Assembly: GCF_057098645.1 (NCBI RefSeq) | Contig: NZ_CM169472.1 | Length of the DNA stretch: 64,000 nt | Reading direction: 5' to 3' (one strand) | Part shown: positions 1-64,000 of the stretch, piece after piece | How positions within the stretch are numbered: position 1 is the first letter of the stretch | Layout of the letters: the number at the start of each line of letters is the position of its first letter | Position numbers and translations under genes: made by a program | Notes under the pieces: generated by a model | The model's input: only the letters and a program-made list of their open reading frames with translations | Told to the model about the DNA's origin: nothing | Database searches by the model: none

Positions 1-78
1 CAGGCGGGCCAGTGACAATGCAGTTGCCGCACCGCCGATCCCGCCTCCCACAATTACTGCGCGTGTCACTTTCGTCAT
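1..78 (-). CDS. mhbM: 3-hydroxybenzoate 6-hydroxylase (FAD monooxygenase), N-terminal 26 codons only; gene runs off window start
   Basis: Reverse-strand ATG at 76-78 preceded by AGGAGAA RBS; translation MTKVTRAVIVGGGIGGAATALSLARL has FAD-binding GxGxxG; position after maleylpyruvate isomerase matches mhbRTDHIM order. Confidence 0.5.
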   Translation of the reverse strand, partial: MTKVTRAVIVGGGIGGAATALSLARL

Positions 79-92
79 TATAGTTCTCCTGG

Positions 93-740
93 TCAGGCTG
101 AAATTTTATCTTGTTGATTTTCTGGCGCTGCGGCAATGAACGCTGGCAGCTGTGTGCAGGCGTCGTACACCGCTTTGCAGCGTGGATACCCGCTCAAATC
201 GCAGTTCATGCGTAGCGCGTTTGCCCACTGCGGGACAAGGCAGCAATCTGCCAGCGTCGGCGTCTCGCCCACACAAAATTGCCCCGACTGGTTCTGGCGC
301 AACAGTTGTTCCACCGCGCTTAACCCTTGCTGGATCCAGTGCGCATACCAACGTTTTTTTTCTTCTTCACTGACGTTCAGTTCTTCGGTCAGGTAGCGCA
401 GCACGCGCAAGTTATTTAATGGATGAATATCACAAGCGATGGCATAGACAATTTCCAGCACCTTGTTGCGGGCCGGTTCTTCCTGCGGCACCAGCGGAAC
501 TTGCGGGTAGTGCCTCTCCAGCCAGTCAATAATCGCCAGCGATTGTCCGAGTGATTGGCCCTCGTCAGTCAGCAGCGTCGGCACCAGCCCGACCGGATTC
601 ATCCGCCGATAGGCCAGTTCATTTTGCTGACCAATACGGATATTCACCCCTTCGGTCTGGTAATTAATGCCTTTCAGCGCCAGCGCAATGCGTACCCGGT
701 ACGACGCTGAACTATTAAAAAAACTGTACAGCTTCATCAT
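93..740 (-). CDS. mhbI: maleylpyruvate isomerase (GST zeta-class)
   Basis: 215 aa ORF; N-terminal SSASYRVRIAL zeta-GST signature; context with gentisate dioxygenase and FAH hydrolase. Confidence 0.75.
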   Translation of the reverse strand: MMKLYSFFNSSASYRVRIALALKGINYQTEGVNIRIGQQNELAYRRMNPVGLVPTLLTDEGQSLGQSLAIIDWLERHYPQVPLVPQEEPARNKVLEIVYAIACDIHPLNNLRVLRYLTEELNVSEEEKKRWYAHWIQQGLSAVEQLLRQNQSGQFCVGETPTLADCCLVPQWANALRMNCDLSGYPRCKAVYDACTQLPAFIAAAPENQQDKISA

Positions 741-745
741 GCACC

Positions 746-1447
746 TCAGACAATCTTCACCGCGATAGGCGTTAAGCCCTCGACGTTGCCTGTGATCACA
801 TCACCTTTCACTACCGGGCCAACCCCTTCCGGCGTACCGGTGAAGATCAGATCGCCCGGTTGCAGCTCAAAGAAGCCTGACAGATAGCTGATGGTTTCAT
901 TCACCGACCAGATGAGATGGCGAATATCGCTGCGCTGATGATCTTCGCCGTTAACCTGTAACCAGATTGGCGCATTATCAATACCGCCGATATCGCGGGC
1001 TTTGTGCAGCGGCGCGATGGGCGCTGAGAGATCAAACGCTTTACCGATTTCCCACGGGCGGCCCATCTGGCGCATTTCCATTTGACGGTCACGCCGAGTC
1101 ATATCAAGACCCGTGGCATAACCCCAGACATATTCATGGGCGTGTTCCAGCGGGATATCGCTGCCTTTTTTACCAATCGCCACTACCAGTTCAATTTCGT
1201 AATGATAGTTATCGGTCTGCGCCGGATATGGCAGCGCCAGCGTTTCGCCAGCGGCGACCGGAATAACGGCATCTGCTGGTTTGCAGAAGAAGAAGGGTGG
1301 TTCACGATCCGGATCAAAGCCCATTTCGCGGGCGTGGGCGGCATAGTTACGCCCGACGCAGTAAACGCGACGCACGGGGAATTGTTTATCACTGCCAACA
1401 ACCGGTACGGTAACGGGCGCTTGTGGTTCGAATACATATTGAGTCAT
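746..1447 (-). CDS. mhbH: fumarylpyruvate hydrolase (fumarylacetoacetate hydrolase family)
   Basis: 233 aa ORF with FAH-family features ([14 protein letters not shown], metal-binding E/D cluster); 5-bp spacing to neighbours implies operon. Confidence 0.75.
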
Positions 1448-1462
1448 TTTCTCTCTCCCAAA

Positions 1463-2491
1463 TTAATAACGCGCTTCGCGGAAAAGCCCCAGGGCTTCTT
1501 GTACCGGTCTGTCCGAAAAACTGAATAAAACGGTATCTTGCGTAGTCTGGAATGACACGCCGTGCCAGGTCGGCACCACAAAGATATCTTTTGCACTAAA
1601 GGTGAAGATTTCATTGCCGATGGTGACTTGTCCGCTACCTTCCACTACATGGTAGATAGTGCTGTCAGTGGTGCGCGCCACGCGGGAGGAGAACCCTTTC
1701 GGTAGCAGTTGCAGGAAAGCGCCCATCGACGGCATCGGATAGCCGCCGGTGACCGGGTTGACGTAGCGCATTTTGTAGCCATCCCATTCGTCGGCATCGC
1801 CCATGCGGGTTAAATCGTGCAGCACTTCGCGGCTGCGGTCATAACGATAGTTAAAGATCGGCGAGGAGTTCCCCGTCTGATGGCGCAGCGGCAACATATT
1901 GGCAGCGTAACGCGGCAGGTAATCGCCCTCTTTACGCGTTACCGGTTGTTGATCTTCCGGGTAATCTTCGGCAAAACCGCAGCCCAGAGTGTTCACTAAT
2001 GGCAGATCCAACCCATCGAGCCAGATAACCGGTTCGTCGCCAGGGTTGCCGTGATCGTGCCAGCGCCACTGCGGGGTCAGGATAAAATCGCCCTCATTCA
2101 TTGGCGTGCGTTCGCCGTCAACGGCGGTAAATGCCCCTTTGCCTTCAACAATAAAACGCAGCGCCGACTGGTTATGACGATGACTCGGTGCCACTTCGCC
2201 CGGCATGATCAGTTGCAAACCGGCATATAAAGTCGCGGTGATGGAAGACTGCCCTCGCAGCGCCGGGTTTTCCAGTACCAGCACGCGGCGCACCGCCTCT
2301 TTCGCGCCAATCAGGCTGCCGCTCTCCAGCAGCAGCGGGCGGATCTCCTGATAATTCCAGTACGCTGGCGCACAGTTAGCGTTGGGCGTTTTCGGCACCA
2401 GATGGTGCAGTGACTCCCACAGCGGGGTCAGGTTTTGCCCGGAAATATGCTGATAAAATTGTTCACGGCTATTTTGATTGTTATCAGTCAT
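1463..2491 (-). CDS. mhbD: gentisate 1,2-dioxygenase (bicupin)
   Basis: 342 aa ORF; cupin His motifs ([15 protein letters not shown]); flanked by FAH hydrolase and MFS transporter. Confidence 0.8.
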
Positions 2492-2502
2492 TGGGATGCT
2501 CC

Positions 2503-3861
2503 TTATTCGTTCACAACACCTGCGTGAGGCAGTGAGTCAGGGATAGAGGTCGACTGGCGAACCACGGTGATCAACAGGGTTAACATCACCGCACTGATCG
2601 CCGCAGGCACAGCGATAATGAAAAACAGGGTGTCGAAAGAGAAATTCATCGCCATCATCACGCCGCCAGACAGCGAGCCAACAATCGCGCCGCAGCGGCC
2701 CACGGCGTTTGACCAGCTCACGCCCGTGGCGCGACTTTGTGTTGGATAAAGTGTTGCGGTCAGCGCATTCAGCCCCACCTGCGATCCGCTGATGCCAATG
2801 CCGGTGCCGAAAATCGCCAGCGCCATCAGCCATAATCCATCCTGGCTTAAGCCAATCATCACGATGCATATAGCGCCTGTGGCATAGCTCAGCGCCAGTA
2901 CGCGGAAAGGATTGAACTTATCCATCAGCACGCCCAGCGCCAGCGCGCCCAACGTACCGCCAATCTGGAACGCGGCGGTAACCCAGGAGGCATGTTGCAG
3001 GTCGATGCCGCGATGGTTGAGCAGCGTTGGCATCCAGCTTGAGAGCAGGTAAATAATCAGCAAGCTCATAAAGAACACCACCCACAGCATCAACGTGATG
3101 GGTAACTGACGCCCCATAAACAGTTGACGAATGCTGCCTTTTGTAACGGAGGCTGATTCAATGAGATAAAACTGGGTATCGACATAACGCTCGCGGGTGA
3201 TGGCGCTGACGGTTTTCGCAATCACCGCCTGGGGTAGCTGGCGGCGCACTTGCCAGCGTGGCGATTCCGGCAGAACCACCAGCAGTGCAACAAACAGCAT
3301 CAGCGGTAATACGCCACCCAACACCAGGATCCCGTGCCAGCCAATCACCGGCACCAGCTGCGCGCTGACAATCCCGCCAACCGCCGAACCCAGGGTAAAG
3401 CCGCAAAACATCAGCGTCACCAGCGCGCCGCGGCGGCGGGCAGGCAGATATTCCGAGGTCATGGTGATGGTGTTCGGCATCGCGCCGCCCAGACCCAAGC
3501 CGGTGAGAAAGCGCAGGAAGACCAGAGTTTGCAGATCCGGAGAGAAAGCTGAGGCGAGGCTTAACGCGCCAAACAAAAAGACGCACAGCTCAATCACCCG
3601 CTTGCGACCAAAGCGATCGGACAACGGGCCACAAAGCAGTGCGCCTGCGGTTAACCCCAGCAGACCCGCGCCAAAAAGCGGGGCGAGATCGCCTGCGGTG
3701 AGTTGCCAGTGAGTGCGAATATCAGGGGCGATAAATCCGATAGCCGCGGTGTCAAAACCATCGAGCATTACCACCAGAAAACAGCAGATGATAACGCGCC
3801 ACTGCATCTTGCCGACCGGAGCAGCATCGATAAGTGCTTGTAGATCACGTCGTTGAGTCAT
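2503..3861 (-). CDS. mhbT: MFS aromatic acid (3-hydroxybenzoate/gentisate) transporter
   Basis: 452 aa, multiple TM segments, MFS motif [12 protein letters not shown]; first gene of minus-strand catabolic operon. Confidence 0.75.
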
Positions 3862-3987
3862 AGTAAATGCCTCAGTGCAGGTAAGGTAGATGTTTCTTTT
3901 GTTTTGTATATGTTGCGATATTGTGATTAAAGAGATGAAATGTACAATGGCATTTCGGGCAGAGAGATAACCTGGAGGTTATGGTAA
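3862..3987. promoter_or_regulatory. divergent mhbR / mhbT control region with candidate LysR-type operator (ATTGTGA-N14-TGTACAAT, approx 3920-3950)
   Basis: 126-bp AT-rich spacer between divergently transcribed LysR gene and operon; imperfect inverted repeat of T-N11-A type seen by eye. Confidence 0.35.
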
Positions 3988-4896
3988 ATGGCGAACTGGG
4001 CGCAAAAATTAAAACTACATCACCTTGAAATGCTGGTGGCGTTGGGTGAACAGGGCAATCTGACCCATGTCGCACGAATGATGAATATCACCCAACCTGC
4101 GCTTTCGAAATGGTTGTCACAACTCGAAGATGAGATTGGAATCACACTTTTTGAGCGGCACAGCAAAGGATTACGTCCGACTGAAGGCGGCAAATTGTTA
4201 TTGCAACATGCCCAACGGTTAATCAATGACATGGAGCGATCGCAACATGAACTGGCCCGTTTTAAACAAGGTGGACTGGTCGGCAGTCTGAAAATTGGCT
4301 GTTCTCCCGTCGCCACTGACTGCGTATCCCAGGCGATTTTGCATTTGCTTACGAAGATGCCAACTCTACACCTGAATATCGAAGAGAAGGTGATGACCCC
4401 ATTGCTGCAAGATCTGTTGGCAGGTTCTGTCGACGTGGTCGTTGGGCGAATTGGCGGTCGCGCCTTGCAACTGCCACTGAATTATCAGGTGCTGTACACC
4501 GAGCCAGTATGCTTTGTCGCCAGCCCTGAGCACCCACTGGCGAAATACGCCACCCTCAGTTGGAATGATCTTGCCAACTGGCGCTGGATCGTCTGGCCGA
4601 CGGGTACCCCCATTCGCATTAGTATTGATAATGCGCTGGTAGACCACGGCGTAATGCTGCCAGAAAACACGATTGAGTCGGCGTCGATGAACGTCAGTAC
4701 CAACCTGTTACAAAGCAGCGATATGATCTCTATTTTGTCATTACGCCTGGCGCAACGTTATGCCAGCCAGGGACAACTGGTGATACTCAACCTGCCAAAG
4801 ATAGAACAGAAAGGCAGCGTCGGTGTGTTCTGGCGCAATAACGAAACGCCTTCTTATGCTTTAAGTCAGTTTCTGCACTTTTTACAGCAGAATTAG
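3988..4896 (+). CDS. mhbR: LysR-family transcriptional regulator of the gentisate operon
   Basis: 302 aa; N-terminal HTH (LTHVARMMNITQPALSKWLSQLE) typical of LysR; divergent from catabolic operon. Confidence 0.8.
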   Translation: MANWAQKLKLHHLEMLVALGEQGNLTHVARMMNITQPALSKWLSQLEDEIGITLFERHSKGLRPTEGGKLLLQHAQRLINDMERSQHELARFKQGGLVGSLKIGCSPVATDCVSQAILHLLTKMPTLHLNIEEKVMTPLLQDLLAGSVDVVVGRIGGRALQLPLNYQVLYTEPVCFVASPEHPLAKYATLSWNDLANWRWIVWPTGTPIRISIDNALVDHGVMLPENTIESASMNVSTNLLQSSDMISILSLRLAQRYASQGQLVILNLPKIEQKGSVGVFWRNNETPSYALSQFLHFLQQN

Positions 4897-5149
4897 TGTG
4901 CTGAACTGGGCATTCGCACGATGTTACTTCCCTGTAATTCAACGATGCGTAATTTTTCGGGGAATCGTGCACTGTGATAAGGCGTGATCTTTCATGGGGT
5001 GAAAATCCCACCAGGTGACTGTCGTTCCAGCCGGTAGCAGTCAAAGCAGTCGTGTGGGTAACAAAGCGGCTGATGTATTTGATGAAGAAGCTGTAGGTGT
5101 TTCAGTGAGTATACAGGTCATAATGTGAGTGAATCTGAGCAGGCCTCGA

Positions 5150-5930
5150 AAGAACCAATTGGAAGGACAACCCATTAGGAATTCCCAGAAAACAAGACAG
5201 GCATAGTGAGATGTGATCTAATTGATTGTGCTAGCAATTTCAAGGATATCACCACTATGCCTGCACGTTCATTATGCCAAAAATTCCTTAAAAACATACT
5301 GGCCACTTTGCATTTCTACCATCAAAAATCACTGATTGACGCAACAAATGCTGTAATAAATGGCGCTTCCCTCACGCTTAGCAGCATCGGGCGTCATTTA
5401 ACCAGACAGCATTAGTTAAAAACAAGATAAAGCGGGTGGATTGACCGTTGGGGAATTCTCAACTGAAAAATGATCTTCCCACCATTTTTCAGTTGGTTAC
5501 TCAAAAAAATACGCTGAGAATGTTCGTGTTGTTGTACGCCTTCGCCAGCAGTGGCAGGATGTTCAGGAGGAGTGTCGGCAGGCAGAGGTCGGATCAGGAG
5601 AGCGGCTGCGTAATGCCCTGCTGAATGTGGATTATACCACCAGTTTTGAACTGCCTTTTCGTCTGCTTTTAACCCGCACGTCACAGCTGATTGCTGTGCT
5701 TTGGGAAGAATGGGATATCAGCCAGAAAAATGTGGTGTTTAACGATAAACGCTTTGGTTGCGTGTATAGCCTGAAGGCCAGTCTTTCCGGCGTGCGGATA
5801 CATTCCGGTATCATCTGTCTCACCGTATTCGCCGGATGGTTGGGAATGAAATACATCATCGCCTTGGCAGCAGATTGCCCGGAAAGTGAAAGCGCTCCGT
5901 GAATGACTTAAGTATGCGCTAGAGGAGGGA
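5150..5930 (+). mobile_element. degenerate IS4-family (IS10-like) transposase remnant, frameshifted and 3'-truncated
   Basis: Short ORFs 5206-5415 and 5627-5902 carry IS10-like N-terminal motifs (ASLTLSSIGRHL cf. IS10 TLTLTELGRNL; IAVLWEEWDISQK cf. IVLVDWSDIREQK); boundaries approximate. Confidence 0.4.
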
Positions 5931-6082
5931 TTACTGGTGACCGCACTGGACGGTCTGTTCTGGTCTGGTAGTCAGCGTATTGCGGAAGATATTCTGTGTC
6001 GTTACGGGGAAGTCATCTTCACAGGGATCTTCAGTCAGTTAGTATTACCGACATTCATTCACCAACTTACCGGAGATAATCG

Positions 6083-6412
6083 ATGTCAAAACCCCGATGG
6101 ACCATTGAACAGAAAAGGCAGCACGTTGCTGCCTGGCGCGCCAGTGGTCTTACACGTCAGCAATACTGTGAACTCAACGATATTCCCTTCACATCACTTC
6201 GCGAATGGCCGCAGGATGTCGCAAAAGCTGAACGCCGGGCAAATGAACCGACCGTTCTTCCCGTTCATATTGCGCCACCACTGCATGCTGATGTACCACA
6301 GCCCGTCACGAATGAGCCAGTCACGCTCTTCCTTCCCGGCGGAGTACGGATGTGCTGTCAGCCGTCACAACTTACCGATGTCTTCAGGGCGCTCAAATAT
6401 GCTCAGTCCTGA
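6083..6412 (+). CDS. IS66-family accessory protein TnpA (orf1)
   Basis: 109 aa, HTH-like (WTIEQKRQHVAAWRASGLTRQQYCELNDI); stop overlaps tnpB start. Confidence 0.65.
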   Translation: MSKPRWTIEQKRQHVAAWRASGLTRQQYCELNDIPFTSLREWPQDVAKAERRANEPTVLPVHIAPPLHADVPQPVTNEPVTLFLPGGVRMCCQPSQLTDVFRALKYAQS

Positions 6413-6791
6413 TAATGTCTTCATCGCGATTAAACCTGTTGACATGCGCCGGGGCATCGACACACTGACGCAGTATATACAGGATGAACTCCGGTCGACA
6501 TGGCATGAGGGAGCCGCCTTCGTCTTTGTTAACAAAGACCGTTCGCGTATCAAAGTTCTCCGGTGGGATAAACACGGGGTGTGGTTGTGTACCCGCCGTC
6601 TTCACAAAGGCAGCTTCCGCTGGCCACGTGCAAATGATGCTGCCTGGCACCTCACTCCCGACGAGTTTAACTGGCTGATTGCCGGTGTTGACTGGCAGCA
6701 GGTTAAGGGACATGGCCTGACGAAATGGGTCTGGCAAAATGAACCTGAACTGCGCCCTGAAAACACGCAAAACACACTGCTAACTCACTGA
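6399..6791 (+). CDS. IS66-family TnpB (orf2)
   Basis: In-frame ATG at 6399 within track ORF 5937-6791; sequence MLSPDNVFIAIKPVDMRRGIDTL... resembles IS66 orf2. Confidence 0.6.
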   Translation: MLSPDNVFIAIKPVDMRRGIDTLTQYIQDELRSTWHEGAAFVFVNKDRSRIKVLRWDKHGVWLCTRRLHKGSFRWPRANDAAWHLTPDEFNWLIAGVDWQQVKGHGLTKWVWQNEPELRPENTQNTLLTH

Positions 6792-6797
6792 AAAATA

Positions 6798-7845
6798 ATG
6801 AATATTCGTATCCGGAGTGGTATGCTCCCCTGTATGGATATCTCCGCTCTCAACACCACGAATGACATCGAAAAACTGCGTGCTATGGCACTTGCCATGG
6901 TACAAAAAGTCATGTCGGAGAATGCCGAAAAAGAGCGGGAATTACTGGAGAAAAGCCGGCGCATCCAGCTTCTGGAAGAAATGCTGAAACTGGTTCGTCA
7001 ACAGCGCTTCGGTAAAAAATGTGAAACGCTGGCTGGTATGCAACGCTCCCTGTTCGAAGAGGATGTTGATGTCGATATCGCCGAGCTCACCGCACATCTG
7101 GATAAACTGCTCCCGCAATCCCCTGAAGAAGACGAAAAAGCGTCCCGTTCACGCCCGATACGCAAACCCTTACCGGCTCATCTTCCACGGGTGGAAAAAA
7201 TTATCCAGCCGGACACTGACCATTGCCCTGAATGTGACGAGCCGCTGCACTATATCCGTGATGCGGTGAGTGAAAAGCTGGAGTATATTCCCGCTCACTT
7301 TGTGGTGAACTGTTATGTCCGTCCGCAATACAGTTGTCCCTGTTGCCAGAAGGTGTTCAGCGGTGAAATGCCGGCACATATCCTCCCGAAAAGTGCCGTT
7401 GAGCCATCAGTCATCGCACAGGTGATCATCAATAAATACGGTGAGCACCTGCCTCTGTATCGCCAGCAACAGGTCTTTGCCCGTTCAGATGTCGGACTGC
7501 CCGTCAGTTCGATGGCTGACATGGTTGGCGCGGCAGGGGCCGCATTATCCCCCCTCGCGGCGTTACTCCATCGCGAATTGATAAGCCGTCCGGTGGTGCA
7601 TGCAGATGAGACTACCCTGAAGATCCTGAACACGAAGAAAGGCGGTAAATCCTGCTCCGGTTATCTGTGGGCATACGTCAGTGGAGAAAGGACGGGACCG
7701 TCAGTTGTGTGCTTCGACTGCCGGACCGGACGTAGCCATGAGTATCCTGAAAACTGGCTTCAGGGCTGGGGCGGGACGCTGGTTGTCGACGGACATAAAG
7801 CTTACCGGACTCTGGCAAACAAAGTGCCGGAGCTGGCGAATATCA
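6798..7845 (+). pseudogene. IS66-family transposase TnpC, C-terminally truncated (about 350 of about 520 aa)
   Basis: Coiled-coil N-term, zinc finger CPECDE...CPCCQ, DDE motifs; homology ends after LVVDGHKAYRTLANKVPEL where a Gly/Ala-rich PT-VENN-like sequence begins. Confidence 0.6.
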
Positions 7846-8441
7846 TCGGTCATCACGCGGGTATTGATGACAATACAGCGGCAAAAGCCATTGCCCATGC
7901 CATTCTCGGTGGTGTGACAGCAGCCCTTCAGGGCAACAGTGCGGCAGCAGGCGCAATTGGTGCGGGTACTGGTGAAGTGATCTCGTCAGCCATTGCGAAA
8001 AGCCTCTACCCGGACGTAGATCCGTCGAAACTGACAGAAGATCAGAAGCAAACCGTAAGCACGCTGGCAACGCTGTCAGCGGGTATGGCTGGCGGCATTG
8101 CCAGTGGCGATGTGGCTGGCACAGCTGCAGGGGCTGGTGTTGGGAAGAACATTGCTGAGAATAACTTGGTTGGTGGCACAGAGTCCGAGCAGAGCAAAGC
8201 TGCTCAGACGCATGGCGCAGATGTACTTTCCTGTAACGATGCTCCAGGCGGTGAAGCCTGTAAGCGAGGAGAAGCAGTCAATAAAGCGTATGCCGGAGCG
8301 TTGGCCACTGGTAGTGTAGCTCTCTTACCTGGCGGTGCTCAGGCCATGTGGGCTCTTGGCACAGGTGCAAATGCAGGAATTGGTTACATGGTAGATAGTT
8401 CAGTTGATCCTGAAAATGCAATCATTGCAGGATGGGTCTGA
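7846..8441 (+). pseudogene. orphan CdiA-CT-like toxin fragment: pretoxin PT-VENN-like region (AENN) plus about 90 aa of CT N-terminal region, cut by IS629
   Basis: KLTEDQKQTVSTLATLSAGMAGGIASGDVAGTAAGAGVGKNIAENN resembles CdiA pretoxin region ending in VENN-type motif; two Cys after motif; reading frame ends at TGA that is first triplet of IS629 IR. Confidence 0.5.
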
Positions 8442-8480
8442 ACCGCCCCGGGTTTCCTGGAGAGTGTTTTATCTGTGAAC

Positions 8481-9371
8481 TCAGGCTGCCAGATCATCGT
8501 TTCCGATGGAAGCATAATAAGCTTTTTCTGCTTCTGCCGGAGGAGTATGGCCCAGCCTTTCCAGCAATCGTCGATTGTTATACCAGTCCACCCACGTGAG
8601 TGTGGCCAGTTCCACTTCTGCACGGTTTTTCCAGCTCTTACGGTGTATTACCTCCGCTTTGTAAAGACCATTGATGCTCTCCGCCATCGCGTTGTCATAC
8701 GAGTCGCCTGTACTTCCTGTTGATGCCAGTAATCCGGCTTCCTTAAGCCGCTGTGTGTAGGCCAGCGATACATACTGAGAACCTTTATCACTGTGATGGA
8801 CCGTGCCGGACGGTCGACGGGCCCATAACGCCTGCTCCAGTGCATCCAGCACGAATGTCGTCTCCATGGACGATGAGACCCGCCACCCCACAATGTATCC
8901 GGCAAACACATCAATGATGAACGCCACATAGACGAAGCCCTGCCATGTGCTGACGTAAGTAAAATCAGCCACCCACAGCTGGTCAGGTCGTTCTGCCACG
9001 AACTGACGGTTTACGCGGTCGCCTGCGGCAACGGCTTTCCGGCTGATGGTCGTACGGACCTTTTTACCCCGGAGAACACCGGCAAGTCCCATAACCGCCA
9101 TGAGACGTGCCACAGTGCATCTGGCCACTCTGATACCTTCCCGTAACAACTGACGCCAGACTTTACGCACACCGTATACCTTGTGATTTTCATCGTATAC
9201 GCGCTGTATCTCTTTCTTCAGCCAGTCATCGCGCTGCGCACGGGCACTGCGTTTATCCGGATGATGTCGCTGTTGCTGACAGTGGTAATACGTTGACGGG
9301 GCAATATGCAGTTCGCTGCATAGCGGTCCGACCCCGTACTGCTCACGCAGCTTATCCAGCAGTGGCATCAT
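8481..9371 (-). CDS. IS629 transposase OrfB (DDE integrase domain)
   Basis: 296 aa with DDE motifs ([25 protein letters not shown]); start overlaps orfA stop; expressed as OrfAB by -1 frameshift. Confidence 0.85.
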
Positions 9372-9694
9372 TTTTTCCAGAGGCGGTCGAACTCCGCCTT
9401 CGCAAAATAAGCGGAAGCCTGGCGAAGGATATCGTTACTGCGGCGCAGTTCACGATTTTCACGCTCCAGCTCTTTCAGACGCTGACGTTCAGCGGTGGTG
9501 AGCCCTCCATCACCGCCCCCGGTATCCCGCTCATGCTGGCGAACCCAGACACGCAGAGTCTCCGGCGTACAGCCAATCTTTGGAGCAATGGAACAAATTG
9601 TCGCCCATTGTGAGTCATATTCGCCCTGACTTTCCAGAACCATACGGACTGCCCGTTGACGGACTTCAGGGGAAAAACGAGTATTTTTAGTCAT
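9368..9694 (-). CDS. IS629 OrfA (HTH / leucine zipper)
   Basis: 108 aa [19 protein letters not shown]...; A6 slippery run (minus-strand GGAAAAAATGATG, approx 9366-9380) at orfA/orfB overlap. Confidence 0.85.
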
Positions 9695-9745
9695 CCTGTT
9701 TACCTCTTTCTCAGGAAGTTTAGTCTCCAGGATTCCCGGGGCGGT

Positions 9746-39447: not shown

Positions 39448-39928
39448 TTTCGCCACTCCTGCGACCAAACAGCAGGGCGCGACGCCCTGCGTGTGGTACA
39501 TCCGGATTCGTGACTGGCAGCGAAAGGATCATTCGTGCGCAGTCATCCGTCAGGCGTTGGCCCTCTTCAATCGACATACTGTGCGAAAGCGGTGACATCA
39601 GCGAACAGGAGAGGTATTGCGAAACACCGTCCAGTTCGCCAACGGTAAAGGTCATGGTGCCATACGGCAGTTGCAGACCAATTTTTTCACTCACTTTGCG
39701 CAGCGGCCAGAGTTGATCCGGGCCGGGGAAGATAACTGCACTCAGCATCCACGGGGTGATCACACACCCCGTCCACTGACCTTCAAACAGCGTAAAATCA
39801 GAAACATACACCGGCATTGAAGGATGCAGAAAAGAGAGATCGTGCATCGAACGCCGGGCAATTTCTTCAAACGCTGCCTGTACTTGCGCCTTCGGGGAGG
39901 TCTGGAAACCTGCTATCTCTTCAGTCAT
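39440..39928 (-). CDS. hybE: hydrogenase-2 operon protein HybE (Tat proofreading chaperone)
   Basis: 162 aa from MTEEIAGFQTSPKA...; overlaps hybD and hybF. Confidence 0.85.
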   Translation of the reverse strand: MTEEIAGFQTSPKAQVQAAFEEIARRSMHDLSFLHPSMPVYVSDFTLFEGQWTGCVITPWMLSAVIFPGPDQLWPLRKVSEKIGLQLPYGTMTFTVGELDGVSQYLSCSLMSPLSHSMSIEEGQRLTDDCARMILSLPVTNPDVPHAGRRALLFGRRSGENA

Positions 39929-40415
39929 GAATCGCCTCCCGTGGGATGGCTTCCACGCCAGATTCACGCAGCGCAGCCAGAACCTGCTCAAGCGCAGGTT
40001 CAATCATCGCTTCGACCGTCGGCGTCAAGCCGATGTGCGGCTCCAGTGATTCCGGAATTACGCCGACCAGGGTCAGCTTTTTCGGAAACTCGCCGGTGAA
40101 GCGCAGGGCCGACAAGACGTCGGCCAGGCCAAGCTGATGCGGAGAGATTTTGTTGGTAAACAACGCCGGAACTTCTTCATCCCGCAGGATCATCATCGTT
40201 CCCGGCGCGCTCTTCTTCGACACAATGGCATCCGCAATAATCAGATGATCGCGATTTGCCATGTCGCCAAGTAGCTCCATTCCCGCCGTGCCGCCATCGA
40301 GGATCTCAACATAATCCGGCAGAATGTATCGTTGCTCTAACGCTTCGACAATCCGCACACCGATGGCTTCATCGGTCAGCAAAATATTGCCGACCCCTAA
40401 GACTAAAATACGCAT
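39921..40415 (-). CDS. hybD: hydrogenase-2 maturation endopeptidase
   Basis: 164 aa MRILVLGVGNILLTDEAIG... HycI/HybD protease family. Confidence 0.9.
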   Translation of the reverse strand: MRILVLGVGNILLTDEAIGVRIVEALEQRYILPDYVEILDGGTAGMELLGDMANRDHLIIADAIVSKKSAPGTMMILRDEEVPALFTNKISPHQLGLADVLSALRFTGEFPKKLTLVGVIPESLEPHIGLTPTVEAMIEPALEQVLAALRESGVEAIPREAIHD

Positions 40416-42118
40416 TACAGAACCTTCACTGAAACCACTTCGTTGCCGTCAGCATCCACTACGTGTACCGCACAGGCCATGCACGGGTCGAAGGAGTGAA
40501 TGGTACGCACCACTTCCAGCGGTTTATTCGGATCAGCAACCGGTGTACCCACCAGCGACTGCTCGTAAGGACCGACGTCATCATTGAAGTTACGCGGGCC
40601 AGAGTTCCAGGTTGATGGAACAACTGCCTGGTAGTTGCTGATGATACCGTCTTTGATCACCATCCAGTGAGAGAGCATACCGCGCGGCGCTTCGAGGAAG
40701 CCAACACCTTTGAACTCACCCGTTGCCGGAATGTTCGGCTTCACAAAGGTGGTGTGGTCGCCTTTGCCGATATTGGTGATCAGTGCACTGTATTGATTTT
40801 GCAGGATATCCTGCAATTCGCAGCAGTGAACGGTACGACCAATAATACGGCCCAGCGTAGAGTGCAGTTGCGCCACTTCTAGCGTGTTACCAGTCAGTTT
40901 CTGATAAATCGCAACGATTTCATTCAGTTTGTTCTGGGTAGATTCGCGTCCTGCCGCCAGTTTCACCAGCATGTTAGCCAGCGGACCCACTTCTACCGTT
41001 TTGCCGTAGAAAGTCGGCGATTTCACCCAGGAGTATTTACCGTCGTCAGACCAACCGTCGTAAGCCGGAATGGTGGTGCCTTCCCACGGTGCCTGCGGCG
41101 CTTCGTCTTTATACCAGGAGTGCTTCGCGCTTTCCTGAATCCCTTTGATCAGGTATTCATCAGAGTGCGAAGTGATCGGACGGTAAGTCGATAGATCGGC
41201 ATTCTGGATGTAGCCGCCAGGGAACAGGAAGCTGCCGTTTTTGCTGTCAGTCGGGAATTCCGGCACGCTCAGGTAGTTCACCGCACCTTTACCACGCCCC
41301 AGCCATTCCGGGTAGAACGCAGCGATAACCGCGGTATCGACCTTGTAAACCTGCTCAACAAAGTCACTCAGCTTGTCGATGAAGGACTTGATGTACATCA
41401 GACGCTCAAGGTTCAGCACGCCCAGACCGTCGAGGTTGATCGGGTTAGCGACCCCACCTACCGCCAGGTTCTGAATGTGCGGCGTTTTACCGCCCAGCAG
41501 CGCCACGACGCGGTTTGCGTCACGCTGGCACTCCAGCGCTTGCAGGTAGTGCGCTACCGCAATCAGGTTCACTTCCGGCGGCAGTTTCATCGCCGGGTGA
41601 CCCCAGTAGCCATTGGCGAAAATACCCAACTGACCGCTGGCAACCAGATCTTTGATCTTGTTCTGAACTTTGGTGAACTCTTCCGGACTGTTCAGGTGCC
41701 AGGTCGAAACACCTTTCAGCATTTCGGAGGCTTTGGTTGGGTCAGCTTGCAGTGCAGAAGTGATGTCCACCCAGTCCAGCGCCGAAAGCTGATAGAAATG
41801 AACGATATGGTCATGCGTGGTGTGCGCAGCCAGAATGATGTTACGGATGTATTGCGCGTTAACCGGAACGTCGATATTCAGCGCACTTTCTGCCGCACGA
41901 ACGGAAGACAGCGCGTGAGTGGTAGTACATACGCCACAGATACGTTGCACAATCATCCATGCATCGCGCGGATCGCGGTTTTTCACGATCTCTTCCATGC
42001 CGCGCCACATGGTACCGGAAGCCCATGCTTTCGAAACGACGCCATTTTCGATTTCGCAATCGATGCGTAAATGCCCCTCAATACGGGTTACCGGATCAAT
42101 AGTAATTCTCTGGCTCAT
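40415..42118 (-). CDS. hybC: [NiFe] hydrogenase-2 large subunit
   Basis: 567 aa; N-terminal RxCGxC and C-terminal DPCxxCxxH Ni-binding motifs. Confidence 0.95.
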   Translation of the reverse strand: MSQRITIDPVTRIEGHLRIDCEIENGVVSKAWASGTMWRGMEEIVKNRDPRDAWMIVQRICGVCTTTHALSSVRAAESALNIDVPVNAQYIRNIILAAHTTHDHIVHFYQLSALDWVDITSALQADPTKASEMLKGVSTWHLNSPEEFTKVQNKIKDLVASGQLGIFANGYWGHPAMKLPPEVNLIAVAHYLQALECQRDANRVVALLGGKTPHIQNLAVGGVANPINLDGLGVLNLERLMYIKSFIDKLSDFVEQVYKVDTAVIAAFYPEWLGRGKGAVNYLSVPEFPTDSKNGSFLFPGGYIQNADLSTYRPITSHSDEYLIKGIQESAKHSWYKDEAPQAPWEGTTIPAYDGWSDDGKYSWVKSPTFYGKTVEVGPLANMLVKLAAGRESTQNKLNEIVAIYQKLTGNTLEVAQLHSTLGRIIGRTVHCCELQDILQNQYSALITNIGKGDHTTFVKPNIPATGEFKGVGFLEAPRGMLSHWMVIKDGIISNYQAVVPSTWNSGPRNFNDDVGPYEQSLVGTPVADPNKPLEVVRTIHSFDPCMACAVHVVDADGNEVVSVKVL

Positions 42119-43293
42119 GCTTTGCTCGCCTCATGACGATTATGATCGTTTTGTTTTAAAGGAGGAAGTATCGGCAGTAGACGAATGAGTACGATGTAAG
42201 CGCAAATCTCAATAGCCACAAAACCAATAGAAATCAACAGTTCTTCCCAGGTTGGGAAGTAGGCGTAACCGCCGCCCGGGTTGAATGCCACCAGCGAATA
42301 GGTCAGACGCCAGGTTGCACAACCTAACAGTGCGCTCAGTGCTGACAGGAACAGCATGCGGGAATCATTACGCAGCTTCGCCACACGCAGAACGACCAGC
42401 GGGAAGAGCATCAGCAGGACTTCAATCCAGAACATCACGGAGTAGAAGTCACCGGCAAACGCTAACGACAGCTTGTCGCGATAGATAAGCTCGCCAAAGC
42501 GCAGCACGATGAAAATCGCCAGCAACACACTGATGGTGTTGGTCAGCTTGACGAACAGGCTCTTTTCATCCGGACCGTTGCCACGCAGACCCGCCTGCAC
42601 CAGTGAACCTTCAAAGATGACAATCGAGAAGCCCATGATGAACGCCGTCAGCAGCGAGAACAGCGGCAACATTTCATAGCTCTGCCACAGCGGATGCACC
42701 TTGTAGCCCGCCGAGATCATCAGCGACCCCATTGAAGACTGGTGCATGGTCGGCAGCAGCGCACCGAGCGCGATGATGAAGAACATCACCTTGTTCAGAC
42801 GCTGTAGCGACACCTTCCAGCCCAGACGTTCAAACAGTGCCGGAGCAAACTCCAGAGCCATCACGCCGATGTAGATGGTCATACAGACCGCCGTCTCGAA
42901 CAGTACCGAGTTCACGTTGAAGTGACCCGGAATGTAGAAGTACGGCAGGTTCCAGTAGCGACCCACGTCGATAGTGATCGACAAGCCACCCAGTGAGTAA
43001 CCAAACAGACTCGCCAACAGCGCCGGACGCACCAGCGGATGGTATTGCCCACGGTTAAAGACGTATACCGCCCACGCCAGCGCCCAGCCGCCACAGGCAA
43101 AGCCGGTGCCAATCAGCAGGTCAAACGCGATCCACACGCCCCACGGGAAGCCGCCGTTCAGGTCAGAGACAGAGCCCAGACCGAACACCAGACGCTTCAC
43201 AATCAGGAGCATACAGATGACGATTAACGGTCCAAAAATCATGACCGGTTTACTGATGATTTTGCCGCCCAGCGGTTTTGGATCATGACTCAT
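42115..43293 (-). CDS. hybB: hydrogenase-2 integral membrane subunit
   Basis: 392 aa polytopic membrane protein (NrfD/PsrC family) in hyb operon. Confidence 0.9.
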
Positions 43294-44269
43294 GATCGTC
43301 TCCTCCGTCGTGATGGTCGTTTTTGGTGTTGCGACGAACCAGCACGGTTAAGCCCGCCAGCACAGCCAGTGGTAGCATCATGCCTTTATACAGGGTGTGT
43401 TGAATATTTTCGGAACGCGCACCGGTAGAAAGATCGTCCAGTTTCGGCAGGTCGAGATTTTCATAAGGCACACCCGTCAGTACCAGAACCTGAGTACCGC
43501 CGCCCTCTTTCTCGCCGTACAGATGCGGATAATATTTCGGCACCGTATGCAGGTAAGTGTCGCCAGATTTCAGCGTCTGACGCGGATAGTGGTATTCGCT
43601 GCCAGGCTTCAGCGCCAGACGTTTTTTCGCCTCCGCCATCAGCTCTTCACGCGTACCAAAAATCACCGCGCCCGCCGGGCACACTTCTACGCAGCCAGGC
43701 AGACCGCCTTTATCGAGACGTTCCACACCTTTCTGGTTGCACAGCTCGCACTTATGCAGCGCACCAAACGGGTTGTTGTAGTCGTACTTCGGCACGTTGT
43801 ACGGACAGGCGACCATGCAGTAACGGCAGCCGGTGCACACGTCTTTGTCGTAATGGACAATGCCGGTTTTCGGATCTTTTTTCAGTGCAGAAACCGGGCA
43901 CACAGAGACACAGTTCGGATCGACGCAGTGCATACACTGTTTCTTAATGTACGCGTAGCCGTTCTCCTCCTGGTCTTTGTTGACGCCAGTGCCGCTGGTC
44001 CACACCTGAATGATGTTATTGGTATACGGCGATAGTTTGTCGTTGTTCGACCAGGTCTGTTCCCCTCGCGGGTTACGTTCAGGGAAGTTGATATCCTGAC
44101 ACTTGGTGACGCAAGCCTGGCAGCCTACGCACAAGGTCGAGTCGTACAACATCCCCAGCGATCCCGGAATTGGCGGGCGGTTTTCAGCAGCCGCATGACT
44201 GACAGACGGCAACGCGCCCGTCAGCAATGCCCCGCAGGAGGCTGCTTTAATAAAATTACGTCTGTTCAC
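43283..44269 (-). CDS. hybA: hydrogenase-2 4Fe-4S ferredoxin-type subunit
   Basis: 328 aa; Tat signal RRNFIK; multiple CxxCxxCxxxCP clusters. Confidence 0.95.
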
Positions 44270-44271
44270 GG

Positions 44272-45390
44272 TTATTCTCCCCGTGAGTCAGCGTTATCTT
44301 TCTTTTGCTGACGACCCAGTTCACGCACCGCCATCACGCTGACACCGGCAACCAGCCCAACCACACCGCCGAGCAAACCAATAGCGCCCGCAGAGACGTT
44401 GCCGCCTTCTTTAGCGTTAACGTCCGGTTTCTGTGAACGCGGAGTCTGATTTTCGACGTTGGCAAGCTGATGGATGCCTTTATGGAAGCCGATACCTTCT
44501 TCGTTACAGCCATAGCACGGGTGACCAATCGCCACCGGCCACACACCGCCAACATCGCAGAATTGCAGCGTTGAGCAGTTGCCGTAAGTTTCTGGCCCTT
44601 TACAGCCGAGGTGGTACAGGCACCAGCCTTCGCGGTGGCCTTCATCACCGAACTCTTTGGCAAAACGACCAGCATCGAAGTGCGGGCGACGTTCGCAGTG
44701 TTCGTGAATCAGACGGCCATAGGCGAAGGTCGGACGGTTTTTGTCATCCAGTTTCGGCGGTTTGCCGTAAGTGATGATGTGCGCAACGGTCGCGAGGAAG
44801 TTGTGCGGGTTCGGCGGGCAGCCCGGAATATTGATAACGGTTTTGCCTGGCAGAACTTCTTGCAGGCTGACTGCGCCAGTTGGGTTAACTCCAGCTGCGG
44901 CAACACCGCCCCACGCAGAGCAGGAACCGATAGCGATAATGGCTGCTGCGCCTTCCGCCGCTTTGCGGATGTGATCCACAATCGGCTCACCGGCAACCAT
45001 GCAATAAATACCGTTATCTTTTAATGGGATGGAACCATCCACCACTAACACATACTGCCCTTTGTACTTCTCGAGAGCGTTATGTTTGTTCTCTTCGACC
45101 TGATGACCGAAGGCGGCGGAAAGCACTTCGTGATACTCCAGAGAGATAGTCTCCAGTACGAGGTTTTCTACCGTTGGATGCGTTGCACGAAGCAGAGATT
45201 CCGTACAACCGGTGCACTCCTGCGCGCCAATCCAGATAACTGGCGGACGCTGCGGGTTAGTAACCGATTCGGCCATCTCTGCAGCGGCTTTGCTACTTAA
45301 CCCCATGGTGGCGGCTAATGCTGCACAAAGCTTCATGAAATCACGACGGTTAATGCCGTGAGAATGGATGAGGGTGTTATCTCCAGTCAT
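44272..45390 (-). CDS. hybO: [NiFe] hydrogenase-2 small subunit
   Basis: 372 aa; Tat signal RRDFMK; Fe-S cysteine motifs. Confidence 0.95.
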
Positions 45391-45578
45391 TTATAGTTAT
45401 TCCGTTGCGAAGACCTGGCATATATTTTGCCTCAATCGCAAAATCAATAATGCGATCGATGCGCCATTTACCACACATTTATTATGGTTATCGATATCAT
45501 GATACTGCGGCGGGGTGCTAAAACGAAGGGAAGAAGCATTAGTGTAATTAATTAAAGCAAGATAATACGTATGTTTGA

Positions 45579-45866
45579 TCAATTTTCGAGGCGATAACCG
45601 GCCATAAAAAAGCGCAACGTAGAACAGGAATTATTCTCACGAAAGAAATCCATTACCATCTCTTTATCCAGTCCATAGCGGCGCGTCAGAATACCCGCTT
45701 CCCAGGCGCTAAGCTGGCGATCTCCGGTCTTTTCGTACATCCGGTGTGAGTAGCCTAATACAAAACCGCGTTTATAATCGGCACAGAATTTTGTCACATT
45801 AACCGCACTGTCGGCATGCGTTGCTTTTAATCCCGCCATTAAGCCTTTACCAAAATGGTTATTCAT
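45579..45866 (-). CDS. yghW: DUF2623-family small protein
   Basis: 95 aa; position between hybO and yghX as in K-12. Confidence 0.8.
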
Positions 45867-45984
45867 CGTTCACCTCATTCGCTATATATCGTCATATATA
45901 GCGATATTTTAGGCAAAGAACGACCTTTGCGCACGCTATTTTTTCATGCTTGTTTAAGACGTAATCCCGTAAGAGATAAACCTA

Positions 45985-46872
45985 TCAGGAGAGATATTTA
46001 TCGAACCATTTCAGTGTCCTTTGCCAGGCAAGATCGGCGGCAGATTTGTCATAACGGGGCGTGGAATCATTATGGAATCCGTGATTAACCCCCGGATAGA
46101 TATACGCCTCATAAACCTTATTATTGGCTTTCAACGCCGCCTCGTAAGCAGGCCAGCCCTCGTTGATTCGGGTGTCCAGTTCCGCGAAGTGGAGTAGTAA
46201 AGGCGCTTCAATCTTCGCCACATCGGCAGTGGGTGCCTGACGACCATAAAACGGCACCGCGCAGGCCAGTTCCGGATACGCGACAGCCGCCGCGTTCGAT
46301 ACGCCACCGCCATAGCAAAATCCGGTAATACCCACTTTGTCTGTCGCTTGCGGATAGCGTTGCATAAACTCAATTGCGGCAAAGAAATCATTCATCAGTT
46401 TGGTTGGATCAACCTGCTGTTGCAGCTCACGACCTTTATCATCATTACCCGGATAACCGCCAACGGAACTTAAGCCGTCAGGTGCCAGGGCGATATACCC
46501 CGCCTTCGCCACTCGCCGTGCCACATCTTCGATATACGGATTCAGTCCACGATTCTCATGCACCACCACCACGGCTGGCGTTTTGCCGCTCATCCTTGCG
46601 GGTTTCACCAGATAACCCCGTACCTCGCCGTGACCATTTGGCGAAGGATACGTGATGTACTCAGCAACAATCTCCGGGTCGGTAAACTCTACCTGAGTCG
46701 CCAGCGCATAATTTGGCTTGAGCAAATCAAACAACGCTAATGCCGTCATCCCGCCTACCGCATACTTCGCCGCAAGGTTGAGGAACTCACGTTTCGAGAT
46801 TTTCCCGTGAGCGTAATAGTCGTAGTAATCCAGCAACTCTTGTGGGAAATCTTTGGCGGTTAAACGCGGCAT
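45985..46872 (-). CDS. yghX: dienelactone hydrolase-family protein, apparently intact here
   Basis: 295 aa from MPRLTAKDF... with GAGGAG RBS; alpha/beta hydrolase nucleophile motif GFCYGG. Confidence 0.8.
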   Translation of the reverse strand: MPRLTAKDFPQELLDYYDYYAHGKISKREFLNLAAKYAVGGMTALALFDLLKPNYALATQVEFTDPEIVAEYITYPSPNGHGEVRGYLVKPARMSGKTPAVVVVHENRGLNPYIEDVARRVAKAGYIALAPDGLSSVGGYPGNDDKGRELQQQVDPTKLMNDFFAAIEFMQRYPQATDKVGITGFCYGGGVSNAAAVAYPELACAVPFYGRQAPTADVAKIEAPLLLHFAELDTRINEGWPAYEAALKANNKVYEAYIYPGVNHGFHNDSTPRYDKSAADLAWQRTLKWFDKYLS

Positions 46873-47028
46873 CGTTGCACTCCTCAGTTGGTGTTTTTTT
46901 AAGCAAAGCATAAGCACGTGTTTTTGCCCAGTTTTTCGTCACTCTGTGAGCCAGACTACGGGATACGCGCTGGCGAATCGCTAAACTAGAAACATTGTTT
47001 CGAAATTGAACGGTGGAAAGGAGAGGTC

Positions 47029-48069
47029 ATGGTCTGGTTAGCGAATCCCGAACGTTACGGGCAGATGCAATACCGCTATTGCGGAAAAAGCGGTTTACGC
47101 CTGCCCGCGTTATCGCTCGGTTTATGGCACAATTTCGGTCACGTTAACGCGCTGGAATCACAGCGTGCGATCCTGCGTAAAGCGTTTGATTTGGGCATTA
47201 CGCACTTTGATTTAGCCAACAATTACGGGCCGGCTCCAGGAAGCGCAGAAGAGAACTTTGGTCGCCTGCTGCGGGAGGATTTTGCCGCTTATCGCGATGA
47301 ACTGATTATCTCTACCAAGGCTGGCTACGATATGTGGCCCGGCCCGTACGGCTCTGGCGGTTCACGTAAATACCTGCTCGCCAGCCTCGACCAAAGCCTG
47401 AAGCGTATGGGGCTTGAGTATGTCGATATCTTTTACTCTCATCGCGTCGATGAAAATACGCCGATGGAAGAAACCGCCTCTGCGCTGGCTCATGCGGTAC
47501 AAAGCGGTAAGGCGCTGTATGTCGGGATCTCCTCTTACTCGCCAGAGCGGACGCAAAAAATGGTCGAGTTGCTGCACGAGTGGAAAATTCCGCTGTTAAT
47601 TCATCAACCTTCGTACAATTTACTAAACCGCTGGGTGGATAAAAGCGGCCTGCTGGATACCCTGCAAAATAACGGCGTGGGCTGCATTGCCTTTACTCCT
47701 CTGGCTCAGGGATTGCTGACCGGAAAATATCTCAACGGCATTCCTGAAGATTCACGGATGCATCGTGAAGGGAATAAAGTTCGTGGCCTGACGCCGAAAA
47801 TGCTCACCGAAGCCAACCTCAACAGCCTGCGCTTATTGAATGAAATGGCACAGCAGCGTGGACAATCAATGGCGCAAATGGCGTTAAGCTGGTTGCTGAA
47901 AGATGAGCGAGTGACGTCGGTATTGATTGGTGCCAGCCGCGCGGAGCAACTTGAGGAGAACGTGCAGGCGCTGAGTAATCTGACGTTTAGCACCGAGGAG
48001 CTGGCGCAGATTGATCAGCATATCGCCGATGGCGAGCTGAATCTGTGGCAGGCGTCTTCCGATAAATGA
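47029..48069 (+). CDS. gpr: L-glyceraldehyde 3-phosphate reductase (aldo-keto reductase)
   Basis: 346 aa AKR family; matches YghZ/Gpr. Confidence 0.9.
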   Translation: MVWLANPERYGQMQYRYCGKSGLRLPALSLGLWHNFGHVNALESQRAILRKAFDLGITHFDLANNYGPAPGSAEENFGRLLREDFAAYRDELIISTKAGYDMWPGPYGSGGSRKYLLASLDQSLKRMGLEYVDIFYSHRVDENTPMEETASALAHAVQSGKALYVGISSYSPERTQKMVELLHEWKIPLLIHQPSYNLLNRWVDKSGLLDTLQNNGVGCIAFTPLAQGLLTGKYLNGIPEDSRMHREGNKVRGLTPKMLTEANLNSLRLLNEMAQQRGQSMAQMALSWLLKDERVTSVLIGASRAEQLEENVQALSNLTFSTEELAQIDQHIADGELNLWQASSDK

Positions 48070-48108
48070 CCTGTTAATAACGGGCGCGAGAACCGCGCCC
48101 GAATCAGA

Positions 48109-48672
<564 letters not shown>

Positions 48673-48793
48673 TCAACATATCCGTTAAACCTTTGTCGCA
48701 TAATTCTGAGGGTTAGGGATCTTCCTGGTTCCCTTATCAACGCATCGAGAGCGTCTACCCTTAAAGGACGTTGAACCTGAAGGGAGAAAAACG

Positions 48794-49678
48794 ATGTCTC
48801 ATATAAAAGACCCGACCACGCAGTATTACACTGGTGAATATCCCAAACAGAAACAACCGACGCCAGGCATCCAGGCGAAGATGACACCGGTACCGGATTG
48901 CGGCGAGAAAACCTATGTTGGTAGCGGTCGCCTGAAAGATCGTAAAGCACTGGTGACAGGGGGCGATTCCGGAATCGGTCGCGCTGCCGCCATCGCTTAC
49001 GCGCGTGAAGGGGCTGACGTGGCGATCAGTTATCTTCCCGTGGAAGAAGAAGACGCTCAGGATGTGAAAAAGATCATTGAAGAATGCGGACGCAAAGCCG
49101 TTCTGCTGCCAGGCGATTTAAGCGATGAGAAATTCGCCCGTTCGCTGGTTCACGAAGCGCACAAGGCGTTAGGCGGGCTGGATATTATGGCGCTGGTCGC
49201 CGGGAAACAGGTTGCCATTCCTGATATTGCAGACCTCACCAGCGAACAGTTTCAAAAGACCTTTGCCATTAACGTTTTCGCGCTGTTCTGGCTAACCCAG
49301 GAAGCGATCCCCCTGCTACCGAAAGGTGCAAGTATCATCACCACTTCGTCAATCCAGGCATACCAGCCAAGTCCGCATTTACTGGACTATGCGGCTACGA
49401 AGGCGGCGATTCTGAACTACAGCCGTGGCCTGGCAAAACAGGTCGCGGAGAAAGGTATTCGGGTGAATATTGTCGCGCCAGGCCCTATCTGGACGGCACT
49501 ACAAATTTCCGGCGGACAAACGCAGGATAAGATCCCGCAGTTTGGTCAGAAAACGCCGATGAAGCGTGCGGGGCAACCGGCGGAACTGGCCCCAGTATAT
49601 GTTTATCTGGCAAGTCAGGAGTCGAGCTACGTCACCGCAGAAGTGCACGGTGTGTGCGGCGGCGAGCATTTAGGTTAA
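48794..49678 (+). CDS. yghA: SDR-family NAD(P)-dependent oxidoreductase
   Basis: 294 aa; [11 protein letters not shown]ossmann and YxxxK. Confidence 0.9.
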
Positions 49679-49744
49679 AAAAATGCCCGGTTGTGAAAAG
49701 CAACCGGGCATCATTGTGAATTCACTCTTACCTGATGTGGCGAA

Positions 49745-49940
49745 AACGCCTTATCCGCCTACAAACGCATGAAGATTCAACATGTTGCAATAGATTTTGT
49801 AGGCCTGATAAGCGTAGCGCATCAGGCATTGAGCACCTAATGCCGGATGCGGCGTGAACGCCTTATCCGGCCTACAAACGCACGAAGATTCAACATGTTG
49901 CAATAGATTTTGTAGGCCTGATGAGCGTAGCGCATCAGGC
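49745..49940. repeat. tandemly duplicated REP/BIME unit (two copies of about 85 bp, period about 111 bp)
   Basis: ACGCCTTATCCG(G)CCTACAAACGCA(T/C)GAAGATTCAACATGTTGCAATAGATTTTGTAGGCCTGAT(A/G)AGCGTAGCGCATCAGGCA occurs at about 49745-49828 and 49856-49940. Confidence 0.8.
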
Positions 49941-49949
49941 AATTCTACT

Positions 49950-50375
49950 TTACTTCGCTTTGGCGGTTTCTTCGCCGACCAGACCTATCTTCAGGTAACC
50001 CGCCTGATGCAGCGTATCCATTACCTTCATCAACGTCTCGTAATCGACGGTTTTATCCGCTCGGAAGAAGATGGTGGTGTCTTTCTTGCCTTCGGTTAAC
50101 GCATTCAACGCCGTAATCATTGTTTCATCGGTGACCGGATCGTTACCGATAAACATCGAGTTGTCTGCCTTCACCGACAGATAAACCGGTTTTTCCGGGC
50201 GCGGCTGCGGCGTGCTGGTAGAAGCAGGCAAGTTAACCTTCACATCTACCGTCGCTAACGGTGCCGCCACCATAAAGATAATCAGCAGAACCAACATCAC
50301 GTCGATAAACGGCGTCACGTTGATATCATGCATTTCGCCGTTATCATCGAGGTTTTCGTTAAGATGCATTGCCAT
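49950..50375 (-). CDS. exbD: TonB-system biopolymer transport protein
   Basis: 141 aa; single TM; matches ExbD. Confidence 0.95.
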   Translation of the reverse strand: MAMHLNENLDDNGEMHDINVTPFIDVMLVLLIIFMVAAPLATVDVKVNLPASTSTPQPRPEKPVYLSVKADNSMFIGNDPVTDETMITALNALTEGKKDTTIFFRADKTVDYETLMKVMDTLHQAGYLKIGLVGEETAKAK

Positions 50376-50381
50376 CGGACA

Positions 50382-51116
50382 TTATCCTGCACGTAATTTT
50401 TGTGCGACACGAACCGGATGCGCAGCGGCGCTGGCTTCCAGATCCAGGTCACGGCTTTGCAGCAACAATACCTGCGCTGCAACATCACCCAGCATCGCTT
50501 TAAAGCCGCCAATCTGGCGTGCAAATACGTTATAGATAACGACCGCCGGAATCGCTGCCACCAGACCGATTGCCGTTGCTAACAGAGCTTCTGCGATACC
50601 CGGCGCAACGACTGCCAGGTTAGTAGTCTGCGTTTGCGCGATACCAATAAAGCTGTTCATGATGCCCCAGACCGTACCAAACAGACCAACGAACGGCGAA
50701 ATCGCGCCGATGGTTGCCAGATAGCCGTTACCGCGGCCCATTTGACGACCTACTGCGGCGACCCGACGCTCCAGACGGAAGCTGGTACGTTCTTTAATAC
50801 CTTCGTTATCGTCGCTGCCTTCTGACAGTTCCAGCTCATTCTGCGCTTCATTGAGCAAATGCAGGCTTAAGCTTTTGCTACCAAAATCAGCGGCGATATC
50901 GTTGGCCTGGTTTAAGGAACGCGCTTCAGCCAGCAGTTGCTGCTCGCGCTTAAGGCGACGCTTCTGATTGAAGAACTCTACGCTCTTACTGAAGAAGATT
51001 GCCCAGGTGACTACGGAGGCCAAAATAAGCCCAATCATCACGCACTTAACGACAATATCGGCGTGCTGATACATACCCCAGACGGAAAGGTCCGTCTGCA
51101 TTAAATTATTACCCAC
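50382..51116 (-). CDS. exbB: TonB-system proton-channel protein
   Basis: 244 aa; MotA/TolQ/ExbB family. Confidence 0.95.
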   Translation of the reverse strand: MGNNLMQTDLSVWGMYQHADIVVKCVMIGLILASVVTWAIFFSKSVEFFNQKRRLKREQQLLAEARSLNQANDIAADFGSKSLSLHLLNEAQNELELSEGSDDNEGIKERTSFRLERRVAAVGRQMGRGNGYLATIGAISPFVGLFGTVWGIMNSFIGIAQTQTTNLAVVAPGIAEALLATAIGLVAAIPAVVIYNVFARQIGGFKAMLGDVAAQVLLLQSRDLDLEASAAAHPVRVAQKLRAG

Positions 51117-51169
51117 TGTGTATCTCCAGGACGCAAGTCACAAAATCTGCGCATAATAATATCAAAACG

Positions 51170-51350
51170 ACGTCGAATTGATAGTCGTTCTCATTACTAT
51201 TTGCATACTGCCGTACCTTTGCTTTCTTTTCCTTGCGTTTACGCAGTAAAAAAGTCACCAGCACGCCATTTGCGAAAATTTTCTGCTTTATGCCAATTCT
51301 TCAGGATGCGCCCGCGAATATTCATGCTAGTTTAGACATCCAGACGTATA
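51170..51350. promoter_or_regulatory. exbB / metC divergent control region: candidate Fur box (about 51174-51200) and tandem MetJ met-boxes AGACATCC-AGACGTAT (51335-51350)
   Basis: GAATTGATAGTCGTTCTCATTACTATT resembles Fur consensus; two 8-bp met-box-like repeats just upstream of metC start. Confidence 0.4.
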
Positions 51351-51367
51351 AAAACAGGAATCCCGAC

Positions 51368-52555
51368 ATGGCGGACAAAAAGCTTGATACTCAACTGGTG
51401 AATGCAGGACGCAGCAAAAAATACACTCTCGGCGCGGTAAATAGCGTGATTCAGCGCGCTTCTTCGCTGGTATTTGAGAGTATGGAAGCCAAAAAGCACG
51501 CGACGCGCAATCGCGCCAATGGCGAGTTGTTCTATGGACGGCGCGGAACGTTAACCCATTTTTCCTTACAACAAGCGATATGTGAACTGGAAGGTGGCGC
51601 AGGCTGCGCGCTATTTCCCTGCGGGGCGGCAGCGGTTGCTAATTCGATTCTTGCTTTTGTCGAACAGGGCGATCATGTGTTGATGACCAACACCGCCTAT
51701 GAACCGAGTCAGGATTTCTGTAGCAAAATCCTCAGCAAACTGGGCGTAACGACATCATGGTTTGATCCGCTGATTGGTGCCGATATCGTTAAGCATCTGC
51801 AGCCAAACACTAAAATCGTATTTCTGGAATCGCCGGGTTCCATCACTATGGAAGTCCACGACGTTCCGGCGATTGTTGCCGCCGTGCGCAGTGTGGTGCC
51901 GGATGCCATCATTATGATCGACAACACCTGGGCAGCCGGTGTGCTGTTTAAGGCGCTGGATTTTGGCATCGATGTTTCTATTCAAGCCGCCACCAAATAT
52001 CTGGTTGGGCATTCAGATGCGATGATTGGCACTGCCGTGTGCAATGCCCGTTGCTGGGAGCAGCTACGGGAAAATGCCTATCTGATGGGCCAGATGGTCG
52101 ATGCCGATACCGCCTATATAACCAGCCGTGGCCTGCGCACATTAGGTGTGCGTTTGCGTCAACATCATGAAAGCAGTCTGAAAGTGGCTGAATGGCTGGC
52201 AGAACATCCGCAAGTTGCGCGAGTTAACCACCCTGCCCTGCCTGGCAGTAAAGGACACGAATTCTGGAAACGAGACTTTACAGGCAGCAGCGGGCTATTT
52301 TCCTTTGTGCTTAAGAAAAAACTCAATGATGAAGAGCTGGCGAACTATCTGGATAACTTCAGTTTATTCAGCATGGCCTACTCGTGGGGCGGGTATGAAT
52401 CGTTGATCCTGGCAAATCAACCAGAACATATCGCCGCCATTCGCCCACAAGGCGAGATCGATTTTAGCGGGACCTTGATTCGCCTGCATATTGGTCTGGA
52501 AAATGTCGACGATCTGATTGCCGATCTGGACGCCGGTTTTGCGCGGATTGTATAA
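51368..52555 (+). CDS. metC: cystathionine beta-lyase
   Basis: 395 aa from [14 protein letters not shown]...; PLP-dependent Cys/Met metabolism family. Confidence 0.95.
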
Positions 52556-52694
52556 CATTGCCACTTTTGGACAATTTTGCAGACATTTTATTGTGAAAAG
52601 TCTTAAATTGTTGCGTCCGGGATCAAGGCGTCCCGGACGATTCAGGAGTACAATAGGCAGATAAAGGCTTAAACGCTGTTCCACAGGAAAGTCC

Positions 52695-53354
52695 ATGGCT
52701 GTTATTCAAGATATCATCGCTGCGCTCTGGCAACACGACTTTGCCGCGCTGGCGGATCCTCATATTGTTAGCGTTGTTTACTTTGTCATGTTTGCCACGC
52801 TGTTTTTAGAAAACGGCCTGCTGCCCGCCTCATTTTTGCCAGGCGACAGCTTGTTGATATTGGCTGGCGCATTGATTGCCCAGGGGGTTATGGATTTTCT
52901 GCCTACGATTGCGATTCTGACCGCCGCAGCAAGTCTGGGCTGCTGGCTAAGTTATATTCAGGGGCGCTGGTTAGGGAATACCAAAACGGTGAAAGGCTGG
53001 CTGGCACAGCTTCCTGCTAAATATCATCAGCGCGCCACCTGCATGTTTGACCGCCACGGTCTGCTGGCGCTGCTGGCTGGACGTTTTCTTGCATTTGTCC
53101 GTACGCTGCTGCCAACCATGGCGGGAATTTCCGGTCTGCCAAACCGCCGTTTCCAGTTTTTCAACTGGTTAAGCGGATTGCTGTGGGTCAGCGTGGTAAC
53201 CAGTTTCGGCTATGCCTTAAGTATGATTCCGTTCGTTAAACGCCATGAAGATCAGGTAATGACGTTCCTGATGATCCTGCCAATTGCCTTGTTAACCGCT
53301 GGCTTGTTAGGCACGCTGTTTGTGGTGATTAAAAAAAAATACTGTAACGCCTGA
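52695..53354 (+). CDS. yghB: DedA-family inner membrane protein
   Basis: 219 aa; matches YghB. Confidence 0.9.
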
Positions 53355-53393
53355 CGATTTTCCCTGTTCCCGGTTGCTGTACCGGGAACGTAT

Positions 53394-54350
53394 TTAATTC
53401 CCCTGCATCGTCCGCATTCTTGCCGCATCTTCCCCCGGCGTCACACCGAAGTAACGTTTAAACTCACGGCTAAATTGCGATGCGCTTTCATAGCCGACGC
53501 GCATCGCTGCTGCGCTGGCCTTCATGCCGTCATGGATGATCATCATCCGCGCCTTATGCAGACGGTAATTCTTCAAATACTGCAACGGCGAGGTGCTGGT
53601 GACAGACTTAAAATTATGGTGGAACGCCGATACGCTCATATTGGCTTCTGCCGCCAGTTGCTCGACGCTCAGGTTTTCAGTGTATTTATTCTCAATCCGT
53701 TTCAGCACGCGGCTAATCAGACTGAAGTGAGTCTGGCGACTGACCAGCGCCAGTAACGCGCCGCCGCAAGGTCCGATCAGCACGTAGTACAGAATTTCGC
53801 GGATGATCTGTTTGCCGAGAATACGCGCATCCAGTGGTCGCTCCATCACGTCGAGTAACCGCTCCGCCGCGCATAAAATCTCTTCTGATAACGTGGCGGA
53901 GTTAATCCCGCTGGCTGCCATCGACGGCTGGAAATGCTGATCTTCGCCAATATCCATCAACAGTTCCTGTAACTGCAAAATATCGACATTGAGACGCAAC
54001 CCTGCCAGCGGCACCTCTGACGTGGCATAGGTTTCGCACTCAAACGGCAACGGCACCGTCAGCAGCAGGTATTCATTGGCATCATAACGAAACACGCGTT
54101 CATTGATATAACCGATTTTATGTCCGGAAAAGAGAATTATGATGCCAGGCTCGTACATCACCGGTGTACGTGCGAAAGGCGTCTCGCCATACAACAAACG
54201 CACATCGGGCAACAGTTCTGACAAACTATTTTCTTTATTTTTCAGTTTATTAACTTTATCCGCCAGCAAGCGGCAAATCTCTTCACGTTTCATATCGCGT
54301 AATTTCTTAGGAATAATGCGGCAATTTGATTGTGCGCAATTTTGTAGCAT
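53394..54350 (-). CDS. yqhC: AraC-family regulator of yqhD-dkgA (aldehyde response)
   Basis: 318 aa from [14 protein letters not shown]...; C-terminal AraC HTH. Confidence 0.9.
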
Positions 54351-54486
54351 TTCTCCAGCACTCTGGAGAAATAGGCAAGACATTGGCAGAAATGAGCATT
54401 GAGAGCCAGGGCGCTGGCGATCACAATGAAAAACATCAGGCAGATCGTTCTCTGCCCTCATATTGGCCCAGCAAAGGGAGCAAGTA

Positions 54487-55650
54487 ATGAACAACTTTAA
54501 TCTGCACACCCCAACCCGCATTCTGTTTGGTAAAGGCGCAATCGCTGGTTTACGCGAACAAATTCCTCACGATGCTCGCGTATTGATTACCTACGGTGGC
54601 GGCAGCGTGAAAAAAACCGGCGTTCTCGATCAAGTTCTGGATGCCCTGAAAGGCATGGACGTGCTGGAATTTGGCGGTATTGAGCCAAACCCGGCTTATG
54701 AAACGCTGATGAACGCCGTGAAACTGGTTCGCGAACAGAAAGTGACTTTCCTGCTGGCGGTTGGCGGCGGTTCTGTACTGGACGGCACCAAATTTATCGC
54801 CGCAGCGGCTAACTATCCGGAAAATATCGATCCGTGGCACATTCTGCAAACGGGCGGTAAAGAGATTAAAAGCGCCATCCCGATGGGCTGTGTGCTGACG
54901 CTGCCAGCAACCGGTTCAGAATCCAACGCCGGTGCGGTGATCTCCCGTAAAACCACAGGCGATAAGCAGGCGTTCCATTCAGCCCATGTTCAGCCGGTAT
55001 TTGCCGTGCTCGATCCGGTTTATACCTACACCCTGCCGCCGCGTCAGGTGGCTAACGGCGTAGTGGACGCCTTTGTACACACCGTGGAACAGTATGTTAC
55101 CAAACCGGTTGATGCCAAAATTCAGGACCGTTTCGCAGAAGGCATTTTGCTGACGCTGATCGAAGATGGTCCGAAAGCCCTGAAAGAGCCAGAAAACTAC
55201 GATGTGCGCGCCAACGTCATGTGGGCGGCGACGCAGGCGCTGAACGGTTTGATTGGCGCTGGCGTACCGCAGGACTGGGCAACGCATATGCTGGGCCACG
55301 AACTGACTGCGATGCACGGTCTGGATCACGCGCAAACACTGGCTATCGTCCTGCCTGCACTGTGGAATGAAAAACGCGATACCAAGCGCGCTAAGCTGCT
55401 GCAATATGCCGAACGCGTCTGGAACATCACTGAAGGTTCCGACGATGAGCGTATTGACGCCGCGATTGCCGCAACCCGCAATTTCTTTGAGCAATTAGGC
55501 GTGCCGACCCACCTCTCCGACTACGGTCTGGACGGCAGCTCCATCCCGGCTTTGCTGAAAAAACTGGAAGAGCACGGCATGACCCAACTGGGCGAAAATC
55601 ATGACATTACGCTGGATGTCAGCCGCCGTATATACGAAGCCGCCCGCTAA
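54487..55650 (+). CDS. yqhD: NADPH-dependent aldehyde reductase (Fe-ADH family)
   Basis: 387 aa from [18 protein letters not shown]... Confidence 0.95.
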
Positions 55651-55754
55651 GCTTTTTACGCCTCAAACTTTCGTTTTCGGGCATTTCGTCCAGACTTAAG
55701 TTCACAACACCTCACCGGATCCTGCTCCGGTGAGTTCATATAAAGGAGGAACGT

Positions 55755-56582
55755 ATGGCTAATCCAACCGTTATTAAGCTACAGGATGGCAATGTCATGC
55801 CCCAGTTGGGACTGGGCGTCTGGCAAGCAAGTAATGAGGAAGTAATCACCGCCATTCAAAAAGCGTTAGAAGTGGGTTATCGCTCGATTGATACCGCCGC
55901 GGCCTATAAGAACGAAGAAGGTGTCGGCAAAGCCCTGAAAAATGCCTCAGTCAACAGAGAAGAACTGTTCATCACCACTAAGCTGTGGAACGACGACCAC
56001 AAGCGCCCCCGCGAAGCCCTGCTCGACAGCCTGAAAAAACTACAGCTTGATTATATCGACCTCTACTTAATGCACTGGCCCGTTCCCGCTATCGACCATT
56101 ATGTCGAAGCATGGAAAGGCATGATCGAATTGCAAAAAGAGGGATTAATCAAAAGCATCGGCGTGTGCAACTTCCAGATCCATCACCTGCAACGCCTGAT
56201 TGATGAAACTGGCGTGACGCCTGTGATAAACCAGATCGAACTTCATCCGCTGATGCAACAACGCCAGCTACACGCCTGGAACGCGACACACAAAATCCAG
56301 ACCGAATCCTGGAGCCCATTAGCGCAAGGAGGGAAAGGCGTTTTCGATCAGAAAGTCATTCGCGATCTGGCAGATAAATACGGCAAAACCCCGGCGCAGA
56401 TTGTTATCCGCTGGCATCTGGATAGCGGCCTGGTGGTGATCCCGAAATCGGTCACACCTTCACGTATTGCCGAAAACTTTGATGTCTGGGATTTCCGTCT
56501 CGACAAAGACGAACTCGGCGAAATTGCAAAACTCGATCAGGGCAAGCGTCTCGGTCCCGATCCTGACCAGTTCGGCGGCTAA
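55755..56582 (+). CDS. dkgA: 2,5-diketo-D-gluconate reductase A / methylglyoxal reductase (AKR)
   Basis: 275 aa MANPTVIKLQDGNVMPQLGLGVWQ... Confidence 0.95.
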   Translation: MANPTVIKLQDGNVMPQLGLGVWQASNEEVITAIQKALEVGYRSIDTAAAYKNEEGVGKALKNASVNREELFITTKLWNDDHKRPREALLDSLKKLQLDYIDLYLMHWPVPAIDHYVEAWKGMIELQKEGLIKSIGVCNFQIHHLQRLIDETGVTPVINQIELHPLMQQRQLHAWNATHKIQTESWSPLAQGGKGVFDQKVIRDLADKYGKTPAQIVIRWHLDSGLVVIPKSVTPSRIAENFDVWDFRLDKDELGEIAKLDQGKRLGPDPDQFGG

Positions 56583-56781
56583 CGTGCAAATTCTCCCGGT
56601 GGCGGTAATGTTCCGCTACCGGACTTTTCAGAAATCATTTATTCCCCTCGCGTCCCGCCCGTTGTTACTCTTCCTTGTTCAGGAATGCCAAATATAAGGA
56701 CATCATCATGCAGAGCCGGAAGCTCTTAAAAGAACAACTCATCTATATCCGGGATAAACGCAACGGAGAGGTGAAAAACAG

Positions 56782-57708
56782 ATGAAAATAATACTTCTGT
56801 TTTTAGCAGCCCTGGCAAGTTTTACCGTACACGCACAGCCCCCCTCACAGACCTTAGAACAAACAGTCCGGCATATTTATCAGAACTATAAATCAGATGC
56901 CACCGCCCCTTATTTTGGTGAAACCGGAGAGCGGGCGATAACTTCTGTGCGTATTCAACAGGCGCTTACCCTGAACGACAATCTTACGCTGCCGGGTAAT
57001 ATTGGCTGGCTGGATTATGATCCGGTTTGTGATTGTCAGGATTTTGGCGATCTGGTGCTAGAAAGCGTAGCGATAACCGAAACTGACGCCGATCATGCCG
57101 ATGCCGTTGTGCGCTTTCGTATCTTTAAAGATGATAAAGAAAAGACCACGCAGACACTGAAAATGGTGGCGGAAAATGGTCGTTGGGTCATTGACGATAT
57201 TGTCAGCAATCATGGCAGCGTCTTACAAGCAGTTAATAGCGAGAATGAAAAAACGCTGGCCGCTTTAGCTTCGTTGCAAAAAGAACAGCCGGAAGCCTTT
57301 GTTGCCGAACTCTTTGAACATATTGCCGATTATAGCTGGCCGTGGACGTGGGTGGTTTCCGACTCTTACCGCCAGGCGGTCAATGCCTTCTATAAAACCA
57401 CCTTCAAGACGGCCAACAATCCCGATGAAGATATGCAAATAGAACGGCAATTTATTTACGACAATCCGATCTGTTTTGGCGAAGAGTCGCTATTTTCACG
57501 CGTTGATGAAATTCGAGTCCTGGAGAAAACCGCCGATTCCGCCCGCATTCATATTCGTTTTACGCTGACCAATGGCAACAACGAAGAGCAAGAACTGGTT
57601 TTACAACGGCGCGAAGGTAAGTGGGAAATCGCTGATTTTATCCGCCCGAACAGCGGCAGCCTACTTAAGCAGATTGAGGCAAAAACCGCCGCCAGATTAA
57701 AGCAATGA
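56782..57708 (+). CDS. yqhG: DUF3828-family periplasmic protein
   Basis: 308 aa with signal peptide; position matches YqhG. Confidence 0.85.
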   Translation: MKIILLFLAALASFTVHAQPPSQTLEQTVRHIYQNYKSDATAPYFGETGERAITSVRIQQALTLNDNLTLPGNIGWLDYDPVCDCQDFGDLVLESVAITETDADHADAVVRFRIFKDDKEKTTQTLKMVAENGRWVIDDIVSNHGSVLQAVNSENEKTLAALASLQKEQPEAFVAELFEHIADYSWPWTWVVSDSYRQAVNAFYKTTFKTANNPDEDMQIERQFIYDNPICFGEESLFSRVDEIRVLEKTADSARIHIRFTLTNGNNEEQELVLQRREGKWEIADFIRPNSGSLLKQIEAKTAARLKQ

Positions 57709-57758
57709 GCTGAATTAAATAACAATTAGCCGGAACAATAAATAAAAGGGAACACTAT

Positions 57759-58016
57759 ATGAAAACGATTTTCACCGTGGGAGCTGTTGTTCTGGCAACC
57801 TGCTTGCTCAGTGGCTGCGTCAATGAGCAAAAGGTCAATCAACTGGCGAGCAATGTACAAACATTAAATGCCAAAATCGCCCGGCTTGAGCAGGATATGA
57901 AAGCACTACGCCCACAAATCTATGCTGCCAAATCCGAAGCTAACAGAGCCAATACGCATCTTGATGCACAGGACTATTTTGATTGCCTGCGCTGCTTGCG
58001 TATGTACGCAGAATGA
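57759..58016 (+). CDS. yqhH: outer-membrane lipoprotein (Lpp-like)
   Basis: 85 aa; lipobox LSGC; coiled-coil. Confidence 0.85.
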
Positions 58017-58057
58017 TAAAAAAATCCCCGGCAGCATGTCAGTTGCCGGGGATTTTT
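58017..58057. terminator. bidirectional rho-independent terminator between yqhH and ygiQ
   Basis: A-run, AATCCCCGGCA-GCATGTCAGT-TGCCGGGGATT, T-run. Confidence 0.75.
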
Positions 58058-60277
58058 TTAACGTCCAACCGCCGCTTTAGGGCGTTTCTTCGCACCAGTA
58101 TTCACCGGACGAGATTGCATAGACGGCGCTTTTTTTGCCGTAGCAGGAGTCTGAGGCTGGGTCGCCATCGGCGTATGTTTCGTCAACGCTGGACGAGTAT
58201 TGCGGTTCTGACGACGAGCCTCACGCATCTCTTCAATGGTTGGCGCAGGCACTAAGCAATCGCGACGGCTGCCAATCAGATGCTTTTTACCCATTGCTTC
58301 CAGCGCCTGACGGATTAACGGCCAGTTTGCCGGATCGTGGTAACGCAACAACGCTTTATGCAAACGACGCTGTTTGTCGCCCTTCGGTACGAAGACGTCT
58401 TCACTCTTATAACCAATCTTCGCCAGCGGGTTTTTCCCGGTGTAATACATGGTGGTCGAGTTAGCCAGTGGCGATGGGTAGAAGTTCTGTACCTGGTCGA
58501 GACGGAAACGATGCTTTTTCAGCCACAGCGCCAGATTCACCATATCTTCATCACGCGTACCCGGGTGCGCGGAGATGAAATAGGGGATCAGATACTGCTC
58601 TTTACCTGCCTGTTTCGAGTAGGTATCGAACAGCTCTTTAAAGCGGTCATAACTGCCCATGCCCGGCTTCATCATCTTCGACAACGGCCCTTCTTCGGTA
58701 TGTTCCGGAGCAATCTTCAGATAACCGCCGACGTGATGGGTCGCCAGTTCTTTGATATAGCGCGGATCTTCCACGGCGATGTCATAACGTACGCCTGAGG
58801 CAATCAGGATCTTTTTAATGCCTTTCAGATCGCGAGCGCGGCGATAGAGGTTGATCGTCGGTTCGTGGTTAGTGTCCATATGCGGACAAATATCCGGGTA
58901 AACGCAGGACAAACGACGGCAGGTTTGTTCAGCGCGTGGCGATTTGCAGCGCAACATATACATGTTGGCAGTTGGCCCACCGAGATCGGAAATTACGCCC
59001 GTAAAACCTGGAACGGTGTCGCGGATCGCTTCGATCTCATTAATGATCGAATCTTCGGAACGGCTCTGAATAATGCGCCCTTCGTGCTCGGTGATAGAAC
59101 AGAAAGAGCAGCCGCCAAAGCAGCCGCGCATAATGTTGACCGAAAAACGGATCATTTCGTAAGCCGGAATACGGGCATTGCCATAGGCCGGATGTGGCAC
59201 GCGCTTGTATGGCAGCGCAAAAACGCTGTCCATCTCTTCGGTAGAAAGCGGAATAGCAGGCGGGTTGATCCACACATAGCGGTCGCCGTGTTTTTGCATC
59301 AATGCGCGGGCGCAGCCTGGGTTGGTTTCGTGGTGCAGAATGCGCGAAGCATGAGCGTACAGGACTTTATCGCCCTTCACTTTCTCGAAAGAAGGCAGCA
59401 ATACGTAGGTTTTTTCCCACGGTTTCGGGCGCGGCGGCTGCACAGTTACAGCTTTCGCTTCCTGCTTTTTCGGCGCAACAGGTTTGTTATCCGCACACGG
59501 CAAATCTTCGCCATACGGATGCGGGATCGGGTCGATTTTCCCAGGGGTATCAAGACGAGTAGAATCCACACCGCTCCAGCCTGGCAACGCCTCTTTTACG
59601 ATAATCGCAGTATTACGCACATCGCGGATTTCACTAATCGGCTCGCCCATCGCCAGACGGTGCGCCACCTCCACCAGCGGACGCTCACCGTTACCAAACA
59701 TCAGCATGTCGGCTTTCGAATCCACCAGCACGGAACGGCGCACGCTATCGGACCAGTAATCATAATGTGCGGTACGGCGCAGACTAGCCTCAATACCACC
59801 GAGGATCACCGGTACATCTTTCCACGCCTCTTTACAACGCTGGGTATAAACCAGTGTGGCGCGATCCGGGCGCTTACCCGCGACGTTATCCGGCGTGTAG
59901 GCATCGTCATGACGTAAACGGCGATCGGCGGTATAACGGTTGATCATCGAATCCATGTTGCCAGCAGTAACACCGAAAAACAGATTCGGTTTACCCAGAC
60001 GCATAAAGTCGTCTTTGCTGCTCCAGTCTGGCTGAGCGATGATCCCAACGCGAAAGCCCTGCGCTTCCAGCATACGACCGCAAATCGCCATCCCGAAGCT
60101 TGGGTGATCGACATACGCGTCGCCAGTAACCAAAATGATGTCGCAGCTATCCCAGCCAAGTTGATCCATCTCTTCACGAGACATCGGCAAAAACGATGCT
60201 GGTCCAAAACAGGCGGCCCAGTACTGCGGCCAGGAGAACAGGTCGCGATCCGGTTGGTTCAGGGAGATAGAGCTCAT
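58058..60277 (-). CDS. ygiQ: radical SAM superfamily protein YgiQ (UPF0313)
   Basis: 739 aa; CxxxCxxC radical-SAM motif CFGGCSFCS. Confidence 0.9.
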
Positions 60278-60387
60278 TTTGCTTCCAGAAATGATAAAAA
60301 AATAATCAAAGGCCGGGGATTATAAGCCGGAACGAAAGAGAAATCGAAAAGTATTCCATACTCGCCCTCCTCGGGCGAGTATGAAGA

Positions 60388-61800
60388 TTACGGTACCGGA
60401 TTGACTAACAGTTGCCCAATCGAGCCACGGTCCGCCATTTCCAGCGTCTGACTGTTGAAGTAGAACGGGAAGTGCGCCCAGGAAGGCTGACCGAAATAAA
60501 CAAGCAGCTCCACTTGTCCGTCAACCCAAACGGTATCTTTCCAGCCTCTGTCTTCCGGGAACGGCATCGCACCATTCACGTTACGGATCTGGAACATCAC
60601 GCCTTCAATATGGAACGCTTGCGGCTCGTCCGCGCGTACCGTCCAGCGTTCCCACGTTCCTTGCTGCGCGGTGACATCAATACGGTTGACGTCCCACAGT
60701 TGTCCATTAATACCCGGGTCATCACCCAGACTGATATCGCGACTGCGAATCGGCGAACCGGCCATGATTTCAGTTGGCAGCAGGCGCATCGGAAGACTGT
60801 CTGTGACCAGCGGCAGAAGGCCGGTTGGGCGCAGCGTTAGCACCAGGGTAGAAACCAGAATGCTGGATGGCTCAAAGAAGCCACGAATACGATCAACAAT
60901 GCTCGCCGCTTCGCCACAGGTGATCGACACTTCATCACCGTTGCTCATATCCACCAGAATCTCGCGGCGCTCGCCCGGTGCCAACGAAAGTTGCTTCACC
61001 GATACAGGAGCAGGCAGGAATCCCTGATCGCCAGAAATCACATGTAACGGGCGACCATCGCTCATCTGTAGTTGATAGCGACGAGAGTTCGACGCGTTCA
61101 GCAGTCGCAAGCGCACCCAGCCACGCGAGACTTCAACGTACGGGCTTTGTACACCGTTAACCAGCAGCGTATCACCAACAAAGCCGCCGCTTCCCGGTTC
61201 GTTGTATTCTGGCGTACCAAAGTTATCCAGCCGTTTATCCTGGATAATGACCGGAAAATCATCCACACCATAATGGTTGGGGATAGGCAGCGACTTGCTG
61301 ACTTCATCTTCCACCAGCCACATTCCGGCAAGGCCGTTATAGACCTGCTGAGCCGTGCGGTTGGGAGTATTGGCGTGATACCACAGAGTAGCTGCGTTCT
61401 GGCGAATAGGCAGTACGGGTGCCCAGTCAGCGTTTGGCGACATCATCCGTGCCGGACCGCCCATCAGCGGGCCTGGTACCTGTAGCCCGGCCACCGTCAT
61501 TGAGACATTTTCTGTCAGGCGGTTGCTGTAAATAAGCTTAACATCGTCGCCCTTCCAGACGCGGATAGTCGGCCCCAGGTAACGACCATTGATTCCCCAG
61601 ACCGACGCGCGTGTCCCTGGCGTAAATGACCAGTGCGCACGTTGTACAGTCATAAACAGCGGTTGCCCACGGCGAGATTCAAGCAGCGGCGGAACGGGTA
61701 GCGGTTGCTGTTGCCCGGCTGCGCTGGCCTTCAGGGGAACAGCGCCTGCACAAAGTGCAATCCCCGATGCCTGAATGAACTGACGCCGACTGAGTGACAT
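60388..61800 (-). CDS. ftsP: cell division protein FtsP (SufI), multicopper-oxidase fold
   Basis: 470 aa; Tat signal SRRQFIQASG. Confidence 0.95.
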   Translation of the reverse strand: MSLSRRQFIQASGIALCAGAVPLKASAAGQQQPLPVPPLLESRRGQPLFMTVQRAHWSFTPGTRASVWGINGRYLGPTIRVWKGDDVKLIYSNRLTENVSMTVAGLQVPGPLMGGPARMMSPNADWAPVLPIRQNAATLWYHANTPNRTAQQVYNGLAGMWLVEDEVSKSLPIPNHYGVDDFPVIIQDKRLDNFGTPEYNEPGSGGFVGDTLLVNGVQSPYVEVSRGWVRLRLLNASNSRRYQLQMSDGRPLHVISGDQGFLPAPVSVKQLSLAPGERREILVDMSNGDEVSITCGEAASIVDRIRGFFEPSSILVSTLVLTLRPTGLLPLVTDSLPMRLLPTEIMAGSPIRSRDISLGDDPGINGQLWDVNRIDVTAQQGTWERWTVRADEPQAFHIEGVMFQIRNVNGAMPFPEDRGWKDTVWVDGQVELLVYFGQPSWAHFPFYFNSQTLEMADRGSIGQLLVNPVP

Positions 61801-61874
61801 ATTTGCTCCATGTAAAACTGGCTAAAGTAATACCGTGCAGGAAAGTGTTCCCCGCAAAAATACAGATTGCCGAC

Positions 61875-62612
61875 TTAAACTTTTCCGGCGGCTTCGCGTT
61901 CTGCGACTTCTTTATCGAGCTCGGCGATTTTTTGTTCCATTATCGAACGACAATGGGCAGCCAGCTCACGAACCTGATCTTTGCCATACTGACTGACGTC
62001 AATTGGCGGCAGCATTTCGACAATCACCAGACCGTTGTGCAGTCGATTAAGATTAATCTTATTCGAAGTTGTAGAGACGCACACGGGAATAATCGGGACG
62101 CCTGCTGCAATTGCCGCGTGAAATGCTCCAGTCTTGAACGGTAGCAGGCCGCGACCACGGCTGCGGGTTCCTTCCGGGAACATCCAAATGGAAATACGGC
62201 GTTTTTTGAAATGATTCACTACTTCCGCAATAGTGCCGTGAGCTTTAGTGCGATTGTTTCTGTCGATCAATAAGTTGCCGGTTAACCAGTACAACTGCCC
62301 GAAGAAGGGGATCCACAGCAAGCTCTTTTTACCTACCGTCACCGTCGGCGGTTGCACAATGTTCGATGCTGTCACCATGTCATAGTTGTTCTGGTGGTTA
62401 GCGATATAGATAGCATTGCCGTAGCTTTCAGCATCTGCAGGTTTGCGGCACTCAACTTTCAGGCCGAACAGCGGCGCAAGACGACCAAACATATGCCCAA
62501 AGGTGGCCACATGTTTCGGGTTACGCGGGCTGAAAAGGCAGTAAATGGAGCCGAATACACAGACTAAGATGCTGTAAATCACGGTAATAATAAGACGAAA
62601 GATATATAGCAT
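61875..62612 (-). CDS. plsC: 1-acyl-sn-glycerol-3-phosphate acyltransferase
   Basis: 245 aa; HxxxxD (NHQNNYD) and FPEGTR motifs. Confidence 0.95.
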   Translation of the reverse strand: MLYIFRLIITVIYSILVCVFGSIYCLFSPRNPKHVATFGHMFGRLAPLFGLKVECRKPADAESYGNAIYIANHQNNYDMVTASNIVQPPTVTVGKKSLLWIPFFGQLYWLTGNLLIDRNNRTKAHGTIAEVVNHFKKRRISIWMFPEGTRSRGRGLLPFKTGAFHAAIAAGVPIIPVCVSTTSNKINLNRLHNGLVIVEMLPPIDVSQYGKDQVRELAAHCRSIMEQKIAELDKEVAEREAAGKV

Positions 62613-62845
62613 AACACCCTCTGAAGGTCTGAGAGACTGGCATTGTACGTCACCTGAAATCAGGTTAGGGCATTGTTAAAAGCCGCTCTCTGGAAAAGCG
62701 TATTGTTAATCGCAACGCATGAATAAACAACGGTTTCAAGGGAATTTTTATCGTTTCCGGGGGTTGAATACGCTGCCGGATGACGACTTAACGTTTCATC
62801 CGGCGTTCCTTGCAAGCGGGAGGAAACAGCGCCCTCCCCGGCATA

Positions 62846-64000: not shown

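Follow-up and report, generated by a model that had tools for sequence, protein, structure and literature searches.

A probable island-borne Escherichia allele of the mhbRTDHIM-type operon for 3-hydroxybenzoate and gentisate catabolism

Positions 1–4896 of the 64,000-nucleotide stretch of DNA analysed here (the window) very probably, at roughly 90%, hold a functional operon of the mhbRTDHIM type, which would let the cell grow on 3-hydroxybenzoate and gentisate, in the form of a translocated Escherichia allele borne on an island. Judged from genome comparisons, the window's mhb copy is a 6.1-kb second-site copy on a tRNA-Phe (pheV/pheU) island, beside IS debris. The same comparisons identify the 6.1-kb module as ancestral to Enterobacteriaceae at the dusC–yohJ locus and as absent, through loss, from K-12 and most other E. 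coli. The pathway, the enzymes and the gene cluster are established knowledge, the genes are already named in RefSeq, and the operon, whose two substrates are aromatic acids of plant type, is an ordinary one for E. coli; the value as discovery is therefore small, and the useful points are evolutionary and regulatory clarification.

Five genes lie on the minus strand, and their assignments are: the 5′ end of mhbM, for 3-hydroxybenzoate 6-hydroxylase (1–78; 26 codons, MTKVTRAVIVGGGIGGAATALSLARL); mhbI/maiA, for a glutathione-dependent maleylpyruvate isomerase of the zeta-class GSTs (93–737); mhbH, for an FAH-family fumarylpyruvate hydrolase (746–1447); mhbD/gtdA, for a bicupin, Fe2+-containing gentisate 1,2-dioxygenase (1463–2491); and mhbT, for an aromatic acid:H+ symporter of the AAHS family of MFS transporters (2503–3861). 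A divergent control region of 126 bp (3862–3987) separates mhbT from mhbR, which lies on the plus strand and is assigned to a LysR-type activator (3988–4896). Beyond mhbR is the right-hand tail of the conserved module (4897–4948), at the end of which homology to the native dusC–yohJ copy stops. The preliminary description had placed a transporter, a dioxygenase, a hydrolase, an isomerase and the start of a hydroxylase at these ORFs, and the family matches, which are far beyond chance, bear this out. In the ORF map the proteins measure 302 aa (MhbR), 452 aa (MhbT), 342 aa (MhbD), 233 aa (MhbH) and 214 or 215 aa (MhbI); for mhbI a second in-frame ATG is present at 740, besides that at 737. On the minus strand, neighbouring genes of the five stand 5–15 bp apart, each gene is preceded by a Shine-Dalgarno-like sequence, and terminator-like sites within the operon show no excess over shuffled sequence, a combination consistent with a predicted single transcription unit.

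The operon is incomplete in the window for the sole reason that the left window edge cuts mhbM. E. coli O145 and O103 genomes, in which RefSeq names the mhb genes, match the DNA of positions 1–4896 at 100% identity, and with the full mhbM taken from identical genomes the order is a divergent mhbR followed by mhbT-D-H-I-M. Inactivating mutations in the unseen remainder of mhbM had been raised, along with a lack of growth, as an objection to a working operon. The sequence at hand for the window's own genome begins at base 1; no such mutation is present in five island-type genomes, the 100%-identical ones included, where mhbM is an intact 397-aa CDS. It had also been claimed that the genes stand in the order of the Klebsiella mhb cluster, with the LysR gene divergent. 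This order is kept in ~48 Enterobacterales species, at 62–98% amino-acid identity, and mhbR is divergent from mhbT at every locus that has both genes.

For the island-borne allele, we infer every biochemical step from orthologues. MhbD/GtdA matches the TIGR02272 profile with 603 bits (cut-off 442) and the E. coli O157:H7 gentisate dioxygenase structure (GDO; PDB 2D40) with E=2.9e-236, and its His104, His106 and His145 are spaced as in a 3-His iron site; with Fe2+ in this bicupin site, it would open the gentisate ring to give maleylpyruvate. MhbI scores 309 bits against TIGR01262 (cut-off 171), matches the maleylpyruvate isomerase NagL (PDB 2JL4/2V6K; E=1.9e-48) and contains SSASYRVRIAL, which fits the SSxSxRVRIAL motif. 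It is a predicted maleylpyruvate isomerase of the zeta class, and together with glutathione would convert maleylpyruvate to fumarylpyruvate. MhbH, which would hydrolyse fumarylpyruvate to fumarate and pyruvate, matches Pfam FAA_hydrolase (1.2e-54), PDB 6J5Y (E=1e-112) and PDB 4MAQ, a 'putative fumarylpyruvate hydrolase' (E=4e-72); its best NCBIfam model, NF007967, gives 156 against a cut-off of 201, and the protein falls below every equivalog cut-off. MhbT likewise matches Pfam MFS_1 (1.4e-55) and stays below the cut-offs of its best NCBIfam models, PcaK (426 vs 770) and TIGR00895 (380 vs 418.6). As a consequence, the exact substrates of MhbH and MhbT rest on gene context and RefSeq naming.

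MhbT carries DGFD (DGXD) at residues 34–37 and the motif GXXXD(R/K)XGR(R/K) at residue 78, and is 84–92% identical to its orthologues in syntenic clusters; by orthology, it would import 3-hydroxybenzoate through proton symport. The RefSeq name MhbT derives from NCBI's own rule. The primary papers on the Klebsiella proteins are reportedly those of Lin et al. 2010 for MhbR and Xu et al. 2012 for MhbT; statements on MhbT specificity and on the inducer draw on citing papers and general background.

The putative regulator has HTH_1 (4e-18) and LysR_substrate (2e-35) domains. Its best NCBIfam match is PcaQ (TIGR02424), and because the score of 186 bits is below the equivalog cut-off of 304, MhbR is not PcaQ. 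In most of 49 loci compared, the divergent region is 125–127 bp long and has conserved blocks. Within it lies a PcaQ-type LysR box, ATAACCTGGAGGTTAT, at 3967–3982; its motif, ATAACC-N4-GGTTAT, has been described for PcaQ (PMC3557286; PMC5002191). The motif has a single match in the 64-kb window, where 0.09 is expected, and among the 49 orthologous intergenic regions the box recurs in 48, in 44 of them without a mismatch; the putative PcaQ-type operator of the mhb regulator is nearly invariant throughout the order. The domains and the conserved box point to a LysR activator with a putative operator in the divergent region. Because the box covers the mhbR leader and Shine-Dalgarno sequence (it overlaps the latter and stops 5 nt short of the mhbR ATG, with 113 bp between its centre and the mhbT ATG), MhbR probably represses its own gene. 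As a PcaQ-like LysR protein it would bind this box and, with an aromatic inducer, would activate mhbTDHIM. A consensus scan gave a sigma-70-like promoter candidate for mhbR, TTGTGA-16-TACAAT (3921–3948, plus strand), which agrees with the consensus at 9 of 12 positions and whose TACAAT hexamer lies inside the conserved CCATTGTACA block. The scan returned a candidate in the mhbR direction only, and no mhbT promoter or start site was identified with it; a hand-derived mhbT promoter (TTGTAC as −35, CAATAT as −10, with the box centre near −65) was set aside.

The mhb module is located between dusC and yohJ in Escherichia (also in O157:H7), Citrobacter, Klebsiella, Kluyvera and other genera, and dusC/yohJK flanks are found in >30 Enterobacteriaceae species of several genera as well as at the native E. 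coli copies. In K-12 MG1655, dusC and yohJ are adjacent and the site is empty, as expected from the earlier statement that the cluster is absent from K-12. Because the module is present there across genera and the site is empty in K-12, we take dusC–yohJ as the ancestral locus. Among 5426 complete E. coli genomes, the cluster is present in only 613 (~11%) and the island-type junction in 91. There were no Salmonella or K. pneumoniae sensu stricto loci among the 80 kept from the genome scan. In a blastn comparison, the island and the O157:H7 locus share one 6119-bp segment of 96.9% identity, the right end of which is window position 4948. The left end of the module at the O157 locus has a REP-like GC-rich hairpin repeat.

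To the right of the operon lie an ISEc60 remnant, IS66 tnpA/tnpB/tnpC and an IS3 element, which corresponds to the adjoining 'IS graveyard' of the preliminary description; a group II intron fragment is also present among the IS debris. The 64-kb window itself has no tRNA genes. A tyrosine integrase by tRNA-Phe, with the module inside the island, is found in the related genomes Z217-2, where integrase and tRNA are beside yqgA (pheV), and DLI.6n, where they are beside dicD/cadC (pheU). In O103:H2 and O145 the module shares its island with efa1, nleB and nleE. Further copies of the mhb cluster are plasmid-borne: they lie on large E. coli plasmids, flanked by IS elements, and on one plasmid of Klebsiella aerogenes. 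Junction alignments and a repeat search at the module ends gave no target duplication, no significant direct or terminal inverted repeats, no transposase and no matching IS. A composite or IS-bounded catabolic transposon was considered and rejected, because the IS debris is on the right side only, flanking repeats are lacking, and the IS elements of the plasmid copies differ on the two sides. Past ~8.4 kb, the exact arrangement of the window was found in no genome, the best records covering 90% or splitting at the IS3 copy; this pattern fits an IS3-mediated rearrangement. One Escherichia mhb allele has very probably been mobilised again, onto plasmids and onto pheV/pheU islands, where it is cargo amid IS and group II intron debris.

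An alternative is that the cluster was imported recently from another genus (Klebsiella, Salmonella or Citrobacter), with the island as its vehicle. Its position next to IS remnants within an integrative island, the plasmid copies in E. coli and Klebsiella aerogenes, and the ~11% share of complete E. coli genomes could all be read in this way; however, the island copy has 79–82% DNA identity to Klebsiella, Citrobacter and Trabulsiella, against 95–97.6% to native-locus alleles of E. coli, and in an NJ tree all island copies fall into a single clade, which lies within Escherichia and has the O157:H7 native allele as its sister. The base composition of the module (55% GC, GC3 0.56–0.67) is also near that of the neighbouring core genes (48–55% GC, GC3 0.50–0.62); the comparison of GC and codon usage with core genes that had been proposed earlier does not discriminate and was dropped as a sign of foreign origin. 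We consider such an import very unlikely. The earlier suggestion of horizontal acquisition is right for this copy, because it is on tRNA-Phe-associated islands with an integrase, and does not extend to the module, which is native to the lineage at dusC–yohJ. Synonymous divergence between the island and O157:H7 native copies is 0.02–0.16, which shows them to be distinct alleles instead of the products of a recent duplication.

Two further alternatives concern function. The operon might be a decaying, non-functional pseudo-operon within the IS graveyard: degraded IS4, IS66 and IS3 and the intron fragment directly adjoin it, one island-type metagenome contig lacks 1388 bp, a deletion that takes out the mhbD 3′ end, all of mhbH and the mhbI 5′ end, and genome H25 retains mhbR alone. 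Against this, all six ORFs are full length and equal in length to their orthologues (mhbM from identical genomes), the catalytic residues are conserved, the predicted operator is intact, and dN/dS between the island and native copies is 0.03–0.10 for all six genes, which are under purifying selection; decay is scarcely credible. The other alternative is that the entry substrate is salicylate and the monooxygenase a salicylate 5-hydroxylase, as assumed in older O157 annotations and metabolic models. In genome-scale models of EHEC, a 'salicylate hydroxylase' was introduced alongside gentisate 1,2-dioxygenase (PMC3229490), and PDB depositors labelled 4BJY a 'probable salicylate monooxygenase'. 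Yet 4BJY, from Rhodococcus jostii RHA1, is the characterised 3-hydroxybenzoate 6-hydroxylase (3HB6H) of that strain (PMC5472690), and it is the best solved relative of the full MhbM from identical genomes (E=2.5e-78), which keeps the equivalents of its substrate-binding His213, Tyr217 and Gln301. True salicylate hydroxylases are far weaker matches (6BZ5, 8.5e-33; 5EVY, 6e-31), and the Klebsiella MhbM, 88–91% identical, is cited as a 3-hydroxybenzoate 6-hydroxylase. A salicylate entry is highly improbable. The N-terminal 26 codons in the window already hold the GxGxxG FAD fingerprint, and the full gene predicts a group A flavoprotein monooxygenase; as a 3-hydroxybenzoate 6-hydroxylase, MhbM would use FAD and NAD(P)H to hydroxylate 3-hydroxybenzoate at C6, giving gentisate.

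If the operon functions as proposed, the 6.1-kb cassette should confer 3-hydroxybenzoate use on K-12. It is unlikely that the island copy is a selected colonisation trait, travelling with type III effector islands, as opposed to metabolic baggage. In that reading it would serve EHEC/STEC, and other E. coli associated with the gut or with plants, to consume gentisate (2,5-dihydroxybenzoate) and 3-hydroxybenzoate, and the ancestral chromosomal locus would have been 'rescued' onto a mobile island after its loss in most E. coli. Both compounds arise from plant polyphenol breakdown in the rumen or colon; a further role proposed for gentisate is that of a host siderophore moiety. The signs in favour of a selected trait are indirect: the purifying selection on six genes, the 91 island-type junctions and the detection of GtdA protein in O157 under rumen growth conditions (PMC9135228). 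Literature searches turned up no direct report of E. coli growing on either substrate, nor of a link to EHEC islands. More generally, this old locus of the Enterobacteriaceae shows that 'accessory and island-borne' need not mean 'foreign'.

Finally, we compare the operon with known systems. The mhbRTDHIM cluster of Klebsiella 'pneumoniae' M5a1, for 3-hydroxybenzoate degradation via gentisate (name and function as quoted in PMC5343071), agrees with the window's operon in all six genes, in their order and in their orientation, the LysR gene again being divergent. Its stand-ins here, the K. oxytoca, K. michiganensis and K. grimontii orthologues, are 83–91% identical in amino acids and share the 126-bp intergenic length and the ATAACC-N4-GGTTAT box, whereas DNA identity is ~79% and the Klebsiella site is dusC–yohJ instead of a tRNA-Phe island. 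The native O157:H7 cluster, the source of 2D40, is the same 6.1-kb module, with right ends no more than 3 bp and left ends no more than 64 bp apart, and with 97–99.7% protein identity beside the 96.9% for DNA, but it occupies a core-genome site and not an integrative island. The nag/gen pathways (NagI, NagL and NagK of Ralstonia sp. U2; mhbRTDHI of Burkholderia xenovorans) have the same three-enzyme core of GDO, glutathione-dependent isomerase and FAH hydrolase, and the B. xenovorans LB400 proteins are 53–64% identical to Klebsiella Mhb proteins. These clusters differ in their regulators (MarR-type in LB400), in having mhbM elsewhere or other upper pathways, and in gene order; Variovorax-type loci have D-H-M only. 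The PcaQ regulon of Sinorhizobium and Agrobacterium, in which a LysR protein controls protocatechuate genes, differs from the MhbR system in its target genes and its inducer, and yet has the identical operator consensus, ATAACC-N4-GGTTAT.

The mhb operon at the left end of the window is compact. In an ORF map drawn over positions 1-9000, its genes run on the minus strand as mhbT (3861-2503), mhbD (2491-1463), mhbH (1447-746), mhbI (737/740-93) and the first 26 codons of mhbM (78-1), with the LysR gene mhbR diverging on the plus strand (3988-4896). Intergenic gaps are 5-15 bp, each gene is preceded by a Shine-Dalgarno-like sequence, and terminator-like sites within the operon show no excess over shuffled sequence. 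The mhbM frame is cut at the left window edge, and its translation, MTKVTRAVIVGGGIGGAATALSLARL, has an FAD-binding GxGxxG start. Over 5.2 kb, E. coli O145 RM9872 and further genomes match the window with 100% identity; in these, mhbM is intact (397 aa) just beyond the window edge and the RefSeq names are MhbT, GtdA, FAH-family protein, MaiA, 3-hydroxybenzoate 6-monooxygenase and LysR regulator. The gene content and divergent regulator reported in a preliminary description are thus confirmed by the ORF map, and the protein identities by profile searches.

Among the encoded proteins, MhbD passes the gentisate 1,2-dioxygenase equivalog cut-off (TIGR02272, 603 bits vs 442), matches the E. coli O157:H7 gentisate dioxygenase among solved structures (2D40, E=2.9e-236) and has His104, His106 and His145 spaced 2/39, as in the 3-His iron site known from these enzymes. 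MhbI passes the maleylacetoacetate/maleylpyruvate isomerase cut-off (TIGR01262, 309 vs 171), matches the structure of the NagL maleylpyruvate isomerase (1.9e-48) and contains the zeta-GST motif SSxSxRVRIAL. MhbH is an FAH-family protein (Pfam, 1e-54) with structure matches to 6J5Y and to 4MAQ, the latter titled 'putative fumarylpyruvate hydrolase'. MhbT is an MFS protein with the AAHS DGXD motif and the MFS loop motif; its nearest profiles are PcaK and TIGR00895 (aromatic acid:H+ symporters), and it scores below both cut-offs. MhbR is a LysR protein whose top family match, also below cut-off, is PcaQ. For MhbM, of which the window holds 26 codons, the full-length sequence was taken from one of the genomes identical over the 5.2 kb; it matches the Rhodococcus jostii 3-hydroxybenzoate 6-hydroxylase structure at 2.5e-78, and the residues aligned with His213, Tyr217 and Gln301 of that enzyme are conserved.

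Of 5426 complete E. coli genomes, 613 carry the mhb cluster. In O157:H7, O55:H7, APEC O2-211 and several other strains it lies between dusC and yohJ, where the O157 locus has a 6185-bp segment in place of 123 bp of K-12 sequence; in MG1655 dusC adjoins yohJ with nothing in between, as expected from the earlier statement that the genes are absent from K-12. One genome per species was scanned for dioxygenase relatives and then searched by tblastn with all six proteins. About 48 Enterobacterales species, with identities of 62-98%, keep the order R<->TDHIM; Klebsiella is among them, and the claimed likeness to the Klebsiella order holds. Its neighbours are yohJK and dusC, one at each end, in Escherichia, Citrobacter, Klebsiella, Kluyvera, Raoultella, Pluralibacter, Pseudocitrobacter, Shimwellia and further genera. 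The conserved order and flanks across genera identify dusC-yohJ, on sequence grounds, as the ancestral, vertically inherited mhb locus of the family; K-12 and most other E. coli have lost it. At the left junction of the native O157:H7 module (L002 6766-6830) there is a GC-rich REP-like hairpin repeat, CCCTCACCCTAACCCTCTCCCGAAGGGGCGAGGGG, which is in part common to the island copy.

The window carries the module in a different setting. Comparable copies lie on islands at tRNA-Phe genes: in Z217-2 the island has an integrase adjoining tRNA-Phe and yqgA (pheV), and in DLI.6n it is bounded by tRNA-Phe adjoining dicD (pheU). In O103:H2 and O145, efa1/lifA, nleB, nleE and espL2 are also on the mhb-bearing island segment. 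The right junction of the island type occurs in 91 of the 5426 genomes, and a third context is formed by large plasmids, with unrelated IS elements at the flanks. The window and O157 copies share a single segment of 6119 bp (96.9% identity) that begins 53 bp past the mhbM stop and ends at window position 4948, 52 bp past the mhbR stop; these are approximately the ends of the O157 insertion. Neither junction alignments nor a repeat search turned up any target duplication, repeat or matching IS copy at the module bounds.

Two scenarios for the island copy are a recent import of the cluster from another genus and a movement within Escherichia. Import is contradicted by both the pairwise identity matrix and the neighbour-joining tree. 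Island copies are 98.5-100% identical to one another in module DNA, 96.9-97.6% identical to the O157:H7 native allele, 95-96% to other native E. coli alleles, 90-91% to E. coli E69 and E. albertii, and 79-82% to Citrobacter, Trabulsiella and Klebsiella; in the tree they form one clade, sister to the O157 native allele and within the Escherichia native alleles. Klebsiella in particular, considered as a donor, was rejected on the same nesting and identity. The matrix and tree instead identify the island copy as an Escherichia allele that, as judged from these comparisons, was relocated to a mobile element. The proposed horizontal acquisition is therefore supported with one correction: the copy does sit on a mobile island, but the family had the module ancestrally, and its re-mobilisation took place within Escherichia. 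Base composition, put forward as a check, gives no flag, since the module (55% GC) is only slightly higher in GC and GC3 than the adjacent core genes.

It is also conceivable that the cluster is a decaying pseudo-operon, and deletion variants do exist, in L050 (a metagenome-assembled contig) and H25. This explanation is contradicted by the intact ORFs, the conserved catalytic residues and a dN/dS of 0.03-0.10 for all six genes between island and native copies, which indicates that the translocated copy has been kept under purifying selection. Salicylate is an unlikely entry substrate of the pathway, given that MhbM shows a far stronger match to 3-hydroxybenzoate 6-hydroxylase than to true salicylate hydroxylases.

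Two individual loci deserve comment. L050 (JAIJJM010000061.1, labelled Collinsella sp.) is 98.8-99.6% identical to the E. coli island-type locus L001, and its bin assignment is therefore probably wrong; in it, 1388 bp are deleted, from the 3′ end of mhbD through the whole of mhbH into the 5′ end of mhbI, and this deletion is a loss-of-function variant of natural origin or else an artefact of assembly. In the Z217-2 island copy, MaiA (WP_000781198.1) and MhbR (WP_000024633.1) are identical to the O157:H7 native alleles and the FAH and GtdA proteins are island alleles, a mixture that hints at recombination or gene conversion between native and island copies.

To the right of the module, several elements were noted. 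Rfam RF02003 (group II catalytic intron D1-D4-4) is matched over its full length at 4993-5128 on the plus strand (69.9 bits vs a gathering score of 49, E ~1e-14), 45 bp from the module end. Neither a D5-D6 match nor a reverse-transcriptase ORF follows, so the match looks like the remnant of a truncated group II intron; the identical genomes have no RefSeq annotation for it. A 547-aa ORF (6798-8441, plus strand) joins two thirds of the IS66 transposase TnpC, from its N-terminus (LZ, zf-IS66 and half the DDE domain), with a DUF637/PT-VENN pre-toxin segment that belongs to a contact-dependent inhibition toxin of the CdiA type. The downstream toxin fragment and the immunity gene cdiI-o11 come next in related genomes, which suggests that IS66 inserted into an orphan cdiA-CT/cdiI module. 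An IS3-family element (8481-9694, minus strand), with a frameshift ALIL pseudoknot (RF01497) at 9297-9413, appears to have been the pivot of a rearrangement: the window matches the O145/O103 mhb island on the left of the element, and on its right a Flp/Tad-type pilus cluster together with the glcABGFEDC region, both of them megabases from the island in those genomes. The exact arrangement is absent from every complete genome in the collection. The low-GC segment at ~9746-13332 (32% GC at 10001-11000) encodes a secretin, CpaB, an A24 prepilin peptidase, a Flp pilin and a winged-helix regulator, and is a Tad/Flp-like pilus cluster beside glcA; the IS3 element may have cut the secretin short. Further right, window ~19353-20574 is 100% identical to Z1323HEC0422 (L086 13916-15137), where the annotation marks glcF (glycolate oxidase subunit) as frameshifted; an internal stop interrupts yghO there.

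An alignment of the mhbR-mhbT intergenic regions of 49 loci revealed a common perfect palindrome, ATAACC-N4-GGTTAT, present in 48 of them and exact in 44. In the window it is ATAACCTGGAGGTTAT (3967-3982), the sole such site in 64 kb, with 0.09 expected by chance. The distance from the box to the mhbR start codon is always 2-6 nt, and in most loci its centre is ~113 bp from the mhbT start; it shares bases with the mhbR Shine-Dalgarno sequence (GGAGG), and the sole sigma-70-like promoter candidate for mhbR (3921-3948) is upstream of it. Following the usual LysR logic, MhbR would repress its own gene and, with inducer, activate mhbTDHIM. The analysis directly establishes the identity of the genes, their intactness and conservation, the selection on them, and the operator.

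Finally, the mhb system is already known and already annotated. The motif ATAACC-N4-GGTTAT is that reported for the LysR regulator PcaQ (PMC3557286; PMC5002191), which fits with PcaQ as the top family match of MhbR. There are independent hints that the native O157 allele is in use: the gentisate dioxygenase reaction has been added to EHEC metabolic models (PMC3229490), and the GtdA protein has been detected in O157 cultured under rumen conditions (PMC9135228). Growth, induction and the substrate specificity of the proteins we infer. By orthology with the mhbRTDHIM cluster of Klebsiella M5a1 (PMC5343071; PMC3572157), 3-hydroxybenzoate would be taken up by MhbT and converted to gentisate by MhbM, gentisate would be cleaved to maleylpyruvate by MhbD, and maleylpyruvate would be isomerized to fumarylpyruvate by MhbI with glutathione, from which MhbH would give fumarate and pyruvate.

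Follow-up and report, generated by a model that had tools for sequence, protein, structure and literature searches.

The LysR-type regulators BenM, CatM and CbnR act as tetramers that occupy a recognition site near -65 and an activation site near -35 of the target promoter, and they activate transcription by a sliding-dimer mechanism. Systems of this type are also subject to autorepression, which operates through an overlapping divergent promoter. The T-N11-A box of LysR-type regulators is a 15-bp dyad that is contacted by one dimer. PcaQ, which controls protocatechuate genes, and MhbR, which controls gentisate genes, have different inducers. Like MhbR, PcaQ of Sinorhizobium meliloti and Agrobacterium tumefaciens regulates an aromatic ring-cleavage pathway (MacLean et al. 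2008, 2011). The PcaQ box is quoted in one article as ATAACC-N4-GGTTAT (PMC3557286), and a PcaQ target in S. meliloti, the pcaM site ATAaccgggggatTAT, is given in another as centred 65.5 bp upstream (PMC5002191). PA2206, a PcaQ-type LysR regulator of Pseudomonas aeruginosa, binds ATTGCCTGGGGTTAT, which adjoins a -35 region (PMC3557286).

MhbR and the mhbTDHIM genes have been described in Klebsiella pneumoniae M5a1 (Lin, Liu and Zhou 2010, Microbiol Res 165:66, as cited in PMC3572157). Literature text searches on MhbR and mhbT, from whose scope the article of Lin et al. itself falls outside, returned no description of an MhbR binding site. The system of strain M5a1, which is now placed in the oxytoca/michiganensis group, is orthologous to the one analysed here; its genes are arranged in the same order, and mhbR is likewise divergent. 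Loci L018 and L043, from K. oxytoca and K. michiganensis, encode a regulator that is 83-84% identical and have a 126-bp spacer with identical copies of ATAACCTGGAGGTTAT and TGTACAAT. The mhbT-mhbR spacer is a known kind of LysR-type divergent control region that has already been studied in Klebsiella.

Results

Genomic setting of the mhb cluster

The window is the whole stretch of DNA that was analysed, 64,000 nucleotides in length, and it is 100% identical to chromosomes of E. coli O145:H28. Within it, mhbR and mhbT are transcribed divergently from ATG codons at 3988 (plus strand) and 3861 (minus strand), and the 126 bp between them (3862-3987) constitute the spacer, so that the locus has the short-spacer divergent arrangement of LysR-type control regions. 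The coordinates of all features are collected in Table 1. An earlier note on this DNA, made from the letters alone, had delimited exactly this spacer, and the gene identities that it had assigned, namely a gentisate 1,2-dioxygenase, a PcaK/MhbT-type transporter and a divergent LysR-family regulator, were confirmed by profile matches and by RefSeq, which annotates mhbR as a LysR family regulator. The mhbT gene is the first gene of the regulated operon. The portion of the operon that lies downstream of mhbT inside the window occupies 93-2491 on the minus strand, and the next operon gene encodes 3-hydroxybenzoate 6-monooxygenase according to the RefSeq annotation, which agrees on the other genes.

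Table 1 Features of the mhb locus and of the mhbT-mhbR spacer, in window coordinates.
Feature	Position	Strand	Remarks
Maleylpyruvate/maleylacetoacetate isomerase (maiA)	93-740	-	NCBIfam TIGR01262, 309 bits, above cut-off
Fumarylacetoacetate-hydrolase-family protein, presumed fumarylpyruvate hydrolase	746-1447	-	
Gentisate 1,2-dioxygenase (gtdA)	1463-2491	-	NCBIfam TIGR02272, 603 bits, above cut-off
mhbT	2503-3861	-	3-Hydroxybenzoate/aromatic-acid MFS transporter (PcaK/MhbT-type); ATG at 3861
mhbT Shine-Dalgarno	3869-3873	-	GAGGC; CCTC invariant and preceding G at least 90% conserved across orthologous spacers
Alternative mhbT -10 box, CAACAT	3910-3915	-	
Candidate mhbT -10 box, CAATAT	3918-3923	-	T3922 and A3918 (box positions 2 and 6) invariant in the MAFFT alignment, which is unreliable here for seven distant spacers; once these are re-anchored by eye, position 6 differs in two
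Reported imperfect inverted repeat, ATTGTGA-N14-TGTACAAT	3920-3948		Arms 3920-3926 and 3941-3948
Predicted mhbR -35 box, TTGTGA	3921-3926	+	Promoter scan; most of reported left arm
Candidate mhbT -35 region, TGTACA or TTGTAC	3941-3947	-	Would lie 17-18 bp from the 3918-3923 box; position inferred; overlaps mhbR -10 box
Predicted mhbR -10 box, TACAAT	3943-3948	+	Promoter scan; most of reported right arm
Conserved block, GGCATTTCGGGC (consensus GGyWTTTCnnGC)	3949-3960		Between mhbR -10 box and palindrome
Perfect palindrome, ATAACCTGGAGGTTAT (ATAACC-TGGA-GGTTAT)	3967-3982		Proposed primary MhbR recognition site; in mhbR leader
mhbR Shine-Dalgarno	3974-3978	+	GGAGG inside the palindrome; 9 nt before ATG 3988; conserved
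mhbR	3988-4896	+	LysR-family regulator, 302 aa; ATG at 3988

In E. coli, whose serotype O145:H28 is the host here, the cluster is accessory. Of 5426 complete E. coli genomes, 613 contained a 2.6-kb stretch around the spacer, usually on the chromosome, and 26 copies were plasmid-borne. To the right of mhbR, at about 5257-8500 of the window (converted from the annotation of locus L060 as locus coordinate minus 1101), lie remnants of IS4-like, IS66-family (tnpA, tnpB and tnpC) and IS3-family elements, several of which are annotated as frameshifted or truncated. The IS remnants, the restricted distribution among E. coli genomes and the plasmid-borne copies indicated that the mhb cluster is accessory, mobile DNA. 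A 13-nt direct repeat, with copies at 3857-3869 (GTCATAGTAAATG) and 3978-3990 (GTTATGGTAAATG) that are 85% identical, spans both divergent start codons and is probably a coincidence.

MhbR is a relative of PcaQ

Proteins of the LysR type have about 300 aa, with an HTH_1 domain at the N terminus and a LysR substrate-binding domain at the C terminus. MhbR is a protein of this type, with full-length matches to NCBIfam LysR-family models over its 302 aa, and its homologues carry the domains PF00126 and PF03466. Its matches in the PDB were all LysR-type regulators, and the structures of BenM, CatM and CbnR were matched at E values of 1e-11 to 1e-14. The best curated family was TF_pcaQ (TIGR02424, NCBIfam), with an E value of 9e-55 and a score of 185.6 bits, where the family in second place scored 105.5 bits, yet the 185.6 bits do not reach the PcaQ equivalog cut-off of 303.8 bits. 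MhbR was therefore considered to be a relative of PcaQ and not a PcaQ, and because its score lies below the cut-off, a box shared with PcaQ could be the product of convergence. True PcaQ was absent from the 20 representative homologues that were scanned, all of which scored below the cut-off, and a search of plasmid-encoded proteins at E 1e-35 did not extend as far as Sinorhizobium pSymB.

The orthologous spacers

A promoter scan on the window alone is weak evidence, and therefore 53 loci with mhbR orthologues were gathered from a collection that holds one genome per species. These loci extend from Escherichia, Citrobacter, Klebsiella, Kluyvera, Serratia and Salmonella down to Leminorella, Limnobaculum and Xenorhabdus (65-66% regulator identity), and they yielded 48 distinct orthologous spacers. 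A homologue of mhbT was divergent to the regulator in 52 of the 53 loci; in the other (L037), the contig ends before the neighbouring gene. The spacers were aligned with MAFFT, and the seven most distant, for which the alignment was unreliable at 3905-3935, were re-anchored on conserved blocks. Sigma-70 promoters in the orthologous spacers were scored with a matrix that approximates published hexamer frequencies.

Several spacers deserve separate mention. One 9-kb contig labelled MAG: Collinsella sp. (L001, JAIJJM010000061.1) carries the same spacer sequence as the E. coli window, and over the parts of mhbR and mhbT that were compared its proteins match those of the window at 100% identity; almost certainly, this is an E. 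coli contig that was binned wrongly. The spacers of Kluyvera, Pseudenterobacter and one enterobacterium (L023-L028, L035 and L046) measure 169-170 bp rather than 126. These longer spacers contain a 44-bp insertion between 3885 and 3886, in the predicted mhbT leader, which has an inverted repeat of its own (CCGTTC...GAACGG) and leaves the promoter/operator module intact. The length changes of the distant taxa map between window positions 3924 and 3946. The gap from the ATGTTGCnnnnTTGT block to the module formed by AATGG and the palindrome is longer by exactly 11 bp, which is one helical turn, in five distant taxa (L039, L041, L042, L044 and L053), and by 28 bp in Enterobacillus (L040). With five distant taxa at exactly +11 bp, the spacing of the module appears to be kept in helical phase. 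The ATGTTGC...TTGT block could be the mhbT -10 region or something else.

A conserved palindrome in front of mhbR

The spacer contains a perfect palindrome whose 7-bp arms, ATAACCT and AGGTTAT, were 100% complementary according to the repeat finder, and the sole exact match to ATAACCNNNNGGTTAT in the 64-kb window is this palindrome. Of the 53 orthologous loci, 49 carry it unchanged and at a constant offset before the mhbR ATG. These 49 reach as far as Limnobaculum (66% regulator identity), whereas Xenorhabdus (65%) and Leminorella (66%) have variants that differ at one position. Each of the four remaining loci departs from the palindrome at a single position, which in three cases belongs to the innermost pair. 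Conservation of the 12 specified positions is 94-100%, compared with about 50% for the bases just outside. Part of the conservation at the centre could be translational, since the palindrome contains the mhbR Shine-Dalgarno sequence.

The distance from the invariant AATGG (3946-3950) to the palindrome was 21 nt in all 48 distinct spacers, and 3943-3982 can therefore be regarded as one rigid module. In the conserved block between the two, G3949, G3950, T3953 and C3960 are invariant, and TTC at 3954-3956 is at least 92% conserved. This block is a probable extension, or a probable activation subsite, of the MhbR footprint, as judged from its conservation and position.

The palindrome belongs to the PcaQ-type boxes, ATAACC-N4-GGTTA(T/A), and matches the quoted PcaQ box letter for letter. 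As a T-N12-A element of 16 bp it is, like the PcaQ box, one bp wider than the textbook T-N11-A box. The box of BenM, CatM and CbnR differs in being a 15-bp T-N11-A element, ATAC-N7-GTAT, and the spacer lacks a recognisable second or third copy; inspection of the spacer by eye revealed no convincing degenerate copy of the box that would mark an activation subsite. The PA2206 box is closely related to the palindrome, but it is 15 bp long and imperfect. PA2206, moreover, is not divergent to its target and has an oxidative-stress regulon, whereas MhbR is divergent to the gentisate operon. Counted from the weak candidate -10 boxes, the centre of the palindrome (3974.5) would come at about -61 to -72 relative to the predicted mhbT start. 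Recognition sites of LysR-type regulators are usually centred in this region, at about -55 to -80. The spacer very probably holds a regulator binding site, and the palindrome is the probable MhbR recognition site.

Beyond the orthologues, the next relatives of MhbR in a search of 1.8 billion representative proteins were only 37-41% identical. Those that could be placed on contigs were again divergent from gentisate-pathway genes, as was a 41%-identical regulator on the Pseudomonas plasmid pXWY. In two of these loci (L054, 2396-2500, and L061, 3323-3503), an ATAATG box is retained, and after a further 25 nt a related 16-bp dyad, ATACC-N6-GGCAT, directly precedes the start codon of the regulator; a third (L057, 2052-2161) has TACAATG with a different dyad, GTAT-N6-ATAC. 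The module, in which a -10-like box and a 16-bp dyad stand at a fixed distance from each other ahead of the regulator start, is therefore older than the enterobacterial clade, and its age argues against the palindrome being a mere feature of the ribosome-binding site. Locus L054 also carries GATTAA-N6-TTAATC.

Two other dyads in the spacer were considered and rejected. The dyad GAAATG-N8-CATTTC (3937-3956) was discarded as a site, its spacing being different in Kluyvera (13 nt). A perfect 7-bp inverted repeat, AAATGCC/GGCATTT (3865-3871 and 3949-3955, 77 nt apart), joins the mhbT ribosome-binding region to the conserved block beside the mhbR -10 box. As a long-range RNA pairing it was dismissed, for it showed no covariation across the orthologues and its upstream arm would be untranscribed from the predicted mhbT start.

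Predicted core promoters overlap in the spacer

The earlier note had proposed a different element, the imperfect inverted repeat ATTGTGA-N14-TGTACAAT, as a T-N11-A-compatible LysR site and a plausible inducer-responsive operator. The promoter scan of the region gave two matches, where 0.6 were expected, and on the plus strand, toward mhbR, it identified TTGTGA-16-TACAAT with 9 of 12 positions matched. Under the approximate sigma-70 matrix, TTGTnn-16-TACAAT, located in the same alignment columns, outscored all other plus-strand promoters in 42 of the 48 spacers. The TTGT at 3921-3924 is 85-100% conserved, and the last two bases of the hexamer vary. A -10-like hexamer, [TG]AnAAT, was present in every one of the 48 spacers, even those without the dyad; A3944, A3946, A3947 and T3948 are invariant, and the third hexamer position is C or T. 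The reported arms thus have the hallmarks of a sigma-70 promoter, with hexamers 16-18 bp apart and conserved positions 2 and 6 of the -10 box.

No minus-strand promoter of consensus grade was found in the spacer by the promoter scan, as expected for an activator-dependent mhbT promoter. The best minus-strand matches in each species were weak and scattered, falling at 3915-3910 in 12 and at 3923-3918 in 5. With either choice of mhbT -10 box, the mhbT -35 region would fall on the mhbR -10 box, and the mhbT -10 box would fall on or beside the mhbR -35 box. The reported arms are best read as the putative boxes of two overlapping, oppositely oriented core promoters, and it is this overlap in opposite orientation that would give them their partial symmetry. 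A CRP site at TGTGA (3922-3926) was also considered and rejected, since a second half-site is lacking and the orthologues do not preserve TGTGA.

Alternative readings of the conserved elements

It is possible, though on balance doubtful, that the palindrome is the primary site and that the right arm with its surroundings (about 3935-3960) forms a secondary activation site for the second DNA-binding pair of the MhbR tetramer. The activation site of LysR-type regulators overlaps the -35 region of the target, which is predicted here at 3941-3947, and the sequence from 3943 to 3960 is highly conserved and rigidly spaced from the palindrome. The conservation at the right arm is, however, fully explained by a -10 box of the pattern TAnAAT, and no degenerate ATAACC/GGTTAT half-site copies are evident around 3935-3960. 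Moreover, the left arm would sit at the mhbT -10 box, beyond the usual footprints of LysR-type regulators.

Alternatively, the palindrome might work chiefly at the level of RNA, where a hairpin in the mhbR leader would cover the Shine-Dalgarno sequence, and so serve translational control rather than protein binding. It would be transcribed if mhbR starts near 3955 as predicted, with a 6-bp stem in which GGAGG is partly paired, and the natural variant ATAATC (L050) would retain a G-U pair. Against this, the hairpin is weak (-4.9 kcal/mol), the fold of the leader has a z-score of +0.40 with 128 of 200 shuffles at least as stable, the spacer had no match in Rfam at E values up to 1, and three other natural variants break the innermost pair. 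Nor would a hairpin account for the identity of the palindrome with a box known to bind protein, or for its constant distance from the DNA elements upstream, and this reading is accordingly unlikely. We also think it improbable that the palindrome is dual, acting both as a DNA operator that activates mhbT and as an RNA hairpin over the mhbR ribosome-binding site, and that it forms a compact switch with the mirror-image promoters. If this were true, control at two levels by one palindrome, together with promoters in which each -10 box doubles as the -35 region of the other, would result in either/or expression of the regulator and the operon.

That the reported repeat itself is the MhbR recognition site and an inducer-responsive operator is very unlikely. 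It is located between the divergent starts, TTGT...ACAA is kept in 41 of the 48 spacers, and the two strings do lie where the earlier note had placed them, 14 nt apart. Only five positions are complementary, however (ATTGT at 3920-3924 and ACAAT at 3944-3948, 19 nt apart), and the next three mismatch. In 2000 dinucleotide-preserving shuffles of the spacer, 44.5% contained at least one perfect 5-bp inverted repeat with a gap of 15-23 nt (one observed, shuffle mean 0.72), and the repeat is therefore no more than would arise by chance. Its span of 29 bp is roughly twice the 15-16 bp of a LysR-type T-N11-A box and makes it incompatible with the T-N11-A geometry that had been claimed for it. The centres of its half-sites are separated by about 24 bp, and it is a misfit to one LysR dimer. 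Neither the 29-bp repeat nor the T-N12-A palindrome contains T-N11-A within a dyad. While the right arm was exact in 41 of the 48 distinct spacers, the left arm ATTGTGA was exact in only 3, and the more distant taxa have AAGATAAT or AATATAAT in place of TGTACAAT, which abolishes the dyad but leaves a -10 box that is as good or even better. The palindrome, which is perfect, typical of the family and much more strongly conserved, lies 20 bp to the right of the repeat. The expectation of an operator in this spacer was therefore sound to the extent that the spacer holds a strong candidate of LysR type, judged by sequence and conservation, at 3967-3982, but the reported repeat is not that operator.

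That nothing in this AT-rich spacer is regulatory, and that repeat and palindrome alike arose by chance, is scarcely credible. The repeat is at chance level in shuffles, and 10% of the shuffled spacers contain a 7-bp inverted repeat at some position, but the palindrome is near-invariant over 53 loci amid freely varying neighbouring bases and is the single exact match in 64 kb. Its conservation excludes chance for the palindrome, and chance remains the best description of the reported repeat taken as a dyad.

Discussion

The comparison of orthologous spacers makes it probable that the mhbT-mhbR spacer is a LysR-type divergent control region in which the palindrome is the primary MhbR site and the reported arms are boxes of overlapping promoters. 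In the model that follows, we infer binding, start sites, inducers and the direction of regulation. An MhbR tetramer would be positioned on the palindrome, its primary, high-affinity site and a PcaQ-type box, and on the adjacent conserved block at 3949-3960. Upon binding of 3-hydroxybenzoate or gentisate, the second DNA-binding pair would shift toward the mhbT -35 region, and MhbR in the shifted position would recruit RNA polymerase for the transcription of mhbT-gtdA-hydrolase-maiA-mhbM.

The palindrome would lie at about +12 to +28 of the predicted mhbR transcript, the start of which is predicted near 3955, and the same occupancy by MhbR would block both the mhbR promoter and the leader, resulting in negative autoregulation. 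Bound MhbR would be expected to repress mhbR because the palindrome is situated in the mhbR leader and the activation region would lie over the mhbR -10 box. Since the two predicted core promoters share about 30 bp, polymerase would be able to occupy only one of them at a time.

Beyond annotation, these findings matter little, as the spacer is orthologous to the mhbR-mhbT control region of Klebsiella and is laid out like those of many LysR-type systems. The useful correction concerns which bases are to be named the operator. On present evidence, the operator to mutate, or to use in a 3-hydroxybenzoate or gentisate biosensor, would be 3967-3982 and not the reported repeat; mutation of the latter would harm both core promoters and give misleading reporter results. 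For the regulator family, the palindrome would extend the PcaQ-type box ATAACC-N4-GGTTAT to an enterobacterial gentisate regulator that lies below the PcaQ family threshold.

Follow-up and report, generated by a model that had tools for sequence, protein, structure and literature searches.

The region 4967–9748 of the E. coli chromosome analysed here consists of broken mobile elements lying side by side and adjoining gentisate-degradation genes (coordinates refer to the window, the whole stretch of 64,000 nucleotides that was analysed). The host setting is a chromosomal island that also houses a copy of the gentisate (mhb/gtd) cluster and the tail of an orphan array of contact-dependent inhibition (CDI). 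The last position of the shared gentisate cluster is ~4948 and the remnants start at 4967, in agreement with the initial annotation, which had placed insertion sequence (IS) remnants at the border of this cluster. All the components were identified with strong statistics and their breakpoints were mapped against intact references (ISEc60, L006 and L017; ISEc49, L003 and L018; the ECs1377 gene, L013; cdiA, L010 and L011; the intron, L022). Element names are taken from the PGAP annotation of the matching records. The identity to intact relatives climbs from left to right, with 88% for ISEc60, 98% for ISEc49 and 99.6–99.8% for IS629; for the intron, no intact relative is found among 5,426 complete E. 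coli genomes.

The first piece (4967–5170, + strand) is the 5′-terminal ~204 nt of a group II intron, comprising domain I and starting with GUGCA. The Rfam model RF02003 (group-II-D1D4-4) matches positions 4993–5128 over its full length with 69.9 bits (cut-off 49, E 4e-15), so that the conserved 5′ domain I structure is present. From its GTGC start, the remnant aligns with the 5′-terminal part of an intact intron from a metagenome, which belongs to the same Rfam family and possesses a D5/D6 match and a reverse transcriptase (RT)/maturase ORF. Within 4800–10300, a search for the catalytic domains V/VI and the RT ORF gave no Intron_gpII match and no RT ORF. Compared with bacterial group II introns of the RF02003 class, the remnant shares the GUGCA 5′ end, domain I and the spacing of an intact RT/maturase intron, but only ~10% of a roughly 2-kb intron is left. 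A 24-mer scan of GTDB representatives for relatives returned solely a contig that is binned as Collinsella but resembles E. coli. A degenerate metagenome scan yielded two distant introns, which fixed the 5′ end of the remnant and are not close relatives. The remnant occurs in 91 complete genomes; in those of them that were listed, no annotation covers the matching sequence. The remnant overlaps the start (5150) of the interval considered in the initial annotation, where it is not mentioned.

The intron sequence is followed by a 362-bp 5′ fragment of an ISEc60-like element (IS4 family, IS10 group; 5171–5532, + strand). An IS4-family N-terminal transposase fragment with internal stops had been proposed, and this description is confirmed. 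The transposase ATG is located at 5257 and ~92 of 396 codons are left, interrupted by two in-frame stops and two frameshifts. The fragment is 88% identical to the intact ISEc60 of pEA15_1 over 364 nt (E 7e-132), and its first 84 codons share 77% amino acid identity with the ISEc60 transposase; PGAP annotates it as an ISEc60-family pseudogene. The left inverted repeat, at 5171–5190, is degenerate and differs by three substitutions from its intact counterpart (CCCATTAGGAATTCCCAG versus CCCTGAGGAATCCCCAG). The right inverted repeat is absent, the ISEc60 homology stopping at 5532, and no Pfam or NCBIfam DDE transposase domain was recovered from the pieces. The resemblance to ISEc60 extends over 362 bp from the left end and takes in the terminal repeat region, whereas only ~28% of the roughly 1.3-kb element remains, with a disrupted reading frame and no right end. 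Its divergence is also far above that among active copies, as intact ISEc60 copies are 98.9% identical to one another. Judged from its sequence, the fragment is a remnant and not a transposition-capable member. The earlier label ‘IS10-like’ holds in a loose, distant sense: the ISEc60 transposase is ~36% identical in amino acids to those of IS10A and ISVsa5 and matches the same NCBIfam IS4 model, and the ISEc60 ends are of the CTGAGG type. However, the closest named element is ISEc60.

After 4–5 nt of unassignable filler and in the absence of microhomology, the ISEc60 fragment gives way to ~460 bp of an ECs1377-family gene (putative wHTH DNA-binding protein; 5537–5995, + strand), a feature that the initial annotation does not contain. 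The NCBIfam profile NF052300 (E 2e-23) is matched at its positions 37–92 and 141–160 in two different frames, which identifies a frameshifted pseudogene. It is 85–87% identical to intact genes at the nucleotide level and lacks approximately the first 63 nt and the last 99 nt of the 624-nt gene. Since its homology runs up to the left end of the IS66-family element at 5996, the target of this element was an ECs1377-like gene, and the insertion point lies 464 bp beyond the end of the IS4 fragment. The IS66-family element had been said to follow the IS4 fragment directly; the intervening pseudogene contradicts this.

The next piece (5996–7832, + strand) corresponds to the left-hand 1837 bp, or 66%, of an ISEc49-like member of the IS66 family with a full length of roughly 2765 bp. 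The left inverted repeat (IRL), GTGTCGTTACGGGGAAGTCAT, starts at 5996 and is intact. Profile matches recover the three expected ORFs in the usual order, as had been claimed: tnpA (6083–6412, + strand; NCBIfam IS66 TnpA, E 1.8e-13, 50.8 bits for a cut-off of 28), tnpB (6399–6791, + strand; TnpB_IS66, E 4e-35; IS66_TnpB, 115 bits for a cut-off of 50) and codons 1–332 of tnpC (6834–7829/7832, + strand; DDE_Tnp_IS66, E 1.7e-39; transpos_IS66, 228.6 bits for a cut-off of 180). The DDE_Tnp_IS66 match is limited to profile positions 2–143 of 284, the domain being cut at 143; a complete TnpC is absent, as the fusion described below occurs after residue 332 of about 521. The proposed loss of the 3′ end was also correct, because homology to complete ISEc49 copies stops at 7832. 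The end coordinate given earlier, 7845, is 13 bp off this point. Complete copies (L003 and L018) measure 2764–2766 bp, are 98% identical to the remnant and, in L003, are flanked by the 8-bp target-site duplication CAGTAAAC. The present locus has neither the right inverted repeat (IRR; GTAAGCTTCCGGGGAACTCAT in the complete copies) nor an 8-bp target duplication. The element resembles ISEc49 in its complete IRL, tnpA and tnpB, with a TnpA accession identical to that of full copies, but the last ~930 bp, comprising the C-terminal 189 tnpC codons and the IRR, are gone and tnpC reads into cdiA.

At this junction, ISEc49 and cdiA share the 7-bp microhomology GCCGGAG (7826–7832, + strand), as seen by comparing the window with ISEc49 and with the cdiA of UTI89 or the orphan module of strain A36. 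Beyond it lies an orphan cdiA-CT fragment (7833–8438, + strand) which comprises a DUF637 tail, a PT-VENN domain (Pfam, E 1.5e-12) and the first 95 of 224 toxin-region residues. The cdiA-homologous sequence thus carries a VENN-type pre-toxin motif, here AENN at 8154–8165, followed by a variable CT. It is 97% identical to the orphan module of A36 and 96% identical to the UTI89 cdiA gene near codon 2928 of 3262, the latter similarity being lost beyond the motif. The tnpC frame continues into this sequence to form a chimeric ORF, TnpC(1–332)::CdiA′, of 535 aa (6834–8441, + strand), whose TGA stop is supplied by the IS629 terminus; exactly this protein (WP_445900714.1) is recorded on four draft contigs. 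Its uninterrupted form measures 664 aa (WP_000354992.1) and is intact on at least 350 contigs; 2015C-3163 and ML35 are examples of strains that carry it. This continuation of the tnpC frame does not appear in the initial annotation. An IS66 tnpC C-terminal fragment located after cdiI in UTI89 was considered as the reciprocal product of the tnpC/cdiA event and rejected, as it has no DNA similarity to ISEc49.

Orphan cdiA-CT genes disrupted by insertion sequences are a known feature (Poole et al. 2011, PMC3150448). As in E. coli orphan cdiA-CT/cdiI arrays of the EC869 type, the locus contains a cdiA fragment, some conserved upstream sequence, AENN and a variable CT, and in relatives a 72-aa hydrophobic, immunity-like ORF and then the cdiI-o11 module follow the cdiA-CT. 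Unlike these arrays, the orphan has gained a start codon through fusion with a transposase gene and, in the window, has been cut by IS629 and parted from its immunity gene: a cognate cdiI directly downstream is absent from the window, as IS629 cuts at 8438. Its position upstream of o11 and the hydrophobic immunity ORF are the only indications that the cdiA-CT corresponds to EC869 o10, a PMF-dissipating toxin (PMC7858069). The CT after AENN has a size of 22.6 kDa, at odds with the 29.5 kDa given for o10 toxin carrying a FLAG tag, so that this label stays tentative. Toxin-domain typing of the 224-aa CT returned no Pfam, NCBIfam or PDB match.

The last mobile element is an intact IS629-like member of the IS3 family (8439–9748, − strand) of 1310 bp, the length reported for IS629 (PMC3064760). 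Its frameshift pseudoknot is recognized by the Rfam model ALIL at 9297–9413 (120 bits). The flanking triplets, GTC and ATC, differ and hence do not form a target duplication. On the right, a 3′-truncated winged-helix regulator gene (9749–10156, − strand) leads into the glc operon. In reference genomes, the glc region is more than 1 Mb away from the gentisate/CDI locus, and the sequence right of IS629 is collinear over 50 kb with a region that lies far away in O145:H28. The full-length 1310-bp element, the non-matching flanks and the joining of two distant regions are shared with the IS629-mediated rearrangements of EHEC (PMC3064760). Here, by contrast, the window does not include the reciprocal junction, so that inversion and other rearrangements are indistinguishable.

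The join between the CDI remnant and glc might alternatively be an assembly artefact, namely a chimeric contig produced by repeat collapse. IS629 is a multi-copy repeat and a common assembly breaker, and neither of the two IS629 junctions of the window occurs in any of the 5,426 complete E. coli genomes. We consider this explanation unlikely. Since the 535-aa protein with its IS629-supplied stop was recorded from four independent contigs, the left junction is real. In addition, IS629-mediated recombination is documented in EHEC (PMC3064760), and the orientation of the flanks relative to strain Z1323HEC0422 agrees with a simple inversion between two copies of the IS.

Taken together, the interval 5150–7845 is, with a probability of about 0.9, a non-functional mosaic left by one-sided losses after successive arrivals of mobile elements in the gentisate/CDI island. 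Its anatomy and its junction sequences are read directly from the DNA. The remnants are unable to transpose, since one end is missing from each and their transposases are truncated. Neither the rest of the CT, cdiI, o11 and the ISEc49 right end, nor other IS629 copies were found when these missing halves were sought across the 64-kb window. The order of events proposed below is drawn from divergence and geometry alone, the most diverged pieces being taken as the oldest, and the mechanisms are likewise suggested by the sequence. A group II intron would first have settled just past the end of the gentisate cluster and been interrupted at nt ~204 by the ISEc60-like element. A deletion may then have removed the rest of this IS and joined the remainder to codon ~21 of the ECs1377-family gene, into which the ISEc49-like element would subsequently have transposed, its left repeat staying intact at 5996. 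Next, a deletion mediated by the GCCGGAG microhomology probably took the right third of the IS66-family element together with any sequence between it and the orphan cdiA-CT; the outcome would by chance have been in frame, giving the TnpC::CdiA-CT ORF. Finally, and only in this genome, the IS629-like element would have inserted into the toxin-coding part and, through recombination with a further copy, linked the locus to the glc region. Intermediate states, such as a complete ISEc49 lodged in an otherwise intact ECs1377 gene at the locus, were not recovered in any genome.

It can be argued that the uninterrupted TnpC::CdiA-CT is a working arrangement, in which the IS66 promoter and start codon drive an otherwise silent orphan toxin/immunity module together with the cdiI genes located downstream; the payoff would be immunity to the CDI toxins of neighbours or an addiction module which stabilizes the island. 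The fusion is in frame, the 664-aa ORF is intact on the contigs mentioned above, and so are the upstream tnpA and tnpB. However, chance alone gives an in-frame fusion one time in three. The tnpA, tnpB and chimeric frames are all open, which could be counted as a hint of retained function against the mosaic reading; the copies, at least 99% identical, are too similar for a selection test. A sigma-70-like site is located at 6018–6045 in the IS end and no strong terminator is seen on the + strand before 8438, but the counts of the promoter scan are no higher than in shuffled sequence and the same applies to terminators. Orphan cdiA-CTs normally lack translation initiation signals and orphan cdiI genes can be expressed (PMC3150448), and the hydrophobic ORF and cdiI-o11 lie downstream in the relatives. 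Against this, different lineages repeatedly lose the ORF to IS insertions, which argues against selection, and a CdiA-CT devoid of secretion and delivery domains is unable to reach other cells. In the window itself, only 95 of the 224 toxin-region residues are left and the immunity genes have been separated from the fragment. We therefore regard a working chimera as highly improbable. Also highly improbable is the specific proposal that, in the uninterrupted strains, an accidental fusion domesticated the promoter and the start codon of an IS66 element so that a normally silent orphan toxin/immunity cassette is expressed; if true, the host would hold standing immunity to o10-/o11-type CDI toxins or a toxin-immunity addiction module stabilizing its island, and the database name ‘IS66 family transposase’ would stand for a functional hybrid ORF.

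The nested insertion originally suggested, in which the IS66-family element entered and thereby truncated the IS10-like one, fits the proximity and common orientation of the two remnants but is scarcely credible, given that ISEc60 homology ends at 5532, that the 460 bp before the IS66 repeat at 5996 belong to an ECs1377-family gene interrupted by this repeat, and that the intact ISEc60 copies (L006, L017) contain no ECs1377-like sequence. The one junction which resembles an insertion within an element is that of ISEc60 inside the group II intron, and ‘nested’ is not supported for the two IS remnants.

In biological terms, the mosaic carries little weight. It is ordinary mobile-DNA decay with genes already annotated, and a typical decay zone at the edge of an E. 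coli accessory gene cluster. Its practical value concerns annotation: databases list the widespread WP_000354992.1 and its shortened versions as ‘IS66 family transposase’, yet the last third is CdiA pre-toxin/toxin sequence. The junction sequences also record a microhomology-mediated deletion and an IS629-driven rearrangement. The junctions 5170/5171, 5532/5537, 5995/5996, 7826–7832 and 8438/8439 provide clean lineage markers for the island.

The locus is present in about 90–100 of the 5,426 complete E. coli genomes; its left part is found in about 91–101 and the intact tnpC::cdiA junction region in 22. The same junctions recur at 100% identity across many genomes, which suggests single ancestral events. 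The region had been called a recombination hotspot, and the comparison bears this out, as five other genomes differ in secondary IS insertions or breakpoints within the same 3.5 kb. Variants in other genomes include IS629 at 7758–7760, IS421 at 7541–7551 together with ISEc23 at 7860–7867, IS629 at 7794 followed by efa1, and an IS630 fragment at 8202, after which come nleE/nleB; in the window, IS629 is located at 8439.

The interval between the gentisate genes and the glc region is best read as the outcome of sequential insertion and one-sided deletion. We infer the order and the mechanisms of the events that connect the observed junctions as follows. A group II intron would have been in place first and would have received an ISEc60 copy; a deletion would then have joined ISEc60 to an ECs1377-like gene, which would in turn have been the target of ISEc49. 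Subsequently, a microhomology deletion would have reached the CDI orphan array and, lastly, IS629 would have inserted and then recombined. This order is supported by the divergence from intact relatives: the intron has none in E. coli, and identity is 88% for ISEc60, 98% for ISEc49 and 99.6-99.8% for IS629. The remnants are immobile: of each, the left end alone survives, and every transposase or RT is either cut short or missing. The locus is ordinary and, except for the intron remnant, was already annotated by PGAP. The initial annotation of the region was largely right, but missed the intron remnant, an ECs1377 pseudogene and the read-through of tnpC into cdiA; its reading of nested elements, with the IS10-like fragment truncated by IS66, is incorrect in detail.

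Window 1-8438 is 99.99% identical to the locus of 2015C-3163, ML35, O103:H2, O145:H28 and like strains. It carries the 3-hydroxybenzoate/gentisate genes: a monooxygenase gene, maiA, a FAH-family hydrolase gene, gtdA, mhbT and a LysR regulator gene (3988-4896). This cluster occurs in two contexts, namely in an IS/CDI-rich island of the window type upstream of the fec operon, and beside the core gene yohJ in O157:H7 and many others (~97% identity). When window 1500-4948 is compared with O157:H7 Xuzhou21, homology between both contexts ends exactly at 4948, which therefore is the right edge of the shared cluster. The following 18 bp (4949-4966, GTAATTTTTCGGGGAATC) match nothing identified and might represent a leftover of the exon that originally lay 5′ of the intron. 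The locus is also found in a MAG contig binned as 'Collinsella sp.' (JAIJJM010000061.1), which lacks window 348-1735; its 98.7% identity to the E. coli locus makes contamination of the bin probable.

The intron remnant (4967-5170) lies upstream of the IS4 fragment. The Rfam model RF02003 (group-II-D1D4-4) is covered entirely at 4993-5128 with 69.9 bits (E 4e-15; Rfam cut-off 49 bits), and no annotated feature underlies this match among the matches listed. A degenerate pattern scan of metagenomes provided two comparator introns that belong to this Rfam family; one of the two (L022) is complete, with a D5/D6 match and a 441-aa RT/maturase ORF. Alignment with the comparators places the 5′ end at GTGCA (4967), and the 30-nt spacing from there to the GGGTGAAAATCCC motif is equal in the window and the aligned intron. 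The intron sequence runs to the ISEc60 end at 5170, thus about 204 nt are left of a roughly 2-kb intron. This segment is carried by 91 of the 5,426 complete E. coli genomes, in which no other relative, intact ones included, was found.

An IS4-family N-terminal fragment with internal stops had been proposed in this region, and this identification holds. The ORF list and three-frame translation show that the reading frame from the ATG at 5257 is broken. Positions 5171-5532 share 88% identity over 364 nt (E 7e-132) with the intact ISEc60 of the E. albertii plasmid pEA15_1, relative to which the window shows two gaps of 1 nt along with CAG→TAG and CGA→TGA changes. Comparison of two independent intact copies defines the ISEc60 left end as CCCTGAGGAATCCCCAG; its counterpart in the window is CCCATTAGGAATTCCCAG at 5171. 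The transposase of ISEc60 has 396 aa, falls under NCBIfam transpos_IS4_2 and shares ~36% identity with those of IS10A and ISVsa5, so that the earlier label 'IS10-like' is tolerable loosely and fails in a strict sense.

The IS66 element was thought to follow this fragment directly and to truncate it. Instead, an ECs1377-family pseudogene (5537-5995) separates the two. NCBIfam NF052300 matches it in two frames (profile positions 37-92 and 141-160), and DNA identity to intact 624-bp family genes is 85-87%. Such genes are present in ~1,680 genomes, typically in pathogenicity-island-like settings. The left repeat of the IS66 element directly adjoins the ECs1377 homology, which indicates insertion into the ECs1377-like gene, 464 bp from the end of the IS4 fragment. 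The ISEc60/ECs1377 joint (5532/5537) is bridged by filler of 4-5 nt and shows no microhomology.

The description of a three-ORF IS66 element without its 3′ end proved accurate. TnpA, TnpB and TnpC all score above NCBIfam cut-offs, and Pfam detects LZ_Tnp_IS66 and zf-IS66 and matches DDE_Tnp_IS66 over its first half (positions 2-143 of the 284-position profile). Complete ISEc49 copies at two unrelated sites (L003 and L018) measure 2764-2766 bp, with IRL GTG(C/T)CGTTACGGGGAAGTCAT, IRR GTAAGCTTCCGGGGAACTCAT and an 8-bp target duplication (CAGTAAAC in L003). Identity of the window to these copies is 98% and is confined to 5996-7832; hence the left 1837 bp are kept and the 3′ end is lost.

Past this truncation the tnpC frame stays open and continues in frame into cdiA sequence from 7833, giving a TnpC(1-332)::CdiA chimera. 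ISEc49 homology ends at 7832 and cdiA homology starts at 7823-7826; the 7 bp common to both (GCCGGAG, 7826-7832) would mark a microhomology-mediated deletion. The cdiA part comprises a DUF637 tail and a PT-VENN domain (AENN at 8154-8165), and shares 96% identity with the cdiA of UTI89, in the vicinity of codon 2928 of its 3262, and 97% with the orphan module of strain A36. In relatives the uninterrupted chimera has 664 aa (WP_000354992.1, at least 350 contigs), and downstream of it come a hydrophobic ORF of 72 aa, a fragment of cdiA-CT-o11 and cdiI-o11. The position and properties of the fused module make it a candidate for the o10 type of EC869; o10 is a toxin that dissipates the PMF, and its immunity protein contains two TM helices (PMC7858069). 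The CT has no match in Pfam, NCBIfam or PDB. The window form has 535 aa (WP_445900714.1, the exact protein on 4 draft contigs), its stop being supplied by the terminal TGA of the IS629-like element. Both proteins bear the RefSeq name 'IS66 family transposase' (window 6834-8441; 7935-9929 in L002, a relative with the uninterrupted form), which misleads for the C-terminal third, a CdiA pre-toxin/toxin region. The only non-trivial possibility is that, in strains whose chimera is uninterrupted, the IS66 promoter drives expression of the orphan module through it; this is unsupported, since a promoter scan stayed at chance level and the ORF is disrupted repeatedly in different lineages.

Orphan cdiA-CTs broken by IS elements have been described (PMC3150448). 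In UTI89, another IS66-family tnpC C-terminal fragment lies directly 3′ of cdiI, after the cdiBAI locus (L010, 2983-3303). It is unrelated to ISEc49 at the DNA level, so IS66 elements struck CDI loci more than once. As a description, the term recombination hotspot is apt, given that other genomes record different events in the same 3.5 kb: IS629 at 7758-7760; IS421 at 7541-7551 with ISEc23 at 7860-7867; IS629 at 7794, then efa1/lifA; and an IS630 fragment at 8202, then nleE/nleB. This variety fits neutral DNA tolerant of insertions, with IS copies seeding rearrangements.

On the right, an intact IS3-family element of 1310 bp (8439-9748, minus strand) is bounded by TGAACCGCCCCGGG ends and contains an ALIL frameshift pseudoknot (120 bits); in length and context it is consistent with IS629 (PMC3064760). 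The triplets flanking it differ (GTC and ATC). Beyond it, 9749-59522 is collinear (99.96%) with the wHTH-glcABGFEDC…ygiQ region of O145:H28 RM12761, where that region lies >1 Mb away from the gentisate/CDI locus. Neither IS629 junction occurs in the 5,426 complete genomes. Recombination between two IS629 copies most likely produced the join, probably as an IS-mediated inversion, and the geometry fits one relative to strain Z1323HEC0422; no reciprocal junction of this putative inversion was seen. Alternatively, the right junction may be a misassembly. The winged-helix regulator gene at 9746-10156 (minus strand) has its 3′ end truncated by IS629, with the pilus side outside the window; in O145:H28 this gene measures 606 bp and adjoins a Flp/Tad pilus cluster.

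Follow-up and report, generated by a model that had tools for sequence, protein, structure and literature searches.

A CdiA toxin fragment fused in frame to an ISEc49 transposase gene and truncated by IS629, very probably a non-functional remnant of an orphan contact-dependent inhibition module

The window, by which we mean the whole 64,000-nucleotide stretch analyzed from contig NZ_CM169472.1 (RefSeq assembly GCF_057098645.1), contains an ISEc49 element whose third gene, tnpC, continues in the same reading frame into sequence derived from cdiA. The features of the locus are collected in Table 1. The fused sequence forms one ORF, 547 amino acids long when counted from the first ATG and 535 amino acids long from the RefSeq-style start at position 6834. 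The TGA that ends it (8439-8441) is supplied by an IS629 element, and a gene for a winged-helix (wHTH) regulator, also truncated, lies on the far side of that element. The initial annotation, made from the sequence without database searches, had described an orphan CdiA-CT-like stub fused in frame to a truncated IS66 transposase, and had placed the stop at the first triplet of the IS629 inverted repeat. Both descriptions hold: there is a single ORF with Pfam domains from both sources, and its TGA opens the terminal repeat TGAACCGCCCCGGG.

Table 1. Features of the chimeric locus, in coordinates of the 64,000-nucleotide window.
Feature	Coordinates	Strand	Basis
ISEc49 (IS66-family) tnpA, intact	6083-6412	+	collinear with 2015C-3163, annotated WP_000042910.1
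ISEc49 tnpB, intact	6399-6791	+	collinear with 2015C-3163, annotated WP_000950651.1
Chimeric ORF, TnpC(1-333)::CdiA pretoxin::truncated CdiA-CT	6798-8441	+	ORF list, raw sequence, Pfam, NCBIfam
ISEc49 tnpC 5' part, 999 nt, 333 of 521 codons	6834-7832	+	98% identity to intact tnpC
Fusion junction, 7-nt microhomology GCCGGAG	7826-7832	+	alignment of window, ISEc49 and SCU-101 cdiA
cdiA pretoxin, DUF637 tail and PT-VENN, ending AENN (8154-8165)	7826-8165	+	Pfam, nucleotide identity
Truncated CdiA-CT, 91 of 220 residues	8166-8438	+	identity to 664-aa protein
IS629/IS1203-type IS3-family element, 1310 bp, complete inverted repeats	8439-9748	-	inverted repeats, orfA/orfB
IS629 orfB, 296 aa	8481-9371	-	ORF list
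IS629 orfA, 108 aa	9368-9694	-	ORF list
Winged-helix (wHTH) regulator gene, 5' 136 of 201 codons, beside glcA	9746-10156	-	truncated by IS629

A Pfam search of the 547-residue protein finds LZ_Tnp_IS66 at residues 59-133, zf-IS66 at residues 141-183, and DDE_Tnp_IS66 at residues 199-341, where the last match (E = 3.4e-39) covers only model positions 2-143 of 284. The transpos_IS66 profile of NCBIfam is similarly covered at positions 3-221 of 387 only. Immediately downstream lie the tail of DUF637 (its last 44 model positions, at residues 345-389) and a full PT-VENN domain (PF04829, residues 409-457, E = 1.5e-12), so the proposed resemblance of the segment ending in KNIAENN to a PT-VENN domain is confirmed. 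The complete motif reads GKNIAENN, with ENN at residues 454-456 (8157-8165). The 91 residues that follow ENN include Cys479 (8232-8234) and Cys488 (8259-8261), in agreement with the earlier description of about 90 residues with two cysteines, like a CdiA-CT entry domain. The 547-aa ORF is an in-frame chimera of a truncated ISEc49 tnpC and cdiA sequence. An identical protein is encoded on public E. coli contigs, eight times called as 547 residues and four times as 535, and is named "IS66 family transposase" at both lengths; GCA_032290885.1 (MCV2973707.1) is one carrier of the 547-aa allele.

The transposon portion, comprising tnpA, tnpB and the first 333 codons of tnpC, is 98% identical to intact ISEc49 and keeps its tnpA-tnpB-tnpC order. 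The tnpC part still encodes both the leucine zipper and the zinc finger, but of the DDE domain only the first half. Missing are the 3' 567 nucleotides (188 codons) and the right end of the insertion sequence; because cdiA sequence has replaced both, the element is immobile. In an alignment with intact ISEc49 TnpC (521 aa), similarity to the window ends at 7832 and there is none beyond, a boundary somewhat upstream of the position of about 7845 first suggested. Homology to cdiA begins at 7826, which is about 14-20 nucleotides left of 7846 when the two boundaries are taken together, and the overlap is the heptamer GCCGGAG, common to ISEc49 tnpC and cdiA in the three-way alignment. The join of tnpC to cdiA lies at this 7-nucleotide microhomology. 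In the first step in the history of the locus, illegitimate recombination at the heptamer attached a cdiA fragment, extending from the end of DUF637 through PT-VENN to the toxin, to ISEc49 tnpC, in frame by chance. The event cost the element its distal 188 tnpC codons and right end, left behind all upstream cdiA sequence, and produced a 664-aa TnpC(1-333)::CdiA-CT ORF.

The cdiA-derived part has many relatives. Its pretoxin region is 96-97% identical at the nucleotide level to cdiA in E. coli genomes, and the 596-nucleotide segment from 7846 to the stop matches cdiA, or fragments annotated as "VENN motif pre-toxin", in 317 of 5,426 complete E. coli genomes. Among full-length genes, the nearest match is cdiA of E. 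coli SCU-101 (WP_169711454.1, 3254 aa), which sits in an ordinary cdiB-cdiA-cdiI locus. Window positions 7826-8377 are 97.1% identical to it over 552 nucleotides, and the corresponding window protein is 93.6% identical to residues 2926-3129 of 3254, a match far beyond chance. The last 61 nucleotides of the stub differ from SCU-101 cdiA and match another allele, an orphan in strain CFIAFB20190157.

An uninterrupted form of the chimera is available for comparison. Window positions 1-8438 are collinear with, and 99.99% identical to, E. coli 2015C-3163, where the ORF runs to 664 amino acids (WP_000354992.1, annotated "IS66 family transposase"). Over the first 91 residues of the CT, this protein and the stub are 100% identical, and the window ORF ends 117 codons earlier, lacking the C-terminal 129 CT residues. 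In 2015C-3163 the stop codon of the 664-aa ORF overlaps (AAATGATC, ATGA) the start of a 72-codon ORF for a very hydrophobic protein (WP_000611256.1, annotated "hypothetical protein"), with hydropathy peaks at about residues 9-30 and 54-63, which we designate cdiI. Beyond it come a frameshifted CT-o11 fragment, cdiI-o11, IS remnants and efa1/lifA. The module thus occupies the interval between ISEc49 and efa1/lifA with no cdiBA nearby, and the pretoxin probe matched only this one place in the 2015C-3163 genome. The search for an intact parent and its immunity gene, recommended when the stub was first noticed, accordingly yielded both SCU-101 cdiA and the 664-aa form with its cdiI in 2015C-3163. 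Public sequence data hold the 664-aa form on about 350 contigs and the 72-aa cdiI on at least 1000, and the ISEc49::cdiA-CT fusion is both old and common. Since the 664-aa form and its cdiI persist in many strains, the fusion alone did not destroy the module. The earlier suggestion that two IS events had done so must therefore be divided: the first event was a microhomology join that spared the toxin and cdiI, while truncation by IS629 stands, though not as a simple insertion.

Inside the window itself, tblastn finds no cdiI, no cdiB and no second cdiA anywhere in the 64 kb, and specifically no match to the 72-aa CdiI, to SCU-101 CdiI or to CdiI-o11. The observation that no immunity gene follows the stub is upheld, and cdiBA, which it had been advised to look for elsewhere, is absent from the window too. 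The locus shares with the orphan cdiA-CT/cdiI modules described by Poole et al. (2011, PMC3150448) a 3' fragment of cdiA with some pretoxin sequence, a VENN-type motif and a polymorphic CT. IS elements frequently interrupt such orphans, most of which have no translation start (Poole et al. 2011, PLoS Genet, PMC3150448). The window differs in that no cdiBAI lies upstream, the stub being isolated in a pathogenicity-type island, with neither cdiB nor cdiA in its vicinity; in that it has a start codon and upstream genes, both owed to the in-frame fusion with ISEc49 tnpC; and in that the C-terminal half of the toxin and cdiI are missing. Intact relatives of the stub carry their own cdiI followed by a second orphan module, CT-o11/cdiI-o11 of the EC869 type, as Poole orphans do.

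What kind of toxin was truncated can be judged from the uninterrupted CT, which has 220 residues after ENN and is hydrophobic and rich in Gly and Trp. Neither this CT nor the 72-aa CdiI belongs to a family in Pfam or NCBIfam, and phmmer comparison of the CT with PDB sequences gave nothing meaningful (best E = 0.82). It does contain overlapping GxxxGxxxG motifs at residues 138-158, numbered from GKNIAENN. CDI ionophores have been described as an N-terminal membrane-entry domain followed, at the C-terminus, by a bundle of five helices, the only motif common to them being a glycine zipper, and their CdiI proteins as 72-100 residues long with two helices, contacting toxin helices 1, 4 and 5 (Halvorsen et al. 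2024, PLoS Genet, PMC11630599). Group 6 of these toxins, whose named members are CT-M15, CT-RHB08-C14-1 and CT-O91:H8, depolarizes target cells and uses the di/tripeptide permeases DtpA and DtpB as inner-membrane receptors (PMC11630599). The uninterrupted CT resembles group 6 in having Leu after VENN, a helical N-terminal entry region and a hydrophobic C-domain rich in glycine zippers, and its locus in having a 72-aa hydrophobic CdiI with an overlapping start.

In the PSI-BLAST results of S1 Appendix of PMC11630599, for which the methods give the group 6 CT as query, SCU-101 CdiA (WP_169711454.1) is listed with the group 6 hits, between entries for named group 6 strains, with 55.7% identity over 95% of the query (E = 7e-71). 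The SCU-101 CT is in turn 73% identical to the uninterrupted CT. Because CT sequence strings were not found in the text of the PMC11630599 supplements, the group assignment was made through the accession number. On this evidence the toxin is, by prediction, a group 6 CDI ionophore, membrane-depolarizing and dependent on DtpA/DtpB, rather than a nuclease, where the assignment reflects the accession in the hit list together with sequence features and not a direct alignment to, for example, CT-M15. The CdiI of 2015C-3163 is only 32% identical to SCU-101 CdiI and would represent a distinct immunity type; immunity proteins within a group diverge in such a pattern (PMC11630599). In a 39-sequence alignment of Enterobacterales homologs, the first cysteine (C31) is invariant and the second (C40) is present in at least 90%, so the pair is a conserved feature of the predicted entry region, and entry domains that depend on a disulfide are known, according to the work cited as reference 50 in PMC11630599.

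To place the truncation on the toxin, we consulted an AF2 model of the full CT built from the 39-sequence alignment, whose mean pLDDT of 40 makes helix positions only approximate. In the numbering from GKNIAENN, predicted helices at 14-33 and 38-55 flank the cysteine pair, and five more follow at 64-85, 90-102, 109-125, 130-138 and 150-164. IS629 cuts after residue 99. The stub, which keeps only the first 91 of the 220 CT residues that follow ENN, would by this approximate model retain the two-helix entry domain together with all of ionophore helix 1 and the greater part of helix 2, or about 1.7 of the five helices. Every GxxxGxxxG motif lies beyond the cut, so that none is left in the stub, and predicted helices 3-5 and the conserved C-terminal tail are lost with them. 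From what is known of the families, the product would not transpose. Nor would it be exported, since signal peptide, TPS domain and CdiB are all absent, or form a pore, having lost the glycine zipper along with three to four of the five ionophore helices. For transposition the point is firm, because the DDE domain is cut to half and the IS has no right end.

The element that made the cut is a complete IS629 with the same terminal inverted repeat at both ends, 99.7-100% identical to copies in O145 genomes. GTC borders it on one side and ATC on the other; a target-site duplication is therefore lacking, and the two borders belong to different genes. The wHTH fragment, like the chimera, takes its stop codon from the end of IS629, with the curious outcome that both terminal TGA/TCA triplets of the element act as stops for truncated ORFs. 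In relatives, tad/flp pilus genes lie ahead of the wHTH gene; these are absent from the window. IS629 and IS1203 erode EHEC genomes through adjacent deletions and through recombination between IS copies. The window compares with such erosion in that two truncated genes are linked by a complete 1310-bp element lacking a target duplication, and in that relatives carry the same element at other positions of the same island.

Comparison with O145:H28 strain RM12761 shows how near to each other the two flanks may once have been. Its pheV island reads tRNA-Phe, integrase, fec, and further genes, then 3-hydroxybenzoate/gentisate genes, LysR, IS629, tad/flp, wHTH and glcA. Window positions 1-5250, the mhb-LysR block, match it up to LysR, and the window resumes inside the wHTH gene, remaining 99.96% collinear from 9749 to 59423 (glc, hyb, exbBD, metC and onward). 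In RM12761 the mhb-LysR and wHTH-glcA blocks share one orientation and are separated by about 6 kb, which holds the tad genes and an IS629 that is 100% identical to the window copy and inverted relative to it. The stub very probably lies in a horizontally acquired pheV-type island, related to OI-122, of EHEC/aEPEC-like E. coli. The absence of a target-site duplication, together with a right flank that is a different truncated gene, points to an IS629-mediated deletion or local inversion, and since the flanks are neighbors at one island in close relatives, a local deletion mediated by IS629 is the simplest reading. The junctions of this second step are observed: IS629 stands after CT residue 91, and its other end meets the truncated wHTH gene. 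The path to them would have been either an IS629-adjacent deletion or recombination between IS629 copies in the CT and in the wHTH gene, and it would have removed (or, less likely, inverted away) 129 CT residues, cdiI, CT-o11/cdiI-o11 and the tad genes. The order of genes from CT to tad at the ancestral site is here taken from strains whose islands are differently arranged.

It is possible, if doubtful, that the missing half of the toxin and cdiI were displaced instead, through inversion between oppositely oriented IS629 copies in the CT and the wHTH gene. An element without target-site duplication, flanked by two genes, is what such an inversion would leave. At least 24 contigs ending in IS629 encode the exact 136-aa wHTH product, whereas the CT|IS629 junction, encoding the 547/535-aa protein, occurs on 12, at contig ends, which fits an older IS629 in the wHTH gene that recombined afterwards. 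Inversions have occurred in this island, given that the CT array of DLI.6n and FWSEC0002 faces the fec operon, opposite to the window, and in Z1323HEC0422 the flanks lie 1.3 Mb apart on opposite strands. However, a search for the reciprocal junction, in which the remainder of the CT would follow IS629, found nothing: the ORFs it should create, of 161 and 160 aa, are missing from a collection of 15 billion proteins, and existing calls of 125 and 143 aa stem from IS629 sites elsewhere. The window has no cdiI, and the data are also explained by a simple deletion between copies in direct orientation. Were the inversion real, the immunity gene would still be in the genome, beside the reciprocal IS629 junction. 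An inversion of 1.3 Mb, which Z1323HEC0422 first suggested, is unnecessary given the 6-kb spacing of the flanks at one pheV island in RM12761, and also because related mhb-ISEc49 blocks occur in two islands of these genomes.

We also consider it improbable that the join of CT stub, IS629 and wHTH/glcA is an assembly artefact in which two IS629 insertions were collapsed into one. Neither junction, as a full 401-nucleotide span, is present in 5,426 complete E. coli genomes, and IS629 is highly repeated in these lineages, at up to about 40-50 places per genome. The missing target-site duplication might be read the same way, but this is common among IS629 copies in such islands. Each of the two junctions recurs independently at contig ends of other assemblies, so they are individually not artefacts, and the proximity and shared orientation of the flanks in RM12761 make a local join plausible.

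With local, IS629-mediated deletion as the preferred second step, there remains the matter of whether the chimera ever had, or still has, a use. One conceivable use concerns the 664-aa form: the IS would supply a promoter and translation start, and ribosomes reaching the ATGA overlap would drive expression of the orphan cdiI, giving immunity against a group 6 ionophore. We think this quite unlikely in the 664-aa form, and it is not applicable to the window, where cdiI is absent. If it were true, the in-frame capture would be no mere accident, strains without cdiBA would be protected from neighbors that deploy this group 6 ionophore, the fused toxin would be kept harmless by its long N-terminal extension, and the window would show the loss of IS-driven immunity caused by IS629. 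Very unlikely, too, is the broader notion that the chimeric ORF is functional, whether it acts in the cytoplasm as a toxin or addiction module, regulates ISEc49 as a truncated transposase, or, when uninterrupted, drives translation of cdiI. It is true that tnpC and cdiA are fused in frame downstream of an intact tnpA and tnpB, that the chimera has the start codon normally missing from orphan CTs (PMC3150448), and that the 664-aa form, on its roughly 350 contigs, keeps the ATGA overlap with cdiI. Yet in the window the ionophore domain, cdiI and half of the DDE domain are missing. Moreover, the group 6 toxin CT-M15 is toxic in the cytosol only when its N-terminus has been trimmed exactly (PMC11630599), so an N-terminal extension of about 450 residues should inactivate the toxin. 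Finally, independent breaks in different lineages have hit the chimera at five or more different positions, which argues against selection. The initial judgment that the ORF is probably non-functional therefore seems sound, with half of the DDE domain, the ionophore helices and cdiI all lost, and the window very probably holds a non-functional remnant of an orphan group 6 cdiA-CT/cdiI module, created by microhomology fusion and later truncated by IS629. That residues 346-547 are instead the natural C-terminus of an IS66-family transposase, as the RefSeq name of the 547-aa and 664-aa proteins would imply, or a chance Gly/Ala-rich frame, is refuted by the PT-VENN match (E = 1.5e-12), by 97% nucleotide identity to cdiA, and by intact ISEc49 TnpC, which diverges completely after 7832.

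As a decaying gene remnant, the stub carries little biological weight, and the practical significance lies in annotation and in strain typing. The label "IS66 family transposase" covers a 428-member protein cluster on hundreds of contigs, yet the full-length 664-aa form in that cluster carries a complete predicted CDI ionophore toxin, with an immunity gene labeled "hypothetical protein". Surveys of toxin/immunity repertoires in EHEC and aEPEC will miss toxin and cdiI alike.

The stub represents ordinary genome decay rather than a new system, and is a further instance of an orphan cdiA-CT degraded by mobile elements. Stepwise erosion of the pheV/OI-122-type island by IS629 could serve as a lineage marker in O145:H28-like strains. 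Breaks of the same chimera at different points, each independent of the others, speak for decay rather than function. In DLI.6n, IS629 interrupts the chimera at tnpC nucleotide 963; in O145:H28 strain RM12581, an IS3-family element lies at tnpC nucleotide 997, with a deletion that reaches efa1; and in Z1323HEC0422, IS630 breaks it at CT nucleotide 357. Two metagenome contigs show IS629 junctions equivalent to window positions 8402/8403 and 8394/8395.

Comparison of the orphan CT, a group 6 CDI ionophore toxin domain cut short by IS629, with the CT of the full-length cdiA of E. coli SCU-101 found about 97% DNA identity throughout the entry domain and part of ionophore helix 1 (SCU-101 locus L001 12001-12971 versus 2015C-3163 locus L003 12001-12983). 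The likeness ends at window position 8377, beyond which the sequences diverge, and the CdiI protein of SCU-101 is only 32% identical to that of the orphan module. A recombination breakpoint thus appears to lie within the toxin, which is consistent with modular exchange of ionophore and immunity specificity.

At least three IS629 landings or recombinations fall within a short stretch of the orphan CT (window 8394-8441; 9940-9990 and 40-70 in metagenome contigs L014 and L015), which may be a local IS629 hot spot. The IS629 copy in L014 likewise lacks a target duplication, and is adjoined by a truncated fimbrial usher near pcnB-folK.

RefSeq/PGAP names the uninterrupted TnpC::CdiA-CT chimera (WP_000354992.1) "IS66 family transposase" and its cdiI product (WP_000611256.1) "hypothetical protein". 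Hundreds of EHEC/aEPEC assemblies thus carry a complete ionophore toxin/immunity pair that these names conceal. Features of the region are collected in the table.

Features of the window and of related sequences
Feature	Location	Strand	Remarks
3-hydroxybenzoate/gentisate catabolic cluster	window 1-5250		3HB 6-monooxygenase, maiA, FAH, gtdA, mhbT, LysR
Frameshifted ISEc60 (IS4-like) transposase fragment	within window 5257-5996		collinearity with 2015C-3163
"ECs1377 family/DNA-binding protein" pseudogene	within window 5257-5996		collinearity with 2015C-3163
IS629 junction in CT	equivalent of window 8394|8395		metagenome contig
IS629 junction in CT	equivalent of window 8402|8403		metagenome contig; 5-nt GTTCA ambiguity with IS end
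IS629 junction in CT	window 8438|8439
Truncated winged-helix (Trans_reg_C-like) regulator gene	window 9746-10156	-	cut at codon 136/201 by other IS629 end
664-aa TnpC::CdiA-CT chimera and 72-aa cdiI	L003 10989-13198		E. coli 2015C-3163

Among related strains, the catabolic cluster and ISEc49 block occur in two different islands, as a comparison of window 1-5250 with L022 and L010 shows. They accompany fec in the pheV island of O145:H28 RM12761, and efa1/lifA, nleB and nleE in an OI-122-like island of RM12581, 2015C-3163 and Z1323HEC0422. Synteny-based inference can be misled by this duplication across islands. ARAGORN found no tRNA gene in window 1-64000, which places the island's pheV attachment site outside the window. 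The stretch holding the ISEc60 fragment and ECs1377 pseudogene is directly upstream of ISEc49 tnpA, and its left edge (equivalent of window 5250|5251) is precisely where an IS629 lies in RM12761.

The stop codon of the truncated winged-helix gene is the terminal triplet of IS629. This gene adjoins flp/tad type IVb pilus genes in O145:H28 RM12761 and O145:NM FWSEC0002; the window has no flp/tad genes beside it. The identical 136-aa product is encoded on at least 24 public contigs.

What the first reader, a model, noticed from the sequence alone, without database searches (positions are those of the whole stretch)
45985..46872. yghX appears intact
A 295-aa dienelactone-hydrolase-family ORF with a good RBS and an intact nucleophile motif. 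As far as I recall this gene is annotated as a frameshifted pseudogene in K-12, so this strain may retain the functional ancestral allele.
Basis: partly seen in the sequence, partly recalled or inferred. Interest (0 to 1): 0.25.

Follow-up and report, generated by a model that had tools for sequence, protein, structure and literature searches.

The report
Intact yghX hydrolase gene
This E. coli strain carries the uninterrupted, ancestral form of yghX, a cysteine esterase-type enzyme gene that is broken by two small deletions in laboratory strain K-12; this is the common state in E. coli and is already annotated in public genomes, so it is ordinary.

Summary
Window 45985..46872 (minus strand) is an 888-nt ORF of 295 codons plus TGA, with GAGGAG 7 nt upstream of the ATG. 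It scores as a YghX family hydrolase (585.7 bits, cut-off 460) and Pfam DLH (4e-48). Its catalytic residues Cys186, Asp233 and His264 align with the C123, D171 and H202 triad of dienelactone hydrolase.

The interpretation also holds. K-12 MG1655 yghX is annotated as a frameshifted pseudogene. It lacks TA in codon 37 (window 46763-46764) and one C in codon 157 (window 46403), and its first stop falls at codon 48.

Syntenic full-length orthologues in Citrobacter and Enterobacter, and a full-length one in Pseudescherichia (86-91% identity, dN/dS about 0.02-0.03), show that the intact form is ancestral. It is not rare: at least 3490 of 5426 complete E. coli genomes are undeleted at site 1 and at least 1505 carry the 2-bp deletion. 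A crystal structure of the O157:H7 protein exists (4ZV9).

Two by-products:
- The validated K-12 small protein YqhI is exactly the truncated N-terminus of YghX.
- The conserved 58-residue N-terminus looks like a Tat-type export leader. It is RR in most relatives but KR here, and AlphaFold2 models it as folded. Its role is unresolved.

The parts
45985..46872 (-). yghX coding sequence, 295 codons plus TGA. It is identical to the E. coli O145 RM9872 yghX CDS (product WP_001400743.1).
46880..46885 (-). Shine-Dalgarno GAGGAG, 7 nt upstream of the ATG.
   Evidence: The same sequence is present in K-12, where this start is translated to give YqhI.
46873..47028 (-). gpr-yghX divergent intergenic region, which presumably holds the yghX promoter. 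It differs from K-12 at one base (46920).
   Evidence: No sigma-70 consensus match was found on the minus strand.
46699..46872 (-). Codons 1-58: conserved N-terminal leader. It consists of the Pfam YqhI-like segment (residues 1-36), K27-R28 where relatives have RR, a 12-residue uncharged stretch (residues 37-48), and A56-L57-A58.
   Evidence: AF2 models it as three main helices.
46763..46764 (-). TA of codon 37 (TAT). These two bases are deleted in K-12, HS and at least 1505 complete E. coli genomes.
46403..46403 (-). C of codon 157 (ACC). This base is deleted in K-12 and 1199 complete E. coli genomes.
45988..46698 (-). Codons 59-295: alpha/beta-hydrolase (DLH) catalytic domain. It is 97% identical to PDB 4ZV9 from E. 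coli O157:H7 Sakai.
46315..46317 (-). Cys186 codon, the nucleophile (equivalent to ClcD C123).
46174..46176 (-). Asp233 codon, the triad acid (equivalent to ClcD D171).
46081..46083 (-). His264 codon, the triad base (equivalent to ClcD H202).

Best explanation
This is the intact, ancestral allele of yghX. It encodes a 295-aa precursor of a dienelactone-hydrolase-family alpha/beta hydrolase that uses a Cys186-His264-Asp233 triad. Glu106 and Arg148 correspond to ClcD E36 and R81. ClcD R206 is replaced by Asn268, so the substrate is probably an ester, lactone or thioester other than dienelactone.

K-12 and its relatives inactivated the gene in two steps. First a 2-bp deletion in codon 37 (the state seen alone in strain HS), then a 1-bp deletion in codon 157. 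What remains translated in K-12 is a 47-aa stub, known as the small protein YqhI.

The first 58 residues are most likely a Tat-type export leader that is cleaved after Ala58, giving a periplasmic enzyme.

Shown: ORF integrity, the positions of the K-12 lesions, allele frequencies, family membership, fold, triad conservation, purifying selection, and the identity of YqhI with the truncated N-terminus. Inferred: that the gene is expressed in this strain, catalytic activity, substrate class, export and cleavage.
For: - ORF, RBS and family.
- K-12 pseudogene flags.
- Lesion mapping.
- Allele counts: 2-bp deletion allele in at least 1505 genomes, undeleted site 1 in at least 3490, 1-bp deletion allele in 1199, undeleted site 2 in 4221, out of 5426.
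- Order of events: HS has only the 2-bp deletion and otherwise matches K-12.
- Orthologues: full-length at 85-91% identity in other genera; next to gpr in C. koseri and E. mori.
- Selection: dN 0.07-0.09 with dS saturated, dN/dS about 0.02-0.03 where computable.
- Fold and triad: 4ZV9 is 97% identical, rmsd 1.1 A to the model; triad mapping through the ClcD variant 4u2c; Cys186 present in 51 of 58 rows, Asp233 in 49, His264 in 42.
- Expression signals: the upstream 156 bp match K-12 apart from one base, and the K-12 product from this start was detected by chromosomal tagging (PMC6001520) and reported as induced at low Mg2+ (PMC11429745).
- Leader: 41 aligned cluster representatives have RR at positions 27-28, and A-x-A is conserved at 56-58. 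Of 45 representatives carrying the motif, 39 have RR and 28 pass a simplified Tat rule. TIGR01409 scores 20.5 bits (cut-off 16.7) on one relative. The 4ZV9 chain starts at about residue 59/60.
Against: - No activity, expression or localisation data exist for this strain or, in the searched literature, for any family member.
- The window protein has KR, not RR, and only 12 uncharged residues in the h-region. It does not hit TIGR01409 or the Pfam TAT_signal model.
- AF2 models residues 1-58 at pLDDT 89-94. The full-length pTM of 0.92 exceeds the roughly 0.80 attainable from the core alone.
- The isolated N-terminus still folds, with pLDDT 87.9 and pTM 0.70 in the best of five models.
- The leader is at least as constrained as the catalytic domain (dN 0.04-0.06 against 0.08-0.10), which is unusual for a plain signal peptide.
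- ClcD R206 is not conserved (Asn268), so the EC 3.1.1.45 label used by some sources is unsupported.
Confidence: 0.85

Rival explanations
1. The gene is intact, but the N-terminal 58 residues are not a cleaved export signal. They form a small three-helix domain that stays attached and packs on the catalytic domain, for example as a lid, regulator or oligomerisation element. The enzyme would then be cytoplasmic, or possibly membrane-associated.
For: AF2 gives pLDDT 89-94 for residues 1-60 and pTM 0.92 for the full length, against a TMq of 0.79 for the core alone. The isolated segment folds into the same helices with pLDDT 87.9 and pTM 0.70. The leader has lower dN than the catalytic domain. H22 and R28 are invariant, and Y20 and F30 nearly invariant, in the N-terminal alignment. 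The window protein has KR, a 12-residue uncharged stretch and no Tat-model hit.
Against: RR-x-F-L, an uncharged stretch and A-x-A occur in register across the family. More distant members have classic Tat leaders with variable Ala/Pro-rich linkers, and one (P0250) has a lipobox-like IAAC at the cleavage position. The catalytic domain crystallised without the N-terminus (4ZV9). The other four AF2 models of the isolated segment score only 75-83. No known fold matches the segment. Model coordinates and PAE could not be inspected.
Confidence: 0.35
2. The ORF is open but the gene is already functionally dispensable or silent in this lineage. It would be a not-yet-decayed relic rather than a working enzyme.
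For: Loss has spread to at least 28% of complete E. coli genomes with no obvious cost. No function or phenotype is known. No consensus sigma-70 promoter was found upstream.
Against: There is strong purifying selection between genera. The triad and the HENRG motif are conserved. The same start, RBS and upstream region drive detectable translation in K-12. The CDS is identical to that of O145 RM9872.
Confidence: 0.07
3. YghX is not a hydrolase but an acyltransferase or polymerase. It was once proposed, on the basis of its G-x-C-x-G box, as a candidate synthase of short-chain conjugated poly-3-hydroxybutyrate.
For: A proposal attributed to Rychlewski et al. and cited in PMC3709699 lists ysgA, ycjY and yghX as potential cPHB polymerases. 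PHA synthases also use Cys-Asp-His on an alpha/beta fold (general knowledge).
Against: The closest solved relatives are all dienelactone-hydrolase-type hydrolases. The only PHA-related hit is a depolymerase model at 24.6 bits against a cut-off of 150. yghX is a pseudogene in K-12, so it cannot account for any cPHB made by K-12.
Confidence: 0.04
4. The intact allele here is not ancestral. It would have been restored secondarily, by reversion or by recombination from another lineage into a pseudogene background.
For: Recombination does occur at this locus: the EcN_Sk allele carries a dense SNP tract in codons 118-149.
Against: The window differs from the K-12 haplotype at 9 further sites spread along the gene and is identical to O145 RM9872. 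Undeleted alleles are the majority, and outgroups share the undeleted state.
Confidence: 0.02

Closest known systems
YghX family hydrolase (NCBIfam NF041440). RefSeq product WP_001400743.1 of E. coli O145 RM9872; crystal structure 4ZV9 of the E. coli O157:H7 Sakai protein.
   Same: The CDS is identical to the O145 RM9872 gene. The catalytic domain is 97% identical to 4ZV9. It lies in the same gpr-yghX-yghW-hybO neighbourhood.
   Different: Nothing of substance; this is that gene.
K-12 yghX pseudogene (b4658; formerly split ORFs; Swiss-Prot 'Putative hydrolase fragment YghX') together with small protein YqhI (b4755).
   Same: Same locus, start codon, RBS and upstream region. About 98.7% DNA identity over the 1061-bp query.
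   Different: K-12 lacks TA in codon 37 and a C in codon 157. It therefore makes only a 47-aa product whose first 36 residues are native YghX. The reference annotation starts the pseudogene at an out-of-frame internal ATG.
Dienelactone hydrolase ClcD of Pseudomonas (carboxymethylenebutenolidase, EC 3.1.1.45; PDB 1DIN and variants).
   Same: Same alpha/beta-hydrolase fold (TMt 0.83). Cys-His-Asp triad, and equivalents of E36 and R81.
   Different: Only about 24% identity. ClcD R206 aligns with Asn268. ClcD has no N-terminal extension. E. coli has no known chlorocatechol pathway (general knowledge), so the substrate is probably different.
Twin-arginine (Tat) signal peptides, e.g. those of HybO and TorA.
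   Same: The layout is an n-region, an (R/K)R-x-F-L motif, a moderately hydrophobic stretch, a basic residue in the c-region (K52) and A-x-A. Relatives carry RR, and one passes TIGR01409.
   Different: Here the motif is KR. The uncharged stretch is 12 residues long. The n-region is 26 residues and strongly conserved. AF2 predicts a folded unit. Export is untested.

Membership tests
YghX family hydrolase (NCBIfam NF041440) | Whole-protein score at or above the curated cut-off of 460 bits, with end-to-end profile coverage. | tested here: met
   585.7 bits; residues 3-294 match profile positions 1-292 of 292.
YghX family hydrolase (NCBIfam NF041440) | Orthologous chromosomal position between gpr and yghW/hybO. 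| tested here: met
   Window gene order matches K-12 and O145 and C. koseri.
Dienelactone hydrolase family (Pfam PF01738, alpha/beta hydrolase) | Pfam DLH domain above the gathering score. | tested here: met
   164.3 bits against a cut-off of 21, residues 85-294.
Dienelactone hydrolase family (Pfam PF01738, alpha/beta hydrolase) | Cys-His-Asp catalytic triad in register with ClcD C123, H202 and D171. | tested here: met
   Cys186, His264 and Asp233 by alignment to 4u2c; conserved in relatives.
Dienelactone hydrolase family (Pfam PF01738, alpha/beta hydrolase) | DLH-type alpha/beta fold. | tested here: met
   The model matches 4ZV9 at rmsd 1.1 A and 1DIN at TMt 0.83.
Carboxymethylenebutenolidase, EC 3.1.1.45 (ClcD-type enzyme) | Both substrate-carboxylate-binding arginines (ClcD R81 and R206; their roles are recalled from the ClcD literature). 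| tested here: not met
   Arg148 aligns with R81, but Asn268 stands in place of R206. Asn is the majority residue at that column in the family (38 of 58).
Carboxymethylenebutenolidase, EC 3.1.1.45 (ClcD-type enzyme) | Hydrolysis of dienelactone to maleylacetate. | not testable with these tools
   An enzyme assay is needed.
Tat (twin-arginine) signal peptide | Consecutive arginines in an S/T-R-R-x-F-L-K motif. | tested here: not met
   The window has S-K-R-E-F-L-N. RR is present in 39 of 45 motif-bearing representatives, while all 120 close enterobacterial orthologues have KREFL.
Tat (twin-arginine) signal peptide | An uncharged h-region of at least 13 residues after the motif, followed by an A-x-A cleavage site. 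| tested here: inconclusive
   The uncharged stretch is 12 residues (Y37-F48). A56-L57-A58 is present and conserved.
Tat (twin-arginine) signal peptide | A match to curated Tat-signal profiles (TIGR01409, PF10518). | tested here: not met
   No hit for the window N-terminus at E up to 10. Relative P0128 scores 20.5 bits (cut-off 16.7) and P0122 scores 15.9.
Tat (twin-arginine) signal peptide | Tat-dependent export and leader cleavage in vivo. | not testable with these tools
   No localisation data were found in the literature.
K-12-type yghX pseudogene allele | A 2-bp deletion in codon 37 and a 1-bp deletion in codon 157. | tested here: not met
   Both sites are undeleted in the window.

The most novel reading that the evidence does not exclude
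The Pfam 'YqhI-like' family and the K-12 'small protein' YqhI are not an independent small-protein family. They are the conserved n-region of a long Tat-type leader on a widespread family of Cys-His-Asp hydrolases. This leader is unusually constrained and is predicted to be folded. It may therefore do more than targeting, for example holding the thiol enzyme inactive or protected until export. In enterobacteria the motif has drifted to KR. K-12's YqhI would then be an expressed pseudogene stub, and the uncomplemented low-Mg2+ phenotype of the yqhI deletion would reflect something else at the locus.
Probability: 0.4. Interest if true: 0.35.

Novelty: already known. Interest (0 to 1): 0.15.

Why it matters
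For the finding as stated, it matters little. The intact allele is the majority state in E. coli. It is annotated by RefSeq, has a dedicated NCBIfam model, and the O157:H7 protein has a crystal structure.

There are three practical points:
- K-12 is unrepresentative at this locus. Work on YghX function must use an intact-allele strain such as O157, O145 or this one.
- yghX is widely used as a 'neutral pseudogene' integration site in K-12/W3110 engineering. It is a live gene in most other E. coli, and even in K-12 the site overlaps the expressed yqhI ORF.
- YqhI is currently treated as a stand-alone, stress-induced small protein. It is the truncated N-terminus of YghX, which changes how its conservation and deletion phenotype should be read.

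The substrate and cellular location of this conserved enterobacterial enzyme remain unknown.

Tried and rejected
- Genomic context of distant homologues. Neighbours differ every time (GFA, HNH, old-yellow-enzyme, methyltransferase, EamA). There is no conserved operon partner and no functional clue.
- Promoter and terminator scan. There is no sigma-70 consensus match on the minus strand upstream of yghX, and hit counts equal those of the shuffles.
- Foldseek of the isolated N-terminal model against the PDB. Nothing scored below E = 4.5.
- AFDB fold search to test whether homologue models place the N-terminus consistently. The library was unavailable, and model coordinates and PAE are not exposed.
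- Literature searches for Tat or periplasmic evidence on dienelactone-hydrolase-family proteins. Nothing relevant was found.
- The idea that K-12's net 3-bp loss is a compensated frameshift giving a functional protein. Rejected: the shifted segment contains stops from codon 48 onwards.
- The 310-aa GTG-initiated version of the ORF. Rejected in favour of the ATG, which has the strong RBS, matches the orthologue N-termini and has experimental support from YqhI.
- A profile search to see whether the YqhI-like leader occurs on other catalytic domains. Not run, because only the top 120 hits are listed and these would all be DLH proteins.

Full report
**Observation**

The stretch 45985..46872 holds an open reading frame on the minus strand. 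It runs from ATG at 46872-46870 to TGA at 45987-45985, which is 888 nt or 295 codons plus the stop. GAGGAG lies at 46885-46880, seven bases upstream of the ATG.

The mechanical ORF list extends the frame to a GTG at 46917. Three things favour the ATG instead:
- RefSeq uses it for the identical gene in E. coli O145 RM9872.
- It matches the N-termini of orthologues.
- It is the start of the experimentally detected K-12 product YqhI.

The protein matches Pfam DLH over residues 85-294 (E = 4e-48) and a second Pfam family, YqhI-like, over residues 1-36. It scores 585.7 bits against NCBIfam NF041440 'YghX family hydrolase', whose cut-off is 460. The neighbours are hybA, hybO, yghW, gpr, yqhA and yghA, which is the K-12 order.

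**Comparison with K-12**

PGAP flags K-12 MG1655 yghX as 'frameshifted' at 885 bp. The reference record NC_000913.3 lists it as pseudogene b4658. Alignment shows two deletions in K-12:

| Lesion | Codon | Window coordinate |
|---|---|---|
| TA deleted | 37 | 46763-46764 |
| One C deleted | 157 | 46403 |

There are also nine substitutions, seven of them at third codon positions. The net loss is 3 bp, so the original frame resumes after codon 157. The shifted segment has stop codons from codon 48 onward, so no full-length protein can be made.

**Frequency of each state**

The whole region is present in 5425 of 5426 complete E. coli genomes. I used 49-52-nt queries that span each lesion. They were designed so that the two alleles share no 28-mer, which megablast needs as a seed.

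| Site | Deleted allele | Undeleted allele |
|---|---|---|
| Codon 37 (2 bp) | at least 1505 genomes | at least 3490 genomes |
| Codon 157 (1 bp) | 1199 genomes | 4221 genomes |

About 430 genomes are unclassified at site 1, presumably because of nearby SNPs.

Strain HS has only the 2-bp deletion and otherwise matches the K-12 haplotype. K-12, KY1497 and EcN_Sk have both deletions. In the evenly spaced sample, match lengths were 1061, 1059 or 1058 bp and never 1060. This fits a sequence in which the 2-bp deletion came first and the 1-bp deletion followed in a subclade.

The intact gene is therefore the majority state, at roughly two thirds to three quarters of complete genomes. This strain is not unusual. 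Its CDS is identical to that of O145 RM9872.

**Polarity and selection**

Full-length orthologues of 294-299 aa at 85-91% identity occur in Citrobacter, Pseudescherichia, Enterobacter, Kosakonia and Leclercia. In C. koseri and E. mori the gene sits next to gpr, and in C. koseri yghW and a hydrogenase small-subunit gene follow.

Between the window and three of these genera, dN is 0.07-0.09. Synonymous sites are saturated, and dN/dS is about 0.02-0.03 where it can be computed. The intact state is ancestral and has been kept by purifying selection.

**What the protein is**

PDB 4ZV9, an 'uncharacterized protein from E. coli O157:H7 str. Sakai', is 97% identical over residues 59-294. It superposes on my AF2 model at 1.1 A. 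The next closest structures are dienelactone hydrolases, with 1DIN at TMt 0.83.

Through the alignment with the ClcD variant 4u2c, the catalytic residues map as follows:

| YghX | ClcD |
|---|---|
| Cys186 | 123 (Ser in this variant, Cys in wild type) |
| Asp233 | D171 |
| His264 | H202 |
| Glu106 | E36 |
| Arg148 | R81 |
| Asn268 | R206 |

Across 57 cluster representatives plus the query, Cys186 is kept in 51, Asp233 in 49 and His264 in 42. The H-E-N-R motif at 105-108 is kept in 48-55.

From what is known of ClcD (recalled, not tested here), E36 and the two arginines take part in substrate-assisted activation of the thiol and in binding the substrate carboxylates. Keeping E106 and R148 while replacing R206 argues for the same chemistry on a different substrate. 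I commit to a thiol esterase or lactonase, and I do not file it under EC 3.1.1.45.

An older suggestion that YghX might be a cPHB polymerase (PMC3709699) has no support in the sequence comparisons. It also cannot apply to K-12, where the gene is dead.

**Expression**

The 156-bp gpr-yghX intergenic region is identical to K-12 except for one base at 46920. The RBS and first 36 codons encode the same residues.

In K-12 this start yields a 47-aa protein, MPRL...LAAKCGRRDDGISVV. Its synthesis was confirmed by chromosomal epitope tagging, and it was named YqhI (PMC6001520). It is reported as induced at low Mg2+ independently of PhoQP (PMC11429745). That sequence is exactly the frame-0 translation of the K-12 pseudogene. 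The intact gene here is therefore very probably transcribed and translated, but this is an inference.

**By-product 1: the status of YqhI**

YqhI consists of 36 native YghX residues plus 11 out-of-frame residues. The reference annotation obscures this. It starts pseudogene b4658 at an ATG in the +1 frame at CDS position 50 and lists yqhI as a separate overlapping CDS.

The 2025 preprint on stress-induced small proteins never mentions yghX or a pseudogene. It reports a yqhI deletion phenotype that the small protein does not complement.

In alleles with only the 2-bp deletion, such as HS, that internal ATG opens a 278-codon frame that rejoins the native frame at codon 38. Its Shine-Dalgarno sequence is weak, and I did not pursue it.

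**By-product 2: the N-terminus**

*Evidence for a Tat-type leader.*
- In an alignment of N-terminally complete representatives from 50%-identity clusters, positions 27-28 (K-R here) are R-R in 41 sequences and K-R in 3, the query included. F30 and L31 are conserved, and A-x-A is conserved at 56-58.
- By a simplified Tat rule, 39 of 45 motif-bearing representatives have RR, and 28 also have at least 13 uncharged residues following.
- TIGR01409 scores 20.5 bits (cut-off 16.7) on one relative and 15.9 on another.
- More distant members have textbook leaders with variable Ala/Pro-rich linkers. One has a lipobox-like IAAC at the cleavage position.
- The 4ZV9 chain begins right after the A-x-A site.

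*Evidence against, for this protein.*
- All 120 close enterobacterial orthologues have KREFL.
- The uncharged stretch is 12 residues long.
- No Tat profile hits the window sequence.
- The leader is at least as constrained as the catalytic domain, with dN of 0.04-0.06 against 0.08-0.10.
- AF2 gives residues 1-60 a pLDDT of 89-94. The whole-chain pTM is 0.92, above the roughly 0.80 that the 237-residue core alone could give (TMq to 4ZV9 is 0.79).
- Folded on its own, the segment keeps the same three helices. Its pLDDT is 87.9 and pTM 0.70 in the best model, and the other four models score 75-83.

I could not inspect coordinates or PAE. The AFDB library was unavailable, and the PDB has no match to the segment.

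My reading is that this is a Tat-type leader with an unusually conserved and possibly structured n-region. I put about 55-60% on export and cleavage, and about 35% on a retained helical domain. The two views are not fully exclusive, because Tat substrates fold before export.

**Novelty and score**

The finding as written is correct but already known. RefSeq annotates the gene, NCBIfam has a dedicated model, the O157:H7 protein has a solved structure, and the K-12 pseudogene is so well recognised that it is a routine integration site in metabolic engineering.

Overall interest is 0.15. The most novel reading still open is the YqhI/leader reinterpretation, at a probability of about 0.4 and an interest of about 0.35 if true.

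Noticed in passing
window 46732-46872 (codons 1-47); K-12 locus L003 1198-1341: The experimentally validated K-12 small protein YqhI (b4755, 47 aa) is the truncated product of the yghX pseudogene: 36 native residues plus 11 out-of-frame residues. The reference annotation starts pseudogene b4658 at an out-of-frame ATG, which hides this. The literature I read on YqhI does not mention it.
   Followed up: yes
window 46699-46872 (codons 1-58): The N-terminus has the layout of a Tat-type leader. It is RR in most distant relatives, KR in all 120 close enterobacterial orthologues, and has A-x-A at residues 56-58. It is also as conserved as the catalytic domain, and AlphaFold2 models it as a confident three-helix unit. 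Its role is unresolved.
   Followed up: partly
L004 (E. coli HS) 289-1174: Alleles with only the 2-bp deletion keep a 278-codon ORF. It starts at an internal +1-frame ATG (CDS position 50) and rejoins the native frame at codon 38, so it includes the whole catalytic domain. The out-of-frame start happens to read ...STLRRS just before the hydrophobic stretch. The Shine-Dalgarno sequence is weak, and whether this ORF is translated is unknown.
   Followed up: partly
window 45879-45904: There is a perfect 11-bp inverted repeat with a 4-bp spacer (TCGCTATATAT CGTC ATATATAGCGA) immediately upstream of the yghW RBS and ATG (45866). K-12 differs by one base in the spacer. It could be an operator or an RNA hairpin in the yghX-yghW spacer.
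   Followed up: no
L005 (E. coli EcN_Sk) 256-1140: This K-12-type double-deletion pseudogene carries a dense tract of 17 substitutions in codons 118-149. The tract looks like a short recombination import into an already dead gene.
   Followed up: no
L012 4105-5745; L014 4003-5550: In Citrobacter koseri a methyl-accepting chemotaxis protein gene sits between yghX and yghW. Enterobacter mori has one directly downstream of yghX. It is absent from the E. coli window.
   Followed up: no
window 45985-46872, compared with K-12/W3110: Metabolic-engineering papers routinely integrate cassettes into 'pseudogene yghX' of K-12/W3110 as a neutral site. In most E. coli strains this is a live gene, and in K-12 the site overlaps the expressed yqhI ORF.
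   Followed up: partly

What the first reader, a model, noticed from the sequence alone, without database searches (positions are those of the whole stretch)
49745..49940. Tandemly duplicated REP/BIME unit between yghA and exbD
Two nearly identical copies of about 85 bp (2 mismatches, period about 111 bp), each ending in a REP palindrome. Such composite BIMEs bind IHF or gyrase and can stabilise the upstream transcript; the duplication is a small structural variant.
Basis: seen in the sequence. Interest (0 to 1): 0.2.

Follow-up and report, generated by a model that had tools for sequence, protein, structure and literature searches.

The report
Known double REP/BIME element (REP222)
The repeat is real, but it is an ordinary and already catalogued E. 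coli repetitive element (REP222): two side-by-side palindromic units between the yghA and exbD genes, present in about two thirds of E. coli strains and absent from most others.

Summary
Window 49757-49828 and 49870-49941 are a 72-nt direct repeat with 2 mismatches (period 113). It extends 27 nt leftwards at 85% identity with a 1-nt indel.

The anatomy is four palindromic units in alternating orientation: degenerate Y, L linker, Z1, S-like linker, Y, L linker, Z1. That makes two BIME-1-type (RIB/RIP) units in tandem, which published definitions call an "atypical BIME". Each L linker carries the IHF-type core ATTCAACATGTTG.

The whole 233-bp block (49716-49948) lies between the exbD stop codon and a hairpin terminator whose T-run is on the exbBD strand.

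Among 5426 complete E. coli genomes:
- about 3500 carry the two-unit form, including K-12 MG1655, IAI1 and EDL933;
- at least 1566 have a clean empty site with a 38-bp spacer;
- 40 to about 92 carry a one-unit collapse;
- none carries three units.

Outgroup genera have 38-61-bp spacers without REPs, so the empty site is probably ancestral.

In K-12 the element is annotated as REP222. Its REP-containing transcripts have been studied by Northern blot (PMC10100675).

The element is already known and of low interest.

The parts
48794..49678 (+). yghA coding sequence (NADP+-dependent aldehyde reductase), convergent with exbD
   Evidence: ORF list; RefSeq annotation under the match
49672..49712 (-). 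Intrinsic-terminator hairpin (stem 49712->49682) with its T-run on the minus strand, so it terminates exbBD. There is an A-run on the plus strand, and it is listed as a bidirectional terminator for exbB:exbD:yghA. It is not REP-like.
   Evidence: Terminator scan; RNA folds; supplement table of bioRxiv 10.64898/2026.03.23.713779; REP-reference alignment score 5-7 against a random mean of 8
49716..49948 (.). The whole 233-bp block that is absent from empty-site alleles. The empty junction reads CATCATT|TTTACTTCGC. The placement is unique and there is no target-site duplication.
   Evidence: Alignment A1; empty-junction query matches 1566 genomes; allele sequences
49716..49730 (+). Left flank of the block (GTGAATTCACTCTTA), diverged from the flank CGTACTTT..CT seen in other alleles
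49731..49762 (+). PU1: degenerate Y-type REP (29 of 35 reference positions; 3 substitutions and 1 deletion in the aligned 33 columns)
   Evidence: Alignment to reference REPs quoted in PMC11208160
49763..49798 (+). L linker 1 (36 nt, tail-to-tail), containing the IHF-type core ATTCAACATGTTG at 49775-49787 and the palindrome CAACATGTTG
49799..49827 (-). PU2: Z1-type REP (29/29 to the reference). It contains the IS621 natural target ATCAGGCCTAC (49799-49809, minus strand).
   Evidence: IS621 is inserted at exactly this PU in strain SRY149
49828..49840 (+). Head-to-head S-like linker (ATTGAGCACCTAA), present once, joining the two units
   Evidence: similar linker ATCGAGCACAAT in the BIME at 38750-38832
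49841..49875 (+). PU3: Y-type REP (34/35 to the reference)
49876..49911 (+). L linker 2 (36 nt; 1 mismatch to L1), with the IHF-type core at 49888-49900
49912..49940 (-). PU4: Z1-type REP (28/29). It contains a second ATCAGGCCTAC (49912-49922, minus strand).
49941..49948 (+). Right flank of the block (AATTCTAC), just before the exbD stop codon
49802..49872 (-). Central Z1-S-Y head-to-head pair. It matches Rfam naRNA4 (RF02564) at 68.1 bits against a gathering score of 59.5.
49950..50375 (-). exbD coding sequence; its stop codon at 49950-49952 abuts the block

Best explanation
This is the catalogued E. coli repeat REP222. It is an 'atypical BIME' made of two BIME-1-type (RIB/RIP) units, each Y-REP / L linker / inverted Z1-REP, joined head-to-head by one S-like linker. 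It is a 233-bp insertion into an ancestrally 38-bp spacer between the convergent genes yghA and exbD, placed between the exbD stop codon and the shared hairpin terminator.

Shown here: the anatomy, the family typing, the position, the allele spectrum (0, 1 or 2 units) and the local origin of the two units. The units share private L-linker changes that the closest paralogues lack. The near-identical block is only L-Z1, which points to local duplication or gene conversion rather than two independent insertions.

Inferred mechanism:
- RNA level. The element is transcribed as part of the exbBD 3' UTR and of read-through yghA transcripts. Its stable REP hairpins then impede 3'-to-5' exonucleases and give long-lived REP-containing fragments, whose removal needs RNase E and the degradosome. 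Published Northern blots on yghA/REP222 support this.
- DNA level. The two L linkers offer two IHF-type sites. This rests on homology to RIBs and was not tested at this locus.
- Recombination. The 72-nt repeats occasionally collapse two units into one, and the Z1 tails serve as IS621 targets.
For: - Repeat and palindromes.
- PU typing against reference Y, Z1 and Z2: 29/35, 29/29, 34/35 and 28/29.
- Family definitions from Ton-Hoang et al. 2012 (PMC3333891): BIME-1 is y + z1 + L with an IHF site and occurs singly; atypical BIMEs are multi-copy chimeras whose copy number varies between strains.
- IHF-type cores at 49775-49787 and 49888-49900, carrying the same single mismatch as the paralogues.
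- Rfam naRNA4 hit above the gathering score.
- Terminator with its T-run on the minus strand, listed as a bidirectional terminator tied to REP222.
- Strongly stable folds on both strands: -112.1 kcal/mol (z = -7.9) and -110.8 kcal/mol (z = -6.8).
- REP222 named for exbB, exbD and yghA. yghA REP transcripts (full length about 1000 nt, intermediate about 300 nt) are stabilised by NaF, by RNase E inactivation and by degradosome truncation (PMC10100675).
- Allele counts.
- Closest paralogues (gyrB-yidB, yijF-gldA) are only 86-90% identical and lack the local L variants.
- Outgroup spacers are 38-61 bp without REPs, and Escherichia sp. MOD1-EC7003 has the identical 38-bp empty site.
- The one-unit EC5 allele combines the copy-1 variant (T) with the copy-2 variant (G), as expected from a crossover between the repeats.
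Against: - IHF occupancy at this locus could not be checked, because no ChIP table was available.
- The published full-length yghA RNA of about 1000 nt is closer to termination at the hairpin than to a transcript containing the roughly 230-nt BIME block. How much yghA mRNA carries the element is therefore unclear, and I could not establish the strand specificity of the REP probe.
- About 29% of strains do without the element, so it is dispensable.
- The K-12 annotation quoted in the literature counts five REPs, and I can type only four.
Confidence: 0.85

Rival explanations
1. Two BIME-1 elements inserted independently next to each other, rather than one unit duplicated or converted locally.
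For: The Y parts of the two units differ much more (5 of 28 positions) than the L-Z1 parts (2 of 72). BIME-1 elements are dispersed at a median of about 12 long matches per genome. Single BIME-1 alleles exist at this same site (E69, EC42405).
Against: Both local L linkers share AAGATTCAACATGTTGCAATAGATTTT. The closest genomic paralogues instead have AAAATTCAATACATTGCAA-GATTTTC and CAAATTCAATATATTGCAG-AGATTGC. Those paralogues reach only 86-90% identity. Ton-Hoang et al. note that tandem copies at one locus are well conserved relative to other loci.
Confidence: 0.07
2. An assembly artefact, or a very recent strain-specific duplication.
For: Short tandem repeats can be mis-assembled. One-unit alleles exist.
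Against: The identical two-unit structure, with the same two fixed differences, is present in about 3500 independent complete genomes, including K-12 MG1655, IAI1 and O157:H7 EDL933. No three-unit allele is found.
Confidence: 0.01
3. A functional small-RNA gene of the naRNA4 type that acts with HU in nucleoid organisation.
For: Rfam RF02564 scores 68.1 bits, above the gathering score of 59.5, at 49802-49872 on the minus strand. Qian et al. 2015 (PMC4550694, abstract) report that most REPs are transcribed.
Against: The model is effectively a generic REP-pair model. It also hits the plus strand (50.2 bits) and the unrelated BIME at 38753-38829 (84.8 bits). Here the second hairpin is Z1, not Z2, with deletions in the alignment. 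[quoted passage not shown] No promoter-like site was found in the block.
Confidence: 0.04
4. A gyrase-binding BIME-2-type element.
For: The central head-to-head pair with a short S-like linker resembles the BIME-2 core. REPs and BIMEs are reported to bind gyrase (PMC3333891 introduction).
Against: BIME-2 is defined by y + z2. Both inverted units here are Z1 (29/29 and 28/29 to Z1, against 28/37 to Z2). The tail-to-tail linkers are L-type, not s, l or r.
Confidence: 0.03

Closest known systems
BIME-1 / RIB / RIP elements (e.g. the one between gyrB and yidB, locus L006, and between yijF and gldA, locus L007)
   Same: Each unit here has the same parts in the same order: a Y REP, a roughly 35-nt L linker with the core ATTCAA-N4-TTG, and an inverted Z1 REP. 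Like them it lies at the 3' ends of genes. Identity is 86-90% over the whole 99-nt unit.
   Different: BIME-1 is described as occurring singly. Here two units are joined by an S-like linker, the first Y is degenerate, and the L linkers carry locus-specific changes (CATG instead of TAYA in the N4 spacer, and a 1-nt longer 3' part).
[quoted passage not shown] 2012, PMC3333891)
   Same: It combines y, z1, L and S motifs. It occurs in multiple copies at one locus, the copies are well conserved within the locus, and the copy number varies between strains.
   Different: None that I could test. This is the class in which it fits.
REP325 / naRNA4 (Rfam RF02564), a BIME-2 cluster in yjdM-yjdN
   Same: A head-to-head REP pair with a short linker that scores above the Rfam gathering threshold. 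It sits in a 3' UTR and has a proposed terminator/stabiliser role.
   Different: REP325 has six Y-Z2 repeats in a tandem operon. This element has Z1 units and L linkers with IHF-type cores, two units only, and lies between convergent genes next to a canonical hairpin terminator.
REPIN/RAYT (TnpA-REP) mobile REP doublets
   Same: Inverted REP pairs dispersed through the genome. The filled and empty sites have a clean junction and no target duplication.
   Different: No transposase link was tested here, and the local copy-number changes look like homologous recombination between the 72-nt repeats.

Membership tests
REP / palindromic unit (Y, Z1, Z2) | Imperfect palindrome of about 30-35 nt matching a Y, Z1 or Z2 reference and ending in the CTAC/GTAG tail | tested here: met
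   PU1 Y 29/35, PU2 Z1 29/29, PU3 Y 34/35, PU4 Z1 28/29 against the references quoted in PMC11208160
REP / palindromic unit (Y, Z1, Z2) | Extragenic location, typically at 3' ends of transcription units | tested here: met
   Lies between the stop codons of the convergent genes yghA and exbD
BIME (mosaic element) | REPs in alternating orientation separated by conserved linker motifs | tested here: met
   Orientations are +, -, +, - with L, S-like and L linkers
BIME-1 (RIB/RIP) | One y and one z1 REP separated by the long L linker | tested here: met
   Each of the two units is Y-L-Z1 and aligns full-length with the gyrB-yidB and yijF-gldA elements
BIME-1 (RIB/RIP) | The L linker carries an IHF binding site | tested here: inconclusive
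   ATTCAACATGTTG is present twice with one mismatch to WATCAANNNNTTR, the same mismatch as in the paralogues. Actual binding could not be tested and no ChIP data were retrievable.
BIME-1 (RIB/RIP) | Occurs as a single copy at a locus | tested here: not met
   Two tandem units in the window and in about 3500 genomes. The cluster as a whole is therefore not filed as a plain BIME-1.
BIME-2 | Composed of y and z2 REPs with the S linker, in tandem copies flanked by s, l or r motifs | tested here: not met
   Both inverted units type as Z1, not Z2, and the tail-to-tail linkers are L-type
Atypical BIME | Chimera combining BIME-1 and BIME-2 motifs (y, z1, z2, L, S...), multi-copy, with copy number varying between strains | tested here: met
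   The motifs y, z1, L and S-like are combined. Alleles with 0, 1 and 2 units occur across 5426 genomes. Definition from PMC3333891.
naRNA4 (Rfam RF02564) | Covariance-model score at or above the curated gathering score | tested here: met
   68.1 bits against 59.5 at 49802-49872, minus strand
naRNA4 (Rfam RF02564) | A discrete HU-associated RNA with a role in the nucleoid | not testable with these tools
   No expression data are available here. The role itself is disputed by bioRxiv 10.64898/2026.03.23.713779.
CRISPR array (possible false positive) | Three or more direct repeats separated by unique spacers of similar length | tested here: not met
   Only two direct copies. The intervening sequence is itself repeated and contains inverted copies of related palindromes. 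TRF finds no array. No CRISPR detector was run.
REPIN / RAYT-mobilised element | Association with, or dependence on, a REP-associated tyrosine transposase | not tested
   No search for the transposase gene was made. Only the clean filled/empty junction without a target duplication was seen.

The most novel reading that the evidence does not exclude
The presence/absence polymorphism of this double IHF-type BIME in the exbBD 3' UTR acts as a natural regulatory switch. The element is present in K-12, IAI1 and O157-type strains. It is absent from ST131, SE15, ATCC 25922 and LF82-type strains, which I know as phylogroup B2. On this reading it changes exbBD (TonB energising complex) and/or yghA mRNA stability or termination between E. 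coli lineages, with two adjacent IHF bends adding a DNA-level effect on convergent transcription.
Probability: 0.12. Interest if true: 0.3.

Novelty: already known. Interest (0 to 1): 0.08.

Why it matters
It matters little beyond careful bookkeeping. The element is annotated as REP222 in K-12, and transcripts carrying it have been studied. The useful outcomes are three. First, the repeat is neither an artefact nor a CRISPR-like array. Second, the locus offers a clean natural allelic series with spacers of 38 bp (empty), about 158 bp (one unit) and 271 bp (two units), plus an IS621-disrupted form. That series could be used to test what REPs and IHF-type linkers do to a pair of convergent genes. 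Third, by geometry the transcript most affected should be exbBD rather than yghA.

Tried and rejected
- Tandem Repeats Finder gave no rows; with fewer than two full periods it is uninformative.
- The MG1655 RefSeq record held here lists only CDS features in this stretch, so the REP annotation could not be read directly. The name REP222 comes from two papers.
- A head-to-head junction query meant to count genomes with two or more units was not specific, because paralogous BIMEs elsewhere match it. Counts were instead derived from the empty-junction query, the full-length query, the one-unit allele query in best and spread modes and a synthetic three-unit query.
- Boccard & Prentki 1993 is not held. 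The Prieto 2012 supplements are not held. The Kasho 2021 supplements mention neither gene. IHF occupancy therefore remains unverified.
- The SCPM-O-B-8794-type and E69-type alleles found in the species-representative collection were searched in the complete-genome set. The first is absent, and only 5 records fall in the 90-95% identity band for the second. The one inspected, EC42405, carries an E69-like allele.
- The terminator hairpin was tested as a possible fifth REP and rejected: its score is below random background.
- Coding potential of ORFs inside the block (for example 49751-49942, minus strand, 63 aa) was dismissed. PGAP annotates nothing there, the block is missing from 29% of strains, and the ORFs are made of REP sequence.

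Full report
**1. Observation**

The sequence between the yghA stop codon (49676-49678) and the exbD stop codon (49950-49952, minus strand) was read directly.
- The repeat finder reports a 72-nt gapless direct repeat, 49757-49828 and 49870-49941, with 2 mismatches and a start-to-start distance of 113 bp.
- A further 27 nt to the left (49731-49757 and 49843-49869) match at 85% with spacing 112, which implies one 1-nt indel.
- The chance expectation for such a match in 64 kb is about 2e-30.
- Tandem Repeats Finder reports nothing.

The only corrections are the period (112-113, not 111) and the missed indel.

**2. Anatomy**

Four units appear in alternating orientation:

| Unit | Coordinates | Strand | Type | Match to reference |
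|---|---|---|---|---|
| PU1 | 49731-49762 | + | degenerate Y | 29/35 |
| PU2 | 49799-49827 | - | Z1 | 29/29 |
| PU3 | 49841-49875 | + | Y | 34/35 |
| PU4 | 49912-49940 | - | Z1 | 28/29 |

- The two tail-to-tail linkers (49763-49798 and 49876-49911, 36 nt each) differ at one position.
- Each of these linkers contains ATTCAACATGTTG, which has one mismatch to the IHF consensus WATCAANNNNTTR.
- The single head-to-head linker (49828-49840, ATTGAGCACCTAA) resembles the short linker ATCGAGCACAAT of another BIME in the window, at 38750-38832.
- Rfam's naRNA4 model (RF02564) matches the central Z1-linker-Y pair at 68.1 bits, above its gathering score of 59.5.

**3. Classification**

Ton-Hoang et al. 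2012 (PMC3333891) summarise three classes.
- BIME-1 consists of y and z1 separated by a long, conserved L linker that often carries an IHF site. It occurs singly.
- BIME-2 consists of y and z2 with a short S linker, in tandem copies.
- Atypical BIMEs are chimeras of these motifs. They occur in multiple copies, the copies are well conserved within a locus, and the number varies between strains.

Each unit here is a BIME-1-type unit. It aligns end to end with the elements between gyrB and yidB and between yijF and gldA. The cluster has two such units joined by an S-like linker, so as a whole it meets the definition of an atypical BIME. It fails the 'single copy' feature of BIME-1 and the 'z2' feature of BIME-2.

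**4. Surroundings and strands**

The only terminator-like site in 49300-50300 is a 12-bp-stem hairpin read on the minus strand (49712 to 49682) followed by TTTTTAACCT.
- The exbBD transcript therefore runs from the exbD stop, through both units, to this terminator.
- On the plus strand the same hairpin follows the yghA stop directly, preceded by an A-run and with no T-run after it.
- The supplement of a 2026 preprint lists exactly this hairpin as a bidirectional terminator for exbB:exbD:yghA and links it to REP222.
- The hairpin itself is not REP-like.
- Both strands of the region fold far more stably than shuffled controls: -112.1 kcal/mol (z = -7.9) and -110.8 kcal/mol (z = -6.8).

**5. Prior knowledge of this exact element**

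PMC10100675 names REP222 (REPt222a-e, 'five REPs') for exbB, exbD and yghA.
- Its Northern blots show a yghA full-length RNA of about 1000 nt and a decay intermediate of about 300 nt.
- Both RNAs are stabilised by fluoride-induced ATP depletion, by RNase E inactivation and by removal of the degradosome scaffold.
- The 300-nt size fits the block plus terminator (274 nt from the exbD stop to the T-run). That link is my inference.
- I could not establish the probe's strand specificity.
- A full-length RNA of about 1000 nt is closer to termination at the hairpin than to a transcript containing the block.
- I can type four REPs, not five. This discrepancy is unresolved.

**6. Population survey (5426 complete E. 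coli genomes)**

| Allele | Spacer | Genomes |
|---|---|---|
| Full 451-nt query covered at least 80% (one- and two-unit forms together) | - | 3606 |
| Empty site (CATCATT\|TTTACTTCGC, lacking 49716-49948) | 38 bp | at least 1566 |
| One unit | 158 bp | at least 40, fewer than about 93 |
| Two units (by difference) | 271 bp | about 3500 (65%) |
| Three units | - | none |

- For the one-unit allele, 40 perfect single-piece matches were listed. In the evenly spaced ranking, only the first of 60 rows was a one-unit hit.
- The synthetic three-unit query is best matched by two pieces spanning a two-unit locus.
- A few more empty alleles have divergent flanks and escaped the junction query, for example USVAST219.
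- Two-unit strains include K-12 MG1655, RV308, XL1-Blue, IAI1 and O157:H7 EDL933.
- Empty-site strains include ST131, SE15 and ATCC 25922. Their assignment to phylogroup B2 is from my own knowledge.
- Other forms exist, including an IS621 insertion in strain SRY149.

**7. History**

In genera where yghA and exbD are still convergent neighbours, the spacer is 38-61 bp and has no REP. These include Citrobacter amalonaticus, Atlantibacter, Kosakonia and Intestinirhabdus. Escherichia sp. MOD1-EC7003 has a 38-bp spacer identical to the E. coli empty allele. The empty site is therefore most likely ancestral and the block a later insertion. It has a unique placement and no target duplication.

Other alleles at the same point show remodelling.
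- A single BIME-1 with an intact Y occurs in E69 and EC42405.
- A four-unit form, Y-l-Z2-S-Y-short linker-Z1, occurs in SCPM-O-B-8794.
- The SCPM-O-B-8794-type allele is absent from the complete-genome set. For the E69-type query only 5 records fall in the 90-95% identity band, and the one inspected, EC42405, carries such an allele.

Within the window-type allele:
- Both L linkers share variants that the nearest genomic paralogues lack. Those paralogues reach only 86-90% identity. This argues for local duplication or gene conversion.
- Divergence is uneven: 5 of 28 positions in the Y part against 2 of 72 in L-Z1 (Fisher p = 0.017). The event was therefore not a recent clean duplication of the whole unit.
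- The rare one-unit EC5 allele carries the copy-1 variant (T at 49770) together with the copy-2 variant (G at 49923). This is as expected from a crossover within the 39 nt between them.

**8. Mechanism**

Shown: structure, family, position and polymorphism.

Supported by published experiments on this locus: REP-containing transcripts accumulate, and they need RNase E and the degradosome for decay.

Inferred:
- The main RNA-level effect falls on exbBD, because the block lies upstream of that strand's T-run.
- The L linkers bind IHF, by homology with RIBs. This is unverified.

A gyrase role is less likely, because the inverted units are Z1 rather than Z2. A 2026 preprint cautions that REP effects depend on context. 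[quoted passage not shown]

**9. Verdict**

The finding is real and correctly interpreted in outline. The element is already known and catalogued, and it is dispensable in about 29% of strains. Interest is low.

Noticed in passing
L004 1700-2985 (strain SRY149; equivalent to window 49799-49809): An IS621 (IS110-family, bridge-RNA recombinase) copy sits inside PU2 of this element. The junctions read GTAG|ATACTG...ATACA|AGGCCTGAT, which is the published natural target ATCAGGCCTAC with its CT/AG core on both sides. The window carries two such 11-mers, at 49799-49809 and 49912-49922 on the minus strand.
   Followed up: yes
L020 (E. coli SCPM-O-B-8794), L036 (E. coli E69), L095 374-533 (E. coli EC42405): The same insertion point holds different BIME architectures in other lineages. 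E69 and EC42405 have a single BIME-1 with an intact Y. SCPM-O-B-8794 has a four-unit Y-l-Z2-S-Y-short linker-Z1 form. All share a left flank CGTACTTT..CT that differs from the window's GTGAATTCACTCTTA. The order of events was not resolved.
   Followed up: partly
window 38750-38832: A second REP pair (Y, linker ATCGAGCACAAT, Z2; BIME-2-like) lies between the convergent genes yghU and hybG. It gives the stronger naRNA4 Rfam hit in the window, 84.8 bits at 38753-38829 on the plus strand.
   Followed up: partly
window 4993-5128 (context 4300-7800): An Rfam group-II-intron D1-D4-4 hit (69.9 bits) lies in a stretch annotated elsewhere as IS66-family and ISEc60 (IS4-like) transposase genes plus a LysR regulator. 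Only 56 of 5426 genomes cover this stretch at 80% or more. No intron reverse-transcriptase annotation was seen.
   Followed up: partly
window 50382-51116 (exbB); L001 2283-3017, L094 2934-3668: RefSeq/PGAP names the ExbB protein WP_000527844.1 'tol-pal system-associated acyl-CoA thioesterase' in several genomes. The MG1655 record calls the same gene 'Ton complex subunit ExbB'. This looks like a product-name error.
   Followed up: no
window 49716-49948; L005 (MG1655): The locus tags jump from b3003 (yghA) to b3005 (exbD), and several ORFs of 30-63 aa lie entirely within REP sequence (for example 49751-49942, minus strand). An ORF call inside the BIME was probably withdrawn. The K-12 annotation quoted in PMC10100675 counts five REPs where I can type four.
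   Followed up: partly
L074 (Citrobacter sedlakii), L083/L084 (Leclercia), L085 (Silvania), L030 (Superficieibacter): In these genera the yghA-exbD spacer is 103-184 bp rather than about 40-60 bp. The one sequence I read, C. sedlakii, contains a species-specific palindromic repeat with a CCTAC tail. This suggests independent colonisation of the same convergent-gene gap.
   Followed up: no
L094 1-854 (strain USVAST219): An IS1397-family (IS3-like) transposase gene abuts a truncated gpr gene two genes upstream of yghA, in a strain with the empty yghA-exbD site. IS1397 is cited as a REP-targeting IS in PMC3333891.
   Followed up: no

Follow-up and report, generated by a model that had tools for sequence, protein, structure and literature searches.

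The exbB and metC genes lie back to back in Escherichia coli, and the short spacer between them raises the question of how two genes serving different ends, the energizing of the TonB system and methionine metabolism, are each controlled from the same stretch of DNA. Eick-Helmerich and Braun reportedly were the first, in 1989, to note a "Fur box" at exbB. The original prediction for this locus placed a Fur-box-like sequence upstream of exbB and two tandem 8-bp met-box-like repeats immediately upstream of metC, in keeping with known iron and methionine control, and offered the region as a sanity check that the core genome here is canonical. Here we ask whether both operators are present and intact, whether each acts on one gene only, and whether anything else in the spacer is likely to be regulatory.

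The exbB-metC spacer is identical to that of E. coli K-12

Between positions 50300 and 52600, the window (the whole 64,000-nucleotide stretch of DNA that we analyzed) is 100% identical to E. coli O145:H28 chromosomes. RefSeq annotation and the list of open reading frames (ORFs) agree on the genes around the spacer:

48794-49678, + strand: yghA
49950-50375, − strand: exbD
50382-51116, − strand: exbB, first gene of exbBD, GTG start at 51116 (also TIGR02797)
51368-52555, + strand: metC (cystathionine beta-lyase), ATG at 51368 (also NCBIfam)
52695-53354, + strand: yghB

The gene names given in the original prediction proved correct, as did the divergent orientation of exbD-exbB and metC, which is that of the RefSeq annotation. 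ExbB matched NCBIfam model TIGR02797 (exbB) at 344 bits against a cutoff of 206, and MetC matched NF005990 at 831 bits and TIGR01324 at 564 bits. RefSeq nevertheless gives ExbB (WP_000527844.1) the product name "tol-pal system-associated acyl-CoA thioesterase," which derives from the title of NCBIfam NF007722 (PRK10414.1); given a TIGR02797 match well over its cutoff, this looks like a mislabelled family title.

The spacer (51117-51367, 251 bp) is identical to that of K-12 strain MG1655 at 251 of 251 bases and is at least 99% identical in 5,392 of 5,422 complete E. coli genomes. Because it is the K-12 sequence base for base, experimental work on the K-12 spacer applies to it directly, and the description of the region as a canonical one suited to a sanity check is apt. 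An Rfam scan of positions 49600 to 52000 (E ≤ 1) found no RNA family in the spacer, the only match being the REP-derived naRNA4, further to the left. That match (RF02564; 49802-49872; 68.1 bits on the − strand and 50.2 bits on the + strand) falls among the REP-type repeats of the yghA-exbD spacer (49668-49872). The left part of the window holds accessory DNA (1-11500 and 22100-33100) with IS3 copies, a CDI immunity gene and a Flp/Tad-type pilus cluster, and the segment between yghO and yghS encodes a fatty acyl-AMP ligase, an acyl carrier protein, a serine palmitoyltransferase and second copies of lptF and lptG. Both glcF and yghO are pseudogenes by annotation.

The strongest Fur site in the window lies upstream of exbB

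We made position weight matrices (PWMs) for Fur from 12 K-12 regions in which Fur binding had been footprinted with DNase (Chen et al. 2007, PMC2189734, Table 3), leaving out exbB. The regions were taken from NC_000913.3, with coordinate offsets corrected, and symmetrised 19-bp matrices were iteratively refined in two registers, the classical one and a single-dimer one (7-1-7, or "M9"). In the single-dimer register, the highest score in the 64-kb window was found in the exbB-metC spacer, which supplies the exact position that the original prediction lacked:

51177-51195, unstranded: Fur core ATTGATAGTCGTTCTCATT (ATTGATAGT-C-GTTCTCATT, a 9-1-9 inverted repeat), centred on 51186, 17.48 bits
51177-51207, unstranded: cluster of three overlapping 19-bp Fur sites, centred on 51186, 51192 and 51198 in 6-bp steps

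The score of the core falls inside the range of the leave-one-out scores of the 12 training sites (9.1 to 24.5), and its centre is at −70 from the exbB start codon. The three sites of the cluster, which together cover 31 bp, scored 17.48, 5.72 and 4.10 bits. A score as high as that of the core has a probability of 5.5e−7 per position, corresponding to 0.035 expected per window. As a negative control, the best Fur score within 150 bp upstream of exbD was −5.1 bits.

In the classical register, the best match at exbB, GATAGTCGTTCTCATTACT at 51180-51198 (centred on 51189), scored 11.19 bits and ranked seventh in the window, and a second match at 51174-51192 (centred on 51183) scored 8.96 bits and ranked eighteenth. 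A plain search for the 19-bp Fur consensus GATAATGATAATCATTATC with up to 3 mismatches found nothing in the whole window, because the exbB site, read in the classical register, differs from that consensus at 7 of its 19 bases. The exbB site can thus be detected with a matrix and not by consensus matching, and it illustrates how a PWM can succeed where a plain consensus fails.

These results agree closely with published work on the same sequence. Chen et al. 2007 (PMC2189734) described a 19.1-bit Fur site at −70 from exbB, with 3 walkers over 31 bp and a positive gel shift, and upstream of exbD they found −5.0 bits and no gel shift. Our score for exbB is lower than theirs (17.5 versus 19.1 bits) because exbB was left out of our training set. 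In addition, a Fur ChIP-exo peak has been assigned to exbB in both MG1655 and W3110, and exbB and exbD are core members of the Fur regulon across nine strains (Gao et al. 2023, PMC10164565); both genes are also reported to be Fur regulated in UPEC. The MG1655 peak (3150091-3150113 in version-2 coordinates; Gao et al. 2023, PMC10164565) maps to 51201-51223 in the window, at the distal edge of the Fur cluster. There is a small discrepancy here, in that the peak overlaps only the distal weak site, its centre being displaced ~26 bp upstream from the PWM core.

Other matches to regulator motifs were seen elsewhere in the window. The second-best Fur score, 15.5 bits, belongs to AATGACTTTAGTTTTCATT at 16155-16173, which covers the beginning of the glcG coding sequence just before the glcF/glcG junction, and is probably a chance match. 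Fur matches of 10 to 14 bits occur in the hybO-yghW spacer (45474-45498) and inside hybO (45003-45021 and 44827-44845). The literature assigns a Fur ChIP-exo peak to hybO (~45622-45634) and places an FNR site at 45564-45587; our hybO-region Fur matches are ~130 bp away from that peak. Grainger et al. 2007 also reported an FNR ChIP-chip peak together with the AlignACE motif GTCCATGGCTGTTATTCAAGATAT (52691-52714), which directly overlies the start codon of yghB.

A two-box MetJ operator precedes metC

For MetJ, we used the information matrix and thresholds of Augustus and Spicer 2011 (PMC3228920, Table 3), which ask that each box score at least one-quarter of the consensus (3.15 bits) and that the array score at least as much as the consensus (12.58 bits). 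One site in the 64-kb window passed these thresholds:

51334-51341, + strand: metbox 1, AGACATCC, 8.96 bits
51342-51349, + strand: metbox 2, AGACGTAT, 9.96 bits

The two 8-bp boxes abut with no gap and end 18 bp before the metC ATG, well within the ~75 bp upstream of a methionine-pathway gene that serves as the location criterion for MetJ sites. Their total of 18.92 bits ranked first among 63,985 two-box scores, the runner-up reaching 12.58 bits. Furthermore, the pair was the sole match in the window to two tandem copies of AGACGTCT at up to 3 mismatches, where 0.12 would be expected in 64 kb. The in-register neighbours of the two boxes scored −9.43 and −8.70 bits, and these negative values imply that the metC operator has exactly two boxes. 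Two metboxes are the minimum for cooperative MetJ binding.

Thus, both elements named in the original prediction passed the PWM check that it proposed. For metC too there is published work on the K-12 sequence: the entry for K-12 metC (b3008) in PMC3228920 Table S1 has the same 16-mer, at 18.92 bits, with 2 boxes and 18 bp to the ATG, and the same study reported a MetJ gel shift with the Ec.metC fragment and repression of metC in vivo (as a lacZ repression ratio).

Both operators are conserved across the Enterobacteriaceae

A scan for MetC, taking one genome per species, yielded 80 Enterobacteriaceae loci, and exbB was divergent from metC in 78 of them. Spacer length in these 78 species was 247 to 254 bp in 73 cases (full range, 190 to 277 bp). 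In the alignment, mean identity to the window was 0.966 over the Fur core and 0.933 over the metboxes, compared with 0.645 over the intervening positions 51208 to 51333. The AGG of the metC ribosome-binding site (51356-51358) was also conserved in the 78-species alignment.

The pattern of variation follows what the two matrices allow. Among the 78 species, the one base of the Fur 19-mer that changed was the central one, 51186 (A in 31, C in 28 and G in 19), which is the sole position left free by the 9-1-9 dyad, and the best Fur score was at least 17.1 bits in every species. The metboxes scored at least 14.4 bits in 78 of 78 species, with variation confined to positions that the matrix tolerates (positions 1 and 5 of box 1, rarely others).

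The operators overlie likely extended −10 promoters

A generic sigma-70 promoter and terminator scan of positions 51000 to 51500 found none on either strand, as expected of extended −10 promoters with poor −35 hexamers. We therefore drew on 5′ ends from differential RNA sequencing (dRNA-seq) of Shigella flexneri M90T (PMC7132871, suppl. 3), transferred to the window via identical 100-nt upstream strings, and on conservation among the 78 species:

51147, − strand: exbB transcription start site (TSS), with a leader of 31 nt; two more 5′ ends lie at 51141 and 51137 (S. flexneri M90T dRNA-seq)
51156-51164, − strand: putative exbB extended −10 element, TGaTATTAT, hexamer from 51161 to 51156, 8 nt upstream of the mapped TSS
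51325-51333, + strand: putative metC extended −10 element, TGcTAGTTT, from the conservation pattern TG-n-TA-g-T-y-T

At exbB, the TG and hexamer positions 1, 2, 3, 5 and 6 were invariant in 78 of 78 species, which suggests a promoter of the extended −10 type. The Fur core, centred ~39 bp upstream of the TSS at 51147, spans ~−30 to −48 and so covers the −35 position, which fits repression by occlusion. The S. flexneri data, on identical sequence, also contain a "primary" 5′ end at 51106 on the − strand, 10 nt inside annotated exbB, with an in-frame ATG (51101-51099) 5 nt further on. RNA processing or an artefact might account for this end, as might a near-leaderless transcript translated from the downstream ATG.

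On the metC side, the TG and hexamer positions 1, 2, 4 and 6 were invariant, and the "n" of the pattern was free (G in 32, C in 20, T in 15 and A in 11 species). We infer from this conservation an extended −10 signature and predict that metC transcription starts near 51340. If so, the metboxes would begin one base past the −10 hexamer and would extend from ~−6 to +10 of the predicted start. A metC TSS is absent from the S. flexneri table (PMC7132871), from Romero 2014 and from the ROSE supplement, and a literature text search found no metC promoter.

Two independent regulatory units share the spacer

Taken together, these results point, with a probability of about 95%, to two independent back-to-back promoter/operator units in the 251-bp spacer, with Fur acting on exbBD and MetJ on metC. 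In the mechanism that we propose, exbBD transcription would run leftward from a start near 51147, driven by the extended −10 promoter TGaTATTAT. In iron-replete cells, Fe2+-Fur dimers would occupy the overlapping 19-bp sites at 51177-51207, with the core over the −35 position, and would occlude RNA polymerase, so that the genes of the TonB-system energiser would be repressed; upon iron starvation, Fur would leave the DNA and exbBD would be derepressed. In the opposite direction, metC would be transcribed rightward from the putative extended −10 element TGcTAGTTT, and when S-adenosylmethionine is abundant, two MetJ dimers would bind cooperatively to the tandem metboxes at 51334-51349, covering the predicted metC start and blocking initiation. 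The start site of metC, both −10 assignments and this steric mode of repression are those that we infer. Repressor binding, the regulation of both genes and the independence of exbB from MetJ have been demonstrated experimentally, in published work with the same sequence from K-12.

Might the two motifs instead be chance resemblances in an AT-rich spacer, with no regulatory role? The empty consensus search and the rank of only seventh in the classical register could be read that way, and a Fur score as high as that of the core turned up somewhere in 6.5% of simulated 64-kb windows. Within the spacer, however, at its own base composition, only ~0.001 such Fur scores are expected, and the MetJ score was reached in none of 100 Markov-1 simulated windows. 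Moreover, conservation in 78 species footprints both sites, with variation only where the matrices tolerate it, and binding and regulation have been published for the identical sequence by gel shift, ChIP-exo and reporter assay. Conservation, together with the gel shifts and ChIP-exo, already refutes a chance origin, to which we give practically no credence. As the original prediction held, iron and methionine control of these genes is known.

A different reading would have the two units share their regulators, with MetJ acting also on exbB or Fur also on metC. The genes are divergent and just 251 bp apart, and the narrow distribution of spacer lengths across species would be compatible with control reaching across the spacer. 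Nevertheless, an exbB reporter was bound by MetJ only by way of the fragment that exbB has in common with metC, and exbB was not under MetJ regulation in vivo (PMC3228920); in the supplementary Fur regulon lists of Gao et al. 2023 (PMC10164565), metC does not appear. The distances also speak against it: from the Fur core it is ~150 bp downstream to the predicted metC start, and from the metboxes ~190 bp downstream to the exbB start. Shared control of this kind is therefore very unlikely, and we retain two units that act independently.

A conserved block of sequence lies between the two operators

The alignment drew attention to one further element in the spacer:

51228-51252, unstranded: conserved block TTTCCTTGCGTTTACGCAGTAAAAA, between the Fur and MetJ operators, with the inverted repeat TGCG-N4-CGCA

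The block is nearly invariant over the 78 species and both of its flanks are variable. Its general form is TTTCCTTGCG-yTTA-CGCAGTAAAAA, with C at position 51238 in most species, and the centre of the dyad TTGCG-N4-CGCAG, at 51239.5, corresponds to −92.5 from the mapped exbB TSS. Reading of the sequence led us to reject sites for PurR, PhoP, IHF and CRP and a marbox as explanations of the block. An intrinsic terminator was also rejected, since on neither strand does the hairpin have its A/T run on the side that termination requires.

The block may serve a third regulator, whether FNR, CpxR or some other factor, that modulates exbB, metC or both, a suggestion that we regard as tentative. In its favour, besides near-invariance between variable flanks and the location of the dyad relative to the exbB TSS, two independent FNR ChIP studies found a peak in the spacer and no recognised FNR box accompanies it: Grainger et al. 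2007 placed a peak at 3,150,195 (~51305 in the window) for which a motif was not found, and Myers et al. 2013 placed a summit at 3,150,150 (~51260) and proposed masking by Fur. Stronger anaerobic repression of exbB has been reported in the literature, and a study of the Cpx response picked metC and exbB as PSSM candidates. Several observations count against such a regulator. With an approximate FNR PWM trained on the motifs of Grainger et al. 2007 (training median, 13.1 bits; minimum, 1.4 bits), the block scored a weak 6.51 bits at 51231-51248, rank 88 in the window, and Myers et al. 2013 saw expression unchanged by FNR. Elsewhere in the spacer, the same matrix gave another weak match, 6.95 bits at 51281-51298, which is not conserved. 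For CpxR, the − strand of the block, GTAAACGCAAGGAAA at 51228-51242, has 1 mismatch to GTAAA-N5-GTAAA, but the pattern is not enriched, with 4 matches in the window against 2.96 expected; metC levels by quantitative PCR were similar with and without cpxR, and the values in the Cpx study were equivocal.

We put forward, as a more doubtful proposal still, that the block is a putative uncharacterised regulatory site, one option being that it is the noncanonical target behind the motif-less FNR ChIP signals. If a third regulator does act here, oxygen (or envelope-stress) control exerted from −92.5 could add to the iron control of the TonB energiser, and in this respect the block offers a small lead for work on how oxygen or stress might control the TonB system.

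Comparison with known operators

Our own analysis contributes the matrix scores of the two operators, their uniqueness in the window and their phylogenetic footprints. The elements themselves are the published K-12 operators, unchanged; they are already known and nothing about them is novel. Their value is that of a control, in that textbook iron and methionine regulation is intact in a core-genome segment of an O145:H28 enterohemorrhagic E. coli (EHEC) strain, and because the operators are unchanged in O145:H28, regulatory knowledge from K-12 carries over to exbBD and metC.

The exbB Fur cluster has the same sequence, the same centre, the same three-site, 31-bp architecture and the same negative result at exbD as its K-12 counterpart, and only the host, O145:H28, differs. 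As at other Fur-repressed promoters of the TonB system, such as those of tonB, fepA-fes and fhuA, 19-bp sites overlap in 6-bp steps across the exbB core promoter. Unlike them, exbB combines one strong dimer site with weak neighbours and differs from the classical consensus at 7 of 19 bases. The metC operator does not differ from that of K-12, the 16-mer, score, number of boxes and distance to the ATG all being identical, and it is a minimal two-box operator, whereas those of metA, metB/J, metF and mmuP have four boxes (PMC3228920 Table S1).
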